Shown here one piece after another: positions 1-64,000 of a stretch of 64,000 nt of DNA. The notes under the pieces are model-generated. The model was given only the letters and a program-made list of their open reading frames with translations, was not told the origin of the DNA and did no database searches. A program made the translations under genes and the position numbers. The DNA is from Nitrososphaeria archaeon (GTDB lineage: Archaea; Thermoproteota; Nitrososphaeria; Geothermarchaeales; JDFR-13), in assembly GCA_027078545.1 (NCBI GenBank), contig JALWXN010000004.1, forward strand, positions 640,001-704,000. The letters run 5' to 3'. The first letter of the stretch is position 1. The number at the start of each line of letters is the position of its first letter.

Positions 1-523
1 GTAGGTATAGGTTCCTCCACTCGGGATGTGTGGGTAGCCTACCAACTATGAGTCCAGGCCTGGGGACGAGTATCTTGAGGCCTTGCCTGGCCAGCCTATT
101 GGCGAGCCTCTCGCCTAGGGCCTTGCTTTCGCCATAAACGTTGCTGAGGGGGTCGGGGACATAGGCACTGATATGGATATAGAGCTTGTCGGGAAAATGT
201 CTACCCAGTCCACGGAAGAGGATGTATGGTGTAACGGCGTTGGAGAGGTACATATGTCTGGGTGAACCTCTATTCACACCTATCGCATTGACTATTACAT
301 CGGCGCTACCCGCGTTGGATAGGATCTCGCCGAAGCCGTCGGCGATGCTCTCCACTAGTACCTCTACTACCCCCAGACTTTGATAGAGCCTCCTTAGCCA
401 GGGCCTCTTATAGGCGCTACTCCTCCTTGAGACTACTATGGCTTCCCAGCCCCTCTTCAATGCCTCTAGGACGAGGCTCCTACCTACGTAGCCATACCCA
501 CCTATGACTAGGAGCCTCGTCAT
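1..523 (-). CDS. NAD-dependent epimerase/dehydratase (extended SDR), 3' end outside window
   Basis: Not in the ORF track. My translation from ATG 523 gives MTRLLVIGGYGYVGTSLV (GxxGxxG Rossmann motif) and NVYGESKALGE (YxxxK); the frame stays open to the window edge. Confidence 0.85.
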   Translation of the reverse strand, partial: MTRLLVIGGYGYVGRSLVLEALKRGWEAIVVSRRSSAYKRPWLRRLYQSLGVVEVLVESIADGFGEILSNAGSADVIVNAIGVNRGSPRHMYLSNAVTPYILFRGLGRHFPDKLYIHISAYVPDPLSNVYGESKALGERLANRLARQGLKILVPRPGLIVGRLPTHPEWRNLYL

Positions 524-531
524 GACATTCC

Positions 532-2043
532 TTACTGGCCTAGGAACTTCTCCCTGAGGTGCTGGATATAGTACCTCGGGTTGATATCCTCGCCTGTAGC
601 CATCCTGATGAGTGTAGCCGGGTCGTATGTCCCTCCGTACCTGTGGATCTTCTCCCTGAGGAACTCCCTAATCGTCTTGAAGTCCTTCTCAAGTATGTAG
701 CTGGCTATGTCGCCCCTCTCCCTCTTGAAGGCCTCCAGTATCTGTGAAGCCAGTATGTTGCCCAGCGAGTATGTGGGGAAGTAGCCCATCATCCCGATGC
801 TCCAGTGGATGTCCTGGAGTATGCCCTCTGAGTATCTCTTCGGCCTTATCCCTAGATACTTCTCCATCATATCGTTCCAAACCTGGGGGGCCTCACTCAC
901 CTTCAGCCTCTCGTTTATAAGCATGTTCTCGATCTCCATTCTAATCACTATGTGGAAGTCGTAGGTCAGCTCATCCGCATCCACCCTTATCAATCCTGGC
1001 CTGACGATGTTGAAGTATTTGTAGAGGTCCTCGACGCTGTAGTCCTTGGTGAAGCCTAGGTACTCGTCAAGTATAGGCTTCACAACCTCGGTGAACTCCC
1101 TGCTCCTACCGACTATGTTCTCCCAGAACCTGCTCTGGCTCTCATGAACTCCTAGGCTGGCCCCTCCCTCTAGGGGGGTGTATCTCAGCTGGGGATCGAC
1201 CTGTAGATCGTAGAGGGCGTGTCCAAACTCGTGGAGGACTGAGTACATAGTCCTCCTGAAGTCGTTCCCCTCATACCTCGTTGTTATCCTAACATCGTCT
1301 AGGCCAGCCGCCATGGTGAATGGGTGTAGGGAGACGTCTAGCCTTGCCCTGTCCCATGGATATCCCACCATGCTTAGGACCTCCCTATTCACCTTCTCCA
1401 TCGCGTCCCTGTCGTACTCAACCTTCTCCAGCTCATGCTGGCTTGGATAAGTATCCCCGTTGTACACCTTGTCGAAGATCTTCTTAAGCTCCCCGGCCAC
1501 GTATGTGATGTTGCTCCTAGCCTTCTCATATGTGAGGCCCTCCTCGAAGAGGTCGAGTAGGGCGTCATACCTATTCCCGTCATAGCCTAGGTGCTCAGCT
1601 ACCTGTATGGAGAGGTTGACAACCTTCTCCAGCATGGGCCTGAAGATCTCGAAGTCGTCCTTTATCTTCGCGTCTGCCCACTTTACACGGGCCTCCTGTC
1701 TAGTCCTGGCGATCTCCCTTATCAGGTCGTCGGGTAGCTGGGTATATATCCTGACACCCCTCCTAAGGATCCTCACCACACCCTTCTCGAAATCGTTTAG
1801 AGACTCCAGCTTCTCCTCCGCCTTGTCTATGAGTCTGAGCATCTCAGGGTCGGTCATAAGCCTCTTCGAGAGGGTGCTGAGCTCTGATGAGGCTATGGCA
1901 CGGTCCTTATATCCCTGTTTAGGCATGTAGGTCTCGCTGTCCCACCCCATTATCGAGGAGGCGTGCCCCAACGCCCATATAACCCTATACCTCTCGAGGA
2001 TCTCCCTAATCGTCTCGTCCTGGAAGAGTCTGAGGGTCTCCAT
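532..2043 (-). CDS. Carboxypeptidase, M32 family (Taq/Pfu type)
   Basis: HPF, DVRITTRY, HEFGH (HExxH), HESQSRFWEN, IRVDADE, QDIHW and GYFPTY motifs; 503 aa. Confidence 0.95.
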   Translation of the reverse strand: METLRLFQDETIREILERYRVIWALGHASSIMGWDSETYMPKQGYKDRAIASSELSTLSKRLMTDPEMLRLIDKAEEKLESLNDFEKGVVRILRRGVRIYTQLPDDLIREIARTRQEARVKWADAKIKDDFEIFRPMLEKVVNLSIQVAEHLGYDGNRYDALLDLFEEGLTYEKARSNITYVAGELKKIFDKVYNGDTYPSQHELEKVEYDRDAMEKVNREVLSMVGYPWDRARLDVSLHPFTMAAGLDDVRITTRYEGNDFRRTMYSVLHEFGHALYDLQVDPQLRYTPLEGGASLGVHESQSRFWENIVGRSREFTEVVKPILDEYLGFTKDYSVEDLYKYFNIVRPGLIRVDADELTYDFHIVIRMEIENMLINERLKVSEAPQVWNDMMEKYLGIRPKRYSEGILQDIHWSIGMMGYFPTYSLGNILASQILEAFKRERGDIASYILEKDFKTIREFLREKIHRYGGTYDPATLIRMATGEDINPRYYIQHLREKFLGQ

Positions 2044-2098
2044 GGCTAAGCACTATAGGGTATAGGGGGGTATGGAGACATATAAATGGGGTCTTCTA

Positions 2099-3151
2099 TC
2101 AACGTGTAGAGAGTATCCCGTCCACCTCCTCCGCCAAGACCTCTACATGGTCCTCGAAGCCCTCCAGCAGGTATGTTGTGTCCTCCCTATAGGCATCGGG
2201 TTCACTCATGACCCGGGAGACGATATCCCCGATCCTCTCCGGCCTCGGGACGTATCTGATTGGGAGCCCCCTGCCCATGAGGTAGATGAGGACGTCGTCC
2301 CTGAAGTAGAAGGATATTGTTGGGACACCCATTATCCCCGCCTCTCTAGCCATCGTACCGCCTGAGGATACCACCATGTCGGCTGATGCTATGAGCCTGG
2401 GCGCCTCGACCGCCTCCCTGATAATGGTCACATTGTCTATCCCCCTCAGGATCGTCTCCTCCTCTCCGTAGCGTGGTATCACGGCTACATGGGCATACCT
2501 GGATATCCGCTCCACTATCTCCCTGACCGGGACCCTTGCTCCGTAGCTGTAGCTGGCCTTATGCTCCACACCGCGGAATATAATGAGCCTCTCAGGAGGC
2601 TCCTCGAAGAACTCCTTCCTGAGCCTCTCCCTATCCACATTGATATATTCCTTTGCCCACGTATACTCCTCCGTCCCCCTATAGACCCTTATACTGCATG
2701 GATCCGCTCCGTGCTCAACCCATTTACAGGGAGCTACAGCCTCGGGCGACACTAACCTGGTGGCTAGGGAGGCGGTCAGCTTCACCACTGGAATGTTGTG
2801 TGGAGTGTCGTTACTGTATAGGACTGGTATCCCGAGCTGGTAGGCCGTCCTTATCACAGCCACGTTCCCATGGCTCCATACCAGGTCTGGCCCGTAGTCC
2901 TGGAAGACCTCTAGGAGTCTGGATTCCTGGTCGAGGGTGGCCCGGTACTTAGACACTATGTCGGTGCCGTACCACCCCGTCACCACATGCCCTATCCCCA
3001 GCCTATCGAGGAGACCCGTCGTCTGGGTGGACTCCCTCGATACTACTAAGTATTCATGACCCCTATCCTCTAGGAGGGGTATCAGATACTTGATTATCAA
3101 GGCGTCCTTCGGCGTCGAGGCGTCGAGAACTATCCTAGCCAATAATACCAC
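2099..3151 (-). CDS. DUF354-family GT-B-fold protein (glycosyltransferase/epimerase-like)
   Basis: C-terminal SSGGTMAREAGIMGVPTIS motif typical of DUF354; 350 aa. Confidence 0.75.
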   Translation of the reverse strand: MVLLARIVLDASTPKDALIIKYLIPLLEDRGHEYLVVSRESTQTTGLLDRLGIGHVVTGWYGTDIVSKYRATLDQESRLLEVFQDYGPDLVWSHGNVAVIRTAYQLGIPVLYSNDTPHNIPVVKLTASLATRLVSPEAVAPCKWVEHGADPCSIRVYRGTEEYTWAKEYINVDRERLRKEFFEEPPERLIIFRGVEHKASYSYGARVPVREIVERISRYAHVAVIPRYGEEETILRGIDNVTIIREAVEAPRLIASADMVVSSGGTMAREAGIMGVPTISFYFRDDVLIYLMGRGLPIRYVPRPERIGDIVSRVMSEPDAYREDTTYLLEGFEDHVEVLAEEVDGILSTR

Positions 3152-3213
3152 CTTCCCCCTATCCAGCCGTCTTAATATAATCTACATTGCTATGTAAATT
3201 GTTGGGGTTTAAA

Positions 3214-3546
3214 ATGGCGTCCCTCAGCACTGGCTATGTCATCGTCGGGGCCTACGCCAAGAAGCTCCGCAGGACACTCTTCGCCCAGCTCAAGGACTCT
3301 GTGAAGAATGGGGCTGTCTCTAACCAGGAGGTTGCCCGTGCAGCCGCTGAGATGAATCAGCTACTATACCATATCCTCGTGGAGGATCTCGGCCTTGACA
3401 AGGGAGACGTGGTAAGGGTTAGGGTGGAGTATGAGGTCGCCGATGGCCAGGTGAAGTGGAAGCTGGACACATTGTCTATCGAGGCCTTCCGCCGCCTACC
3501 CGATGAGCAGGTGAACGAGGCGGTTAAGAACAGGGTGGCTGCCTAG
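3214..3546 (+). CDS. DUF2258 / ThermoDBP-related single-stranded nucleic-acid-binding protein
   Basis: LSTGYVIVGAYAKKLRRTLFA...KGDVVRVRVEY signature. ATG 3214 is preferred over the track's TTG 3187. Confidence 0.85.
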   Translation: MASLSTGYVIVGAYAKKLRRTLFAQLKDSVKNGAVSNQEVARAAAEMNQLLYHILVEDLGLDKGDVVRVRVEYEVADGQVKWKLDTLSIEAFRRLPDEQVNEAVKNRVAA

Positions 3547-3550
3547 CTAC

Positions 3551-3808
3551 CTAATCCCCTCCAATCTTTATCTCAACATCAAGTCCATACTCGATCTCCC
3601 TTATCTCCTTGATCCTGATTTTGAGGCCCTTCTCATTCAGTATTATCTCCAGGTCCTCCGCCCAGTCGTAGTAGCCGCAGGTCTCGCAGAATGGTCCTGT
3701 TATCCTAACCTCTAGGGTGTCCCCCTCAAGCCTCCTTATCTCGGCCCTAGCCTCGGCCCCTCTATACCTGTTATACTCCTCTATGGCCTCCCTAATCTCC
3801 CTCTTCAT
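3551..3808 (-). CDS. Small CxxC protein (NifU-C/FeS-assembly-like fold, uncertain)
   Basis: VRITGPFCETCG motif; ATGA overlap with the upstream VIT1 gene. Confidence 0.6.
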   Translation of the reverse strand: MKREIREAIEEYNRYRGAEARAEIRRLEGDTLEVRITGPFCETCGYYDWAEDLEIILNEKGLKIRIKEIREIEYGLDVEIKIGGD

Positions 3809-4680
3809 ACCTCTACATCGATGTTGAAGACAGCTCTTATTACCCAGCCTATTGTGAAGGTTATCGCAGCTACTCCGAGGGTCAGGCCAAGCATCTCTAT
3901 GTAGCTCCTCCCCCAGTCCGCCTCCCTAACCACAGAGGTGTAGAATGTCAGGGCCGCTATTATCAGGGCGGCGTTGAAGAGGCTTATGCTCAGCGCTATC
4001 AATGGGTTGGGTATCAAGAAGTAGGAGACTACTAGGGTTAGAACGGTCAGGATGTATGCGGAGCCTGTGTAGAAGGCTCCCTTCACGGCGTTTCTGTCCC
4101 CCTCGCTCTTCCTGCTCAGATATTCTGAGACGGCCATAGACATCGAGGCAGCTATACCTGTTATGAGTGCGGCGAACCCCACGAGCAGCGTGTTGTTAAG
4201 TGCTAGGCTCAGCCCGGCGAGGGCACCCGTGAGCTCTATAAGGGCGTCTGATAGGCCGAGTACTATCGAGCCTATAAACTCTATCCTCTCGTCTGACAAT
4301 AGGCTTAATAGCTTCTCCTCATGCTCGAACTCGTCCTGGAGGATCTCCTCAGCCACGCCTATCTTCTGGGCCAGCTGCTTATACCTCTCTTCCGACTTCT
4401 TCTCACCCTGCTCCATCAGCTTGATCGTGAAGACAAGTCCAAATATCCTATAGACGAGTTTATAGAGCCTTATCTTGCCCCAGTCCGGCTCAACATCTAT
4501 GCCGGTATACTCCCTCCATATGTTGTAGTGCTTCTTCTCATCCTCGGCTATCTCTAGGAGGATCTTCTTATTCTCCCCCTCCTCCTTCTCGGCTAGGAAT
4601 TTATAGATGTAATGCTCGGTTATCTCCTGCCTCTGAAACTCTATGAGATCCTTCTTCATCTCCTCTGTTATTACGCTCAT
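3805..4680 (-). CDS. VIT1/CCC1 iron/manganese exporter with N-terminal ferritin/rubrerythrin-like domain
   Basis: N-terminal EITEH...DEKKH...DEFEHE; membrane part IVLGLSDAL...SMAVSEYLS. ATG 4680 is preferred over 4713. Confidence 0.88.
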   Translation of the reverse strand: MSVITEEMKKDLIEFQRQEITEHYIYKFLAEKEEGENKKILLEIAEDEKKHYNIWREYTGIDVEPDWGKIRLYKLVYRIFGLVFTIKLMEQGEKKSEERYKQLAQKIGVAEEILQDEFEHEEKLLSLLSDERIEFIGSIVLGLSDALIELTGALAGLSLALNNTLLVGFAALITGIAASMSMAVSEYLSRKSEGDRNAVKGAFYTGSAYILTVLTLVVSYFLIPNPLIALSISLFNAALIIAALTFYTSVVREADWGRSYIEMLGLTLGVAAITFTIGWVIRAVFNIDVEV

Positions 4681-4744
4681 TCCTATCCAATTATAGTGGG
4701 TGGATAGCCTCATATTTTAGTCAATAGGGGGTAATATCCTCCAC

Positions 4745-5509
4745 ATGAGCTACGAGACCATCGAGGTTATTGATAGGGACGGCGTTAGGTGGATAGTCTT
4801 CAACAGGCCTGAGAAGCTCAACGCCTTCAACACCAGGATGATGGACGAGATCATCAGGGCCACGACGGAGGGCGAGGCATGGGCATATGTCTATACCGGG
4901 CGGGGAAGATTCTTCTCAGCAGGTATAGACCTCTCAGAGGTCGCTTCGTCCAAGGATGCCGATGAGTCTGGAGCCGTGTTCGCCAAGCTGGGGGAGATGT
5001 TCAACACGATCTTCCAGCTCGACCAGCCGGTTATAGTCGCTCTTAACGGGGATGCATATGGCGGTGGAGCCGAGTTTATATGGCTTGGGGACGTGGTTAT
5101 AGCCCCTAGGGATGCCAAGATCGGCTGGGCCGAGGCTAAGTGGGGCCTTATACCGCCTCTCCTACCCCTACTGGGGAGTATATCGATGGGGATTGGGAGG
5201 GCCCAGTACATCGCCTACACCTCGGGAGTCGTTAAGGCTAAGGATCTCGAGCATTATGGAGTCATTTCGAAGCTGGTGGATAGCCCTGGGGATATTGAGG
5301 AGGAGGTCTCCAAGACGCTTGATGAGATAAGGGCTAACTCGCCCAGTGCCTTCAGGTCGCTCAAGAACTATTTCAGGATGATTAAGCTGGGCCCACTGGC
5401 TGCCTATGGCGTCTCTGAGCTGGAGAGGTTATCGAGGAGTGGCCGGGTTATAGAGGCGGCTAGGGAGTTCCTCAGGAGTAAGAGGCAGCCGAGCTATGAC
5501 TGGGGCTGA
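4745..5509 (+). CDS. Enoyl-CoA hydratase/isomerase (crotonase superfamily)
   Basis: FNRPEKLNA, FSAGIDL, NGDAYGGG and AEAKWGL motifs. Confidence 0.9.
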   Translation: MSYETIEVIDRDGVRWIVFNRPEKLNAFNTRMMDEIIRATTEGEAWAYVYTGRGRFFSAGIDLSEVASSKDADESGAVFAKLGEMFNTIFQLDQPVIVALNGDAYGGGAEFIWLGDVVIAPRDAKIGWAEAKWGLIPPLLPLLGSISMGIGRAQYIAYTSGVVKAKDLEHYGVISKLVDSPGDIEEEVSKTLDEIRANSPSAFRSLKNYFRMIKLGPLAAYGVSELERLSRSGRVIEAAREFLRSKRQPSYDWG

Positions 5510-6042
5510 GTACACTTCACCAGGTATCTAAACCTGTCGAGCCTCCTATAGTCCGTCTCGGGGCATAGCCTCCCAACCTTTTTCTTAAGCTCCTCAGGCC
5601 TGTAGAAGTTTCCCGGGAAGCCTAGGAGCCTCTCGAATAGCCATATGAACCTCCCAATTATACTGCCCGGGTCAAACTCGAAGATGTAGATCCTCCCCCT
5701 AGAGACGGCGTGGGCGTTCTCCAACGCCTTATCTACGTCGCTGAAGTGGTGTAGGGCGTCATGCATAATCACGGCGTCGAAGCAGGCCTCTCGGAAGACC
5801 TTCTCCTCCGCCGGTGCTAAGACCCTATCTATAGTATCGGGTCCATAGCTCAGCAGCTTATAGTCGATGTCCTGGACGACATAGTAACAATCCTCGATGT
5901 AACGGCTAAGGTATCCAGGCCCCCCTCCAAGGTCTAGGATATCCCCCTCCTCGTATGAGAGGATCCTACCCGCCTCTCCATAGAAGAGGCTCTCCTTGGG
6001 AGGCTTCCTATAGGCGAGTCTCAATAAGTGCTGGCCGATCAT
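5494..6042 (-). CDS. Class I SAM-dependent methyltransferase
   Basis: ILDLGGGPG (motif I) and FDAVIMHDALHH. Confidence 0.85.
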   Translation of the reverse strand: MIGQHLLRLAYRKPPKESLFYGEAGRILSYEEGDILDLGGGPGYLSRYIEDCYYVVQDIDYKLLSYGPDTIDRVLAPAEEKVFREACFDAVIMHDALHHFSDVDKALENAHAVSRGRIYIFEFDPGSIIGRFIWLFERLLGFPGNFYRPEELKKKVGRLCPETDYRRLDRFRYLVKCTQPQS

Positions 6043-6106
6043 CGGTATCTATATAGACTCCCCAGTATATAGGGGTGGAGCCATTTCTTAGACTGGTGGT
6101 CGGTGG

Positions 6107-6406
6107 ATGCCGAGGGTATCGGTACGCTATCTCGCAGCCGTCGCCGACTACACGGGTAGGAAGGAGGAGGAGTTCGAGCTGCCCGACGGGGCGACGGTTA
6201 AGGATCTACTAGACACTATCCGTGAGAAGTATCCCAGGGTTGCTGAGATCGAGAGGAGATTCCCCCTACTCATCCTTAGGAATGGTGTCAACGCCAAGCC
6301 CGAGGATAGATTGGTGGATGGGGATAGGGTAGCCCTACTACCACCGGTCTCGGGAGGGAGCCGGTTTAAACCACCCGCCGAGTATTCTTATGGGTGTGGG
6401 GATTAG
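6107..6406 (+). CDS. moaD: MoaD/ThiS/SAMP sulfur carrier with a 15-aa extension after the di-Gly
   Basis: Beta-grasp pattern ending DGDRVALLPPVSGG, then SRFKPPAEYSYGCGD; adjacent to moaE. Confidence 0.88.
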   Translation: MPRVSVRYLAAVADYTGRKEEEFELPDGATVKDLLDTIREKYPRVAEIERRFPLLILRNGVNAKPEDRLVDGDRVALLPPVSGGSRFKPPAEYSYGCGD

Positions 6407-6874
6407 ATGCCTGAGGGTAGGGTTATAGAGGGTGAGGTGGATCTAAACAGGGTTGTGGAGGAACTATCAGGGAAGGCTGGGGAGGGTATGGGTGCGATAG
6501 TGGTCTTCATAGGCTTCGTGAAGGGATCGGTAGATGGTAAACGTGTCGAGAGGCTCGACTATGAGGTCTATGAGCCCTATACCTCGCAGCACCTCCAGCG
6601 CATAGCGGAGGAAGAGATGGATGAGGGTGTTATGGACATCAGGATCTATCATAGGCATGGGAACCTGAGGCCTGGTGAGAAGACCCTCTACATCGTCGTG
6701 GCGGCTAGGGGTAGGAGGATAGCCTTCGAGAAGGCCCGTAGAGTATTGGAGAGGGTGAAGCATGAGCCCCCAATATTCAAGCTGGAGCATCGTGAGGACG
6801 GTGACTACTGGGTCTTCGGGGATGGTATGAGGCTTAGCAGGGAGGAGACCCTACCCGAGAAGCGTCTCGAGTAG
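6407..6874 (+). CDS. moaE: Molybdopterin synthase catalytic subunit MoaE
   Basis: GAIVVFIGFVKG, LDYEVY, HRHGNL and VKHEPPIFKLE motifs. Confidence 0.92.
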   Translation: MPEGRVIEGEVDLNRVVEELSGKAGEGMGAIVVFIGFVKGSVDGKRVERLDYEVYEPYTSQHLQRIAEEEMDEGVMDIRIYHRHGNLRPGEKTLYIVVAARGRRIAFEKARRVLERVKHEPPIFKLEHREDGDYWVFGDGMRLSREETLPEKRLE

Positions 6875-7675
6875 CTCTGCAGACGCCTCCAGCGAGGCGT
6901 CGACCCATGATATTGGATAGATGTGTATACCTATCCTGTAGCCACCCATCCTAGCCGTCTCGATGACCCTCCCAAGAGACTCTGCCAGCCAGGCAAGGTA
7001 GTCAGACCTTCCGATCATAGAGGTGTCTATATGACCCGAGAGATACTTCTCGAGGCTCTCCAGGTGGGGGGCTACACCTACTAGGTATGTCCTGTCCCTA
7101 GGTGGAGATACATCCCTGAACAGCTTGATGAAGGGCTCAGGATCAGTCAATACCTGGGACTGGAAGAAGGTTAGGCCCAGCCCTGCCTTGAACCTTATCC
7201 TCTCCTCCTCCCCCTCCCTACCTGGTATGAATGCCCCCCCGAGCTGGAAGCTGTGGCTCTCCACCCTGTGCTCCTCACCATTGATCACGAGCCTCCCCTC
7301 CCCTATGCCCAACGCCATCTCCACGGCCTCCTCATACCCGATTCCACCCAGTTTCACATCCCCAGATAGGAGGAGGAGCCCCTCCACCCCGATCAATGCA
7401 TACTGGATCAGCTTACCAGCCAATGTATACCTGTTCTCTACTCCAAGTGGGACATGTATTATGACGGGTGTGGAGAGCTCCTCCTTGATGTATAGAGCTG
7501 TGTAGCCGGGATCGGCGGTAGGCCTTCCCAGGCTATGATAGGGTATGTTGATGGCGTCTATGTACCGTGTTAGGCCATAGCCTGTCAGGAGCTCGGATAT
7601 CCTCTCTAGCTGTTCATACCTCCTCACTAGTGGGGCCTCTATCGTTACGGGTGTCGATCCCTTGAAGATATCCAT
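6851..7675 (-). CDS. metF: Methylenetetrahydrofolate reductase-like flavoprotein (MetF-like)
   Basis: VTIE...DAINIP...VIIH...LLLLSGD...K..G.TFFQSQ...GIHIY matches the MTHFR TIM barrel; divergent from the methionine synthase genes. Confidence 0.7.
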   Translation of the reverse strand: MDIFKGSTPVTIEAPLVRRYEQLERISELLTGYGLTRYIDAINIPYHSLGRPTADPGYTALYIKEELSTPVIIHVPLGVENRYTLAGKLIQYALIGVEGLLLLSGDVKLGGIGYEEAVEMALGIGEGRLVINGEEHRVESHSFQLGGAFIPGREGEEERIRFKAGLGLTFFQSQVLTDPEPFIKLFRDVSPPRDRTYLVGVAPHLESLEKYLSGHIDTSMIGRSDYLAWLAESLGRVIETARMGGYRIGIHIYPISWVDASLEASAELLETLLG

Positions 7676-7702
7676 ACTAAGGGTATTAGGGATGCCCCCC
7701 AG

Positions 7703-7725
7703 TAATTAAGGCGTCTGCTTAATAT
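7703..7725. promoter_or_regulatory. Back-to-back TATA boxes of the metF / split-metE divergon
   Basis: CTTAATAT (+, 7718-7725) and CTTAATTA (-, 7710-7703), each roughly 20-30 nt before a start codon (7747 and 7675). Confidence 0.55.
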
Positions 7726-7740
7726 GTCTGTAGCTGCTAC

Positions 7741-8631
7741 ATGGGTATGTGGTCTGAGATGCCAGAGGCCTTCCCAGTAGGGATCTTCCCCCGGTCGGAG
7801 AGGCTGATAAGGACGTGGAAGGCCTATGAACGGGGGGAGGTGGATGAGGAGGAGCTTAACAGGGTCTATATCGAGCATCTCCACGAGGTTTATAGGGCTA
7901 TGGTCTACACGGGTGTAAGCTATACCCATGACCCCCAGTCCAACTGGCACGACATCTTCAGGCCCTTCACCAAGATGCCTGGGATCGAGGCCGGCCCAGT
8001 TACGAGGTGGTATGAGAACAACACGTTCTACAGGATGCCCATCATCAAGGAGCCTAGGTTCAGCCCGGAGGTGATGGATGGATACCTGGGTAGGCAGGTT
8101 GAGAAGTTTGACCTGATAAGTCTCCCGGGGCCCTACACGATGGCTAGGCTATCTAGGCTGGAGACCAGGGCTGATGAGGTCTCGAAGCTTATCTATAAAG
8201 CTGTGAACTACGTCCTGGGGAAGGGGTATAGGAAGGTGTTTCTACATGAGCCCGAGACGGTGTATAGGGAGCTGGACACAAGGCTCATCGAGAAGCTATA
8301 CAAGCCCCTGAAGGGTCTCGACATAGTTATACATACCTACTTCGGAGACGTCTCCAAGATATGTAGGGCTCTAGACACACTCGGTATTGAGTACACGGCT
8401 GACCTGATGGAGACACCCCTCGAGAAGATCAGTGGGTGTGGATCACGTATCCTAGGCGCTGTGGATGGGGCCAACACGTTACTCGAGGATCCGGATGAAC
8501 TGGTCCAGAGGATTAGAAGCGTAGTTGGAGACGAGTTCACAGTGATCAATAACGTGGATCTCGACTTCCTCCCCTACAGCTACGCCCTTGAGAAGCTACG
8601 CGTACTCGGTAGGATAAGGGGTGGTGTATAA
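7741..8631 (+). CDS. Split cobalamin-independent methionine synthase, N-terminal-barrel-like subunit
   Basis: GIFPRSERL, WHDIFRP, TRWYENNTFYRMP, PGPYT and GAVDGANT; lacks the Zn ligands; 1-nt overlap with the catalytic subunit. Alternative start 7747. Confidence 0.8.
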   Translation: MGMWSEMPEAFPVGIFPRSERLIRTWKAYERGEVDEEELNRVYIEHLHEVYRAMVYTGVSYTHDPQSNWHDIFRPFTKMPGIEAGPVTRWYENNTFYRMPIIKEPRFSPEVMDGYLGRQVEKFDLISLPGPYTMARLSRLETRADEVSKLIYKAVNYVLGKGYRKVFLHEPETVYRELDTRLIEKLYKPLKGLDIVIHTYFGDVSKICRALDTLGIEYTADLMETPLEKISGCGSRILGAVDGANTLLEDPDELVQRIRSVVGDEFTVINNVDLDFLPYSYALEKLRVLGRIRGGV

Positions 8632-9671
8632 TGCTTATCACGCAGGAGATCGGTAGTATCCGTAAGCCGAGATACCTGGTCGATAAGTATAGGGAGTATC
8701 TATCGGGGGAGGCTAGCTACGAGTCCCTCCTGCCATATATACGGGGCGCCAGCCTAGACACCCTACGCATGCTCGAGGCCGCAGGCCTAGACTGGGTGTT
8801 CGATGGGGAGATGCATAGGTGGGAGATGTACTACCACCCCATAGTGAACATCGAGGGGATCGAGATAGCTGGTCAGGTCAGGGTATGGGACAACTACTAC
8901 TTCATAAAGGGGAGGGTCGTTGATAGGCCTAGGCTGAAGAGGGACTACCACTATGAGGAGGCTAAGTACATAGTTGGAAACGCCTCCAGGCCGGTAAAGT
9001 TCCCGGTTACGGGGCCCTATACACTGGCGGAGTGGAGCTTCAACGAGTACTACACGAGGGAGCTGGGGGGAATGGGTAGGGATGCCCGTTACGAGGCCAA
9101 GAGGAGGCTTGCGGTAGACCTCGCCAGGGAGGTGATCAACCCGATCCTGAAGAGGCTATCCAGACTGGGGCTTAGGAGGATACAGATAGACGAGCCCGCG
9201 GCGACTACCCATCCGGGGGAGATGGAGATAGTCGTCGAGGCCTTTAGAGAGGCGATTAGGGGGGTTGAGAAGGAGGTCTCCGTCCACATCTGCTACAGCG
9301 ACTATAGGATACTCCTCCCATACATGGATAGGTTCGGCGCTGTCCAGTTCACACTGGAGTTCGCCAACCGCGATAGTTGGGAGCTGGGCCTAGAGGATGA
9401 AAAGAGGATTGGGTATAGCCTACTGAAGGATCTTAGGGAGATGGGGTATGAACTGGAGCTGGGCCTAGGAGTCGTTGATGTCCATGTCGATAGGGTGGAG
9501 CCCCCGGAGCTGGTTAGGGATAGGATCCTCTACGCAGCCAGGTATATCGAGCCTGAGAGGCTATACATCAACCCCGACTGCGGCCTGAGGACGAGGAGTA
9601 GGGACATAGCATACTACAAGCTTAGGAACATGGTTCTCGGAACCCTCATGGCTAGGGAGAGGCTCCTCTAA
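8631..9671 (+). CDS. metE: Cobalamin-independent methionine synthase, catalytic (C-terminal barrel) subunit
   Basis: EIGS, DGEMHR, TGPYT, QIDEPA, with Zn ligands HIC..., LE and NPDCGL. Confidence 0.92.
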   Translation: MLITQEIGSIRKPRYLVDKYREYLSGEASYESLLPYIRGASLDTLRMLEAAGLDWVFDGEMHRWEMYYHPIVNIEGIEIAGQVRVWDNYYFIKGRVVDRPRLKRDYHYEEAKYIVGNASRPVKFPVTGPYTLAEWSFNEYYTRELGGMGRDARYEAKRRLAVDLAREVINPILKRLSRLGLRRIQIDEPAATTHPGEMEIVVEAFREAIRGVEKEVSVHICYSDYRILLPYMDRFGAVQFTLEFANRDSWELGLEDEKRIGYSLLKDLREMGYELELGLGVVDVHVDRVEPPELVRDRILYAARYIEPERLYINPDCGLRTRSRDIAYYKLRNMVLGTLMARERLL

Positions 9672-9717
9672 AAACTTTATTTATAACCCATGACGTGAAA
9701 TAGCCCTCTAAACAGGT

Positions 9718-10383
9718 GTGACTATGGAGTGGGATGTCTCCCAGGCCCCAGCCTATAGCCTCCTGAAGGTCAGGCTTGGGAGTGGGGAGTCTATAACCGC
9801 CGAGCCCGGCGCGTTCATAGCTGGGTTCGGAGACTTCGAGGTTGAGACGAAGACTGGTGGGATACTCCAGGGACTTGCACGTACATTCCTAGGTGGTGAG
9901 TCGCTATTCCTAAACACGTTCAAGGCTAGGGGGGAGGCGGAGCTCTGGTTCGCTCCGGGCCTACCGGGAGACATAAGTTATCAGGAGGTCGATGGTAAGC
10001 TCATCGTCCAGGACTTCAGCTACCTGGCCCACCACGGCGATATAAAGGTCTCCGTCGAGTGGCGCGGCTTCAAGGGGCTGCTGGCCGAGGGCGAGCTGGT
10101 CTGGCTGAAGGTTGAGGGGCGTGGAGGGGTCTGGCTAAACGCATATGGTGGTATAGAGGTTGTCGAGCTGGGTCCGGGCGAGACTATGCAGCTGGACAAC
10201 TTCCACTTCGTGGCTATGGAGCCCTCGATAAGGTATAAGATAAGGAAGTTCGGCGGCTGGAAGAGCTTCTTCCTAGGCGGCGAGGGGATCGTGGCCGAGC
10301 TGATGGGGCCGGGTAAGGTCTATATACAGACCCGTGCACTCCCGCCCTTCATGAACTATATCAGGAAGTTCCTGAGGAGCTAG
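9718..10383 (+). CDS. TIGR00266/AIM24 family protein
   Basis: AEPGA, GGESLFLN, GGEG and GPGKVYIQTR repeat motifs. Confidence 0.9.
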   Translation: MTMEWDVSQAPAYSLLKVRLGSGESITAEPGAFIAGFGDFEVETKTGGILQGLARTFLGGESLFLNTFKARGEAELWFAPGLPGDISYQEVDGKLIVQDFSYLAHHGDIKVSVEWRGFKGLLAEGELVWLKVEGRGGVWLNAYGGIEVVELGPGETMQLDNFHFVAMEPSIRYKIRKFGGWKSFFLGGEGIVAELMGPGKVYIQTRALPPFMNYIRKFLRS

Positions 10384-10799
10384 CCGAACAGCCTCTGATA
10401 CTCCCTCATCATACAGCGGTTCCAGACAACTTTCACCCCTTTATCCCTGGCCTTCTCGGCCTCGGGGTGGTAGATACCCTCCTGTAGCCAGATAACCTTC
10501 ACACCCTTCTTCAACGCCTCCTCGACAACCTTGGGGACCTCCTCTGATGGTCTGAACACGTCTACCAGGTCAACCTCGCCGGGTATCTCTAGGAGGGATT
10601 TGTAGGCCTTGAGCCCTGCAATCTCGTCGGCCACGGGATTCACAGGTATTATCTCGTAGCCCTTCTCCCTGAGGAACATCGGGACGTAGTGGGCGGGCTT
10701 CTCAGGGTTCCTACTCATCCCCACGACGGCTATCCTCTTAACACTCCTATAGATCTCCCTGATCTCATCGTCGGTTAGGCCGTCTGGTGGGATCTCCAT
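10380..10799 (-). CDS. CoA-binding protein (YccU family)
   Basis: IAVVGMS.NPEKP, PVNP, VDVFRP, WLQEG and NRC motifs. Confidence 0.92.
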   Translation of the reverse strand: MEIPPDGLTDDEIREIYRSVKRIAVVGMSRNPEKPAHYVPMFLREKGYEIIPVNPVADEIAGLKAYKSLLEIPGEVDLVDVFRPSEEVPKVVEEALKKGVKVIWLQEGIYHPEAEKARDKGVKVVWNRCMMREYQRLFG

Positions 10800-10881
10800 G
10801 TAAGGCCTAATCGGCTCCCCACCCTATTTAGGGGGGTATATACAGGTATTTGCATATCGTGGGTATGCAATACTTTATAAC

Positions 10882-12078
10882 ATGGCTACACTCTCCAGGA
10901 ACATCCTCGAGATTAGGTATGCTATAAGGGATCTGGTGCCACTGGCCAAGAAGCTTGAGAGGGAGGGTAAGAGGATAATCTACCTAAACATAGGGGACCC
11001 CCTGAAGTATGACTTCGAGACGCCTCGCCATATAATCGAGGCCATGTATAAGGCCTCACTCGAGGGTCATAACTACTACTCCGACTCCCTAGGGATAGAG
11101 GAGCTTAGGGAGGCGATATCCGATAAGCTCAGGGAGCTATATGGTATCGACGTTCCGCCCAGCAGGGTTGTCGTCACTAGTGGTGTCGCAGAGGCTATAA
11201 ACTTTACTTTTAGGGCTCTACTAGACCCTGGGGATGAGGTCCTCGTCCCAGGCCCGGCCTACCCAGCATATATCTCCGCACCGATGATCTACCATGGAAA
11301 GGCGGTTGAGTATAGATGTCCACCCGAGTATGGCTATGCACCTGATCCCGACGACATTAGGAGGAAGATTACTGGGCGTACTAAGGCGATCCTGATAAAC
11401 ACGCCTAACAATCCGACTGGCTCGGTATATCCTGCCAAGACCCTTAGAGAGGTTCTCGATATAGCTGCTGAGCATGGCATCCCAGTCATATCCGACGAGA
11501 TATATGACAGGATCATCCTGGAGGGGGAGTATCACCACCCCTATAGATATGTTGGGGAGGACGTTCTCTACATCGGGCTGAACGGCTTCTCCAAGCAGTA
11601 CCTCATGACCGGCTGGAGACTAGGCTACCTATATGTCTCGGGCCCGGAGGGGGACGTCGATGCATTCATGGAGGCCATAGCTAAGCAGGCCCGTAACAGG
11701 CTCTGCCCCAGTACTCCGGCCCAGTACGGTGGAGTGGCTGCCCTCAGGGGTGGGGATGAGCATCTACACGATATGATTATGAGGCTGAGGAGGAGGATGG
11801 AGACCTTTGTCAAGATGGTGGGTGAGGTGCCCGGTATAGAGGCTGAGATGCCCCGTGCAACCTTCTACGTCTTCCCGAGGATAGACACCTCACTGCTTGG
11901 CGACGATAAGAGCTTCGTGGAGAGGCTATTGGTGGAGGAGGGGGTATATCTCGTCCATGGATCAGGGTTCGGCAGGTATGGTGAGGGCCACTTCAGGGCG
12001 GTGGTACTGGCTCCCGAGGAGCTCCTGGTGGAGGCGGTGGATAGGATATCACGCTTCGTCAGGAGACGCCTATCCTAG
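10882..12078 (+). CDS. PLP-dependent aminotransferase class I/II (AlaA/AspC-like)
   Basis: LNIGDP, NNPTG, SDEIYD and FSKQYLMTGWRLG (PLP lysine). Confidence 0.93.
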   Translation: MATLSRNILEIRYAIRDLVPLAKKLEREGKRIIYLNIGDPLKYDFETPRHIIEAMYKASLEGHNYYSDSLGIEELREAISDKLRELYGIDVPPSRVVVTSGVAEAINFTFRALLDPGDEVLVPGPAYPAYISAPMIYHGKAVEYRCPPEYGYAPDPDDIRRKITGRTKAILINTPNNPTGSVYPAKTLREVLDIAAEHGIPVISDEIYDRIILEGEYHHPYRYVGEDVLYIGLNGFSKQYLMTGWRLGYLYVSGPEGDVDAFMEAIAKQARNRLCPSTPAQYGGVAALRGGDEHLHDMIMRLRRRMETFVKMVGEVPGIEAEMPRATFYVFPRIDTSLLGDDKSFVERLLVEEGVYLVHGSGFGRYGEGHFRAVVLAPEELLVEAVDRISRFVRRRLS

Positions 12079-13263
12079 GAATCCTGGTCTAAGCCTCGCC
12101 GCCACGCGGTACTCATTGTCTAGGATGAGGTATCCGAATACTATCCTGTCGAAGCCATCCACCGGTGTATAGATCGTTATAGACTCGTCCAGCGGGTCTA
12201 GGCTCCTCAGTAGGCCGAGGCCTACAAACCTCTCCCCACGGTAGAGGCCAAGTAGGAGTCCCCCAAGCCTTGATATGTCTATGTACCGGGGCCTAGCCCT
12301 TGTCTGGGGCATAACCTCGGGGATGACCTCCCTATCCCCCTTATAGGCTATGTATAGGGTCTCACCATCCCAATAAGCCCCGAATACCGTGTCCCTATAG
12401 GCCTTGTAGCACATCCTACCCAGCACAGTATTATGGATCTCCACATCGCCAAGCCCCCTCCTCACCTCCCTACCACCTGAGAGGAAACGGTCCAGGTATA
12501 TCCTCCTATAGCTCTGCCTCTCGGCAACCCTCTTCGGCTTTATCGCCTTGGGCCTCTCCATTACGGCTGGGCGATAATCGGCTAGGTCATCAACCAAGTG
12601 CCTCGCCTCTCCGGCCTCCTGTATAACGATTACCTTGTCCGGATCTATCGCCTCAGCCAAGCCTCTCTTAAGGGCTCTCGCCGCTCCACCCCTTATGTAT
12701 CCACAAGTGTTTATGATTAGGTCCTCCACCTCGGCCCTCCTCATAAGGCTTAGTACCCCGACCACGACCTGTAGGAGGTGGCCCGTAGGCGTTATATCCC
12801 CTATGAAGTATGCATCTGTAAGTCCGATATCCATGTAGCTGGTGTACTGCCTATCCATATGGGCATACCCGATCGTGCCCGGCGGCCCGATGTCCGACTG
12901 GCCGAGGTCAGTATCTATGATACCCGTCTCCACCCCCAGGCCGACTAGGTAGTTGGCTAGGAAGAGGGTGAGCCCACTCTTCCCAGTATCCACATCCCCT
13001 ATGATGAGGATCTTCTCCCCAGGCGAGGTCTTCCCTGCGAGAGCTCTCCACTCCCTTGGAATGGGGTCCTCATCCATAGATACTATGTAGAGTGCTCCCG
13101 AGACCTCGGCATATCCATCATGTATCGATACTGGGCTCTGCCTATTGGCTGGGACCTTGAAGCTGGTCTCCACCACCTCGGCACCGAAGACCTCTGCCCT
13201 GCCATACACCCTGATCTCGGCTGGGCCTCCAATAACGTAGTGCCCCGGCTCTAGCCTAGACAT
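12070..13263 (-). CDS. clp1: Clp1/Grc3-family polynucleotide 5'-hydroxyl kinase
   Basis: Walker A GDVDTGKS, DTDLGQSDIGPPGTI, INTCG and RQSYR lid. Confidence 0.88.
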   Translation of the reverse strand: MSRLEPGHYVIGGPAEIRVYGRAEVFGAEVVETSFKVPANRQSPVSIHDGYAEVSGALYIVSMDEDPIPREWRALAGKTSPGEKILIIGDVDTGKSGLTLFLANYLVGLGVETGIIDTDLGQSDIGPPGTIGYAHMDRQYTSYMDIGLTDAYFIGDITPTGHLLQVVVGVLSLMRRAEVEDLIINTCGYIRGGAARALKRGLAEAIDPDKVIVIQEAGEARHLVDDLADYRPAVMERPKAIKPKRVAERQSYRRIYLDRFLSGGREVRRGLGDVEIHNTVLGRMCYKAYRDTVFGAYWDGETLYIAYKGDREVIPEVMPQTRARPRYIDISRLGGLLLGLYRGERFVGLGLLRSLDPLDESITIYTPVDGFDRIVFGYLILDNEYRVAARLRPGFLG

Positions 13264-13351
13264 CCATATCTACACCTTTTAAACGGCTCCATACCTGTTT
13301 AGGGACACTAATTAATTTCTCGATGAGGCAATATATGACCAGTGACCCGGG

Positions 13352-13840
13352 ATGGACAAGCTATACGCAGGCCGTGTGGCTAGGTGCCACCAATACGTTG
13401 AGGAGATGGTCTCCCACATAGCTGAGATGGTTGCCGAGAGGGTTGAGGACCCGATACTAAGGAGCGTCGCGAGGCTGATCAGCGTCGACTCTAGGAAGCA
13501 TAGCATGATACTCTCCGACATAGCCGACCTACTGGGTGTTGAGAAGTTCCCAACAAACGACTGTAGCCGCTACTCAGGCGCTGCCTACGGCTTCATGGGC
13601 TACCTAAGGGAGATGGCGGAGAAGGCCTCTAGGATAGGGAGTGACGAGGAGGGGCTGGAGATCCTGGAGTCTGTGACCGACGTATTGACCTCCATAGCCA
13701 TGGCCGACAGGACATTAATAACAGAGGGGCTTGAGGGCGGTGTGAAGAAGTACTTCATAACACTCCTTCTTAGCATGGATGACGACGACCTGAGGCATAT
13801 AACGCTGTTAAGAGAGTATCGAAATACTCGTGAGAGTTGA
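13352..13840 (+). CDS. Hypothetical protein, possible degenerate ferritin-like four-helix bundle
   Basis: Helical 162-aa ORF with DSRKH and DDLRH in ExxH-like positions. Confidence 0.5.
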   Translation: MDKLYAGRVARCHQYVEEMVSHIAEMVAERVEDPILRSVARLISVDSRKHSMILSDIADLLGVEKFPTNDCSRYSGAAYGFMGYLREMAEKASRIGSDEEGLEILESVTDVLTSIAMADRTLITEGLEGGVKKYFITLLLSMDDDDLRHITLLREYRNTRES

Positions 13841-13946
13841 TATTAAATCCATATTTTTTCAATGTTTTTAAGTTTCAATTGTCTAAAAATGGAAAATTTG
13901 GTCTTATTAAAACTTTAAATATTGATTGCTAAGGAATCTTATTCAC

Positions 13947-16900
13947 ATGCTGAAACACTTTCTTGCTTTCCTTACAATCCTAATTCTGGGAATCAGCATA
14001 CTCCCTACCAGTAACGTTGCTGTAGAGGCTGCATGGGCAGGTAACGACCCCAGCATCAACTACGACTTCTACATCGAGCAGCTAGCGTCCCAGTTCATTG
14101 ACAGGCTTGAGGATGAGAGGCCTATCGACGAGGTTCTCTACAGGATCAAGAGGCCTATAGAAGTCATAGTCTTCCTGCGTGAGGGCTTCGACCTACCAAA
14201 GCTAGAAGGCCTCTTCCTCACCTTCAGGTACCTACCAGGTATAAGTGGAGTAGTAGTGGCGACTGGGACGATAAAGCCCGGCGCCGTAGAGGTACTGGAG
14301 AACAACAATGATGTTCTAGGTGTAATGATCGATGCTCCTCTAAGCGGTGACAGCTATGCTGAGGATGAGTTTCAGCTAAGGCTGAGCTTTGTCCTGGGCG
14401 AGATATCTATACAGGAGTACGTGGATAGGCTGGCTGAGCTGAAGAGGAAGAGGTATGAGGAGCTCTTGAGTGGCCAGTCTCAGGACTATCGGGGAGGGAT
14501 GATGGATCCAAGGCCCAACATGGTCTTTGTAGACGATATAGTGGGGATAAACCAGCTGGTTGGAGCCAACCCGTTGAAGAGCCGTTATAACGGTACAGGG
14601 GTGACGATAGGCATTGTGGACGAGTCGGTCGACTTCGGCTCCTTCGGCCTCTTCTCTTGGAAGGGTAAGATGGCTAGGGACCCGGCTACGGGGATAGTCA
14701 CATCCTTCAACCCGGAATATGAGAGGCTAGTCTTGACAAACGTCACGGCCGTGGCATACAGCTCTGGGGGAGATGTCTACTTAGACACCTTCGGAACAAA
14801 CCCAGCCGTCGTATTGTCTTATGGATGGGTTACATCATACCGAGACCTAACCGGCTGGCCATTCATGATCGACTTAAAAGTTACAGGAATAATGAACCCC
14901 GGCGACACTGCAAAGTTCGGAATGATATACGACATTTGGGGTGTAAATGTATGGGTCCCAGTAATAGTTATAGACTCAGACAATGACGGTAACTATGACA
15001 CCGCCTATGTTGATGCTTCATCAGAGTTTAAGCAGAGGTGGGGTATGTCCCCAGATTGGGACCTCTCTGACGAGGTGCCTCTCAGAGCTAATGACATGGC
15101 GGTAGCCATATATGACCATAATGGTGATGGATATCCAGAGCAGTCCTCAGGCTCGCTTGCTTGGGGCCTTGACTTCATGTGTTCCCTCCTAGCTACAGCT
15201 CCATCAAACCCTGATGCATGTGGAGTGCTGGAGCCTATCGATGATGACGGTGATTATGTTGTCCTCCTCTTTAATAGTAATAGGCTGGGCCATGGAACCC
15301 AGTTAGCTAGTGTAGCGGCAGCTGTAGACGACTTCACAGGTATGACTGTAAACAATGTGTTTGAGATAGATGTCATAGAGATCCCGGTCGCACCATACAC
15401 TTATAGCTCGGGGATAGCGCCAAACGCTAGCATACTCTCAACCAACGTGGAATATCCCTACAATAGGTATGTCGAGTCAATACTATGGACAGCTGGCTTC
15501 GACCTGGTTACACCGGCCTCAGACCTCTTCGTAGGCTACTACGGATACGTCTATGGAGAGTGGAGATACACGGGTAATCATAAGGCTGATGTAGTGATAA
15601 TAGCATGGGACTGGTGGCATAGGGAGCACTGGAGCCTTAACTGGTATGCATATGGACCCCGCTTCCTAACCCTCCTAATCGATGCCCTCTCAGTACCTGG
15701 CTACCTAGATCCGGCATACCCAGGGACCCTCTTTGTATTATCGGCTGGTAACCATGGGACTGGCCAGGGAAGCATCAACTTGCCCTCATTCTCAATGTTC
15801 GGCCTCACAGTAGGTGCCTCGACATCCTATGAATACGAGGCCTATGTAACCAGTGTCGAGGACGGTGGATACAACGATACCGTGGCTAGCTTCTCCAGTG
15901 CTGGTCCAACCTTTATGGGTAATGTTGAGCCAGAGATCTTGGGTGTAGGAGCCAATGCGATGGTGCCTACCGATGTAGAATATTCCGTGGCCTATACCTA
16001 CTACCAATTCTCGACCCTAAACGGGAGTGTCCTTGTAAGCTTCAGCGGTACCAGCATGGCGGCGGGCGTGGTGGCCGGTGTAGCGGCAATCGTTATCCAG
16101 GCTTACCGGGAGGTACACGGTGTTGACCCATCACCAGACGAGGTTAAGAGGATATTGATGAAGTCGGCCGACGACCTTGGGCTGCCAGTATCCCTACAGG
16201 GTGCGGGTAGGGTCAACGCGTATAAGGCTGTCATGGAGGTCCTCAACAGTAAGCCGGACATATACTCCCCCACCACTGGCCAAAGGTTTGCCCAGCGTGC
16301 CTTCCTACCATTCATGATCAGGGCTGGAGGAACACTTGGAGACAATTCCCACCTATACCTAGATGACCCCAACCAGCTCTTGGCTGCGGCCCAGAACTGG
16401 TATGAATACTCGCTCTTCGACTGGTTCGGACTGGGAGACAGCGTCGCGAGTTATCCCGCTCTAACCATCGATAATAGCCTTGGAGCGACAAGCGTGACGT
16501 ATAATCTCGATGTGGTGAGGGCTGAGCTCGTCCATGAGGAGACGATAACGGTGCCCTTCAACAGTCCGCCGGGCCTCTCCGTTGTTCAGACAATTACCCC
16601 ATGGTCGGGAGCCTATGACTTCATGATGATCTTCATAGACATGAACTACAGCATAATGGATGATAGTGATGATCCCTGGTCGACTGAATACCGTTTTCGT
16701 GTTAGAGTACTTGACTGGATCGATAATGGAGACTCGGTGCTCGACCCTTCAACAGACACCCTTTACAAGATAGATTGGGGCTCTAGCTACTACACCCCAT
16801 CCAACACCCAGGCCATCTACGTGCCGAAGCATATCATTGATAATCTCCAGGGCCAGCTGACGGTGGTTATATATGAGACCGGGAATGGCCATACCCACCC

Positions 16901-18263
16901 ACTGAGCGAGGAGGTTAATATCCATGTCAAGTACTGGAAACATCAGCAGCATCCATGGATAACGCCATCTACGCCATCAATAACCGTTCCAGCTGGAGGG
17001 GTTGGCACTGTAACCCTAGACATCAACGTACCTACCAACATAGCTCCCGACACTGAGCAGGGATACATAATCCTCGACGATCCAGCCACCCCAGAGGTCG
17101 ACTATAAGGTGCCCTTCAGCTTCATACTCTACATGAGGACTAGGGCCACCGCCGGGCTCGTAGATCCAGTGTTAGACGAGCCATATGGCGATAACTTCCT
17201 ACAGGTCAACTGGTTCTATGGACTGTTCTTCTTCGGCGACTATGTATCTGGTGATAGGCGTGCATGGTTCCTACAGTATCTCGGCGACCCTGAGCAGAGA
17301 ACCTTCGGTATCTATGCCTATACAGAGTGGAACAGCTACCTAGCGGATATAGACATGTTCAGCATCGATGCAGGGCTGAGGATAAACGACGGGAGTGCTG
17401 ACCATAACTGGGGCTATCAGCCAGAGAAGATCACGAGGCTAGGGCCTAGGAGCGAGATGGTCGCGATAGCTCCCTGGCCGATGGCCACAGCGCTCACTGG
17501 AGGTGCACCAGATACTATCTGGCTATACCAACACATATATGACGCCGAGGGCGTACAGTTCGCCAACCACTCTGTACGCTACGCCAAGCTACGCTGGGGC
17601 AACGGGACAACCTTCAACGAGACTGATATAACCGTGACACCGGTAACTGGTGGTGTGAACGTCACGATCCCAATATTCATAGAGACGGGTGTAAACCTCT
17701 CCAATATCCAGTTCTTCGGGTTCCAGGCTGATCCAGGCATCGCTGTAGCCGTCACGCCCAGCACCGCCTCGGCAATAGCATTCTCAAACAACAACATGGT
17801 GACCCTGAGCCTCTTCATACCGGACAATGTCCTCCGCCAGGTATCGAGCACTGGCGCCATGGAGTTCGACTTCAACTTCAGCGTCACGGCTGACTACCTC
17901 CCATACAGCACCCTCTTCATGATGCGGGTCAAGGTGCAGCCATTCCCACTACCCCTAAGGGCGATGGTGCAGACCGGTGACGGTATATACTGGCTCGACA
18001 TAGGCTCCTTCACCGGCTGGATATACAGGATCTGGTACTACGAATACGACCCCGGAGCAGAGGTCTTCGGGAGCGAGGTGGGCTACACACATAGATGGCC
18101 AGTAAGGGTTACAAGCGTATTCGCTAACAAAGACTTTGGGATAGTCAGGGCGGTTGTAGGGGTCAGGCTCAACGACGGTAACATGGGATGGTTCCCAATC
18201 ACGATCATCGTCTGGCGCAACACCGACGAGGTTTGGCTACTAGGAGCCAACATCCTGGTTTGA
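13947..18263 (+). CDS. Large secreted S8 (subtilisin/pyrolysin-like) serine peptidase, paralog A
   Basis: Signal peptide; triad D (IVDESVD, 14619), H (GHGT, 15291), S (GTSMA, 16053); oxyanion SAGN; QGAGRVN. ATG 13947 is preferred over TTG 13926. Confidence 0.9.
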   Translation: MLKHFLAFLTILILGISILPTSNVAVEAAWAGNDPSINYDFYIEQLASQFIDRLEDERPIDEVLYRIKRPIEVIVFLREGFDLPKLEGLFLTFRYLPGISGVVVATGTIKPGAVEVLENNNDVLGVMIDAPLSGDSYAEDEFQLRLSFVLGEISIQEYVDRLAELKRKRYEELLSGQSQDYRGGMMDPRPNMVFVDDIVGINQLVGANPLKSRYNGTGVTIGIVDESVDFGSFGLFSWKGKMARDPATGIVTSFNPEYERLVLTNVTAVAYSSGGDVYLDTFGTNPAVVLSYGWVTSYRDLTGWPFMIDLKVTGIMNPGDTAKFGMIYDIWGVNVWVPVIVIDSDNDGNYDTAYVDASSEFKQRWGMSPDWDLSDEVPLRANDMAVAIYDHNGDGYPEQSSGSLAWGLDFMCSLLATAPSNPDACGVLEPIDDDGDYVVLLFNSNRLGHGTQLASVAAAVDDFTGMTVNNVFEIDVIEIPVAPYTYSSGIAPNASILSTNVEYPYNRYVESILWTAGFDLVTPASDLFVGYYGYVYGEWRYTGNHKADVVIIAWDWWHREHWSLNWYAYGPRFLTLLIDALSVPGYLDPAYPGTLFVLSAGNHGTGQGSINLPSFSMFGLTVGASTSYEYEAYVTSVEDGGYNDTVASFSSAGPTFMGNVEPEILGVGANAMVPTDVEYSVAYTYYQFSTLNGSVLVSFSGTSMAAGVVAGVAAIVIQAYREVHGVDPSPDEVKRILMKSADDLGLPVSLQGAGRVNAYKAVMEVLNSKPDIYSPTTGQRFAQRAFLPFMIRAGGTLGDNSHLYLDDPNQLLAAAQNWYEYSLFDWFGLGDSVASYPALTIDNSLGATSVTYNLDVVRAELVHEETITVPFNSPPGLSVVQTITPWSGAYDFMMIFIDMNYSIMDDSDDPWSTEYRFRVRVLDWIDNGDSVLDPSTDTLYKIDWGSSYYTPSNTQAIYVPKHIIDNLQGQLTVVIYETGNGHTHPLSEEVNIHVKYWKHQQHPWITPSTPSITVPAGGVGTVTLDINVPTNIAPDTEQGYIILDDPATPEVDYKVPFSFILYMRTRATAGLVDPVLDEPYGDNFLQVNWFYGLFFFGDYVSGDRRAWFLQYLGDPEQRTFGIYAYTEWNSYLADIDMFSIDAGLRINDGSADHNWGYQPEKITRLGPRSEMVAIAPWPMATALTGGAPDTIWLYQHIYDAEGVQFANHSVRYAKLRWGNGTTFNETDITVTPVTGGVNVTIPIFIETGVNLSNIQFFGFQADPGIAVAVTPSTASAIAFSNNNMVTLSLFIPDNVLRQVSSTGAMEFDFNFSVTADYLPYSTLFMMRVKVQPFPLPLRAMVQTGDGIYWLDIGSFTGWIYRIWYYEYDPGAEVFGSEVGYTHRWPVRVTSVFANKDFGIVRAVVGVRLNDGNMGWFPITIIVWRNTDEVWLLGANILV

Positions 18264-18270
18264 ACCCCCT

Positions 18271-18292
18271 TCTTTTTAACTTTTCCCTTTTT
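18271..18292 (+). terminator. Pyrimidine/oligo-T terminator after S8 paralog A
   Basis: tctttttaacttttcccttttt immediately after the stop codon. Confidence 0.5.
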
Positions 18293-18496
18293 ACGCTCTT
18301 CACTAACACTGATCCTATCCATCCACTCCAACTCAGATCTCAATGTTAAGCATATCCCATGAGTGTTTTTTTTTTTGGGCTAACTAAAATCTTCATCTAG
18401 CCGTATAGTCCTGATTCGACACACTAGACCTCTGTATTAAAATAAAGGTATATATGACTATATCTTTATATAGCCCGTGTAACAGAATTAGATTAC

Positions 18497-21400
18497 ATGT
18501 TTAGACAGTTGTCATCCCTGCTAATCATCACAATCTTCCTGATAAGCCTCCTACCAGCCTATACAGTGCCTGCCCAGGGAGCCTGGGCAGAGAACGACCC
18601 CAACATCAACTTCGACTTCTACCTTGAGAACGTGGCTACAGAGTTTGTGGAGAGGCTCGAGGCAGAGAAACCGATCGACGACATACTCTACAACATTGAG
18701 AGGCCAGTCAGCGTCATAATGTTCCTCAAATCTGGCTACGACCCAGCAGAGATCGCGAAGTACTTCATGTCTATCAGGTTCCTACCAGACATCGGGCCAC
18801 TAGGCGTTGCCACAGGTATGATCAAGCCAGGTGCCGCGGAGGAGCTTGCCAAGCTTGACAGCGTGCTAGGAGTGATGCTCGACGTACCAGTAGACTTCCC
18901 CGGAGACTTCGACGACAAGTTCTTCGAGCTAAGGCTTAAGTTCGCCCTCGGCGAGATAAGCCCAGAGGAGTTCAGAGATGCACTAGCAGACCTGAAGCGC
19001 GAGATGCTACAGAAAAGGAGTGGCGACGGCCTGAAGACAAGGGACATCCTGCTACCAGCAGGTGTTGAGAGGGGTGACGCCCCCATCTCGCCAGACATGA
19101 TCTATGTCGGCGACATAGTAGGTATCAATGAGCTTGTCGGTGGGCAGCCCCTTAAGAAACAGTATAACGGGGCAGGTGTCACAATAGCTGTGGTGGATAC
19201 CGGTGTTGACTTCGGATCATTTGGGCTATTCTCATGGATCAACAAGGTTGCTAGAGATCCAGCCACAGGCGTTACATCCTCATTCAACGCTGATGCCGAC
19301 TCTATAGCCCTTACAAATGTAACAGTTGTGGCTTACCCATGTGGTGTAGATGTTTGTATCAACACTACCGGGTCTAACCCAGCAGTATATGTCTTTGGCA
19401 CGGTTTCCGACTTCCTTACTGAGAATGGCACGTTATTCTCCGTTGACATGATAGTGACTGGTATCTTAAACCCAGGAGACAAGGCTAAGTTCGGTATCCT
19501 ATTCCAGTGGCAGACTGGTTGGAACCTCTTCCCAGTACTCCTTGTAGATAGCGACAGCGACGGATTTTACGACACAGCCTATGTAGATGTCTCCTCAGAC
19601 TTCAACTTCTTCTGGGGATTTACGCCTGATTACGACTTCTCCGACGAGACTCCACTAACTCCAAACGGTGTCACAGTTGCCAACTATGACGACAACGGCG
19701 ACGGCTATCCTGAACACTCGACAAGCACCCTGGCATGGGGGCTCGACGTAACCTGTGCAATACCAGTGATTAATCCACTTAACCCAGATGGGTGTGGCCT
19801 ACTAGAGCCGATTGACGACCAAGGTGACTACGCAGTATTCGTCTATGACTGGCATGGACATGGTACACAGGTGGCAAATACAGCTGCTGGTGTAGACGAC
19901 TTCACGGGTATGCAGGTATACACCTCTTGGGGTCTATATCCATATGGGCCTGGCATAGCTCCAAATGCTAGCATAATGGGTATACCGATATTCGGCTTCG
20001 GCAGCATTATCGAAGGATGGTTCTGGGCAGCTGGTTTCGATCCAGTGCTCCCCTCATGGTGGTTCCCAGTAGCTGGCTATGGAACAGTTGCCGGTATATG
20101 GGTCTATACAGGTAATCATAAGGCGGACATAATTAGTAACAGCTGGGGCTTCATCACTAACGAGCATACCAGGCTAAACTGGTTCATCTATGGACCGTTC
20201 TTCATGAGCCTATTGGCAGACGCACTATCAGTTCCAGGCTTCCTAGACCCGGCTTACCCAGGGACTCTAATAACTATAGCTGCATCCAACGATGGCCAGG
20301 GACATGGAACAATCACAACTCCACAGGACAGCATGTTCGCCATGACGGTGGGTGCATCTACCGCCTACATGATATACAACTTCCTATTAGGCATTGGTGG
20401 AGGGCATAACGATACTGCGGCATTCTTCTCTAGCCGTGGACCAACCTACATGGGCAATGTTGAGCCAGAGATAATGGGTGTAGGAGCCTGGGGCATGACC
20501 CCAATACCTCTATGGTTAGCACAGTTCTTATCCTTCTTCCTTACACCGACTATAAACGGCTCGTTCCTCGACATCTTCGGAGGAACAAGTATGGCAACAC
20601 CAGTAGTATCTGGTGCCGCGGCTGTTGTGATACAGACATATGTAAATGTACATGGTATAAAGCCTAGTCCTGACCAGGTAAAGAGGATTTTGATGAGGAC
20701 TGCTGATGATACTGGGCTTCCAGTGTCTATACAGGGAGCTGGTAGGGTAGATGTCGAGGATGCGGTTAACGAGATACTAAACATGGGTCCAGATATCTAT
20801 GCACCTATGACTGGCCAGAAGTTCGCCCAGCGCCTCTTCGTACCAGTCCTGATAAGGTGGATGGGGCTACTGGGTGACGCCTCACCACTCTACATAGGTG
20901 ATCCGTGGACATTTGTATCAGCAGCCTCCAACTGGTATGAATACTCACTGTACGACTGGTTCGGCCTAGGAGACACCGTACTAGGCTACCAGGCACTGGT
21001 CGTGGATAATACTATGGGTGGATCAGCTATAACCTATAATGTCAATGTCGTTAGGGAGAGGCTGGTCTACGAGGAGTACATGAGCTTCCCAATAATCCTC
21101 GACGGTAGCACAAGCATAGTAGCCGAAATCCCATACACTCCATGGGCAGGGTCGTATGACTTCCTCATGGTCTTCGCGGACTTCAATTTCACAGTGTTCG
21201 ATGATGCCGACTCAGCCTTCTGGGACGAGACTAATATCCAGCTTCAGGCATGGGACTGGGTAGACGATGGTGACGGAATATTCGAGTTCTTCGGAGACAC
21301 CAACTATTTGATCGACTATGCACCCTTCTGGTCCAATACACAGGCAGTCTTCATACCGAAGAAGATCATCAATAATCTCAACGGACAGTTGCTCATAAGG

Positions 21401-22810
21401 ATTTTGGAGACCTGGGACTTCCACAGCCACCTATCAGTAGAAACCATTAATGTACGCTTCCAGTACTGGAGGCTAGATCCACATCCATGGATAACCCCCT
21501 CAACCCCCACAGTAACAGTTCCAGCTGGCGGTACAGCCAACGTCAACATCGATATTATGGTGCCCACTAACGTAGCGCCAGGTGTGGAGCAGGGATATGT
21601 CATCCTTGACGATCCCGGGACACCTGAGATCGATTATAAGGTGCCCTTCAGCTTCATACTATACAAGAGAACTAATGCCCTAGCGGGTCTAGTTGATCCG
21701 ATGCCTGTTGAGCCTTACGGCGAGAACTTCATACAGCCGAACTGGTTCCGTGGCTTCTCGGAGTACTCATTTACACTTGACATCTTCCGCTTCTCAGGTG
21801 ATAGGCGCGGATGGTACTTCACTTATCTCGGTGATCCGGAGCAGAGGACTTTCGGTATCTATGCATATGCCCAGTGGGACAGTCCATATGCAGACATTGA
21901 CATGTTCAGTGTAGACGCTGGGCTACTGATGAATGACAAGAGCGATCTCGTCGACACTGGGTATAAGCCTCTACACCAGACCAGGCTAGGCCCCAAGTCT
22001 GAGATGGTGGCTGTCTGGCCATGGCCACTGGCCACAGCCTTGTCTGGTGGCGCCCCAGACCTGATATGGATGTGGCAGAGGCTCTACGACGCTAACGGCT
22101 CCCAGTTCGTCAACAACTCTATACGCTACGCCAGGCTGTCTTGGGGCAATGGCACCCTGTTCAACAACACAGGCTTTAACGCCATTAACGTACCGGGCGG
22201 TGTACAGGTTCTGGTCCCAATAAACATAGAGACCGGTGTAAACCTCACAGCTGTACAGTTCTACAACTATGAGACGGATCCACAGATCTCCATCATGATA
22301 ACTCCAAGCGTTACGTCGGCAGCCGCGTTCGCCAACAACAATACAGTCACATTAGGAATATTCATACCACACAACGTGATGCAGCAGGTGTTCAACAACG
22401 GACCTATGGCTTTCGACTTCAACTTCACCGTGACGGCTGACTACCTACCATACGAGACGAAGTTCCTAATGAGGATTATTGTCGAGCCGTTCCCACTACC
22501 GCTGAAGGCCATGGCTCCATCAGGTGACAGCGTCTTCTGGCTAGACATTGGCAGGTTTAACGGCTGGATCTATAAGATATGGTACTACGACTTCGATCCA
22601 GACACGGAGACATTCGGCAGTGAGGTTGGCTTCGTCAAGAAGTGGCCGGTGAGGGTTGTCAGTGTCTTCGCTAGCCAGGAGTTCGGCATAGTGAAGGTCG
22701 TAGTGGGCATCAAGCACAACGACGGCACAATGGGCTGGTACCCGATGACCATCGTGGTCTGGCGCTACAGGGAGGATGTCTGGCTCCTCGGAGCCAATAT
22801 CCTGCCGTAG
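18497..22810 (+). CDS. Large secreted S8 (subtilisin/pyrolysin-like) serine peptidase, paralog B
   Basis: Signal peptide; canonical VVDTG, HGHGT, ISNSWG, AASNDG and GGTSMATP; colinear with paralog A. Confidence 0.93.
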   Translation: MFRQLSSLLIITIFLISLLPAYTVPAQGAWAENDPNINFDFYLENVATEFVERLEAEKPIDDILYNIERPVSVIMFLKSGYDPAEIAKYFMSIRFLPDIGPLGVATGMIKPGAAEELAKLDSVLGVMLDVPVDFPGDFDDKFFELRLKFALGEISPEEFRDALADLKREMLQKRSGDGLKTRDILLPAGVERGDAPISPDMIYVGDIVGINELVGGQPLKKQYNGAGVTIAVVDTGVDFGSFGLFSWINKVARDPATGVTSSFNADADSIALTNVTVVAYPCGVDVCINTTGSNPAVYVFGTVSDFLTENGTLFSVDMIVTGILNPGDKAKFGILFQWQTGWNLFPVLLVDSDSDGFYDTAYVDVSSDFNFFWGFTPDYDFSDETPLTPNGVTVANYDDNGDGYPEHSTSTLAWGLDVTCAIPVINPLNPDGCGLLEPIDDQGDYAVFVYDWHGHGTQVANTAAGVDDFTGMQVYTSWGLYPYGPGIAPNASIMGIPIFGFGSIIEGWFWAAGFDPVLPSWWFPVAGYGTVAGIWVYTGNHKADIISNSWGFITNEHTRLNWFIYGPFFMSLLADALSVPGFLDPAYPGTLITIAASNDGQGHGTITTPQDSMFAMTVGASTAYMIYNFLLGIGGGHNDTAAFFSSRGPTYMGNVEPEIMGVGAWGMTPIPLWLAQFLSFFLTPTINGSFLDIFGGTSMATPVVSGAAAVVIQTYVNVHGIKPSPDQVKRILMRTADDTGLPVSIQGAGRVDVEDAVNEILNMGPDIYAPMTGQKFAQRLFVPVLIRWMGLLGDASPLYIGDPWTFVSAASNWYEYSLYDWFGLGDTVLGYQALVVDNTMGGSAITYNVNVVRERLVYEEYMSFPIILDGSTSIVAEIPYTPWAGSYDFLMVFADFNFTVFDDADSAFWDETNIQLQAWDWVDDGDGIFEFFGDTNYLIDYAPFWSNTQAVFIPKKIINNLNGQLLIRILETWDFHSHLSVETINVRFQYWRLDPHPWITPSTPTVTVPAGGTANVNIDIMVPTNVAPGVEQGYVILDDPGTPEIDYKVPFSFILYKRTNALAGLVDPMPVEPYGENFIQPNWFRGFSEYSFTLDIFRFSGDRRGWYFTYLGDPEQRTFGIYAYAQWDSPYADIDMFSVDAGLLMNDKSDLVDTGYKPLHQTRLGPKSEMVAVWPWPLATALSGGAPDLIWMWQRLYDANGSQFVNNSIRYARLSWGNGTLFNNTGFNAINVPGGVQVLVPINIETGVNLTAVQFYNYETDPQISIMITPSVTSAAAFANNNTVTLGIFIPHNVMQQVFNNGPMAFDFNFTVTADYLPYETKFLMRIIVEPFPLPLKAMAPSGDSVFWLDIGRFNGWIYKIWYYDFDPDTETFGSEVGFVKKWPVRVVSVFASQEFGIVKVVVGIKHNDGTMGWYPMTIVVWRYREDVWLLGANILP

Positions 22811-22960
22811 AGCTATCCCCCACCCTTTTTCCCCACTATTTATAACCCTCCTAACAGTTGAACCCTCTAGGAAAGGTTCCTAGGACCCATATACCATCCT
22901 ATATTTTCCCCGTCTCCACTATACACCTATATATCAAGTTTATACCAATGGTGTCCGGCT

Positions 22961-24442
22961 ATGGCGTTGGCACAGGAGGTTATGGAGAACTATGGTAGGC
23001 TCAAGCTATACATAGATGGAGAGTTCGTGGAGAGTGAGACCAGCCAGTATATAAAGGCCTTCAACCCGGCAAAGGACGAGGTCATAGCTGAGGTTCCAAA
23101 CACACTACCAGAGGAGGTTGATAGGGCGGTTGAGGCTGCTTATGAGGCCTATCTCAAGTGGAGGGAGACCCCCATACCCACGAGGGTGCAGTACCTCTTC
23201 AGGATCAAGGAGGTCTTGGAGAGGCATAAGGAGGAGATAGCCAGGATAATCGTCCAGAACCACGGGAAGACCCTAGACGAGGCTCGTGGAGAGATGAGGC
23301 GGGCGATCGAGAATGTCGAGACCGCTATAGGCGTTGCATACCTCCTCGAGAAGGGTGAATACCTAGAGAATATAGCCAAGGGGATAGATGAGTACCTTGT
23401 GAGGGAGCCCCTAGGCGTGGCAGCCATAATCTCCCCATTCAACTTCCCAGTCATGGTCCCCTTCTGGTTCATACCATATGCACTAGCTGTTGGAGACACT
23501 GTGGTGGTCAAGCCCAGCGAGATCACCCCAGTACCCTTCCACTGGGTCATAAAGCTCCTACATGAGGAGGCTAAGCTACCCCCAGGCCTGATAAACGTGG
23601 TCTACGGCCTGGGCAACGTGGGTGAGAACCTTATAAGCCATCAGAAGGTATTCGGCGTAGCCTTCGTAGGCTCTACACCAGTGGCCAGGGCTATATATAA
23701 GAGGGTTGGGGAGCTGGGTAAGAAGGCGATTCTACAGGCCGGAGCTAAGAACTTCGCAGTCGTTATGCCAGACGCAAACATGGATAGGACCATACCGAAC
23801 CTCATATCAAGCTTCTTCGGCAACACTGGGCAGAGATGTCTGGCAAACAGCGTCCTAGTCCCGGTGGGCGAGGCCTACGACAAGGTCCTCCCGAAGTTCC
23901 GTGAGATGGCTAGTAGGCTTAGGCTTGGCTACGGGCTGGACGAGGATGTTGATATGGGCCCCATGGCGACTAGGAAGGGTTTGGAGAGGGTCTTGAAATA
24001 CATAGACATAGGCCTCGAGGAGGGTGCGAAGCTGACCCTGGACGGCAGGGGTAAGAAGCCTGAGAAGTATCCAAATGGCTACTTCATAGGCGCGAACATA
24101 TTCGAGGAGGTCACGCCAGACATGACGATAGCCAGGGAGGAGATATTCGGGCCGGTAGCCTCGGTGATCAGGGCGGAGACACTGGACGAGGCTATAGAGA
24201 TGATCAACAATAGCCAGTATGGAAACGCCTCGAGCCTATTCACATCCAGCGGAGCCGTGGCGAGGAAGTTTAGGAGGGAGGTGAATGTGGGCAACTTAGG
24301 TATCAATGTGGGTGTAGCAGCCCCGATGGCCTTCTTCCCATTTGGAGGTAGGAAGGAGAGCTTCTTCGGAGTCGTCCATGGCCAGGTCGACAGTCTAGAC
24401 TTCTTCACCGATAAGAAGATCGTTATAGAGCGCTGGTGGTGA
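22961..24442 (+). CDS. mmsA: CoA-acylating (methyl)malonate-semialdehyde dehydrogenase
   Basis: PFNFP, VGSTPVA, AGAKN, GQRC, EEIFGP and APMAFFPFGG.K.SFFG. Confidence 0.92.
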   Translation: MALAQEVMENYGRLKLYIDGEFVESETSQYIKAFNPAKDEVIAEVPNTLPEEVDRAVEAAYEAYLKWRETPIPTRVQYLFRIKEVLERHKEEIARIIVQNHGKTLDEARGEMRRAIENVETAIGVAYLLEKGEYLENIAKGIDEYLVREPLGVAAIISPFNFPVMVPFWFIPYALAVGDTVVVKPSEITPVPFHWVIKLLHEEAKLPPGLINVVYGLGNVGENLISHQKVFGVAFVGSTPVARAIYKRVGELGKKAILQAGAKNFAVVMPDANMDRTIPNLISSFFGNTGQRCLANSVLVPVGEAYDKVLPKFREMASRLRLGYGLDEDVDMGPMATRKGLERVLKYIDIGLEEGAKLTLDGRGKKPEKYPNGYFIGANIFEEVTPDMTIAREEIFGPVASVIRAETLDEAIEMINNSQYGNASSLFTSSGAVARKFRREVNVGNLGINVGVAAPMAFFPFGGRKESFFGVVHGQVDSLDFFTDKKIVIERWW

Positions 24443-24768
24443 TGAAGCGCTATACACTGTCCAGCCTAATAACCAGGCTAGCCAGCTTCGAGGAGGCCCT
24501 AGCCGAGAAGATGGATGCCAAGGGATATGCAGAGGCGGCTGAGAAGGCTAGGAGACACGCCTCGGAGATCCGGGAGGTGAGGGACTTCATCATTGTGGAG
24601 ATGACCCTGGAGCCAATCGAGACCCTCGACCCGATGGAGTTCCTAGACGAGGTAGCCACCCCAGGGGACGTGGAGGGTCTCAGGAGACGGGTCTACACCA
24701 AGATAGCGGAGGATGTTGAGCCTGTTAGTGGGGAGCTGGCCGACCTCCTCAGAAGGCTATCCTCCTAA
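24436..24768 (+). CDS. Hypothetical helical protein coupled to mmsA
   Basis: 110-aa ORF overlapping the mmsA stop, typical codon usage; contains VEMTLEPI. Confidence 0.6.
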   Translation: MVMKRYTLSSLITRLASFEEALAEKMDAKGYAEAAEKARRHASEIREVRDFIIVEMTLEPIETLDPMEFLDEVATPGDVEGLRRRVYTKIAEDVEPVSGELADLLRRLSS

Positions 24769-25730
24769 CCACTTTTTATCATCCTTGAGACCGTGTTGGC
24801 TACTACATAGCTCTCCCCCATCCACTCAACTATCCTAACATCCCCCAGCTCCTCAAGCTCCCTAATAGTCTCCATGCCGGGAAGCCCATTCTCCTCTAGA
24901 TACTCCACAGCCGCCCTCAGGGTTAGGGGGTAGAGGTTGACAACATATATCAGCTCCTCGATCGGGTCGTCACTCTTACGGTCGAGGAGCCGCTCCCCAG
25001 GCTGGTCTATGATGTAGACCCTGTTCGGCATGTAGCTACTCAGATCCCTATAGACCATTCTGAGGACGTTTATGTCTGGCGGCCTTACACCTCTGCCGGG
25101 CGGGAGGTATGGTGTGACCATGAAGTACTTGTTGGGATTAACGATCTTGACAACCCTGGCAAGCTCCATAGCCTCGTCTAGTGAGTCGTTATACCCGCCT
25201 ACGAAGACGGTCTCGAGATACATCTTCCTCCCATAATCCCTCCGGAACTCGATAAGCCTCTTAACAACCTTCTCGGGGTCGATATCCATATTAGGCTTGT
25301 TTAGGTCCTCCATGGTGTCTCTATAGACCGAGTCTAGCTTGAAAAGCACAATGTCAAAGTTTAGTAGTAGGTTGTAGACAGTATCGTCGAGGAGGCCTGC
25401 ACTATTAGTATAGATCGCCACGGGCTTCCCGAAGGACTTGAGGATCCTTATTAGCTGTGGGAGCTCGGGATATAGGGTGGGCTCCCCCATCGGGGAGACT
25501 AGGAAGGCGTTTATCCCCCTAACCCCCCTCTTAAGGACAAACCTCCCGATATCCCTGGACACCCTGCTAAACCTGTCCTGTGAGAGGGGGCATGTATCCG
25601 CCAGGGGCGTCCCGAATATACAGTATCTACATGAGAAGTTGCAGACAAACTTCTCGAAGGGGTCTACCATGTAGACCTTCCTTATCTTCTGGTCTATGAC
25701 GGGGCCACCTATAAACTTGTTTAGCATCAT
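24765..25730 (-). CDS. Radical SAM protein (COG0731-like)
   Basis: CNFSCRYC (CxxxCxxC), GEPTLY, YTN and KLDS. Confidence 0.85.
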   Translation of the reverse strand: MMLNKFIGGPVIDQKIRKVYMVDPFEKFVCNFSCRYCIFGTPLADTCPLSQDRFSRVSRDIGRFVLKRGVRGINAFLVSPMGEPTLYPELPQLIRILKSFGKPVAIYTNSAGLLDDTVYNLLLNFDIVLFKLDSVYRDTMEDLNKPNMDIDPEKVVKRLIEFRRDYGRKMYLETVFVGGYNDSLDEAMELARVVKIVNPNKYFMVTPYLPPGRGVRPPDINVLRMVYRDLSSYMPNRVYIIDQPGERLLDRKSDDPIEELIYVVNLYPLTLRAAVEYLEENGLPGMETIRELEELGDVRIVEWMGESYVVANTVSRMIKSG

Positions 25731-25789
25731 ATATTTACAGTATTTAGATTTGATACGAATTCAATTGGGGGAATATACAGTATATATCC

Positions 25790-26383
25790 CTAGCGCGAGA
25801 CGTAGTCCGAGGATAGTAGGTAGTATCTATAGGGCTCCTCGAGATCCCTCGAGACTCCTATACGCCCACTCCTACCAACCTCTCCACTACCAGGCTCTAG
25901 GTAGTATAGTAGCTCCAGCTCCCCACCCCTGATGTATACAGGCATGTCGTCAAGCTCCCTCGTTATGCCTAGCGCCTTTGTGAGCCTACCCGGACCCGTG
26001 GTGAGGAGCCTCTTCCTACTAACTCCACGCCTCCTAAACATCTCCTCCACACCGATGAGGGGCTCGACCGACCTTATAAGCACGGCTCCAGGACCCCCAG
26101 CCGTGGTGACTATGTTTAGGAGCCAGTTGTTATGAACCATGTATATGAGGGTCCTGCCCGGCTCCCTATACATCGCCCTACCTATCGAGCCCTTCTTGGA
26201 GGCCCGTGACGCGGGGTCCTCGGGGCCGAAGTATGCCTCTACCTCCGTTATCATGCCCCCTAATACCCGGTTCCCCATGCGTCTGACTAGCAGGGCTCCT
26301 AGGAGCTCGGGGGCGACCCTGTCGGGCGGTCTTGAGTAGAACTCTTTGGGTATGGTTTCTCCGTACCGTGCCGTGAACCTCAT
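25790..26383 (-). CDS. mpg: DNA-3-methyladenine glycosylase (MPG/AAG family)
   Basis: ITEVEAY.G.ED.AS, AVLIRS, GPGRL and RIGVS; ATG 26383 has a GGAGGT SD. Confidence 0.92.
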   Translation of the reverse strand: MRFTARYGETIPKEFYSRPPDRVAPELLGALLVRRMGNRVLGGMITEVEAYFGPEDPASRASKKGSIGRAMYREPGRTLIYMVHNNWLLNIVTTAGGPGAVLIRSVEPLIGVEEMFRRRGVSRKRLLTTGPGRLTKALGITRELDDMPVYIRGGELELLYYLEPGSGEVGRSGRIGVSRDLEEPYRYYLLSSDYVSR

Positions 26384-26435
26384 ACCTCCCTTTATATCTA
26401 TATCCATAGGCTATTTACTATTCGGTGATCCTGTG

Positions 26436-26855
26436 ATGAGAATATCTCTGAAGGTTAGGGACATAATGGATGATAAGGTATACATGATCGATGAGGGCCG
26501 GAGCTGTAAGGAGGCCCTCGATGAGATGGTGGATAAGGGTGTTTGGAGCCTACTAGTCTCGAGGGACGGCCTACCAGTAGGCGTGGTTACGGAGAGGGAT
26601 ATAATCAAGAAGGTTATCAGGAAGGGCTTGAACCTGGAGGGTGTACAGGTGGGGAAGATAATGTCTAGCCCAATAATAACAGTCTCTCCCGACGACCCTG
26701 TGGCCAAGGCTATGGAGCTGATGGTGCAGAACGATATTAGGCGTGTCTACGTGGTCGAGGATGGTAAGATCATTGGTAGGGTGACGCAGACCGGTGCCTT
26801 CAAGAAGATCCTCGACATACTCCTACTACTCAGCGACCTATCCTGGTATCTATAG
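26436..26855 (+). CDS. CBS-domain pair protein
   Basis: VRDIM...GVVTERDI...IMSSPIITV...GRVT; GGTGAT SD before 26436. Confidence 0.9.
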   Translation: MRISLKVRDIMDDKVYMIDEGRSCKEALDEMVDKGVWSLLVSRDGLPVGVVTERDIIKKVIRKGLNLEGVQVGKIMSSPIITVSPDDPVAKAMELMVQNDIRRVYVVEDGKIIGRVTQTGAFKKILDILLLLSDLSWYL

Positions 26856-26882
26856 ATAGGGCGGGTCAGGGTATAGGTAGAA

Positions 26883-28280
26883 ATGAGGGGTAAGAAGCTT
26901 GTCGTGGGGACTGTACCCCTAATAACCTTCCTAGGGGGCTACTCCATAGGGCTAGAGCTTGAGCAGGCCTTCGCCATATCCATAGCAGCCATGGTTATAT
27001 CCACGACGCTCCTGATGTGGAAATATAGGCTCTCAGCCAGCGTCGCCGGACTATCAATAGCCTTCCTTACAGGGATACTTCCCTTCAAACTCTTCCTAGA
27101 GTATAGCCATATGGACATCATACTCTTCCTCCTAGGCATGATGACCATCGTCGGATACCTGGAGGAGAACCACTACTTCGAATATCTTGTCTCGAAGATG
27201 ATCCCAGTCCTACATGGTAAGCCAAAGCTCTTCATAGTGGTTATGATGTTCACCGCAAGCTTCTTCGCAGCTGTGGTGGATGAGGTAACTGCTATACTCT
27301 TCATGAGCGTCATAATGCTGGAACTATCATCCATATACCAGCTAGACATTAGGCGTATGATACTACCGATAACCTTCGCCGTGATCATAGGCGGCTCAGC
27401 CACCGTGATGGGTAACCCAGTGGCCATACTAGTAGCCTTTAGGGGCGGACTAACGATGCAGGACTTCGCCTACTGGGCCACCCCAGTCACACTAGTCTCA
27501 CTGGTAATCCTATCCGGGATGGTGATGCTCCTCTTCAGGGACGAGATCAGGAAGTTGGAGGAGAATATGTCTAAGGTCAGGATCGAGGAGATTGTCGAGG
27601 CACTGGCGGAGGAGGTCCACGCCACTAGGAAGGCGACCATACTCTTCGTACTAGTGATCGGCTCTATAATCCTGCATAACCAGATAGCCACACTGATATC
27701 CAGCCTCGGAGTATACGTAACTCCAAAGGTTGTGCTCGTCTCAATAGCCCTGCTGGGCGCCAGCGTGATACTGGCAACCGAGGGGGAGGATGGGCTCACA
27801 GTCTTTCTCCACAGGGTTGATTGGCAGACCCTAGTCTTCCTACTATCATTCTTCAGCATAGTCGGCAGCCTAGACCATGTAGGTGTCCTACAGCTGATAA
27901 GCAACGCGATAGTGGAGGCCGCTGGTGGGAATGAGGGGATGATGTTCCTATACATAGCCGGGATAACAGGTGTACTAAGCCCCGTCATGGACAACGTACT
28001 CACAGTAGCTACCCTCAGCCCAATAGTCGAGGGCCTCGGCGAGATAGGTGTCAACACGGTGCCTATATGGTTCGGGATGCTATTCGCAGGTATATTCAGC
28101 GCCCTAGCCACCCCTATAGGCACATCTGCAAGCCTAGTCATGATGGGGCTCCTGGAGAGGCGCCGCGTCAAGCTCATAACCTTCGGGGAGTGGATAAGGG
28201 TGGGCCTACCAGCAGCAGTTATCATACTGGGCCTAGCTCTGACAGTGACATATATCAGGGCCTATGGAATGCCTCTCTAA
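26883..28280 (+). CDS. ArsB/NhaD/SLC13 (IT superfamily) anion or cation permease
   Basis: Many TM helices; DEVTA, GGSATVMGNP, DNV and ATPIG motifs. Confidence 0.85.
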   Translation: MRGKKLVVGTVPLITFLGGYSIGLELEQAFAISIAAMVISTTLLMWKYRLSASVAGLSIAFLTGILPFKLFLEYSHMDIILFLLGMMTIVGYLEENHYFEYLVSKMIPVLHGKPKLFIVVMMFTASFFAAVVDEVTAILFMSVIMLELSSIYQLDIRRMILPITFAVIIGGSATVMGNPVAILVAFRGGLTMQDFAYWATPVTLVSLVILSGMVMLLFRDEIRKLEENMSKVRIEEIVEALAEEVHATRKATILFVLVIGSIILHNQIATLISSLGVYVTPKVVLVSIALLGASVILATEGEDGLTVFLHRVDWQTLVFLLSFFSIVGSLDHVGVLQLISNAIVEAAGGNEGMMFLYIAGITGVLSPVMDNVLTVATLSPIVEGLGEIGVNTVPIWFGMLFAGIFSALATPIGTSASLVMMGLLERRRVKLITFGEWIRVGLPAAVIILGLALTVTYIRAYGMPL

Positions 28281-28326
28281 AGCCTCCCAACCTTTTTAAC
28301 CCCTAACCCAGAAACTACTTATCAAG

Positions 28327-28791
28327 ATGAGCGAGATGAGTGACTATAACGTGGCCACCGTCCTCGTCTATAAGCTCCTAAACGCTGTCTACAAGGCGGT
28401 GACCGAGGAGCTGGGTGAGGAGGCCTGGGACGTCCTATGGAAGAGCGGGAAATACCTGTTCAACGAGGTACGTGAGGAGATCGGGATAGAGGAGGGCATG
28501 GATCTTGAGGAGGCTATACGCAGGCTCTGCCAATACCTCAAGAGGATAGGTATGGTGGAGGAGGTCCGCTTCGAGTATAACAGGGACGAGGGTATACTGG
28601 AGACCACCGTGATATTCCCATTCTCAATTGCGAAGTATAAGAGGGAGGCCGCCGGCCCGATATACCTCTTCACCAGCCTACTATCCTCCGTCCTCGAGTA
28701 TCTAGGCTATGAGATGGAGAGGGAGGGTGAGCACTACATACTCGAGGGTAACAAACTCAGGGAGAGGTGGAGGATCTCCAAGGCAGAGTAG
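28327..28791 (+). CDS. Hypothetical protein (possible V4R/L-2-amino-thiazoline-like ligand-binding fold)
   Basis: 154-aa ORF; the pattern 'E.LGEEAWDVLWKSGK...' resembles V4R/HNOB-type domains. Weak. Confidence 0.5.
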   Translation: MSEMSDYNVATVLVYKLLNAVYKAVTEELGEEAWDVLWKSGKYLFNEVREEIGIEEGMDLEEAIRRLCQYLKRIGMVEEVRFEYNRDEGILETTVIFPFSIAKYKREAAGPIYLFTSLLSSVLEYLGYEMEREGEHYILEGNKLRERWRISKAE

Positions 28792-28848
28792 ATATATACT
28801 AGGCCGATATAGAGACCTGGCTCTAAACCGTGATACCCGGTGTAGCCC

Positions 28849-30009
28849 ATGGCGAAGGCGGTTATACTAGGCGGTGTAGGAGCGGTAGGTATAGAGGCTT
28901 CTAGAGACTTCATCGAGACCAGCGGCTTCGACGAGATAGTCATAGCTGACTACAACATAGAGAAGGCCCGTAGATTCATAGAGGAGTATGGCGATGATAG
29001 GTTGGCCGCCGTTAAGGTAGATGTGAATGATGAGGATGCCCTCCGCAGCGTGATCAGGGGTGCCGACATAGTCATCAACGCCCTCCCCTTCAAGTATGAC
29101 TATATAGTCACGAAGATCGCTGTGGAGGAGGGGGTCTCAGGCGTCGATGTAGCGACGGAGCAGGACCAGTTCGACCTTACGCCGAAGGCCGAGGAGACTG
29201 GTGCGCTCTTCGTCCCAGGCGTGGGAGCCACCCCTGGAACCACCAACCTCATGGCTGCAAAGGCTGCACAGCTCCTCGACAAGGTCGATACCATCGAGAT
29301 CTTCTGGGCAGCCTTCCGCTGCACCGCCCCCAGCCCAGGCCTGCTCCACGTCACGATATGGGAGTTCGACCCGAATCTTAAGGAGAGGGTGATCTACGAG
29401 GACGGTGTCTATAAGCAGGTTCCCCCATACTCAGGGGCCAAGTGGGTAGAGTTCTTCCCATTGATCGGTAGGAGGGAGACTGTCTATGTCCCACATAGCG
29501 AGACCTATACCCTACCCGAGTACCTGCCTCCTGAGAAGAAGCCTAGGAGGGTATATGTAAGGGGTACGTGGCCAGACGAGACGATGAACCTCTTGAAGGT
29601 CCTCCTATACTACGGCTTCTACGAGGACAAGCCTGTGGACTTCGACGGGGTCTATGTGAAGCCGATGAAGTTTATCTACCGCTTCATGTTGCAGAGCGAG
29701 AAGGCCCGTGAGACCGAGGTCTGGGGCTACGGCCTAAGGGTTGAAGCTACGGGAGAGAAGGATGGTAGGTCTGCCAAGGTCGTAGTCATGAATGAGCATC
29801 CAAGTGATGTGGAGGGATGGGAGGGTAGCAGGGCATACTTCAGGCCGATAGGGAATCCACTATCGATTGGGGCACAGATGATCCACCGCGGCGAGACACT
29901 GGTTGAGAAGGGTGTATACCCACCTGAGGCCGCCTTCGACCCCGACAAGTTCTTCCAGGAGCTGGCTAAGAGGGGGATCAAGATCTCCTGGGAGGTTGAG
30001 TATCTCTAG
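28849..30009 (+). CDS. Saccharopine dehydrogenase-family NAD(P)-dependent oxidoreductase
   Basis: LGGVGAVG Rossmann motif, VINALP, GVGATPGTTN, HSE and GVYPPE. Confidence 0.88.
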   Translation: MAKAVILGGVGAVGIEASRDFIETSGFDEIVIADYNIEKARRFIEEYGDDRLAAVKVDVNDEDALRSVIRGADIVINALPFKYDYIVTKIAVEEGVSGVDVATEQDQFDLTPKAEETGALFVPGVGATPGTTNLMAAKAAQLLDKVDTIEIFWAAFRCTAPSPGLLHVTIWEFDPNLKERVIYEDGVYKQVPPYSGAKWVEFFPLIGRRETVYVPHSETYTLPEYLPPEKKPRRVYVRGTWPDETMNLLKVLLYYGFYEDKPVDFDGVYVKPMKFIYRFMLQSEKARETEVWGYGLRVEATGEKDGRSAKVVVMNEHPSDVEGWEGSRAYFRPIGNPLSIGAQMIHRGETLVEKGVYPPEAAFDPDKFFQELAKRGIKISWEVEYL

Positions 30010-30018
30010 CCCCCTCCC

Positions 30019-30420
30019 CTACATAATCTTTCTAGGCGGGTATATCTCAAGCCTCCTCTTGAGGCACCATCCCGCCAGCTCGACACCCCTCCTATACATC
30101 CCCGGATCGATGAGCATGACCTCGTGGGGGGCGTCACACCTTATATAGGTCTCCAGCTCCCCATTCCTAACCATCTCCTCAACAGTCTTCCTCCTGGGGA
30201 GTGCGAGGATATATGGATAATCCCCCAGCCCCATCCTTACATACTCCTCCGTAGCCTCCGCCACGGCGCGGCTAACCAACTCTCTATAGCCCAGCCTCCC
30301 CACGTATCTACACCAGAGCTCTATAACCAGCTGGTAATGATTCTCTATCGATATGCTGTATGCCTTCTCACCCCTCCCCACCGTGTTGATATAGATGATG
30401 TGGTACCTCGGCCTAGACAT
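30019..30420 (-). CDS. Hypothetical protein
   Basis: 133-aa ORF filling the gap with genome-typical codon usage; no recognised motif. Confidence 0.55.
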   Translation of the reverse strand: MSRPRYHIIYINTVGRGEKAYSISIENHYQLVIELWCRYVGRLGYRELVSRAVAEATEEYVRMGLGDYPYILALPRRKTVEEMVRNGELETYIRCDAPHEVMLIDPGMYRRGVELAGWCLKRRLEIYPPRKIM

Positions 30421-30467
30421 GTCTAAATATAGGTCTCCAGCCCGGGATAGTTAAGTTTGGATCCACT

Positions 30468-31826
30468 ATGAAGCGTCTCTATATTCTAGGCGCCCCCTGG
30501 TGTAGCCAGTGCCAGGAATTCTACTCGGGGCTCAGGGAGGAGCTTGGAGGAGAGGCTGTGGAGTACGTCGACCTAGACAGGTATCCACATCTACAGGAGA
30601 GGTTCGACGTGAGGGCATACCCTACACTAGTCCTTGTGGATGGTGGTAGGCCCCTAGCTACACATGTACCCGAGGATCTCGGCGATGCTAAGAGGTTCTA
30701 TAGGGCGGGGGGTGGCGAGAACTTTATGAGGCGATGTGTCTATCGACGGGTGGGCCCACCCAGCAGGGATGAGCTGAACATGGTGATCAGCTTTATAGAG
30801 AATGTCTATGACTGGGTGGAGGGTGGGCTGACCGGTGGATACAAGCTTGTCCCCTATAGGGAGATGGAGTTCCTGGTGAAGGCCTACCTAGACCTTGGGG
30901 TTAGGGGCTACCTAGAGATGGTTAGGCGGACCATAGACATCGTCCTCCAGAGCGGGATGATGGATTATAAGAGGTACCTAGTCTCCCACATGAGCCTCTC
31001 ACCAGACTGGGAGAGTCCTGACAAGACGTATCTCCTTGAGGAGCAGGCCAGGATGATCCGCCTCCTCATATGGCTTGGTAGGCTTACCGATGCCGAGGTA
31101 TATCTAGAGATTGCCAGGCGTATGGTCGACTCGGTATTCAGCCTCTTCCTAGACAGGGGTGTGAGGGCATATCTAGGATCGGAGCCTATACACATGGGGA
31201 GTGGTGGGATACACCCATATATAGAGGCGTTGGAGAGCCTCTCCGATATGGGGCTCGACCCTAGGCTGAGGCCTAGGATGCAGAGCCTGATCCCCCTAGT
31301 CCCAAGCCATGATAAGATACTGGGGGAGTACCCACTCATCACACAGGCCTACTACCTACACACTATTCTGAACATATACCGCTACACCCGTTGGAGGGAG
31401 GGGCTCAGGAGGGCTAGAGACCTGGTCAATAGGTGGGCCGGGTGGATACATAGCCTGCCAACCGTGGATACTGAGCGGAGCCTCCACCTACACCTCGATA
31501 AATGGGTCTGCCGACCCCCTAGGACCAACATCGTCTATGGCCTAGCCATGTATAGGGCCCGGATCTACGGATTGACGGGGGATGAGGCTCTGGGCGGGAT
31601 ACTCAGTAATAGGTGGGACGTGACTAGGAGGAATACGTATGACGCCGCGACGTGGGGGATCGGGGTAGCCACCCATCTATATGGCCTAGACCTGTTCAGG
31701 GTCTCAGGCTATAAGGCCCTCCCCTCCAAGGTTGGTGATCTGGTGAAGCCCTTCACCGAGATAGTCTATACCGATGGGGAGAGGAGGGTAGAATACGTCT
31801 CACGGGGGGTAAGCTTCGAGATATGA
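30468..31826 (+). CDS. Thioredoxin-fold (WCxxC) protein with YyaL/six-hairpin-like helical domain
   Basis: APWCSQC and YPT, then YDWVEGG...K...KTYLLEEQA resembling YyaL/SPATA20. Confidence 0.65.
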   Translation: MKRLYILGAPWCSQCQEFYSGLREELGGEAVEYVDLDRYPHLQERFDVRAYPTLVLVDGGRPLATHVPEDLGDAKRFYRAGGGENFMRRCVYRRVGPPSRDELNMVISFIENVYDWVEGGLTGGYKLVPYREMEFLVKAYLDLGVRGYLEMVRRTIDIVLQSGMMDYKRYLVSHMSLSPDWESPDKTYLLEEQARMIRLLIWLGRLTDAEVYLEIARRMVDSVFSLFLDRGVRAYLGSEPIHMGSGGIHPYIEALESLSDMGLDPRLRPRMQSLIPLVPSHDKILGEYPLITQAYYLHTILNIYRYTRWREGLRRARDLVNRWAGWIHSLPTVDTERSLHLHLDKWVCRPPRTNIVYGLAMYRARIYGLTGDEALGGILSNRWDVTRRNTYDAATWGIGVATHLYGLDLFRVSGYKALPSKVGDLVKPFTEIVYTDGERRVEYVSRGVSFEI

Positions 31827-31884
31827 ATTGGTATAAACGGTTTATTCCCGGGGTTATAACCAGTCGGATTAGTATCATCTATAT

Positions 31885-33435
31885 ATGTCCTCGGAGGAGA
31901 GGGCAGAGATACTAGAGGTTCTTAGGAGCGCGACGGAGGCAACGGTATCTACTTATGGAGGGGAGGTTATACGTAGCAGGGCTATGCACTACGCGGTTGC
32001 CGACGATTTCACGATCTACCTAGCAAGTATGAAGGGTGACCCTAAGATCCTCCACATATCCAATATTCCGAGCGTTACCCTACTCATCCTCCACAAGGCT
32101 ACACCGCCGGAGACCTATATGGATCTCAGGGAGTTTGGGAAGTGGAGTGAGATCGAGATCCATGGGAGGGCCTCGATAGTCAGGGATGAGCGTGAGAGGG
32201 AGTATGCCATCAAGATGTTGGCTGAGAGGAGCCCGATAGTCAAGCTCCTCTACCAGAATAACCAGACAGGCGTGTTGGAGGTTATCAGGGTGGAGCCACA
32301 GATAATCAAGTATAAACGTGTCCGCGACATACTGGAGGGTAAGCCCCCCATAGTCATATCCTTCGAGGAGGCTGGGGAGCGTGGGGGGGACATAACCATC
32401 CTGGCTAGGAAGCTTAAGAACCTATACTATGCTATGCGCGTCCCCTTCATAGCGGCAACCATTCCATCGATAGTCCTCGGCGGGCTATTGGCGCTGTATC
32501 ATAGGAGTGTCTTCGACCCAATACTGTTCATACTGACGTTGATAGGTACTGTGGCGGCCCATCTAGGGCTTAACCTGATGAACGACTACTACGACTATAG
32601 GATGGGTGTCGACCAGGTGAATAAGGAGGGGGTATTCCCCTTCACCGGTGGGAGTAGAGTGCTCCAGATGGGTCTATTGTCACCCTTAGAAGTGTTCTTC
32701 ACATCAATATTCATGATCTCTCTAAGCGTCGCCATAGCCGTGTATCTAGCCCTCGTGGTGACGCCCCTGGTACTAGCTGTCGCAGCCCTCGGCTTCGCAA
32801 TAATACTTGCCTACCACGTCCCACCACTGAGGCTGGTCGATAGGGGGCTTGGCGAGCTATTGGTTGGCCTCGGCTTCGGGCCGGTGTATACACTCGGTAC
32901 ATACCTTGTGATGACTGGTGAGCTCTCGGTGATACCTGTCCTGGCATCACTCCCACTAGCCCTCCTAGTGGCTGATATACTTGTGGTCAACGAGTTCCCC
33001 GACTATAAGGGTGATCTCGAGGCTGGTAAGCATAACCTAGTGGTTAGGCTTGGGAGGAGGCGTGCCAGGTGGCTATCACACATACTCCACTTCACCGCCT
33101 ACCTCCTCATACCCGTCCTCTACCTCATCGGGATATACCCATTCGAGTCGTTGATAGCGCTGCTAGGACTACCACTATCCATCTATGGTAAGGCCAACCT
33201 TCATAGGAACTATGAGTCGCCCTTCGACATGATACCAGCCATCGTCTCCAACATAGTGGTATACGTGGTTACAGGCTTCCTGATATCCGTCGGCATACTA
33301 TTCTCAGTCAGCCCCAGCCCAGCCCTACTAGCATCGATACTAGCGGGAATAGCGGGCTTCACCCTCTACGAGCTGGTGGAGCTGAGGCGTGGGGTCAGGG
33401 CCTTCAACCTCCTGAGACGCACGGTCTCCTCCTAG
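31885..33435 (+). CDS. menA: Fusion: pyridoxamine-5'-phosphate-oxidase-like split-barrel domain + MenA/UbiA prenyltransferase
   Basis: aa ~1-160 ATVST...SRAMHY...IYLAS...K...PSVTL...IEIHGRA; aa ~175-516 NLMNDYYDYRMGVD, TGGS, GLGE and NEFPDYKGDLEAGKHNL. Confidence 0.85.
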   Translation: MSSEERAEILEVLRSATEATVSTYGGEVIRSRAMHYAVADDFTIYLASMKGDPKILHISNIPSVTLLILHKATPPETYMDLREFGKWSEIEIHGRASIVRDEREREYAIKMLAERSPIVKLLYQNNQTGVLEVIRVEPQIIKYKRVRDILEGKPPIVISFEEAGERGGDITILARKLKNLYYAMRVPFIAATIPSIVLGGLLALYHRSVFDPILFILTLIGTVAAHLGLNLMNDYYDYRMGVDQVNKEGVFPFTGGSRVLQMGLLSPLEVFFTSIFMISLSVAIAVYLALVVTPLVLAVAALGFAIILAYHVPPLRLVDRGLGELLVGLGFGPVYTLGTYLVMTGELSVIPVLASLPLALLVADILVVNEFPDYKGDLEAGKHNLVVRLGRRRARWLSHILHFTAYLLIPVLYLIGIYPFESLIALLGLPLSIYGKANLHRNYESPFDMIPAIVSNIVVYVVTGFLISVGILFSVSPSPALLASILAGIAGFTLYELVELRRGVRAFNLLRRTVSS

Positions 33436-33502
33436 ACACCCTGCTGGGATGGGGTAACTTTTTATCCCCCTCCATCCTTAGATTCCATAGCGGTGTGTAG
33501 AG

Positions 33503-34450
33503 ATGAGTATATGGATGCTCCGCCTGAGACTGCTACTAGCCACCACGGTATTCATAGCAATATCGACACTGGCCTTCACAATCATCCTAAGCGTTACGGG
33601 ACTCTTCAACCTATACCTCCTAGCACTATTCGTGATCCTCTTCAACCTACTCCAGTGGTTGATAGCCCCTAAGATAATCAATAGTATCTACCGTGTCCGG
33701 GAGCCTAGGCCGGGCGAGTCATGGCTGGTATCCGCTGTGGATGAGCTAAGCAGGAGGAGTGGGATAAAGACCCCCAAGGTCTACGTGGCTGAGGTGCCGA
33801 TACCTAATGCATTCGCCTATGGCAGCCCTCTTACTGGTAACATGGTGGCTGTCACGACTGGATTGCTGGAGACCCTTGATAGGGACGAGGTTGTGGCTGT
33901 CCTCGGACATGAGGTGGGGCATCTCAAGCATAGGGATGTCCAGCTCATGATGCTCCTATCGATACTCCCCTCGGTCCTATACTTCATAGGCTACTCCCTA
34001 TACTTCTCAAGCCTCTTCAACAGGGATAGGGGCGGCGCGTTACTACTCGTGGGACTCCTATCCATACTCCTCTACTACGTCCTAAGCCTGGTAGTCCTAT
34101 GGGTAAGTAGGATTAGGGAGTACTATGCCGATCTCCATGCGGCTCAGATAGTCGAGAATGGGAATATTAAGCTGGCCAATGCCCTGGTCAAGATCGTCTA
34201 TGGGACGACTAGGTATGTGGCTAGGGGAGGTGATGTACATAGGTTCAGCGCTGTGAAGCCCCTATTGATAGCTGATCCCGACACTGCTGTGGATGATCTC
34301 CGCGACCTTGCTAGGGAGGGAATCGTAGATAGGCGTGTCCTAGACCTGGCGAGGAGGAGGCTGAGCACTGGTGAGAGGATCATGGAGCTATTCTCGACCC
34401 ATCCACATATAGTGAACAGGATCAGGAGGCTCCTCAGCTACTCAAGGTAG
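33503..34450 (+). CDS. htpX: HtpX zinc metalloprotease (M48)
   Basis: PNAFA, HEVGH, SRIREYYAD and FSTHP. Confidence 0.95.
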   Translation: MSIWMLRLRLLLATTVFIAISTLAFTIILSVTGLFNLYLLALFVILFNLLQWLIAPKIINSIYRVREPRPGESWLVSAVDELSRRSGIKTPKVYVAEVPIPNAFAYGSPLTGNMVAVTTGLLETLDRDEVVAVLGHEVGHLKHRDVQLMMLLSILPSVLYFIGYSLYFSSLFNRDRGGALLLVGLLSILLYYVLSLVVLWVSRIREYYADLHAAQIVENGNIKLANALVKIVYGTTRYVARGGDVHRFSAVKPLLIADPDTAVDDLRDLAREGIVDRRVLDLARRRLSTGERIMELFSTHPHIVNRIRRLLSYSR

Positions 34451-35778
34451 CTCCTCCTCTCCACCCACCTCTTTACCAATCCATTCCTCTCTAGGAACCT
34501 CCTGTAGCTGTATAGGCTCCTCAATACCTGTAGATATGCGTTGGGCGAGTAGGAGACAGGTATCCCCTGGCTGGGTAGTTTTAGGGAGGCCCTGAAGCTA
34601 TATCCATAGGGATAGGTAAGTATCGTGAGGGGCTTGACATGTCCCTGGCCCCACATCTCCCTCATGAGGCTCGAGACCATACCACCAAACTCGGTGGATA
34701 GGCTTGGGGATGGGTAGTAGGGTATAACAACGATAGCGTCGACGTCACCCCTCCTATAGAGCTCCTCGATCCTCCTCAGATACTCCTCGTCGCCAGCCGT
34801 GCCGCCCACATCTATGTATGCCGATATCTCCATATCCATAGCCCTAGCCCTGTTTAGCAGGGATATCCCGAAGCCACCTGCCCCTGTGACTATGCCTAGC
34901 CTGAGGCCCCTGGGTAGGGGCTGCTTCAAGACGTGTAGAGCCGCCTCACCCACCAGGTCTACGTCGTCGAGGAGTATGCCACCAGCCTGCCGGACAGCGG
35001 CCCTCAGAACCTCTCCACCCGCCAGCTGTCCGGTGTGGCTCTTTACGACTCCCCCGATACCCTTGTCCCCACCTACAACCACTAATACGGGCTTCTCGCC
35101 AGAGACGCGCCTTAGAACCTTGTAGAATTCACGGCCGTCTAGGACGCCCTCCACGTAAAGGGCTATCAGCTCCGTATCCGGGTCTCCATACAGCTCCGCA
35201 AGAACCTCCACGATCCCGACATCTATCTCCCGGCCTAGCCCCATGAATATGGAGACCCCCAGCCCAATCTCGGCCAGTATATCGAGTATCTGTGTACCCA
35301 CGGCTCCCGACTGGCTAACCACGGCTATAGAGCCTCTTCTCGGGTATCCCTGGCGGATCGGGTCTAGGAAGAGGGTGTTGAGGCCCCTGGAGGGCATGTA
35401 TATCCCTATGCTGCCAGGCCCCACTATACGCATTCCACTCCCACCAAGCACCTGTAGGAGTTGGTCGAGCTCCTCCCCAGATATCTGTGAGATCACTATG
35501 GAGATCTTCACACCCTTCGAGACCGCCTCTCCAACAACCCTGGGCACTGCATTCCCGGGGACAACGATGATGGCCATGTCTACTGGGTATGGGATGTCGA
35601 GGAGGCTCTTGTAGCACCTCATGCCTAGGATCTCCCTGGCTGATGGGTTGACGGGGTATATCCTGCCGCGGAAGCTCCTTATAAAGTTCCTTAGAATTAT
35701 GTGTCCAGGCTTGGAGGGGTCTCTAGACGCCCCCACAACGGCTACGCTCCTCACCCTCCTGATGGTCTCCAGCGGCAT
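34438..35778 (-). CDS. ADP-forming acyl-CoA synthetase alpha subunit (ACD-alpha)
   Basis: VAVVGASRDPSKPG, SQSGA, phospho-His SHTG and TGAGG. Confidence 0.85.
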   Translation of the reverse strand: MPLETIRRVRSVAVVGASRDPSKPGHIILRNFIRSFRGRIYPVNPSAREILGMRCYKSLLDIPYPVDMAIIVVPGNAVPRVVGEAVSKGVKISIVISQISGEELDQLLQVLGGSGMRIVGPGSIGIYMPSRGLNTLFLDPIRQGYPRRGSIAVVSQSGAVGTQILDILAEIGLGVSIFMGLGREIDVGIVEVLAELYGDPDTELIALYVEGVLDGREFYKVLRRVSGEKPVLVVVGGDKGIGGVVKSHTGQLAGGEVLRAAVRQAGGILLDDVDLVGEAALHVLKQPLPRGLRLGIVTGAGGFGISLLNRARAMDMEISAYIDVGGTAGDEEYLRRIEELYRRGDVDAIVVIPYYPSPSLSTEFGGMVSSLMREMWGQGHVKPLTILTYPYGYSFRASLKLPSQGIPVSYSPNAYLQVLRSLYSYRRFLERNGLVKRWVERRSYLE

Positions 35779-35874
35779 TATAATGATGCTTTGGATATCG
35801 TGGATATAAAGGGTGGTGGAGGAGTATCCATCTAGTTATGGGATTACCTCGACCGGGTGGCTGGTGCATAGGCG

Positions 35875-36603
35875 ATGGGTAGGAGGGCATTCTCATTCTT
35901 CACAGGTGGCAAGGATAGTACGGCGGCCCATCTAATGGCTAGGAAGGAGGGTATAGACCCAGACCTACTCGTGACTATCAGGCCCCTCAATAGGGAGAGC
36001 TACATGTTCCACTCTGTAAACCTCTGGGTAACGACTATCCAGGCGGCGGTTCTTAGGAGGAGGCAGATATTCTACACGGTCTCGGGTAGGCGTGAGGAGG
36101 AGGTTGGGGAGCTGCGCCCACTCATCGAGAGGCTCCACGAGGCCGGCTATGAGGTCGCGACTGTAGGGGGGCTCCTCAGCAATTATCAGAGGAGGCGGTT
36201 TGAACGCCTACTGGGTGAGTATGGGATCGAGCTCTTCAGCCCCTTCTGGGGCGTGGAGCAGGAGGAGATTCTACATAGCTACATTGGCCTAGGCATCAGG
36301 TTCATGTTGACATCTGTCTCGGCACATGGCCTTGGTGAGGAGCATCTAGGCTGGGTCATCAAGAGCTTGGAGGATGTCGAGCGGCTGGTGGAGATCGCTA
36401 ATAGATATGGGTTCAACCCCACCGGTGAGGGTGGCGAGTATGAATCCCTAGTCCTCTATGCCGAGGGCTTCAGCCACGCCCTACACCCAACCAGGGTGTT
36501 GAGGTACTGGGACGGCTACACGGGCTATCTAGAGATCCTCGGTGTTAGACTCGTGAAGAGCCTTGTGGAGAGGAGGGGGCAGGAGGTGGTTAGCCGTGGA
36601 TGA
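35875..36603 (+). CDS. dph6: Diphthine--ammonia ligase
   Basis: PP-loop TGGKDS, SYMFH, SNYQ and GEGGEYES. Confidence 0.9.
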   Translation: MGRRAFSFFTGGKDSTAAHLMARKEGIDPDLLVTIRPLNRESYMFHSVNLWVTTIQAAVLRRRQIFYTVSGRREEEVGELRPLIERLHEAGYEVATVGGLLSNYQRRRFERLLGEYGIELFSPFWGVEQEEILHSYIGLGIRFMLTSVSAHGLGEEHLGWVIKSLEDVERLVEIANRYGFNPTGEGGEYESLVLYAEGFSHALHPTRVLRYWDGYTGYLEILGVRLVKSLVERRGQEVVSRG

Positions 36604-37132
36604 GGTGTCTGAGGGTAAGATATGGGAGCTGGAGTCTAAATGCCCGAGGTGTGGGGCGAGCTATAAGATTACGGAGTATCTATACCATGTCCCGATGGTT
36701 GGGAGGGTAATAATCTCCAGCGGTGAATGCCCATCATGTGGATACAAGTATCGTGACATTAGGGCTGCTGAGAGCCATGGCCCGCAGAGGTTGAAGCTAT
36801 GGGTCGATGGGCCCGAGGATCTAAACGCTATCGTTGTTAGGGCCTCGACAGCCTCTATATATATCCCGGAGCTGGGAGTCTCGATAGAGCCAGGCCCGGC
36901 CTCCCAGGGCTTCATAACGACTGTCGAGGGTATACTGGACAGGGTCTCAAGGGTATTGACGGTACTCAAGGATGATGAGGAGGTTGATAGGAGGGCGTGG
37001 GAATCGGCTAAGAAGGATTTGGAGGATGCTAGGAGTGGTAGGAAGAGCTTCACCCTGATAATCGTGGATCCAGAGGGGGTTAGCAGGATAGTATCGGACA
37101 AGGCTGAGAAGGAGCGTATGTATAGCCAGTAG
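36596..37132 (+). CDS. ZPR1-type zinc finger protein
   Basis: CPRC...CPSCGYK, IPELG..IEPGPASQGFITTVEG and DPEG.S. Start uncertain (36563/36596). Confidence 0.9.
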   Translation: MDEVSEGKIWELESKCPRCGASYKITEYLYHVPMVGRVIISSGECPSCGYKYRDIRAAESHGPQRLKLWVDGPEDLNAIVVRASTASIYIPELGVSIEPGPASQGFITTVEGILDRVSRVLTVLKDDEEVDRRAWESAKKDLEDARSGRKSFTLIIVDPEGVSRIVSDKAEKERMYSQ

Positions 37133-37171
37133 CCCCGGGTTAATATCTAGGCGGGCTTAATAACCATCTAT

Positions 37172-38458
37172 ATGGCCCGGATGAGTCCAAGGCTTATATA
37201 CATAGTCCTAGACGGTGGATGCGACGGTAGGCCCAATGGTGAGACCAGTCTGGAGAGGGCGGATACGCCTAATCTAGACCTCATCGCCCGGAGGGCGAAG
37301 GCCGGGCTCGTCCATGTACTGGGTATGGGTGTAGCACCGCAGAGCGACGCGGCTACGCTGAGCCTCCTGGGGTATAGCCCCTACAAATATAGGGTTGGCC
37401 GTGGAGTTCTGGAGGCCCTAGGCCTGGGCATAAAGCTTAGGCCGGGTAGGGAGATAGCTCTCAGGGGGAACCTAGCAACGGTCGACGAGTCTGGCTGGGG
37501 GATCATAGATAGGAGGTGTGGAAGGGACGTCTCCTCGGGGGAGGCTAGGGAGCTTCTCAGAGACCTCTCCATGGTGGATCTCGGGATCCATGGGGGCTAT
37601 GCTAGGGCCATCCCCAGCAAGGGGCATAGGGTAGTGGTGATAATTGGGAGTAGGGAGAGGAGGCTGAGCCCAGAGATCTCGAACATGGATCCTGCATATA
37701 GGAGGGTCGGGTATATCTCCGAGGCGGTGGAGAATCCGGGTAGCCGTGTAACACCCTGTGAACCGTTATCGTCGGAGGAGCCTGCAATCGTGGCTGCGGA
37801 GCTCGTAAACAGGTTCTACGAGGTCAGCCATAGACATTTGAGGGACCATCCACTGAACAAGGCTAGGGTTGAGAAGGGCCGGCTACCATGTAACGCTATC
37901 CTTGTGAGGGACGCTGGCTCGAGGCCTGAAGACATACCTATGTTCCAGCACCGCTTCGGCTTCAAGATGGCCTCGGTGGTGGAGATGCCTGTGGAGCGTG
38001 GGATAGCGGAGCTCATAGGGCTGGTAATAGCGGATGTGGATACCTCTGGTACTAGGGCCGCAAGGTATATAAGGATGGCGGATAGGGCTGTGGACATCCT
38101 CGACTATGCCGATGGTGTATATGTCCATCTGAAGGGGCCGGATGAGCCTGCCCATGACGGCGACGTCTCGGGGAAGGTGGAGGCGCTGGAGGATATTGAC
38201 CAGTACTTCCTCGGTAGGCTTCTAGACAGGATTGATCTTGACAACACCGCTATAGTCATAACCTGTGACCACTGCACCTCACCAAGGGTTAGGAGCCACA
38301 CTTCAGACCCGGTTCCACTCGTCGTCTATAAATATGGCTTCAAGAATGATGGGCTATACCGCTTCACGGAGAGGGAGGCCGCCAAGGGGAGTATAGGGGT
38401 CTTGACGGGTGGATGGGACGTCCTACCACTGGTTAAGAGGCTCCTCTGGGGTGGCTAG
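37172..38458 (+). CDS. apgM: 2,3-bisphosphoglycerate-independent phosphoglycerate mutase (archaeal type)
   Basis: LDG, TPNLD, PQSD, GRGVLEALG, GPDEPAHDG, CDH and HTSDPVP. Confidence 0.92.
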   Translation: MARMSPRLIYIVLDGGCDGRPNGETSLERADTPNLDLIARRAKAGLVHVLGMGVAPQSDAATLSLLGYSPYKYRVGRGVLEALGLGIKLRPGREIALRGNLATVDESGWGIIDRRCGRDVSSGEARELLRDLSMVDLGIHGGYARAIPSKGHRVVVIIGSRERRLSPEISNMDPAYRRVGYISEAVENPGSRVTPCEPLSSEEPAIVAAELVNRFYEVSHRHLRDHPLNKARVEKGRLPCNAILVRDAGSRPEDIPMFQHRFGFKMASVVEMPVERGIAELIGLVIADVDTSGTRAARYIRMADRAVDILDYADGVYVHLKGPDEPAHDGDVSGKVEALEDIDQYFLGRLLDRIDLDNTAIVITCDHCTSPRVRSHTSDPVPLVVYKYGFKNDGLYRFTEREAAKGSIGVLTGGWDVLPLVKRLLWGG

Positions 38459-39156
38459 CCAGAGATGAAGTAGTTCTGATACTTCCCAACCTTCTCCTCC
38501 ATATATTCGAGATCCTTAATCGTGTCTATGCTCCGCCAGAAAACGCCCTGGTACCTCACACCCACCATAAGCTTCTCCTCAGCCAGGTGTGGGAAGACCG
38601 TCTTCTCTATATCACCCTTCTCAGGAAGGATGCGTAGCACCTCCTTTCTCAGGGCGTAGACACCGCCGTTTATCCATTTATCCTCGAGGATCGGTTTCTC
38701 CCTGAACCTCGTGACCACCCCCTCCTCATCCGTCTCCACTATCCCGTATGGGCTGGGCATGGGGATCAGGGCTATCGAGGCCTTATACCCGCCTAGATTC
38801 TCGAGGAGGGGGAGTATACGTAGATCGGTTATCACGTCCCCATTGAGGACTATGAAGATATCCTCATCCACATATTTAGATGCGTTTCTAAGGGCTCCGC
38901 CGGTGCCTAGGGGCTCGTCCTCCACGCTATACTCTATCTCCACACCCCATCTCGAGCCGTCGCCGAAGTACTCGATGATCTTGTCGGCCTTATACCCTAC
39001 TAGGAAGACGAACCTATCCACGCCCTGGCTCTTGAGCCAGTGGAGCTGGTACTCGAGTATTGGGCGGCCCTTGATGGGTATCAGGGGCTTAGGGATGTTC
39101 TCAGTGTAGGGGCGGAGCCTCTTACCATATCCCCCGGCCAGTATCAACGCCTGCAT
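38455..39156 (-). CDS. Sugar-1-phosphate nucleotidyltransferase
   Basis: LAGGYGKRLRP...PKPL, EPLGTGG and NGD. Confidence 0.92.
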   Translation of the reverse strand: MQALILAGGYGKRLRPYTENIPKPLIPIKGRPILEYQLHWLKSQGVDRFVFLVGYKADKIIEYFGDGSRWGVEIEYSVEDEPLGTGGALRNASKYVDEDIFIVLNGDVITDLRILPLLENLGGYKASIALIPMPSPYGIVETDEEGVVTRFREKPILEDKWINGGVYALRKEVLRILPEKGDIEKTVFPHLAEEKLMVGVRYQGVFWRSIDTIKDLEYMEEKVGKYQNYFISG

Positions 39157-39182
39157 ATTAACTGATTCGGGGTAGCCAGCCT

Positions 39183-40997
39183 TTAAACCGGTACCTCCTG
39201 AGGGACACCCTCCTCGCTCCAGCCCCTGAGCCTATAGTATGTCTTAAGCATCGACTCGAACTCCTCTAGGCTAAGGGACTTAGCGCCGCCCCTAAGGGTC
39301 TTGCCCGGCTCCTTGAATAGCCTCTTGGGGAGGTAGTCCTCCTTCGGGCTCATACCGGTAGCGAGGTTGAACCTCCTAATCACGGTGTGGATATCGTTGG
39401 CTATCTCTGTGAGGCTCTCCCTCGTATATCCGTAGCCGGTTAGGCTGTTTAGGATATCCACTGTGAAGTCCCATTCATAGACGAATCTGCCGAAGCGGCA
39501 TAGGATCATGCTGTCGTGGATCGAGAAGAGGTTCTCCACATCGACTAGGAACCTGACCTTCTCAGGGCCTGTATCATCCTTGTTTAGTATCCCCTTCATC
39601 TCGTAGGCATAGCTCGTCGTCCTCAGGTGGTCAGCACCCCTGGTTGAGGTGGCGTATGAGAGGGCCATTCCCTTCAGGCTCCTCGGGTCGTAGGCGGGTG
39701 GGCTTAGGCCCTTCACATGTATGGCGACGTCCTCCAAGCCATACTTCTTGGCCAGGTGCTTCACACCCTCCCCAATGTCGTACCCTATACCCCGCCTCTC
39801 CATTGTGAGCTGGAAGAGGTAGTATACGCTGTCCACGTCGCCGAACCTTACTGGGCGGTCCAGCTTGACCAGTCCCTTCTCATATGCGTAGATGACTAGT
39901 GATATCAGGCTCCCCATCTCTATGGTGTCGACCCCATACCTATCGGCTAGGAGGTTGAGGGCTATCACGGGCTTCATATCGTCCAGCTCGTTAAGGACTC
40001 CGAAGGCGAATATAGTCTCATACTCAGGGCCCTTCGTCACTATCCCCTTGTACTGCCCATCCTCCTCTATAACCGAGATCTTGCCACAGGAGTACATACA
40101 GTTCCAGCAGGCGACGCTCGACTTGTAGAAGTTCTCCCTCAGGGCCTCTGGATCCAGTGCCTCGTAGACACGGGTCTCCACATACTCCCAGTAGCGTGAG
40201 GGTATTGCGGAGTTGGCCTGTGTAGCTGAGAGGGTTATAGGGGTCCCATACTTCCTATAGCTATTCACGCCTGACTTCAAGGGGTCCCCGATAGCCTTCT
40301 CGACAAACTTCTTGGCATTCCTCCTGACAGCCTCCTCGTCATAAACCCTTATGATGGGCCTGCCAGGGTTCCTTAGGACTATGGCCTTCAGGTTCTTACT
40401 ACCCATTACAGCGCCGCCACCTGTCCTGCCGGCCTTGCTCTCCCTCATCCTAGTGCCGTGTCCATGGCTTATGGCGGCGAAGCGTATCAGCCTCTCACCG
40501 GCCGGGCCTATCTCCGCGACCTCGATATCCCTGCCGAGCTCCTCCATCAGCCTCTTCTCCGTCTCCTCCGTGTTGAGGCCCCAGAGATCGGAGGCATCCC
40601 TGATCTCCACGTTCTCCCCGTCGAGGTATAGGTAGACAGGCTTCTCACTCCTACCATGGATGGCTAGACCCACGTATCCGAGCCAACGGAATACAGCTGG
40701 GAAGTTGCCCCCCATGATACTCTCTCCGAAGATCCCCGTGAGGGGGCTCTTGAAGAAGAAGCCTATCTTGGAGGCTAGGGGTAGCCACGTCCCTGTAGCA
40801 GGGCCTGTCGAGACGAACAGGATGTTCTCAGGGGATAGGGGGTCTACCCTGGGGTCTAGGTTCTCAAATAGGTAGTGGGCGGCCAGGCCCTTCCCACCTA
40901 TCCACCTCTTAAGGATCTTCTGGTCCAGCTCCTCCTCAACAATCTTCCCCCTGGTAAGGTCTATCTTAACCAGTTTTCCACCGTAGCCCCTATCCAT
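39183..40997 (-). CDS. aor: Aldehyde:ferredoxin oxidoreductase family (W/Mo-pterin)
   Basis: KSPLTG, IGPAGE, GRTGGGAVMGSKNLKA, CWNC...C, GPEYET and RGADH. ATG 40997 is preferred over 41072. Confidence 0.93.
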   Translation of the reverse strand: MDRGYGGKLVKIDLTRGKIVEEELDQKILKRWIGGKGLAAHYLFENLDPRVDPLSPENILFVSTGPATGTWLPLASKIGFFFKSPLTGIFGESIMGGNFPAVFRWLGYVGLAIHGRSEKPVYLYLDGENVEIRDASDLWGLNTEETEKRLMEELGRDIEVAEIGPAGERLIRFAAISHGHGTRMRESKAGRTGGGAVMGSKNLKAIVLRNPGRPIIRVYDEEAVRRNAKKFVEKAIGDPLKSGVNSYRKYGTPITLSATQANSAIPSRYWEYVETRVYEALDPEALRENFYKSSVACWNCMYSCGKISVIEEDGQYKGIVTKGPEYETIFAFGVLNELDDMKPVIALNLLADRYGVDTIEMGSLISLVIYAYEKGLVKLDRPVRFGDVDSVYYLFQLTMERRGIGYDIGEGVKHLAKKYGLEDVAIHVKGLSPPAYDPRSLKGMALSYATSTRGADHLRTTSYAYEMKGILNKDDTGPEKVRFLVDVENLFSIHDSMILCRFGRFVYEWDFTVDILNSLTGYGYTRESLTEIANDIHTVIRRFNLATGMSPKEDYLPKRLFKEPGKTLRGGAKSLSLEEFESMLKTYYRLRGWSEEGVPQEVPV

Positions 40998-41221
40998 GTA
41001 ACCGTGAATTGATTTGAACCCCGATAAATACCGAGGTTTAAACCCCTCCCGTTGAGGCATGGGCCTACGCATTTACGAGGCGATACACGTATTTTTTGTA
41101 TAGACGTGGCCACCCGATGTAAATACATTTCTCACGCTGTTTGGGGGAGCCGATCCCTAACCTCTTAGGGCTCGGGAATATGGGGCTATCCTCCCAATTC
41201 CATTGATGAGGTGATTATTTA

Positions 41222-43288
41222 ATGGCGGCTAGGAGGAGGGGCGCCGGTAAGGGCGTCTCGAGAAGGGACTTCATAACACTAGCTGGTGGGGCTGCTGTCG
41301 GAGCTGCTATTGGCTATACCGCCTTCAAGCTTACACAGCCAGCGCCTGCTGCTGAGCTACCCTACCAGGAGATCATCCAGGCACGTGGCCTAACCCCGGA
41401 GGATGTAGAGGCTGCGCTGAAGACCTACCTTCCTGGTGGGAGACAGGACGAGTTTATATTGTTTGCCAGCGGTGGACATTCGGGACAGGTGCTGGTCTTC
41501 GGAATACCCAGTATGAAGCTCTACAGAGTGATAGGTGTATTCACTCCAGAGCCTTGGCAGGGATATGGATACGGCGCAAAGGAGACTATGGAGGTTCTTA
41601 GGGGTGGCAACAATGGTGTGAGGGAGCTTACATGGGGCGATGTACACCACCCAGAGGTCAGCAGGACGAACGGCGAGTTCGATGGCGAGTGGCTATTCGT
41701 CAACGACAAGGCTAATGGGAGAGTAGCGGTGATAAGCCTGAAGGACTTCGAGACGAAGCAGATCGTGAAGATACCTAATATGCAGAGCCAGCATGGAGGT
41801 GCATTCGTTACTCCGAATACGGAGTACGTCGTCGTCGGTTCACAGTATCCGACTCCTTGGGATCCTGACAAGGGATATATTCCTGGGGAGACTTATGTAG
41901 AGCTGGATCCAAAGGATCCCGACACGCTAAAGAACAACTTCAGAGGGCTAATAGCATTTCTCAAGTTTGACAGAGAGCGTGGAAGGATCGATCTTAGCAG
42001 GAGCTTCGAGATTGAGCTTCCACCATATTCACAGGATCTAGTTGTGGTTGGCTGGGGGGCCTCAGATGGAATGGCTTTTATCAACAGCTTCAACACTGAG
42101 ATGGCGGTGGGTGATGTTCTTAATGGGGTTCCAGCATTGGAGGTAGGATCAGCAGAGTATGACTACGACTTCCTCCACATTGTATTCTGGAAGAAGGCTG
42201 AGCAGCTTATTCAGCAGGGAAGATATAGAGAGCTAAATGGAGTCAAGGTTATTAGTCTGGAGGATGCAGTGAGGGAAGGGATTCTCTACTTCGCCCCAGA
42301 GCCTAAGAGCCCACACGGTGTTGACATTGCTCCCAGAGGAGATTATATAGTTGTCAGTGGTAAGCTGGAGCCATCAGCCACGATTTATAGTGCTGATGCG
42401 ATAAAGAACGCTGTACAGGCTGGAGACTTCGAGGGTAGGGACGACTTCGGAGTGCCCATCCTGAAGTTTGACAAGGTTAAGGTGGCCCAGGTTGAGCTCG
42501 GCCTAGGGCCGCTGCACACAGAGTTCGACGACAAGGGCTATGCATATACTAGCCTCTTCATAGATAATGCGATAGCCAAGTGGACACTAGGCCCGCCATA
42601 CTTCGAGGGCGACGAGGCATGGAAGGTTGTGGACAAGGTGACTATACACTACAACATCGGCCACCTAGCGGCGCCTGAGAGTAACAGCCCATCCCCTAAG
42701 GGTAAGTACGTCGTGGCCCTCAACAAGTGGAGCATAGACAGGTTCCCAGTCCTAGGCCCATTGAAGCCGCAGAACTTCCAGCTTATAGACATAACTGGGG
42801 AGAAAATGAAGGTTCTCCTAGACTTCCCGATAGGCATCGGTGAGCCGCACTACGCCAAGATCATCGATATAAACAAGATCAAGGCACTAGAGGTCTATCC
42901 TCCTGGAACTGATCCACTGACATTTGAGCCGCATCCACACGCCATACAGCCTGGTGAGGAGAGGATTGAGAGGACCACGATTGATGGTAGGCCAGCTACA
43001 GTAGTCTACGGCACCTTGATCAGGAGTACAGTAACACCAGACTTTATCAGGGTTCGGCAGGGAGACTTGGTGAGAATGTATCTAACCAATGTCGAGACTA
43101 CGCCAGACGCTACCCACGGATTCTCGATATGTGAGTATAACATCAACGCTAGTATAGAGCCGGGCGAGACGGTGACGATAGAGTTCGTAGCTGATAAGCC
43201 AGGTGTTTATGCCTTCTACTGTACAGAGTTCTGTTCACCGCTCCACCTAGAGATGGCTGGCTGGCTAGTCATCGAGCCCAGGGGGTAG
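41222..43288 (+). CDS. nosZ: Nitrous-oxide reductase, clade II-type, with twin-arginine signal
   Basis: SRRDFI Tat motif; SGGHSG; CuZ His motifs DVHH, QHG, SPHG, PLH, IGH, EPH; CuA HGF...CTEFCSPLHLEM; GAGGTGA SD. Confidence 0.97.
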   Translation: MAARRRGAGKGVSRRDFITLAGGAAVGAAIGYTAFKLTQPAPAAELPYQEIIQARGLTPEDVEAALKTYLPGGRQDEFILFASGGHSGQVLVFGIPSMKLYRVIGVFTPEPWQGYGYGAKETMEVLRGGNNGVRELTWGDVHHPEVSRTNGEFDGEWLFVNDKANGRVAVISLKDFETKQIVKIPNMQSQHGGAFVTPNTEYVVVGSQYPTPWDPDKGYIPGETYVELDPKDPDTLKNNFRGLIAFLKFDRERGRIDLSRSFEIELPPYSQDLVVVGWGASDGMAFINSFNTEMAVGDVLNGVPALEVGSAEYDYDFLHIVFWKKAEQLIQQGRYRELNGVKVISLEDAVREGILYFAPEPKSPHGVDIAPRGDYIVVSGKLEPSATIYSADAIKNAVQAGDFEGRDDFGVPILKFDKVKVAQVELGLGPLHTEFDDKGYAYTSLFIDNAIAKWTLGPPYFEGDEAWKVVDKVTIHYNIGHLAAPESNSPSPKGKYVVALNKWSIDRFPVLGPLKPQNFQLIDITGEKMKVLLDFPIGIGEPHYAKIIDINKIKALEVYPPGTDPLTFEPHPHAIQPGEERIERTTIDGRPATVVYGTLIRSTVTPDFIRVRQGDLVRMYLTNVETTPDATHGFSICEYNINASIEPGETVTIEFVADKPGVYAFYCTEFCSPLHLEMAGWLVIEPRG

Positions 43289-43291
43289 AGG

Positions 43292-43798
43292 ATGAAGAAG
43301 TACCTTATCCCAATCCTTTTTATATTTGCCCTTATAGTCATTGGTCTAAACCTCTCCAACCTGTTTATGCGTGGGGAGTCGATCCCCAAGATATATCTGG
43401 ATCAGGACAGATGTGCCCAGTGTGGGATGGTGATTAGCAGGGCGGAGTACGCCGCCCTGGCATACAGGGTAGATACTGGGGAATGGGTGAAGTTCGACGA
43501 TATCGGATGCCTGCTTAAATATATGATCGAGAATGGTGGGACCTCCAACTTTCGCGACATATATGTGGCTGACTACAACACTGGTGAGTTGATAGGGGCT
43601 GTGGACGCATTCTTTGTCAGGGCCTCCGCCGAGGATGTATCCACCCCTATGTCAAGCGGAATAGTGGCGTTCAAATCCCTGGGTGATGCGGAGGCCTTCT
43701 CCAACAGGTATGGAGGCACGGTATACACCTTCCAGGAGCTATACTCCTGGGCCGCCTCCAACCCGGGCGTGATTTATCAGAAGGAGATGTCGATGTGA
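43292..43798 (+). CDS. nosL: NosL copper chaperone
   Basis: CAQCGMVI, FDDIGC and TPMSSG; N-terminal hydrophobic anchor. Confidence 0.9.
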   Translation: MKKYLIPILFIFALIVIGLNLSNLFMRGESIPKIYLDQDRCAQCGMVISRAEYAALAYRVDTGEWVKFDDIGCLLKYMIENGGTSNFRDIYVADYNTGELIGAVDAFFVRASAEDVSTPMSSGIVAFKSLGDAEAFSNRYGGTVYTFQELYSWAASNPGVIYQKEMSM

Positions 43799-43799
43799 G

Positions 43800-44360
43800 G
43801 TGGTCATATTGGATAGGATGATGATCCTCAAGATCGTGCTGGTCGTGGCGCCACTCATAGCTATAGCCCTCCCGCTTTGGAGCCTACGTGTACACCCAGC
43901 TTTCATGGGTCAGAAGTGGCTGGACATCGATGTATGGGGATATGGGGCTGTAACAGGACCTTTAGATAGTCTAAACATTGCAAACCACTATGTAGGGCTT
44001 AAAGAGATCAGGCCTGAGGAGATGTTCGAGCTGAAGTTGCTACCCCTTCTATATCCCTTGATGGCGGTAGTGAACGGGCTTATACTCTTCGGGGATGAGG
44101 CGAAGTATAGGGTTGGGAAGTGGCTCGGCCTAGCCACATTGATAGGTGTGGTTGCCTATTTCCAGTGGTGGCTATACAGATACGGACATGATATAGACCC
44201 TAAATTAGCTAGGATTGAGATAGACCCCTTCACACCGTATGTAACGGGCTACTACAAGATAGCCAACTTCGAGATCATAGCCTTCTTCAACATTGGCTAC
44301 ATCATCCTGCTCGTGAGCTACATCCTATCCCTCTACCTCAGGAGGAGGGAGTATGGGTGA
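43800..44360 (+). CDS. nosB: NosB-like membrane protein of clade II nos clusters
   Basis: PLW...LNIANHYVGLKEI...E...WLYRYGH.IDP...PF.P...ANF pattern; ~4 TM helices. Confidence 0.8.
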   Translation: MVILDRMMILKIVLVVAPLIAIALPLWSLRVHPAFMGQKWLDIDVWGYGAVTGPLDSLNIANHYVGLKEIRPEEMFELKLLPLLYPLMAVVNGLILFGDEAKYRVGKWLGLATLIGVVAYFQWWLYRYGHDIDPKLARIEIDPFTPYVTGYYKIANFEIIAFFNIGYIILLVSYILSLYLRRREYG

Positions 44361-45781
44361 TGACCAACATCCAGAGAACCCTCTCCATCCCAATACTCCT
44401 TTTTATCGCCCTTATCCTTGCTCAGCCCGTAGACGGGTTGGTGGGTAACTCCTCCATATACGATGATCTCGGGAATAGATACTCCTCCCTCGGGGAGGCT
44501 GTGAGGGAGGCATCCCCAGGCTCAACAATATATGTCGAGGGTGGTATCCATAGAGGCGGTATAGTCATCGATAAACCCCTAAGCTTAGTAGGTATAGACA
44601 GGCCAGTTCTCGACGGTGAGTATAGTGGTAGCGTTGTCACTATAGAGAACACTGAAAATGTCTCGATAACAGGCTTCAGGATTGAGAGGAGTGGACGGGT
44701 ATACTCCACCGAGGACTCCGGGGTAAAGATCATCAACTCCACAAGAGTATTTATACGGTACAATGTGTTCGACGACGTCTTCTTCGGGATACTGGTCAAG
44801 GATAGTAGGGGTGTCGAGATAGTAGGGAATAATATTACTGGGATTGATGAGTACTATCTCTCCGACAGGATGCATGGTATCTACAACTGGTACTCCTACA
44901 ACATATCGATTATAAACAATACCTTCCGCTATGTGAAGGACGGGGTCTATAACGACCATAACTATGACACGGTCATTGCTAACAACACATTCCGCTACGG
45001 CCGCTACGGTGTACACCTGATGTATAGCGATAGGTTCGTGATAGAGCGGAATGATATCTCTGGCTTCATAGCAGGGATGGCCCTGATGTATAGTGAGAAT
45101 TTGACGATACGATATAACAAGATACATGGGAATAGGGTAGGTGGCATTGGTGAGGGCCTATTCATACCTGAGACCGACAACATATTGATCGAGCATAACT
45201 GGATAGTCGGGAATGTGGTGGGGATCAATATTAGGTATACTCCATATACGCCCGGCAAATACTCTATTATACGGTTCAACGTGATAGCCTACAACTATGT
45301 GGGGCTCCATGTAGATACTGATAGCGAGGCGGAGGTCTATGGGAACGACTTCATAGAGAATGTCCAGGAGATTAGGTATATCGGCTATACCAAGAGCAGG
45401 ATAAAGTGGTATAGCGAGGAGCTAAGGATAGGTAACTACTGGTCCGGGGTCAAGGCCTTCGACTCCGATGGAGACGGCCTTGTCGATGTGCCCTATACCC
45501 TGGTCGACCCGCTATACCGTTTTATAAGGGAGCACCGTGAGCTGAGCGTATACTACCTCAGCCCTGTCTACGAGGTCCTCGATATCGTGTTTAAATACTC
45601 GTATGAGAGCCCCCTCCAGGGCCTGATAGAGGATCCATACCCGTTGAGGGAGCCATACAATATTGATAGGCTAGACCTAACCATTTACATTGAGAACCTT
45701 CCATATACACTTGTGTTGACCCTGATACCCATGTATATCGTCTATAGAGGTGTATACCGTGCTAGAGGTAAGAGGGGTTAA
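44357..45781 (+). CDS. nosD: NosD maturation protein (beta-helix)
   Basis: Beta-helix repeats, RYGVHLMYS, GNYWS and DSDGDG..D.PY; C-terminal TM helix. Confidence 0.92.
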   Translation: MMTNIQRTLSIPILLFIALILAQPVDGLVGNSSIYDDLGNRYSSLGEAVREASPGSTIYVEGGIHRGGIVIDKPLSLVGIDRPVLDGEYSGSVVTIENTENVSITGFRIERSGRVYSTEDSGVKIINSTRVFIRYNVFDDVFFGILVKDSRGVEIVGNNITGIDEYYLSDRMHGIYNWYSYNISIINNTFRYVKDGVYNDHNYDTVIANNTFRYGRYGVHLMYSDRFVIERNDISGFIAGMALMYSENLTIRYNKIHGNRVGGIGEGLFIPETDNILIEHNWIVGNVVGINIRYTPYTPGKYSIIRFNVIAYNYVGLHVDTDSEAEVYGNDFIENVQEIRYIGYTKSRIKWYSEELRIGNYWSGVKAFDSDGDGLVDVPYTLVDPLYRFIREHRELSVYYLSPVYEVLDIVFKYSYESPLQGLIEDPYPLREPYNIDRLDLTIYIENLPYTLVLTLIPMYIVYRGVYRARGKRG

Positions 45782-46634
45782 CAAGTTTTTCGGGGATTAC
45801 CAGGTGTTGAAGGATATATCCTTCAGCCTCGGCCCTGGGGAGGCTGCTGTCCTCCTCGGGCGTAACGGGGCTGGGAAGACCACCCTCCTGAGATGTATAG
45901 CGGGTATCCTACGGTATGAGGGGGAGGTCCTTGTCGAGGGTATAGACATGGCTAGGGAGCCTATAGAGGCTAAGAAGAGGATCGGCTACCTCCCCCAGGT
46001 CCCCCCTGTCAGGAGCGACGTCACAGGGTATGAGCTCTTCAACATGTATACCGAGCTACACGGGATAGACCTCGACGCCGATGAATGGTTTGAGAGGTTC
46101 GCCCTCCACGACGCGATGGATTTATATATCGACGAGTATAGCGGGGGTATGAGGCAGAGGCTCTTCCTAATGATGACGATAGCCCACGACCCCAGCCTGG
46201 TTCTCATGGACGAGCCTATGAACAACCTGGACAGCCTGGGTAAGAAGCTCCTAATCGACATAATCAACGAGATGAAGGGGCGTGGCAAGAGCTTCCTAAT
46301 AAGTGTCCACAGGGTCTCAGACTTCATAGCATATGCCGATGAGATCCTCGTGGTGGATGATGGGAGGCTCCTCTTCAAGGGCCCGGTCACCCGCCTATTC
46401 GAGGGCCTAGGGATATCCCGTATATTCATCTACGCCCCGGACGGGCTTGAGAGGAGGATGGTTGAGGAGGTAGGTGGGGAGAGGATAGGAGAGAATAGAG
46501 TAGTTGTCGAGGCGGAGAATATCCATGAGACCGTTATCCGCCTCGTCGAGATGGGCGTGAGGAGCTTCTTCATCGAGGAGCCAGGTATCGACGTGATTAT
46601 CAGGAGGCTGAGGAGGGATGAGGACGGTCTATAG
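45750..46634 (+). CDS. nosF: NosF ABC ATPase
   Basis: GRNGAGKTT, YSGGMRQR and MDEP; located in the nos operon. Start may be GTG 45759. Confidence 0.85.
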   Translation: MYTVLEVRGVNKFFGDYQVLKDISFSLGPGEAAVLLGRNGAGKTTLLRCIAGILRYEGEVLVEGIDMAREPIEAKKRIGYLPQVPPVRSDVTGYELFNMYTELHGIDLDADEWFERFALHDAMDLYIDEYSGGMRQRLFLMMTIAHDPSLVLMDEPMNNLDSLGKKLLIDIINEMKGRGKSFLISVHRVSDFIAYADEILVVDDGRLLFKGPVTRLFEGLGISRIFIYAPDGLERRMVEEVGGERIGENRVVVEAENIHETVIRLVEMGVRSFFIEEPGIDVIIRRLRRDEDGL

Positions 46635-47442
46635 CCTGGCCCGTGAAGAGTTTCTGAGCGGGCTTAGGAATAGATGGATACTTGTATACTCACTCTCATA
46701 CCTACTCCTGGCGATAGCCATATCACCCTTCTCCCTGGCAGGGCTCAACATCCTGGGTATGAAGGCGGTTGGCAAGGTCCTATCCGCATTGATAAATATA
46801 TCGCTATACCTAGTCCCCCTAATATCCCTGATAACCTCGACGGTCGCTATAGTGGGGGATAGGGAGACGAGATATCTTGAGTGGCTAATGTCCAACCCAG
46901 TCTCCGAGAGGGCCTACCTACTCGGCAAGTTTATAGGTCTCTTCCTATCGATAACTGTGGCCACCCTCCTAGGCTTCGGGGTTGCAAGCTGGTTCGTCAT
47001 CCTATTCCTACCGCCGGAGGACGTGTCTAAATACTTCCTCCTAATCTCTGTCGCCCTACTACTATCAGCGGTATACGTGGCTATGGGGCTACTGATAAGC
47101 GTCCTGAGCAGGACACGCTACCACGCACTGGGCACAGGCTTCCTCATATGGTTCTTCACAGTCTTCGTCTTCGACCTATTCGTGATGAGCTTCCTACTAA
47201 GCCTCCTAAACGACCCACTACTCGCCTCCATAGCCGCTACACTCAACCCGATACAGGGTATAAGGCTCAACATGATCTCCGTCATAGATCCCGAGATGAC
47301 CTTCCTAGGCTTCACAGGGATAGGTGAGCTGAGGGAGAATGTATGGCTCGTACTAGGGACTTCGCAGGCGGTGGTGATCGGCTACACAATCCTATTCGCA
47401 GGATTGGCATATCTACAGCTGAGGAGGCAGGACGTGATATAG
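46618..47442 (+). CDS. nosY: NosY ABC permease
   Basis: RNRW, YLVPLISL, GKFIG, FDL and LNPI; ~6 TM helices. Confidence 0.88.
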   Translation: MRTVYSLAREEFLSGLRNRWILVYSLSYLLLAIAISPFSLAGLNILGMKAVGKVLSALINISLYLVPLISLITSTVAIVGDRETRYLEWLMSNPVSERAYLLGKFIGLFLSITVATLLGFGVASWFVILFLPPEDVSKYFLLISVALLLSAVYVAMGLLISVLSRTRYHALGTGFLIWFFTVFVFDLFVMSFLLSLLNDPLLASIAATLNPIQGIRLNMISVIDPEMTFLGFTGIGELRENVWLVLGTSQAVVIGYTILFAGLAYLQLRRQDVI

Positions 47443-47482
47443 CCCCCATCCTATAAGGGCTTGAACGATATATGGGCTTTGT

Positions 47483-48844
47483 ATGGATGGTCAGCTAGGG
47501 AGGCTTCTCCACCCAAGGAGCGTAGCGGTTATAGGTGCGAGTAGTAAGCCGGGTAAGATCGGGAATGAGATACTGAGGCTCCTCGTATCCAATGGCTATA
47601 GGGGCAGGATATACCCAGTTAACCCGAGGGGTGGGGAGGCCTATGGAATAAGGTTCTACACATCGATCGACGAGCTGCCAGGAGATATAGACCTCGCATT
47701 GATAGCCCTCCCCGGTGAGCAGGCCGTGGATAGTCTAGAGGCGATGGCTACACGTGGCCTCGGAGCAGCGGTGATATATGCCTCTGGCTTCGCTGAGCAG
47801 GGGAGGGCTGAGCTAGAGGGGAGGATTCGGAGGATAGTGGAGAGGTATGGAACCAGGGTTGTAGGCCCAAACTGTGCAGGCTTCATAAACTGGGCCGCCA
47901 ACCTATATGCAGGCTTCGTGCCGGATGTAAAGCCTGGGGAGATGGCCCTGATAAGCCAGAGCGGGGCCTTCTCAGCGGCTGTGAACCACTACCTAGGTGT
48001 GAAGGGCCTCGGCCTGGGGCTCCTCATAACCCTTGGGAACAAGGCGGACGTCGCGGAGTGGGAGCTGATAAGGCATCTCGGGGATCAGCATCCAGTCTAC
48101 ATGCTCTATATGGAGGGGCTAAGGGAGGGTGAGGGTAGGAGGCTGGCCCTAGCCATCAAGGGTAGTGGGAGGCCAGTGGTCATACTCAAGACCGGGTGGA
48201 CAGAGGCGTCTCAACGGGCCCTGGCAAGCCACACAGCCTCCCTTGCAGGGGACTACCGCCTCTTCAGAACGATTATGCGTGGGGCTGGTGCATACCTGGT
48301 TGGCGACTATGTCTCCCTGGTCGATGTTGCGGAGGCGGTGTATAGGCTCAAGCCCCCCAGGGGTGGTGGGATAGGGATAGTTACGAATGGCGGCGGCCCA
48401 GCGGCTGTCCTCATGGATCATCTGGGGAGGCTTGGACACAGCCCCGGCCCAACGCCTAGGGAGGTCGTGGATAAGCTGGGCTTCCTTAGGCCACATATGC
48501 AGAGGGGGAACCCCATAGACTTGACGGCCGATGGTGGGTCTGACTACTACTACCACACTGTCAAGACTCTGATGGAGAGTAGCTGGCCCGGTGTACTGGC
48601 CGTCCTCCACGTCCCGCCGAGCTTCGTAGACCCTGTGGAGGTGGCTAGGGCCGTCGGCGAGGCATATAGAGACGGTGGTGAGTCTAAGCCCCTGATCCCC
48701 CTCTTCCTAGGCCCCCGCTACGTGGAGGCGTGGAGAGTACTGGATAGGTATGGCCTCCCGAGGATGCTTACATATTCATCGGCGGCGGAGGCGATAGACT
48801 ATCTACTGGCTAGGGGTTTGAGGGGCGGTCCCCCCTCTCGATAG
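47483..48844 (+). CDS. ADP-forming acyl-CoA synthetase alpha subunit (second copy)
   Basis: PRSVAVIGAS, GPNC, SQSG, GNKAD, phospho-His SHTASLAG and NPIDL. Confidence 0.9.
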   Translation: MDGQLGRLLHPRSVAVIGASSKPGKIGNEILRLLVSNGYRGRIYPVNPRGGEAYGIRFYTSIDELPGDIDLALIALPGEQAVDSLEAMATRGLGAAVIYASGFAEQGRAELEGRIRRIVERYGTRVVGPNCAGFINWAANLYAGFVPDVKPGEMALISQSGAFSAAVNHYLGVKGLGLGLLITLGNKADVAEWELIRHLGDQHPVYMLYMEGLREGEGRRLALAIKGSGRPVVILKTGWTEASQRALASHTASLAGDYRLFRTIMRGAGAYLVGDYVSLVDVAEAVYRLKPPRGGGIGIVTNGGGPAAVLMDHLGRLGHSPGPTPREVVDKLGFLRPHMQRGNPIDLTADGGSDYYYHTVKTLMESSWPGVLAVLHVPPSFVDPVEVARAVGEAYRDGGESKPLIPLFLGPRYVEAWRVLDRYGLPRMLTYSSAAEAIDYLLARGLRGGPPSR

Positions 48845-49724
48845 GGAGGGGGATATACTCCACCCCCGGCCTCCTCTGCTGTGCCTGTGGATAGAGATCC
48901 ATCAGCTCATAGATCTCAGGCGGTATCTCAGTCTTCACGTTTAGCCCGAGCTCCCTAGCCTTCTCCGGGGTTATTGGGTAGCTATGTGTCCACTCGCCCC
49001 TCGTCAATATATCGGCGACCTCCCTAGCCCTCTCCTCACCCATCCTATCCCTGAGCAGCTCCGTAATCACCTCCCTCATCTCCCGTATCGACTTCTCCGC
49101 TATATCGGCCAGGACTAGGAACTGGTCACCAGCCTTATCACCCTTCTCCCTAGCCACCTTCACGATGCTGGGGGCCGGCATAGGAGGTGTCTGCCCACCG
49201 AGACCAACCTGTGGATCTAGTGGGCCCAAAACGGCGGACTCGTCCATCCATATCTCGTCAGCAGCCAAGGCTATCAAAGTCCCGCCAGACATCGCGTAGT
49301 GGGGTACGATAACCACCTTCTTGGCGGGATGCTTCTTCAAAGCCCTCGCGATCTGCGACGCCGCTAGTACTAGCCCACCAGGCGTGTGTAGGACCAGCGC
49401 TATAGGCTTGTCTCTAGGCGTAGTCCTTATAGCCCGGAGAACCTCCTCCGAGTCCTCAATATCGATATACCTATAGATCGGTATGCCTAGAAAGCCAACC
49501 CTCTCCTGCCTATGGATCATCGTTATGAAACGCATGCCATACTTCCGCTCCAAGGCACGCAGCATCCCAAGCCTCGCAGCTCTCAGATTCCTAGCCTGGA
49601 TATACGTCGAGAAAGGCATGATGAAGAAGAGGAGCCAGAAGAGCAGCCAGATTATTGAGGTGAAGTCGATACTATCCATCTGTAATGTAAGTCTACCGAT
49701 AAACTCTGGGAGTGGCTGAATCAT
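48810..49724 (-). CDS. SDH-family ClpP-fold serine peptidase, membrane-anchored
   Basis: IHRQE, LHTPGG, AMSGGTLIALAADEI, GPLDPQ and WTHSYPI. Start may be 49679. Confidence 0.9.
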   Translation of the reverse strand: MIQPLPEFIGRLTLQMDSIDFTSIIWLLFWLLFFIMPFSTYIQARNLRAARLGMLRALERKYGMRFITMIHRQERVGFLGIPIYRYIDIEDSEEVLRAIRTTPRDKPIALVLHTPGGLVLAASQIARALKKHPAKKVVIVPHYAMSGGTLIALAADEIWMDESAVLGPLDPQVGLGGQTPPMPAPSIVKVAREKGDKAGDQFLVLADIAEKSIREMREVITELLRDRMGEERAREVADILTRGEWTHSYPITPEKARELGLNVKTEIPPEIYELMDLYPQAQQRRPGVEYIPLPIERGDRPSNP

Positions 49725-49778
49725 GAAATAATTTATCTAGCTTGATGGACTTAAAGTCGGCATATTATCAAGATCTGG

Positions 49779-50963
49779 CTATGGGTTTTCTACGGCTCTC
49801 TGCATTAGTCTGCGGTATACCGTGAATCCTATTATGTAGATTATGACTGCTGTTGATAGTCCGTATATGGCGTCCCATAGGAGGTTGGTGGTTGGTATGT
49901 CGTAGATTATCATGTCCCTCATTGACTTGACTAGTCTGCTGACTGGGTATATGTTGGCGAACTCCCTGAGGTATGTCGGTAGTATGATGTCTGGTATAAC
50001 TATCCCGCCTAGGAACATGAGTGGGAAGGCTATCATGTTGGCTAGGGCGTTGGCTCCCTCAATCGTCTTGGGGAGCATGGAGAGGATTAGGCCTAGGCCG
50101 GTCATGAATAGGCTTCCTATGAGTGAGAAGGCTATTATCACGGCCATCCTGTCGGGGGTCAGCAGTGTATAGTCCGCACCGAGTATGAGCCCGCCTAGGA
50201 CGATCGAGGCTATCGAGACGCCTACAGCTAGGAAGTTGCCCAGCGTGTCTGAGAGTAGCATGGCTGTGCTGCTCATAGGGCTGCTAAGAATGACTTTTAG
50301 GAGGCCCTCCTGCTTCTTCGATATTATGCTCATGACCCCTGTGTATAGCCCTATGAATAGGACCTCGACACCTATCATCGAGATTACCCAGTAGAGGACG
50401 AGGCCACCCCTATTCATCACGACCCTGGGCTCCACACCCTCCGTGACGGTCTTGACAGGGTCTGCTAGGAACCTTACCCAGCCAATCATCTGTTCGGGCA
50501 CCACATTGCTCTCCTCCACAAAGGTGACTATCCCCTCCCGTATCCTGTCCTCGAAGCCGGAGACAACACCCTCCACTATCCTGGCGGCCGTCTCGGAGTC
50601 GCTGATGTTCTCCAGGTAGTAGATCTCGACGCGGCTGGGCATCCTTATATCTCCCTGTTCCGTCACGTTGGCCATGTATACAGCCACGTCTACCGAGCCG
50701 TTCCTAAGCATGTCTAGGGCCTCGTCCCTACTCGAGGCATTGACTATTGATAGGGTCTCTATCTCGAGCATCACGTCCTTCAATAGGTTGTCCTCACCAG
50801 CTACTGCAACCTCCACGGTCACGTCGGATGGGTTTGCGAAGATCGTGGTGAATATTGTTAGGAGTATCAGGGGAAAGACCACTACCCAGAAGGCCACCTC
50901 CTTACTCCTAACAAGGCTCGTGGCGTAGGAGTATACCTGTGCGAGTAGCTGCCATAGACTCAT
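49779..50963 (-). CDS. ABC-2 type exporter permease
   Basis: FWVVVFP, extracellular domain, PLMFLGG..P; 6 TM helices. Confidence 0.88.
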   Translation of the reverse strand: MSLWQLLAQVYSYATSLVRSKEVAFWVVVFPLILLTIFTTIFANPSDVTVEVAVAGEDNLLKDVMLEIETLSIVNASSRDEALDMLRNGSVDVAVYMANVTEQGDIRMPSRVEIYYLENISDSETAARIVEGVVSGFEDRIREGIVTFVEESNVVPEQMIGWVRFLADPVKTVTEGVEPRVVMNRGGLVLYWVISMIGVEVLFIGLYTGVMSIISKKQEGLLKVILSSPMSSTAMLLSDTLGNFLAVGVSIASIVLGGLILGADYTLLTPDRMAVIIAFSLIGSLFMTGLGLILSMLPKTIEGANALANMIAFPLMFLGGIVIPDIILPTYLREFANIYPVSRLVKSMRDMIIYDIPTTNLLWDAIYGLSTAVIIYIIGFTVYRRLMQRAVENP

Positions 50964-51865
50964 GACAACTTCTCACCCGTCAGGGATATGAATACCTCTG
51001 AGAGGCTGGGCTCAACCACCTCTATCCTGGTGAACCTGACGCCCCTCTCCCTCAGGGCGTGTACGATATCCTCAACAGTCAGCCTCTCCAGTGGGTAGCG
51101 GTACATCATGCCCACCTTCTCAGGCTCCACCCCATCTATTGCCGGGGCCTCCCCCTCGGGTATGAGTACGGCGGCCTTGGGGTGGGGCATATACCGCTTC
51201 TTAAGCTCCTCGGGCTCACCCTTCTCGATCACCCTCCCCCGATGCATTATGTAGACCTGTGTAGCGAACCTCTCGACCTCCTCCCCATCGTGGCTGGAGA
51301 AGACTATGAGCCTATCCCCCCAATGTGTAATGAGTAGGGACCACAGCTCCTCCCGGGCCTTGGGGTCTAGGCCTGAAGCCGGCTCGTCGAAAACCAGTAT
51401 CTCGGGGTCGTGTATCAATGCGGCTGCTATGGCGAGCCTCCTCCTCATACCCCCGCTCAGCTTCGAAACCTGCCTGTTACGGGCCTCCCACAGTCCAACA
51501 GCCTCGAGGAGCTCCTTGCCACGCCTCTTAGACTCGAATATTGAGAGGCCGTGTAGGAGGCCGTAGTAGACGAGGTTGTTCATAGCGGTTAAGTGTTTGT
51601 AGAAGGGCATGTCCTGGGGGGCGAAGCCTATGAGCCTCCTAGCCTCCACCCAGCCGTCCCCCCACATCGAGTACCCCTTAACCAGTACCTCCCCGGCATC
51701 GGGCTTGAGGCTCCCAGTAATCATGGAGAGGGTCGTCGTCTTACCACTCCCATTTGGACCCATTAGGGCGTATATCCCCCTATCCATCTCGAGGTCGACA
51801 TTCTCGACAGCAACGACGCCGGATGGATACTTTTTCCTGAGGCCCCGGGCGACTAGGAGAGACAT
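50960..51865 (-). CDS. ABC exporter ATP-binding protein
   Basis: GPNGSGKTT, LSGGMRRR, FDEP and SH. ATG 51865 is preferred over 52003. Confidence 0.92.
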   Translation of the reverse strand: MSLLVARGLRKKYPSGVVAVENVDLEMDRGIYALMGPNGSGKTTTLSMITGSLKPDAGEVLVKGYSMWGDGWVEARRLIGFAPQDMPFYKHLTAMNNLVYYGLLHGLSIFESKRRGKELLEAVGLWEARNRQVSKLSGGMRRRLAIAAALIHDPEILVFDEPASGLDPKAREELWSLLITHWGDRLIVFSSHDGEEVERFATQVYIMHRGRVIEKGEPEELKKRYMPHPKAAVLIPEGEAPAIDGVEPEKVGMMYRYPLERLTVEDIVHALRERGVRFTRIEVVEPSLSEVFISLTGEKLS

Positions 51866-51925
51866 ATAATTATTACCCCCAGCCCCGTGACGCATATATT
51901 CCCATCTCGATAAATATAAAAAGCC

Positions 51926-51945
51926 TTGTCGAGTATGCTCGACAA
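51926..51945. repeat. Perfect 8-bp inverted repeat TTGTCGAG-TATG-CTCGACAA (operator or hairpin)
   Basis: Seen directly; adjacent to the minus-strand TTTTATATTTA element upstream of the ABC operon. Confidence 0.6.
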
Positions 51946-52238
51946 AGGGTTTAGGGACTAGCCAATACAGATACTTCCTCAGCACCTCCGGCTCTCTAAG
52001 CATCTCTCTGCAACGATTATGTGGACGATGCTTAGCATGATCCTGGCTACGAGTAGTAATTGATCTCCCTCGAGGTTCTCAATAGCATCGAGTAATATGG
52101 ACATCGGTGGCAGCATGAGATCTTTAGATATGTGGAGCCGTCTCCTCATCTCGTACTAGGAAGGGTTGAAAGTAGTGGCTCGGCAAGCCTAGTAAGGATG
52201 TATCATCTATCTATTGGGACTATGCATCAAAGTATTTC

Positions 52239-53096
52239 TTGGGGATGGGTGTGAGGATTGGGGCTAAGGACGCCTTCTATATCTCGATAATACTCGTCCT
52301 ACTCCTGATCAATATCGCCCAGTACTTCAACGTCACCAACCTCCTATCGGCCTATGAGGATCTGAGTAGTGAGTATACCATGCTTAGTGAGAGGTATCGC
52401 GAGTTGATGGGCTATGTTGCTGATCTCCAGCGTCTGAACCCGGAGGTCGTCGAGACGGCTGAGGGCTGGGAGGTGAACTGGTGGATCGTCGGCGTGGCCT
52501 ATGTGGGTGGTGAGGTTAGGGGGGCTGTCCTCCCCTTCACGATGAGGCTCCTCCCCGGGGCTGGGCGGATATTCATCAATATAGATACCCCTGTCGGGAT
52601 CGATATGCAGGAGAGCCTCCTCATAGCTAGGGAGCTTGTTAGGCGGAGCGGCCTCGTCGATATCGACCTGGATAGGTATGACATATACCTTGAGATTAGG
52701 GGTGGTAGCCTGGCTGCGGCTGTCGAGGGGCCGAGCGCGGGCCTAGCCATGGCCATCGCGTTGGCTGCCATAGCGCTGGAGGACCTCTCCCTAGAGGGTG
52801 TATGTGCTACTGGGGCGCTTAACTATTATGGGGGTGTGGAGAAGGTTGGGGCGGTCTTGGAGAAGAGTATCGCCTGTGCAGAGGCTGGGGCTGAGCTAAT
52901 AATTGTTCCCCAGGGCCAGTCAAGGGTCGTCGAGTATATAGATAGGGCTGTTGAGATCCTGCCCGGCCTAACAATGACTATCCGTCAACCTGTCGAGGTG
53001 GAGCTGGAGGAGAGGCTCAGGGAGCTGGGCTACTCCGTCGAGGTGGTTGAGGTCTCATCCCTTGACGAGGCCATATCACTCCTGAGGAATAGGTAG
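52239..53096 (+). CDS. Archaeal S16 (Lon protease-domain) serine protease with N-terminal TM anchor
   Basis: VEGPSAG (catalytic Ser), ATG, VGAVLEK (Lys dyad) and VPQGQ; no AAA domain. Confidence 0.85.
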   Translation: MGMGVRIGAKDAFYISIILVLLLINIAQYFNVTNLLSAYEDLSSEYTMLSERYRELMGYVADLQRLNPEVVETAEGWEVNWWIVGVAYVGGEVRGAVLPFTMRLLPGAGRIFINIDTPVGIDMQESLLIARELVRRSGLVDIDLDRYDIYLEIRGGSLAAAVEGPSAGLAMAIALAAIALEDLSLEGVCATGALNYYGGVEKVGAVLEKSIACAEAGAELIIVPQGQSRVVEYIDRAVEILPGLTMTIRQPVEVELEERLRELGYSVEVVEVSSLDEAISLLRNR

Positions 53097-53773
53097 GGCC
53101 TAAGCTCTGGCGATGCAGAAGCCAACGCCCTGGCCACGGCCAGGTATATCGCCGCAGCGGCTAACGCCATCAAGAGCCTCTCAACGGGGTAGACCAGGGC
53201 TGTTGCGATCCATATACCTTTGAAGCTCTCGGCCTCAGGGATTATCACTGGGTAGTATAGGAGCATGAAGAGGAGTGTCCCACCGGCCTGTCCAGCCAGG
53301 GCGGCCAGGAGAGTTGTTGATAGCCAGCCATGCCTTGGTAGGAAGGTGTTTGTAGCTATGTATATCACTAGGCCTAGGATGTGGAACCATGGGTGTAGGG
53401 GGTATGTCCATAGAGGACCTACTGGTGGGTAGGCTATGTATAGTGCTAGAACCGGGATGTATATGGCTAGGGGCGTCTTCCATCCATATCTATAGAGTGA
53501 CGCCACCGTAGCACCTATAGTCGCGGGTATGAAGCCTAGTAGGTGGAATGGCGGCCTGGGATTCAGTGTAGAGGCTACTGCCTCGCCTATGGCTACTGAG
53601 GGGATGGATATCCAGGGTGGGAACAGTAGGGACAGGGCTATAACCACCGCCTGTGAGATGTTTATCACCGCCCCCTCAACACCTATGACGGGGAAGCCCA
53701 GCGGTATTAACTTCAGAACTAGGAATAGCGCCGCTAATATCGAGGTCAACGCCACCTTTAGACTGAGCCTCAT
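53030..53773 (-). CDS. Membrane protein, ECF transporter S-component-like
   Basis: ~7 TM helices; KVALTSILAAL...P..FPVIG and YPVER. Confidence 0.6.
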   Translation of the reverse strand: MRLSLKVALTSILAALFLVLKLIPLGFPVIGVEGAVINISQAVVIALSLLFPPWISIPSVAIGEAVASTLNPRPPFHLLGFIPATIGATVASLYRYGWKTPLAIYIPVLALYIAYPPVGPLWTYPLHPWFHILGLVIYIATNTFLPRHGWLSTTLLAALAGQAGGTLLFMLLYYPVIIPEAESFKGIWIATALVYPVERLLMALAAAAIYLAVARALASASPELRPYLFLRSDMASSRDETSTTSTE

Positions 53774-53870
53774 CAGATAGCTAATATATCACGTCTTGGG
53801 GGAATAATCGGTAGGCAATAAAATATTTCTCCTGACGAGTGATGGTTAATAAAAAATAGATTTTCGGGGG

Positions 53871-56570
53871 CTATGCCCCGGTAGACTTGATGATCTTCCT
53901 TAGGACGTAGTGGAGTATACCGCCGTTCCTATAGTAGTCCACCTCCACCCAGCTGTCGAGCCTAGCCATCACCCTGAACTCCGTCTTTGACCCGTCATCC
54001 CTAATCGCCTCCACCCTAAGAATCTTCTGTGGCTCCAGCCCGGATGAGATACCCCTGATGTTGTATACCTCGCTCCCGTCCAGGCCGAGGCTCTCCCTAT
54101 TCTCACCGTCCATGAACTGTAGTGGGAGTATCGCCATGCCTATAAGGTTGCTCCTGTGTATCCTCTCGAAGCTCTCGGCTATCACGGCCTTGACGCCTAG
54201 GAGCGCCGGGCCCTTGGCTGCCCAGTCACGGCTGCTCCCGACTCCATAGTTCTTACCCGCTATGACTATGAGGGGTGTACCCTCAGCCTTATACCTCATG
54301 GCGGCGTCGTAGACCGTTGTAACCTCCCTTGTCGGCCAGTACACGGTGTATCCACCCTCCCTATCGACGAGGAGGTTCCTGATCTTCGGGTTGGCGAATG
54401 TACCCCTCATCATGACCTCGTGGTTACCCCTCCTGGCCCCATAGGTCCCGAACTTGCTCGGCGGGACTCCTAGGCTGAGTAGGTACTGCCCAGCCGGGCT
54501 GTCCACGGGTATTGGGCCTGCCGGGCTTATATGGTCTGTCGATACCCTGTCACCCAGCATTACTAGTACCCTTGCACCTAGTATATCCTCAGGCTCCCTG
54601 ACCTCGGGTGTGAAGCCCTCGAAGAAGGGCGGCTTCTTTATGAATGTGGACTTCTCGTCCCAGTCATAGTATATCGTGTCCGGCGCATCTATCCTCTTCC
54701 ACCTCTCTGGGCCTTCATAGACATTCTTATACTTCTCCTTGTATAGCTCGGGCTTGACATACTTGCTGATATACTCCGCTATCTCCTCCTGGCTCGGCCA
54801 TATGTCTCTCAGGTATACAGGCTTCCCATCGGGCCTGGTGCCTATCGGCTCGTTATAGGGATCCCAGTTGATGTATCCCTTTATGGCGTAGGCAACCACC
54901 ATGATCGGGCTGGCCAGGAAGTTGCCTGCCGTGAGTGGATGTACCCTCCCGAGGAAGTTACGGTTACCGCTCAGGACCGCTGCAGAATATAGGTTGTTCT
55001 CCCTGATAGCGTCCTCTACAGGCTTGAGGAGTGGCCCAGCATTGCCTATACATGTGGTGCATCCAAAGGCTACTACGTGGTAGCCCAGTGCCTCTAGATA
55101 GGGCATCAGGCCGCCGTTGGATAGGTAGCTGGGTACTACGCTACTCCCAGGTGCGAAGCTCGTCTTGACCCATGGCTTCGTCCTGAGGCCCTCCTGGACA
55201 GCGTTCCTAGCGAGTAGCCCAGCCCCGACCAGGACGCCTGGGTTAGAGGTGTTGGTACAGCTGGTTATGGAGGATATCACTACTACGCCGTCCCTTATGA
55301 GGTAGTCTACATCCCCTATCCTCACGGTTGCCGAGCCACGCGACTTCTTCGCCCTCCTATACTCCTCGATAAGCTTCTCAACCTCCTCCTTCGCCCTCTC
55401 CAGCGGTATCCTGTCCTCGGGGTTGGCCGGCCCAGCTATGCTTGGCTCCACATCTCCAAGGTCTATCCTGAGCCTATATGGATACTCCGGCTCCACACCC
55501 TCCTCGTAGAAGAGTCCCTGTAGCCTGGTATACTCCTCGACTAGCCTTATCAGGGCGGGATCCCTGCCAGTTATCCTGAGGTACTCCAGGGTATGCCTAT
55601 CCACTGGGAAGAAGCCCGTGGTTGCTCCGTACTCTGGGGCCATGTTTGAGACTGTCGTCCTGTCAAATGCTAGTAGCTGGTTCAGCCCCTCGCCGTAGAA
55701 CTCGACTATCCTCCCTACAGTCGGGATCCCAGCCCGTTTCCTGAGATACTCGGTGATGTATAGGACTATATCCGTGGCCGTGACCCCCTCCCTAGGCTCG
55801 CCTACAAGCTCTACACCGATCACCTCGGGTAGGATCATGTAGTATGGCTCCCCCAGTAGGACTGCCTCAGCCTCTATACCGCCCACTCCCCATGCTAGGA
55901 CGCCTATACCACTCACCATCGGTGTATGGCTATCCGTCCCTATCAATGTGTCTGGGAAGGCGTAGAGCTCCCCATCAACCTCCTGGGTAGCAACAACCTT
56001 CGCCAGGTACTCGATATTCACCTGGTGCACAATGCCGACGCCGGCCGGGACTATCTTCAGCCTCTTAAAGGCCTTCTGGGCCCACTTCAGGATCCTATAC
56101 CTCTCCTCGTAGAGGCTGAACTCGGACATTATATTTAGCTGTAGAGCCTCCCTGAAGCCATAGTAGTCGACCCTTACGCTATGATCCACCACGAGGTGTG
56201 CATCCAGGAATGTATCCACCTTCTCCGGTGGAACCCCATACCTGGCGGCCTCGTCCCTCAGCGTTGCCAGGTCGACTATGAGTGGGACGCCTGTATAGTC
56301 CTGCATGAGGACTCGGTAGGGCATGTAGGGTATCGTCTCCCTACCCATGCTCCTCCTCCAGTTGACGACCTTCTCTAGATCCTCCTCGGTCACCTTGTAG
56401 CCATCCATCTTCCTCAGGATATTCTCGATGAATATCTTGGTTGTGAATGGGGCCTTGGAGACGTCTCCGTAGCCGGTCTCTTCCAGCCTGTCTAGCCGGA
56501 ATATTCTATACTTCTCGCCGTCTACAACGAGTTCCTCACGTGTAACCTCGACGGCCTCGGCCATACCCAA
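53871..56570 (-). CDS. acnA: Aconitate hydratase A
   Basis: QDYTGVP, DHS, GTDSHT, TSCTNTSNP, CTTCIGN, TDHISPAG and GSSRDWAAKG. Confidence 0.97.
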   Translation of the reverse strand: MGMAEAVEVTREELVVDGEKYRIFRLDRLEETGYGDVSKAPFTTKIFIENILRKMDGYKVTEEDLEKVVNWRRSMGRETIPYMPYRVLMQDYTGVPLIVDLATLRDEAARYGVPPEKVDTFLDAHLVVDHSVRVDYYGFREALQLNIMSEFSLYEERYRILKWAQKAFKRLKIVPAGVGIVHQVNIEYLAKVVATQEVDGELYAFPDTLIGTDSHTPMVSGIGVLAWGVGGIEAEAVLLGEPYYMILPEVIGVELVGEPREGVTATDIVLYITEYLRKRAGIPTVGRIVEFYGEGLNQLLAFDRTTVSNMAPEYGATTGFFPVDRHTLEYLRITGRDPALIRLVEEYTRLQGLFYEEGVEPEYPYRLRIDLGDVEPSIAGPANPEDRIPLERAKEEVEKLIEEYRRAKKSRGSATVRIGDVDYLIRDGVVVISSITSCTNTSNPGVLVGAGLLARNAVQEGLRTKPWVKTSFAPGSSVVPSYLSNGGLMPYLEALGYHVVAFGCTTCIGNAGPLLKPVEDAIRENNLYSAAVLSGNRNFLGRVHPLTAGNFLASPIMVVAYAIKGYINWDPYNEPIGTRPDGKPVYLRDIWPSQEEIAEYISKYVKPELYKEKYKNVYEGPERWKRIDAPDTIYYDWDEKSTFIKKPPFFEGFTPEVREPEDILGARVLVMLGDRVSTDHISPAGPIPVDSPAGQYLLSLGVPPSKFGTYGARRGNHEVMMRGTFANPKIRNLLVDREGGYTVYWPTREVTTVYDAAMRYKAEGTPLIVIAGKNYGVGSSRDWAAKGPALLGVKAVIAESFERIHRSNLIGMAILPLQFMDGENRESLGLDGSEVYNIRGISSGLEPQKILRVEAIRDDGSKTEFRVMARLDSWVEVDYYRNGGILHYVLRKIIKSTGA

Positions 56571-56597
56571 GACTGTTCACCCAGTATTCATAGGCTT

Positions 56598-57074
56598 CTA
56601 CCTAGATATTAATGCTAGGATATCGACCCCGGCTAGGCGGAAGTAGTATATCGTGAGGGCCAAGGCGCCTAGGAGCATCAACCCCCTGTTCACATACTTG
56701 TTGTCCGACCTGAATAGCCTGAGGGATACCTGCCAATGGCTGAGTGGGTAGAAGGGCTTCAGCGGGGTATAGGTGAGTATGTCCCCCAGTATGTGGAGCC
56801 CTTGGGCCGTGAAGAGTATTATGAATCCATAGATGAAGCCTGGGCCGAAATAGCTGGTTAGGGCTCCACCCAGTATGGAGACTATGAATGCAGTCACGTA
56901 GGAGTGGGTCACACCCCTATGCCTGATCCTGAGCCTGAGGTCGAGGTCCGGTATGAAGGATAGGGCCGCGGCTATGAGCCCCATAGCCACGTATTCCCAG
57001 CCATCGATGGAGAGGATGTATAGGGCTGTGAAGTAGACTAGGAGTGTGAATCCGAAGTGGCCGTCCCTATCCAT
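56598..57074 (-). CDS. Membrane metal-dependent hydrolase (YdjM/DUF457 family)
   Basis: GH, PDLD, HRGVTHS and HILGD motifs. Confidence 0.88.
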   Translation of the reverse strand: MDRDGHFGFTLLVYFTALYILSIDGWEYVAMGLIAAALSFIPDLDLRLRIRHRGVTHSYVTAFIVSILGGALTSYFGPGFIYGFIILFTAQGLHILGDILTYTPLKPFYPLSHWQVSLRLFRSDNKYVNRGLMLLGALALTIYYFRLAGVDILALISR

Positions 57075-57176
57075 TCCAAAATATCTCTATGCCTCCCCAG
57101 CCCTATTTAGCGGGCATAGGTATAGAGTGTTTAGACACTCCTTGTTTAACAAGGGGGAGGCATCAAGTATTATGCA

Positions 57177-58493
57177 ATGAAGTACATGGGTGTGGCTGGG
57201 AAATACTTTCTCGATACTGGCCATAGGTTCCAGCGGGAGATAATCTGGGCGATGGGGGCGATCAAGGCGGCCGCTGCCAAGGCGAACAATGAGCTGGGGC
57301 TCCTGGATGACCAGAGGGCAGAGGCTATATACAGGATCGCGAAGAGGCTGATGGATGGTGAGCTTGACGATGAGATAACGGTTGACGTATTCCAGACGGG
57401 GAGTGGGACCGGGCTCAACATGAATGTGAACGAGGTCATTGCTAAGTATGCCTCGGAGGAGTCGGGCCTCGATATACATCCCAACAACCATGTAAACATG
57501 AGCCAGAGCTCCAACGACGTGGTGCCCACAGCTATTAGGCTGGCCGCCCTTAAGAGGCTAGAGTCTTTCAGGGAGGTCTATGTAGAGTTCCTAAACTCCT
57601 TGAAACGGGCCTCGAGGAGCTTCTCCGACGTGGTCAAGCCGGGTAGGACGCATCTCAGGGATGCCCTCCCCGTCACGCTCGGCCAGGAGCTCGAGGGCTT
57701 CATGGAGAGCCTAGCCAAGGACTTGTCGATGCTGGAGAGGGCTGCCGAGGATCTGAAGGAGCTCCCACTGGGAGGGACGGCTGTCGGGACGGGCTTCAAT
57801 ACCCATGAGGAGTACATCCCCACGGTCTTCAAGCATCTAAGGGAGGTCACTGGGATGGATCTCAGGCCTGCTGGGAGTAGGTTCAGGGGTATCAAGCTAC
57901 TCACCGATGTGAAGACCCTGAGCTCGATACTCGCCTCGGTGGCCCTCGACCTCTATAGGCTCTCACAGGATATTAGGCTGATGTTCTCAGGCCCCTTCAC
58001 AGGGCTGAACGAGATAGATATCCCGATGGAGATCGCTGGGAGCAGCATGATGCCCGGTAAGACCAACCCGGTGACTGTCGAGGCTGTACTCCAGGCCTCT
58101 GCCTATGTCATGGGGCTTGACCACGCCAACCAGGTCGCTGGTATGCTTGGGGAGCTGGAGCTCAGCATGGGGATACCACTGATGGGCCACAACATCATAG
58201 AGATGATGGATATACTCTCAACGTCAATGTCCAAGCTCGCAGCCAACGCCCTCGACATAATGGTGCCTAGGAGGGAGTATCTAGAGGAGCAGGCCAGGAA
58301 GAGCCCCGCACTGGTCACTGCGTTGGTCCCCATCATAGGGTATGACAAGGCTGCGGAGCTGGGTAGGAAGATCCAGGAGGGCATGGATCTGGTCGAGGCC
58401 CTCAAGAGACTTGGCTATGGCGATGAGGAGATCAGGAAGCTCCTCGACGTGAGGCGGATGACTAGGCCGGGTATCTATGTTTTGGAGGATTAG
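57177..58493 (+). CDS. fumC: Class II fumarate hydratase (crenarchaeal-type short N-terminus)
   Basis: QTGSGT..NMN.NEV, HPNNHVN.SQSSND, GRTH and GSSMMPGKTNP. Confidence 0.92.
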   Translation: MKYMGVAGKYFLDTGHRFQREIIWAMGAIKAAAAKANNELGLLDDQRAEAIYRIAKRLMDGELDDEITVDVFQTGSGTGLNMNVNEVIAKYASEESGLDIHPNNHVNMSQSSNDVVPTAIRLAALKRLESFREVYVEFLNSLKRASRSFSDVVKPGRTHLRDALPVTLGQELEGFMESLAKDLSMLERAAEDLKELPLGGTAVGTGFNTHEEYIPTVFKHLREVTGMDLRPAGSRFRGIKLLTDVKTLSSILASVALDLYRLSQDIRLMFSGPFTGLNEIDIPMEIAGSSMMPGKTNPVTVEAVLQASAYVMGLDHANQVAGMLGELELSMGIPLMGHNIIEMMDILSTSMSKLAANALDIMVPRREYLEEQARKSPALVTALVPIIGYDKAAELGRKIQEGMDLVEALKRLGYGDEEIRKLLDVRRMTRPGIYVLED

Positions 58494-58546
58494 GCCGGGC
58501 CTTAGTATTTAAACATCCCACTCCCTATTTTTTACAAGGGATTCCC

Positions 58547-59992
58547 TTGAGGATAGCCGATGGGCAGGGACTCACCTTCGACGATGTACTGCTCAAGCCT
58601 AGGCTGAGCAGGGTTAGGAGCCGGTCAGAGGTCGACACCTCCACATGGTTCACGAGGCGTATCAGGCTCAACATACCCCTCGTCTCCTCACCCATGGACA
58701 CGGTTACTGAGCATATGATGGCCATCGCCCTGGCGAGGCTGGGTGGGATAGGGATTATACACCGCTTCACATCGATAGAGAGGCAGGTCGCGGAGATCCG
58801 TAAGGTGAAGAGGGCGGAGAACATCGTTATACGCGACCCCTACAGCATCTCGCCAGACGCCACTGTGGGTGAGGCCCGTAGACTCATGGAGGAGAAGGGT
58901 GTAAGCGGCCTCCTAGTAGTTGGTGAGGACGGCAGGCTGAAGGGGATCGTTACGAGTAGGGATATCCTCTTCCAGGGTGACGACGTCCCTGTGAGGGAGG
59001 TTATGACGCCTCGTGAGAGGCTTGTCGTGGCCCATGAGGAGATAGACCTCGAGTCTGCTAAGAAGCTCCTCTGGAGGCATAGGGTGGAGAAGCTCCCCAT
59101 AGTCGATGAGGAGTGGAGGGTTAAGGGGTTGATCACGGCTGCAGACATCATCAAGAAGATCAGGTATCCCAACGCGGCTAGGGATAGGAAGGGCCGTCTA
59201 CTCGTCGGGGCCGCTGTGGGTATTAGGGGAGACTATCTCGAGAGGGCGGAGAAGCTTTATGAGGCGGAGGCCGACGTCCTGGTTATAGACGTTGCACATG
59301 GCCATATGGAGCGTGCCCTCGAGGTTATCAAGGAGCTGAAGAAGGCCTTCGGGGAGGATATCGACGTGGTTGGTGGGAACATAGCCACCTATGAGGGTGC
59401 ACGTGACGTCATAGCGATGGGCTCCGACGCTGTGAGGGTCGGGATAGGCCCAGGCTCAACATGCACGACGAGGATAGTGGCCGGCGTGGGTGTGCCTCAG
59501 CTCACAGCGATTATGGAAGCCTATAGGGCCGCGTCCGAGGCCGATGTACCGGTGATAGCTGATGGCGGGATCAGGAATCCTGGGGATGTGGTCAAGGCAT
59601 TGGCCGCCGGGGCCTCGACCGTTATGATAGGTGGGCTCTTCGCGGGTACCGACGAGTCGCCGGGCCCGATAGTCCTGAGGAATGGTAAGAGGTATAAGGT
59701 CTTCAGGGGTATGGCGAGCCTATCGGCGAGGGTTGGTAAGGAGGCCGTCACGAAGGGTGTGGAGGATACGGAGGTGGCTGAGTATAGCTACTCGACGGAG
59801 GGTGTGGAGGCCTTCGTGGAGTATAAGGGGAGTGTGGAGGACATTGTTAAGAGGCTCGTGGCTGGGCTACGCTCAGGGATGAGCTACCTAGGGGCATTCG
59901 ATATTGAGGAGCTTAGGTTGAATGCAGAGTTCATCGTGATCTCCGGTGCAAGTATTAGGGAGAGCTATCCCCACGACGTCATACTCTGGTAG
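58547..59992 (+). CDS. guaB: IMP dehydrogenase
   Basis: [17 protein letters not shown] pair, [21 protein letters not shown] and EGVE. Confidence 0.96.
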
Positions 59993-59994
59993 TT

Positions 59995-60300
59995 GTGATG
60001 CCCTACCAAAACCTGGTTGTGGAGGCGGATCCATCGGAGATACATAGGATTATAGAGGAGGTCTGCGAGTCGGAGAAGCTTGAGTACTCGCTGGAGTATG
60101 ACGGCGATCTCTACAGGATATATTATAGGAAGAGGATGCTATTCGTGAAGAGGGTCCAGATGGAGGTTGCACGTGTAGTCCCCCTACGCATGGGTGATGG
60201 ACGGCTACACATAGTCTTCTGGCTCAGCGACCTAGAGTCGGAGAAGAGCCAGCGCTTCTACCAGAGGATGAGGATGCTCCTAAACAGGTATATATCCTAG
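59995..60300 (+). CDS. Hypothetical protein
   Basis: 101-aa ORF directly after guaB with typical codon usage. Confidence 0.6.
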   Translation: MMPYQNLVVEADPSEIHRIIEEVCESEKLEYSLEYDGDLYRIYYRKRMLFVKRVQMEVARVVPLRMGDGRLHIVFWLSDLESEKSQRFYQRMRMLLNRYIS

Positions 60301-61925
60301 AGAACCACCTCTGGTAGATACCTCTCCACAACCTCCTCCCTAGACTCACGCAGCATCTTGACCGCCTTAGGGAGCTTCTCAAGGATGTCCCAAGATGTCA
60401 TGCCATCCATACCCAGCTCCTCAGCGGCGAGGTCACCCGCCAGGCCATGTATGAAGACGCCGTTCTTCACCGCATCCCTCATCCTTAGGCCCAGGCCGTA
60501 CATTGCGGCAATTACTCCGTTCAACACGTCGCCAGAGCCGGCGGTCGCCATCCCGGGGTTACCAGACATGTTTATAAATACCTCTCCATCCGGCGTGGCT
60601 ATCTGTGTATGGGCACCCTTATAGACGATGTAGCACCTATTCTCCTGGGCGATCTCCCTAACCATCTCCACGGCGCTCCCCTCCAACATCTCCATCGAGA
60701 CCCTGAAGATCTTGCTGAACTCCGCCCTATGGGGAGTCAACACGGTCTCCCCACCCCTGTTCTTAACGATCTCGGGCTCCTCCCTCAGGATGTAGAGCCC
60801 ATCCCCATCCAGTATCACGGGTATATCCACCTTCTTGAAGAGCTCCCGGGCCAGCTCCTGGCTCTCACCACTCCTACCCAGGCCGGGGCCTAGGATCAGG
60901 ATGTCTATACCCGCATCCCTGATAATCTCGAGTATATGGTCGATATTCGCTGTGGATAGGCCTCCCCTACCATCATCCTCCAGTGGGTGGTAGACGATCT
61001 CTGGGGCCCTGGATGCGGCCACCCTGATCACCTCTGGCAGAGAGGCTAGCCTGGCGTAGCCGCCACCCGCCTTGAGGAAGGCGTAGGTGGAGAGTAGGGG
61101 CGCCCCATAATAGTTGGCTGCCCCACCCACCGTCAGGAGCTTTCCAAACTCCCCCTTATGCCCACTCTCCTTCCTAGGCTTTATCTCGATCGGTATGTTT
61201 AGATAGGTCCTTGTCTCGAGCTGCCTAAGGAGTGATGAGGGGTAGGCCAGCCTAGTGATGTATAGCCTCCCATTATACTCAGCCCCTGGATATATGATGT
61301 TCCCGATCTTGAGTATGCCGAGGGCGACTGTGTAGCTGGCCCTCACAGCCTCTCCATATATCTTCGCATCGCCCCCACCCACGCCCGATGGTATATCAAC
61401 CGATACAACGGGCTTCTTAGAGGCATTCACCATCTTGATAACCTCTCTGTAGAATCCCTCGACCTCCCTGTTCAGCCCAGTCCCGAATATGCCGTCGACA
61501 ATAACTGTTGACCATTCGAGATACTCCCTAAGCCTTGGTAGGTCTGGCCTGCCAAGTATCGGGGTGACCTCAGCGTCCAGCGATACCAGGACCCTATAAT
61601 ACCTCTCCGCCGGGTACCCATACCTGCCGGGGTCACCCACTATACAGATCTTGACGTCATAACCCTCCACGAAGAGCTTGAGCCCAGTGCCCAGGGCGTC
61701 ACCACCATTATTACCCGTACCCGCAAGGATAAGTACACGCTCCCTATCAAGATCAAAATTACTCCTCAGGACCCTGAAGACGGCGAGAGCCGCATTATCC
61801 ATGAGGATTAAGGGGTCTATACCCGCCTCAGCCGCCAGACGGTCGAGCTGGGCAGCATCCTCAGAGGTACCCACCAGATACTTCAATATACCGTTCCCAC
61901 CCAACACCTCAACCAGCCTATCCAT
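60297..61925 (-). CDS. nnr: Bifunctional NAD(P)H-hydrate epimerase/dehydratase (NnrE-NnrD)
   Basis: LMDNA, GNNGGD, DGIFGTG, DIPSG, HKG..G, GPGLG, TPH..E and MATAGSGDVL. The start is likely 61925 (TTTTAAAA ~20-25 nt upstream) or TTG 61886. Confidence 0.93.
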   Translation of the reverse strand: MDRLVEVLGGNGILKYLVGTSEDAAQLDRLAAEAGIDPLILMDNAALAVFRVLRSNFDLDRERVLILAGTGNNGGDALGTGLKLFVEGYDVKICIVGDPGRYGYPAERYYRVLVSLDAEVTPILGRPDLPRLREYLEWSTVIVDGIFGTGLNREVEGFYREVIKMVNASKKPVVSVDIPSGVGGGDAKIYGEAVRASYTVALGILKIGNIIYPGAEYNGRLYITRLAYPSSLLRQLETRTYLNIPIEIKPRKESGHKGEFGKLLTVGGAANYYGAPLLSTYAFLKAGGGYARLASLPEVIRVAASRAPEIVYHPLEDDGRGGLSTANIDHILEIIRDAGIDILILGPGLGRSGESQELARELFKKVDIPVILDGDGLYILREEPEIVKNRGGETVLTPHRAEFSKIFRVSMEMLEGSAVEMVREIAQENRCYIVYKGAHTQIATPDGEVFINMSGNPGMATAGSGDVLNGVIAAMYGLGLRMRDAVKNGVFIHGLAGDLAAEELGMDGMTSWDILEKLPKAVKMLRESREEVVERYLPEVVL

Positions 61926-62234
61926 AGAGTCCCAACAAAACATTTTAAAAATAATTATCTCATCCAGGTCCATAGGTTCAACCCACGACAAAACAGTTAC
62001 ATTAACTTAACCATAAAAACCATATAGTTAATGTTAGGAATCTCTTATAGTGCATGTATATGAGAACTAAACATAGTGAATCAAGGTAGTGATGTTTAAG
62101 GCAAACACCTCCAAGTATTTACCCTTTATGTTTTTCTTCCCCTTTATAAAGGTAACTCAATTATTCGTGCATGTTAGATTGTATCTATCCAGAGCAAAGA
62201 TTTATTAGGAAATTTTTGATGTATTTTTATTGAG

Positions 62235-63029
62235 ATGATAGTTAAAGAGCGTTTGGCGAATATTGCACTCAGAGCATTTTCAGTGATAACCATCGCATTA
62301 TTACTTCTAGGTCAGTTAGCGATAGCATGGCCCCCAGCACATCAATCCTATAGCGAAGCGATAGGGGGAGTTCATATAAAGATTTATAAGTTCTATGAGA
62401 GGTCACTTCAGGAGTACCTAGTTGGAACGTGTACGTTAGGATATGCCGCAGAATTAAATGGAGTTAGTGGTATTGTAACGGCAGGACATTGTTTCGACGG
62501 GATTACTGGGAATTACGACCCTCCTGAGATATGGTGGTGGACCGTTTACCAGCCTGATAGGACAGGTCTTTATGTTGGTTCTCCATCCCATGTCTATGGT
62601 GATCTAAGCTATATAGATACTGCGTTCATACCAAGTAGCCATGTATCCCCCAGTATACTGACAAAAGATCCATATGGCAATGCGGCTGTCTTACCAGTAG
62701 AATCAATAGTGCCTTGGTCTTCTATATCTGTAGGTATGGCTGTAACTAAAACAGGTTCAAACTCTGGTGTAGAGAATGGACACGTTCAGGGATATTACAT
62801 GAATCTCTATGGATTGAAATGGGTTGTAAGGTACATTAACATGAGTGCTGTACCTGGAGATAGTGGGGGTCCAGTTTATCAAAGAACTTTAGTTAGAGAA
62901 GAGGGGTACTGGACATACCAGATTAGCTTGATAGCGATAATGGTGGCTGTGGACGGTACTTACGTCTACTCCATATCAGTAGATGGTATCCAAACTGAAG
63001 TTGGGATAGTTCCTCAAACATGGTGGTGA
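62235..63029 (+). CDS. Secreted S1 (chymotrypsin-like, alpha-lytic/streptogrisin-like) serine protease
   Basis: Signal peptide; IGG, CTLG, TAGHC, IDTAFI, KTG..SG and GDSGGP. Confidence 0.88.
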   Translation: MIVKERLANIALRAFSVITIALLLLGQLAIAWPPAHQSYSEAIGGVHIKIYKFYERSLQEYLVGTCTLGYAAELNGVSGIVTAGHCFDGITGNYDPPEIWWWTVYQPDRTGLYVGSPSHVYGDLSYIDTAFIPSSHVSPSILTKDPYGNAAVLPVESIVPWSSISVGMAVTKTGSNSGVENGHVQGYYMNLYGLKWVVRYINMSAVPGDSGGPVYQRTLVREEGYWTYQISLIAIMVAVDGTYVYSISVDGIQTEVGIVPQTWW

Positions 63030-63034
63030 TCACC

Positions 63035-64000
63035 ATGAGAAATGTCATACAAATAATAATGATGGTCCTCACTATATCGCTGCTGGTTAGCTCTTCTGCC
63101 TTAGTGGCAAGAGATGGCTTTGAGGTCTCGTATGAACCGATATACTCAAGTAACAGACTTTCAATTACAAGGGTAGTCATGGAGCTTAACATCATAGACA
63201 ACGTTGTTATCATGAGGTATGAGGATTTCTCTAGGGATCCCGTCACCCTCATAACTGGGGAGATAGCTAGGAGGACTGGAGGAGGGTTGGACGAGTCAGA
63301 CTTTAGCTGGATGATTAAGGTAGGCTATAACGATGTGTTGCGGGACCTCTACAATAGGTATCCTAGTCTCGGGGGTGTCTACCCAGTCGATAGGGACACG
63401 TTCCTACTTATGATGATGGGGAGTGACGAGTCCAAGATCCAGCGTGATGTCTTGGGCATAGCTGGCTATATGAAGTCTGGCCTCGGGCTTGGATCGATAG
63501 ATATCTACTATATCCAGCTACCCATCGACCCCTACGTGCCAGACACCGATCTCTATCACTACTCTGAGCTGTACTCCAGCCTAATGGCTAGCGGTGAGAT
63601 ACCCGAATATCTCTTCATGTTCACGATAACGAATGGCGTGCCCGAGTTCGGGGCCTGGCTCAGCTGTGAGGTTGACGGCACCAGGGTTACACATAACTAC
63701 TATGAGGTCGTCAATGGGGTTAGGAGCCTAGCCGACAAGATGTTCGGGAAGGATTCTAAAGTGGTTCTACACGTTGTGTCGGTGTGCGGTGGCCTGGAGC
63801 CCCTAGTAAACCCTGGGTCTAGCCAGGCAGTATCGATAGAGGACCAACTAGCCCCCAGTTTAGAGGAGGAAAAGGAGACCGAGGCCTCAACAGAGAGTGG
63901 ATCATCACACATGGCAGGAGAGATAGCCAGTCTCTACCCATACATAACACTACTCATAGCACTATCCATAGCTATCCCAGCAGCATACCTACTCCTCCGC
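63035..64000 (+). CDS. Hypothetical exported protein with C-terminal TM anchor (stop just outside window)
   Basis: Not in the ORF track. My translation gives 322 open codons: MRNVIQIIMMVLTISLLVSSSA..., an acidic/Ser linker (EEEKETEASTESGSS), then YPYITLLIALSIAIPAAYLLLR. GGTGAT SD overlaps the S1 stop. Confidence 0.8.
   Translation, partial: MRNVIQIIMMVLTISLLVSSSALVARDGFEVSYEPIYSSNRLSITRVVMELNIIDNVVIMRYEDFSRDPVTLITGEIARRTGGGLDESDFSWMIKVGYNDVLRDLYNRYPSLGGVYPVDRDTFLLMMMGSDESKIQRDVLGIAGYMKSGLGLGSIDIYYIQLPIDPYVPDTDLYHYSELYSSLMASGEIPEYLFMFTITNGVPEFGAWLSCEVDGTRVTHNYYEVVNGVRSLADKMFGKDSKVVLHVVSVCGGLEPLVNPGSSQAVSIEDQLAPSLEEEKETEASTESGSSHMAGEIASLYPYITLLIALSIAIPAAYLLLR

Follow-up and report, generated by a model that had tools for sequence, protein, structure and literature searches.

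Most prokaryotes cannot respire without menaquinone-type quinones, and to our knowledge only two routes to the menaquinone ring have been described. We likewise know of no form other than the hydroquinone that is alkylated by UbiA-type prenyltransferases. Canonical bacterial MenA is a single-domain protein of about 300 aa encoded within men operons. Animal UBIAD1, which converts menadione to MK-4, works independently of de novo ring synthesis, taking a free quinone that needs prior reduction, and it shows no activity without a reductant (PMC4398444). Dedicated quinone reduction is also described elsewhere in the metabolism of vitamin K-type compounds and among split-barrel proteins; for example, NdbB/NDC1, a dedicated reductase working alongside MenA, reduces demethylphylloquinone before the MenG step of vitamin K1 synthesis (PMC5299476), and Ddn-type split barrels are quinone reductases (PMC3567243).

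The gene described here joins a split barrel to a membrane prenyltransferase in one chain. It lies in a 64,000-nucleotide stretch of DNA, the window of this analysis, from a hot-spring archaeon of the Nitrososphaeria; a literature search for a split-barrel::prenyltransferase fusion found no description. As the first-pass annotation had stated, the reading frame is uninterrupted: the ORF listing of the window gives a single 516-aa ORF at 31885..33435 (+), with an ATG start and zero internal stops. Its reading of the product as a split barrel plus a MenA/UBIAD1-type domain with both Asp-rich motifs agrees with Pfam and with the invariant motif columns. The features are as follows.

31854..31859, + strand: TTATAA, a TATA-box-like hexamer 26-31 nt 5' of the ATG, read from the sequence
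31885..33435, + strand: split-barrel::MenA/UBIAD1-like prenyltransferase fusion, from the 516-aa ORF and its Pfam domains
31885..32370, + strand: N-terminal PNPOx/GSP26-like split barrel, aa 1-162, from Pfam PF01243 and profile and Foldseek matches
31972..31989, + strand: R30-S-R32-A-M-H35, with R32 and H35 invariant and R30/R32 in the predicted dimer interface
32017..32046, + strand: Y45-LASMKG-D52-P53-K54, with Y45, D52, P53 and K54 invariant
32371..32439, + strand: linker and amphipathic pre-membrane helix, aa 163-185, from the AlphaFold2 model
32440..33432, + strand: UbiA-superfamily membrane domain of the MenA/UBIAD1 clade, from Pfam PF01040, model helices and hydropathy
32581..32613, + strand: first Asp-rich motif NDYYDYRMGVD, aa 233-243, with N233, D234, D237 and D243 invariant
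32620..32673, + strand: clade-specific cap-loop signature N246...FPFTGGSRVLQMG, aa 246-263, from invariant columns and the UBIAD1 alignment
32989..33015, + strand: second Asp-rich motif NEFPDYKGD, aa 369-377, with N369, D373 and D377 invariant

The upstream hexamer would fit a promoter of the gene's own and a leaderless or short-leader mRNA. The AlphaFold2 models of the full-length protein (pLDDT 89.6, pTM 0.83) and of the N-domain (pLDDT 93.4) are confident, the former being least so at the linker (pLDDT about 66 for aa 161-170). The fusion is real and not an assembly artefact, because the two-domain protein is found in more than 100 independent assemblies and in 6 of the 13 genomes of the same archaeal family. 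Indeed, a check of domain architecture, which the first-pass annotation had proposed, revealed that the fusion recurs across archaea and bacteria as a protein of 500-540 aa, in Chloroflexota, Gemmatimonadota, Bacteroidota and cultured Paenibacillus and Alkalicoccus as well as in archaea. Orthologues include one in a Ca. Geothermarchaeota MAG (locus L009) that is 97% identical and one of 47% on a 1.68-Mb metagenome contig. On a tree of the C-terminal domain the fused forms do not make up one clade; the query sits on a long branch, and its closest relatives are the unfused proteins of loci L071 and L072. Stand-alone PNPOx genes adjoin unfused clade members at L072, L077 and L080, and weakly at L071, which links the two modules independently of the fusion, and a search of the archaeon's own genome found no free split-barrel partner. 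Heme-copper oxidase genes are present in 42 of the 54 fused carriers as against 10 of the 26 unfused sister genomes (Fisher p = 0.001), an excess that, given the relatedness of the genomes, we read as no more than a tendency.

A key question is whether these organisms can make a naphthoquinone ring at all. Profile searches of 55 carriers found Mqn genes in 17, MenB in three and neither in about 35, the last being MAGs of unknown completeness except for two closed Chloroflexia chromosomes and the 92%-complete genome of this archaeon. Neither Mqn nor MenB above cut-off was found in any of the 26 genomes of the unfused sister clade or of the 14 of the archaeon's own family, one of which is a one-contig genome. 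The first-pass annotation had seen no other men genes in the window, and this holds over the whole 1.24-Mb genome, in which we found no MenD, MqnA/D, MqnC, UbiD, MqnP or UbiE/MenG and no MenB above cut-off. On its question of whether carriers lack men and mqn, the result is in its favour: most are without menB and mqnA/D, the exceptions being the 17 with Mqn and the three with MenB.

Where a ring pathway exists, it comes with a prenyltransferase of its own. A de novo pathway is present in every one of the five cultured carriers: these Bacillota each have futalosine genes, an MqnP-like gene next to mqnA/D, and a UbiD at another place in the genome. The fusion was considered as the prenyltransferase of the futalosine pathway and rejected on this arrangement, which recurs in five of five Bacillota; the archaeon, moreover, is without MqnA/D or MqnC, and the fusion is not classed as an MqnP. 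In the three MenB-positive carriers a canonical MenA adjoins menB and the fusion lies elsewhere; the MenA scores are 230-262 bits for the complete proteins of G032 and G053, and 135.6 bits for that of G049, which is cut by a contig end. With a separate MenA in these carriers, and with neither MenD nor MenB above cut-off in the archaeon, the fusion looks like an extra enzyme and not the pathway MenA. That the de novo pathways have their own prenyltransferase fits a role in salvage or maturation, as had been proposed from the window. As a separate observation, the fusion is the best or only match to MenA models in the five Bacillota with mqnA/D.

It is quite possible, and our tentatively preferred reading, that the fusion is a self-contained quinone reductase and prenyltransferase that captures oxidised naphthoquinone head groups. 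The protein would be a two-domain membrane enzyme, predicted by modelling to be dimeric through its N-domain. The N-domain would bind FMN or FAD and reduce an oxidised head group, for which menadione, 1,4-naphthoquinone and oxidised DHNA are candidates, to the hydroquinone, and this might then be passed directly to the prenyltransferase site on the same membrane face. Such an enzyme would stand outside the men and mqn pathways, as a route by which free quinone head groups are captured, salvaged or re-prenylated. This archaeon has neither pathway and no MenG, and the fusion and an unfused MenA-like paralogue would be its only identifiable steps on the way to the respiratory quinone that its terminal oxidases and NosZ presumably need. 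Without MenG, that quinone is predicted to be a demethyl form. The paralogue lies outside the window (G000:C4:458570-459667), and its neighbours (an ABC-2 transporter, OsmC, crotonase and ADH) are not a quinone cluster.

Some observations weigh against this reading: every cultured carrier has a de novo pathway, most carriers with neither pathway are MAGs, neither a NAD(P)H-binding module nor a donor gene goes with the fusion, and the fold family includes heme-binding proteins. Nor is it obviously plausible that a free-living aerobic thermophile would depend on salvaged naphthoquinone, and an undiscovered de novo route thus stays in play. Perhaps there is an undescribed third route to the head group, in which undiscovered enzymes make a pathway-specific intermediate de novo, the fusion takes this intermediate as its substrate and the split barrel catalyses a redox step immediately ahead of prenylation, either an aromatising oxidation of the PNPOx/PhzG type or a reduction. 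We regard this as unlikely. The concentration of the clade where men and mqn are both absent, which extends from about 35 of the 55 fused carriers to all 26 unfused sisters and all 14 genomes of the archaeon's family, speaks for such a route, and the genomes with neither pathway include respiring organisms with heme-copper oxidases. However, many of these genomes are incomplete MAGs, no conserved neighbouring genes are present to encode the upstream steps, and the fusion also occurs in genomes that have a complete Mqn or Men route along with its prenyltransferase. Equally unlikely, in our estimate, is that the fused, unfused and two-gene relatives together mark the signature step of a third, undescribed route to respiratory naphthoquinones, used by the many archaea and bacteria with neither the classical nor the futalosine pathway, in which an obligatory redox reaction of the flavin domain on the head group would be channelled into prenylation.

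A different view of the capture enzyme would be that it is an ordinary DHNA polyprenyltransferase, i.e., a MenA whose N-domain serves solely for dimerisation, stability or regulation, without redox chemistry. Pfam UbiA (PF01040) covers aa 197-439 (E 1.9e-35, 122.8 bits against a gathering cut-off of 34.2), about 9-10 TM helices are predicted from the AlphaFold2 model and hydropathy, and the model matches UBIAD1, DGGGPS, ApUbiA and AfUbiA in fold; the PF01040 score, the two Asp-rich motifs and the TM bundle place the domain in the UbiA superfamily. Both Asp-rich motifs are invariant across 102 homologues. In the cap loop, N246, G255, G256, S257, Q261 and G263 are invariant in the homologue alignment, and the motif served as the search pattern that retrieves fused and unfused members of the clade. 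By homology the domain is a MenA/UBIAD1-clade prenyltransferase, which would transfer a polyprenyl chain to a naphthoquinol-type head group. Prenylation of flavin (UbiX-like) or of heme was also considered and is unsupported, the genome being without UbiD and already holding two heme O synthases.

That the domain is nonetheless an ordinary MenA is, in our view, quite doubtful. Automatic annotation does label its relatives MenA, the fused Bacillota proteins reach 98-114 bits on TIGR00751 (MenA), near the cut-off of 102, a dimer is predicted for the N-domain, and at L020 the fused gene shares one operon, of a late-MK type, with a polyprenyl synthetase and UbiE. The query, however, scores 89.6 bits on TIGR00751 against a cut-off of 102.15 and 56-116 bits on the MenA equivalogs NF004749-54 against cut-offs of 264-555. 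Among its 22 NCBIfam matches the best-scoring models are MenA-like, every one below its own cut-off, and the MqnP models NF041585 and NF041586 are absent. In addition, most carriers cannot make DHNA, the MenB-positive ones retain a canonical MenA in the men operon, and the invariant polar residues of the N-domain (R32, H35, Y45, K54, E89, E91 and S116) resemble a ligand site more than a scaffold.

In the preferred reading the N-domain would be a flavin-dependent quinone reductase. Sequence and model identify it as a split barrel, on the cytoplasmic side, of the GSP26/PNPOx type that binds flavin, with flavin binding of its own predicted. Only the general PNPOx_N and Pyridox_ox_2 models of Pfam match it, PNPOx_N (PF01243) at aa 7-141 with 31.4 bits (34.7 for the domain alone) against a gathering cut-off of 28.1. 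A profile search against the PDB found GSP26 (3ec6, E 1e-8) and Lin2891 (3db0, E 5e-7), and Foldseek placed the domain with 2i02, 3db0 and 6m0a at probability 1.0, the split-barrel fold being matched at a target-normalised TM-score (TMt) of up to 0.84. Across 102 sequences the N-domain is 37-78% identical to the query and keeps 13 invariant residues, and both domains are evidently under selection across two domains of life. R32, Y45, S48 and K54 align with conserved GSP26 and Lin2891 positions, and in the HMM alignments the Y45-K54 segment falls on the Y..S/T.....K segment of those proteins. R32 holds what we take to be the strand position of the FMN-phosphate-binding Arg in PNPOx-type proteins, and an FMN role is predicted for it. 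E89 and E91 are acidic, invariant and at the predicted dimer interface, and they are atypical as flavin ligands.

The predicted N-domain homodimer has an ipSAE of 0.94 against 0.09 for the best control, a mark attained by 20 of the 30 proteins whose solved structure is a pair and by one of the 23 solved as single chains, and it is to be read as a likeness only. Runs agreed in 100% of contacts with a partner pLDDT of 94, the scoring covering the protein chains. Split-barrel dimers are common among solved structures, and the pass may therefore stem from the model's memory.

As to the cofactor, F420 had been offered as an option in the first-pass annotation, and as a general cofactor of the family it now seems unlikely, because CofE was absent from a genome search of four bacterial carriers, among them Paenibacillus, Alkalicoccus and Hanamia, and the N-domain scores 14.7 bits on the F420-FDOR model TIGR03618, far below the cut-off of 79.05; the archaeon itself has only a CofE-like gene below cut-off. 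The NCBIfam search gave zero matches of the N-domain to a PdxH equivalog, and it is thus not classed as a true pyridoxamine-5'-phosphate oxidase.

Heme is a further candidate ligand. Heme-binding split barrels (At3g03890, HugZ and MSMEG_6519) are within the top Foldseek matches at TM 0.68-0.72, and His35 is invariant, as might be expected if the N-domain were a barrel of this type serving heme or redox sensing or the delivery of a tetrapyrrole to the prenyltransferase. We consider this improbable, since the sequence profiles favour the flavin-type GSP26 and Lin2891, with a sole, marginal heme protein (6m09, E 0.47), the C-domain belongs to the MenA/UBIAD1 clade and not the CtaB clade, and the genome already has two heme O synthases.

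Gene neighbourhoods tie the wider clade to isoprenoid-quinone synthesis: in addition to the operon at L020, unfused sister genes adjoin polyprenyl synthetase (nine loci), UbiE and geranylgeranyl reductase. The surroundings of the fusion itself are plainer. Its neighbours in the window are a saccharopine dehydrogenase-like gene, a 452-aa ORF with a thioredoxin-like N-terminus, an M48 peptidase, an ACD-type CoA ligase and a diphthamide-synthase-like gene, and the archaeal orthologue loci L118-L120 hold housekeeping genes only, with synteny limited to close kin. No partner gene is conserved over the 54 fused loci, the one recurrent cluster being a generic ABC ATPase several kb away; nor does any NAD(P)H-binding module, conserved transporter or donor gene lie beside the fusion, and most fused genes stand alone. 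A functional link to the N2O reductase about 8 kb off, suggested earlier, reduces to a common need for the quinone pool in a housekeeping neighbourhood. The least probable purpose, by our estimate, is detoxification, in which toxic, redox-cycling environmental naphthoquinones would be reduced and prenylated into the membrane pool: the N-domain groups with 'general stress protein 26', some fused genes have MsrA and OsmC genes next to them and the carriers are mostly oxygen-respiring organisms of soil, sediment or groundwater, but those stress-gene neighbours occur at two or three loci only and the mechanism overlaps with that of the reductase-prenyltransferase, differing in purpose alone.

The clade is found mainly in organisms with neither ring route, including oxygen- and N2O-respiring archaea, Chloroflexota and Asgard archaea, and where a ring route exists the fusion enzyme is an extra. 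If the N-domain is a built-in quinone reductase, this would explain how such organisms acquire quinone, the head groups being likely to come from cross-feeding within the community; it would amount to a self-sufficient catalyst that turns oxidised precursors into prenylquinones; and it would correct a widespread automatic MenA label on proteins that are not pathway MenA. Cultured Paenibacillus and Alkalicoccus carry the gene, and the question is therefore open to direct genetics.

The N-domain shares fold, size, predicted dimer and the R...Y..S.....K pattern with GSP26/PNPOx-like proteins (PF01243; 3ec6, 3db0, 2i02), but these are free-standing, soluble and mostly unassigned in function, whereas the N-domain is anchored to a membrane prenyltransferase and carries invariant residues of its own (H35, D52-P53, E89, E91 and S116). 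The two-gene version at L071 and L072 pairs the same two modules in oxidase-bearing archaea without men or mqn; there, however, split barrel and prenyltransferase are encoded by two genes and the latter has a 150-aa N-terminal extension, which in L072 gave no hhalign match to the N-domain profile. Bacterial MenA (TIGR00751; NF004749-54) belongs to the same UbiA subclade and shares the linkage to polyprenyl synthetase and UbiE, yet on the tree canonical MenA lies outside the clade that holds the two-domain fusion, which coexists with it or occurs where DHNA cannot be made. NdbB/NDC1 is a precedent for dedicated quinone reduction in vitamin K-type metabolism (PMC5299476), but these are type II NAD(P)H dehydrogenases of a fold unrelated to the split barrel and are not fused to a prenyltransferase. 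Ddn offers the same precedent within the split-barrel fold (PMC3567243); it, too, is not fused to a prenyltransferase, and it depends on F420, which several fusion carriers cannot make.

Among solved structures, UBIAD1 (PDB 8djk) is the best match to the C-domain in sequence (E 2.8e-17) as well as in fold (TM 0.76, 24% identity), and it has both Asp-rich motifs in common with the fusion. With this homology and the pathway independence seen across carriers, the C-domain is assigned to the UBIAD1 type, menadiol prenylation being predicted only. The archaeal fusion differs in a cap loop that is 8 residues longer (FPFTGGSR) and in an extra C-terminal helix. UBIAD1 is without a split-barrel domain and depends on other reductants, whereas the fusion has a split barrel built in.

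The gene is one uninterrupted reading frame that joins a split barrel (N-domain, aa 1-162) to a MenA/UBIAD1-type prenyltransferase (C-domain) carrying both Asp-rich motifs, just as the first-pass annotation had described it. The features are as follows.

31885..33435, + strand: fusion gene, 516 aa, ATG start, no interruption
26-31 nt upstream of that ATG: TTATAA hexamer, read from the sequence
aa 7-141 of the fusion: PNPOx_N split barrel (Pfam; 31.4 bits versus a cut-off of 28.1)
aa 197-439 of the fusion: UbiA prenyltransferase domain (Pfam; E 1.9e-35)
aa 233-243 of the fusion: first Asp-rich motif, NDYYDYRMGVD
aa 369-377 of the fusion: second Asp-rich motif, NEFPDYKGD
30468-31826, + strand: 452-aa ORF, directly upstream of the fusion (59-bp gap)
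G000:C4:458570-459667 in the source genome (L005:1366-2463; L121:6570-7667), outside the window: second MenA-like paralogue

The highest NCBIfam scores of the C-domain all go to MenA-type models (PRK05951, PRK06080 variants, cyanobacterial/plant MenA and TIGR00751), and it falls below the curated cut-off of every one of them (e.g., TIGR00751, 89.6 versus 102.15). The fusion belongs to the MenA/UBIAD1 clade of enzymes and has a split-barrel module built in. Judged from its sequence and position, the TTATAA hexamer would suit a promoter of the fusion's own. The sole match of the upstream 452-aa ORF is short and thioredoxin-like (aa 9-63); the ORF is kept at the same position in an orthologous locus whose fusion is 67% identical (L120), where its counterpart has no Pfam match.

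AlphaFold2 modelled the full-length fusion with a pLDDT of 89.6 and a pTM of 0.83, and the N-domain alone with a pLDDT of 93.4. The best solved relative of the C-domain is UBIAD1 (8djk; sequence E 2.8e-17, fold TM 0.76), and in a profile search general stress protein 26 (3ec6, E 1e-8) and Lin2891 (3db0, E 5e-7) matched the N-domain; a structure search found no solved structure spanning both domains. Two N-domain copies modelled with FMN adopted the usual split-barrel dimer, with an ipSAE of 0.94 versus 0.09 for the best control (the ligand lies outside this score). Of 30 proteins whose solved structures are pairs, 20 attain that mark, versus 1 of 23 solved as single chains. Contacts agreed by 100% between runs, partner pLDDT was 94, and the predicted interface holds the invariant R32, E89 and E91 together with the nearly invariant (≥90%) R30. 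Because split-barrel dimers are abundant in the PDB, this pass may reflect model memory, and the prediction shows likeness, not binding. A homodimer of the fused N-domain would fit the source genome, in which no free copy of this type of split barrel was found.

By homology, the cofactor is most likely FMN or FAD, with heme a less likely alternative. F420, one of the cofactors named in the first-pass annotation, is unlikely for the family, as the N-domain scores only 14.7 bits against the F420-FDOR model (cut-off 79) and CofE is absent from four carriers (two Paenibacillus, one Alkalicoccus and one Hanamia). The CofE-like gene of the source archaeon falls below the cut-off.

The architecture recurs widely and defines a conserved family. 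A protein search yielded 441 relatives; over 100 are 500-540 aa long and have both domains in identical arrangement. A scan of species genomes located 54 fused loci in archaea (Nitrososphaerota, Thermoplasmata and others) and in bacteria, namely Chloroflexota, Gemmatimonadota, Bacteroidota (Hanamia, Ginsengibacter, Proteiniphilum, Saprospiraceae) and cultured Bacillota (three Paenibacillus and two Alkalicoccus). Thirteen N-domain residues are invariant in a 102-sequence alignment (R32, H35, Y45, D52, P53, K54, E89, E91, S116, V119, P138, G152 and P155), and in our alignments conservation of the N-domain equals or exceeds that of the membrane domain. A 97%-identical orthologue occurs in a Candidatus Geothermarchaeota MAG, and 6 of 13 other genomes of the window's family carry the fusion. 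Its distribution is patchy, since it was missing from a phylum-wide sample of 200 high-quality genomes.

The source genome (1.24 Mb, 11 contigs, 92% complete) encodes five UbiA-family proteins: two heme O synthases, a DGGGP-synthase-like protein, the fusion, and the second MenA-like paralogue, which is unfused, 365 aa long, more divergent than the fusion and encoded elsewhere on the same contig, beside an ABC-2 transporter, OsmC and a crotonase-family gene. This paralogue is kept within the genus (87% and 56% identity), and other family members have MenA-like genes of ~300 aa instead. Polyprenyl synthases and geranylgeranyl reductases are present; a genome-wide search recovered no MqnC, MenD, MqnP or UbiD, nor any UbiE/MenG-type methyltransferase (best HMM score 16.6 bits), and therefore a naphthoquinone, if made, may remain demethyl or receive its methyl group from an unrelated enzyme. 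Three contigs of 1.0-1.4 kb each (C8, C10, C11) may be mis-binned, at 35-41% G+C versus 52% for the main contigs.

Is the fusion, then, the prenyltransferase of a known menaquinone pathway? In the five cultured Bacillota it is the best or only match to the MenA model, MenB is absent, and MqnA and MqnD are present, which suggested a role in the futalosine route; this was rejected in view of an MqnP-like gene (320-353 bits) adjoining mqnA/D in all five. Each also has UbiD elsewhere in its genome, and MqnP-like and UbiD proteins make up the predicted late futalosine set (PMC4746308). Likewise, the three MenB-positive fused carriers have a canonical MenA directly beside menB (230-262 bits for two complete matches; 135.6 for one cut by a contig end, in G049) and the fusion elsewhere. 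Thus, the de novo routes of these carriers come with a prenyltransferase of their own, to which the fusion is an addition. In the C-domain tree, canonical MenA lies outside the clade of fused proteins and their unfused sisters.

Across 55 fused carriers, MqnA/D occurs in 17, MenB above the cut-off in 3, and neither in ~35, the last group taking in all archaeal and Chloroflexota carriers examined; most carriers thus lack both routes, which the first-pass annotation had asked to be checked. Neither MqnA/D nor MenB above the cut-off was found in 26 genomes with unfused sisters (Asgard and other archaea, Deltaproteobacteria-labelled MAGs, Aerophobetes, KSB1 and others) or in 14 genomes of the window's family. 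This absence goes beyond MAG incompleteness, as one of the 14 is a single-contig genome and MqnA/D is present in six genomes from other families of the class. A MenB-like gene just under the cut-off (308 bits versus 342.7; G290:C83:1545-2354) was seen in one genus of the family, which has no fusion, so genera of the family may differ in how they obtain head groups.

Gene neighbourhoods tie the clade to quinone synthesis and its two modules to one another. In L020, a polyprenyl synthetase and UbiE come after the fused gene in a single operon, a polyprenyl synthetase adjoins unfused sisters in nine loci, and UbiE and geranylgeranyl reductase lie near them. In L072, L077 and L080, and less clearly in L071, a stand-alone PNPOx gene adjoins an unfused member of the clade. 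In 'Archaeon HR01' and a Nitrososphaeria MAG (L071:7117-8909 and L072:7062-8882), the module pair takes a two-gene form, in which a PNPOx-like gene (157-162 aa) runs into or directly adjoins the beginning of a MenA-like gene (440-443 aa). In the C-domain tree, these MenA-like proteins lie closest to the query. They carry a 150-aa N-terminal extension, and hhalign of the L072 extension against the N-domain profile gave no match that would support reading it as a degenerate split barrel. The modules are fused in some lineages and neighbours in others, which speaks for a joint function. Four Asgard-type loci (L064, L070, L077, L080) place an unfused MenA-like gene in a conserved cluster with polyprenyl synthetase, geranylgeranyl reductase, a 580-aa FAD-linked oxidase (FAD_binding_4 plus FAD-oxidase_C) and a CCG/4Fe-4S protein, a possible module for isoprenoid quinones or ether lipids.

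An NosZ gene (nos_propeller plus cupredoxin; about 41.2-47.4 kb in the window) lies ~8 kb downstream of the fusion and is syntenic in L120 (17457 onwards). We found no functional link between the two beyond a common need for a quinone pool, and the proposed connection to N2O reduction was not upheld. Heme-copper oxidase genes occur in 42 of 54 fused carriers versus 10 of 26 unfused sister genomes (Fisher p = 0.001), a mere tendency since the genomes are related, which agrees with an oxygen-linked need for the fusion.

We tentatively favour a self-contained reductase and prenyltransferase that would capture free head groups in their oxidised form. An undescribed de novo route with the fusion as its prenylation step would suit the distribution of the clade, but it is rather doubtful given that no conserved partner genes were found and that the fusion is present in genomes with complete known pathways. 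Less probable is a plain MenA whose N-domain is structural or regulatory. The N-domain, for which Foldseek returned flavin-binding PNPOx-like proteins plus heme-binding split barrels including At3g03890 and HugZ, is quite improbable as a heme-binding sensor, and quinone detoxification is the least credible role. The cultured Paenibacillus and Alkalicoccus make the fusion directly testable.

In the reductase-prenyltransferase reading, the N-domain, presumably flavin-bound and supplied by a suitable electron donor, would reduce an oxidised free head group, and the C-domain would prenylate this putative substrate, perhaps by channelling between domains. The salvage or maturation role proposed earlier is thus partly supported, by independence from men and mqn and by module linkage, with F420 unlikely and the N2O reductase connected only through the quinone pool. 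UbiA-type aromatic prenylation requires an electron-rich ring, and it is on this need, together with known systems, that the reading is built: UBIAD1 without reductant has no activity on menadione (PMC4398444), in vitamin K1 synthesis a dedicated step beside MenA reduces the quinone (PMC5299476), and the split-barrel Ddn proteins reduce quinones (PMC3567243).
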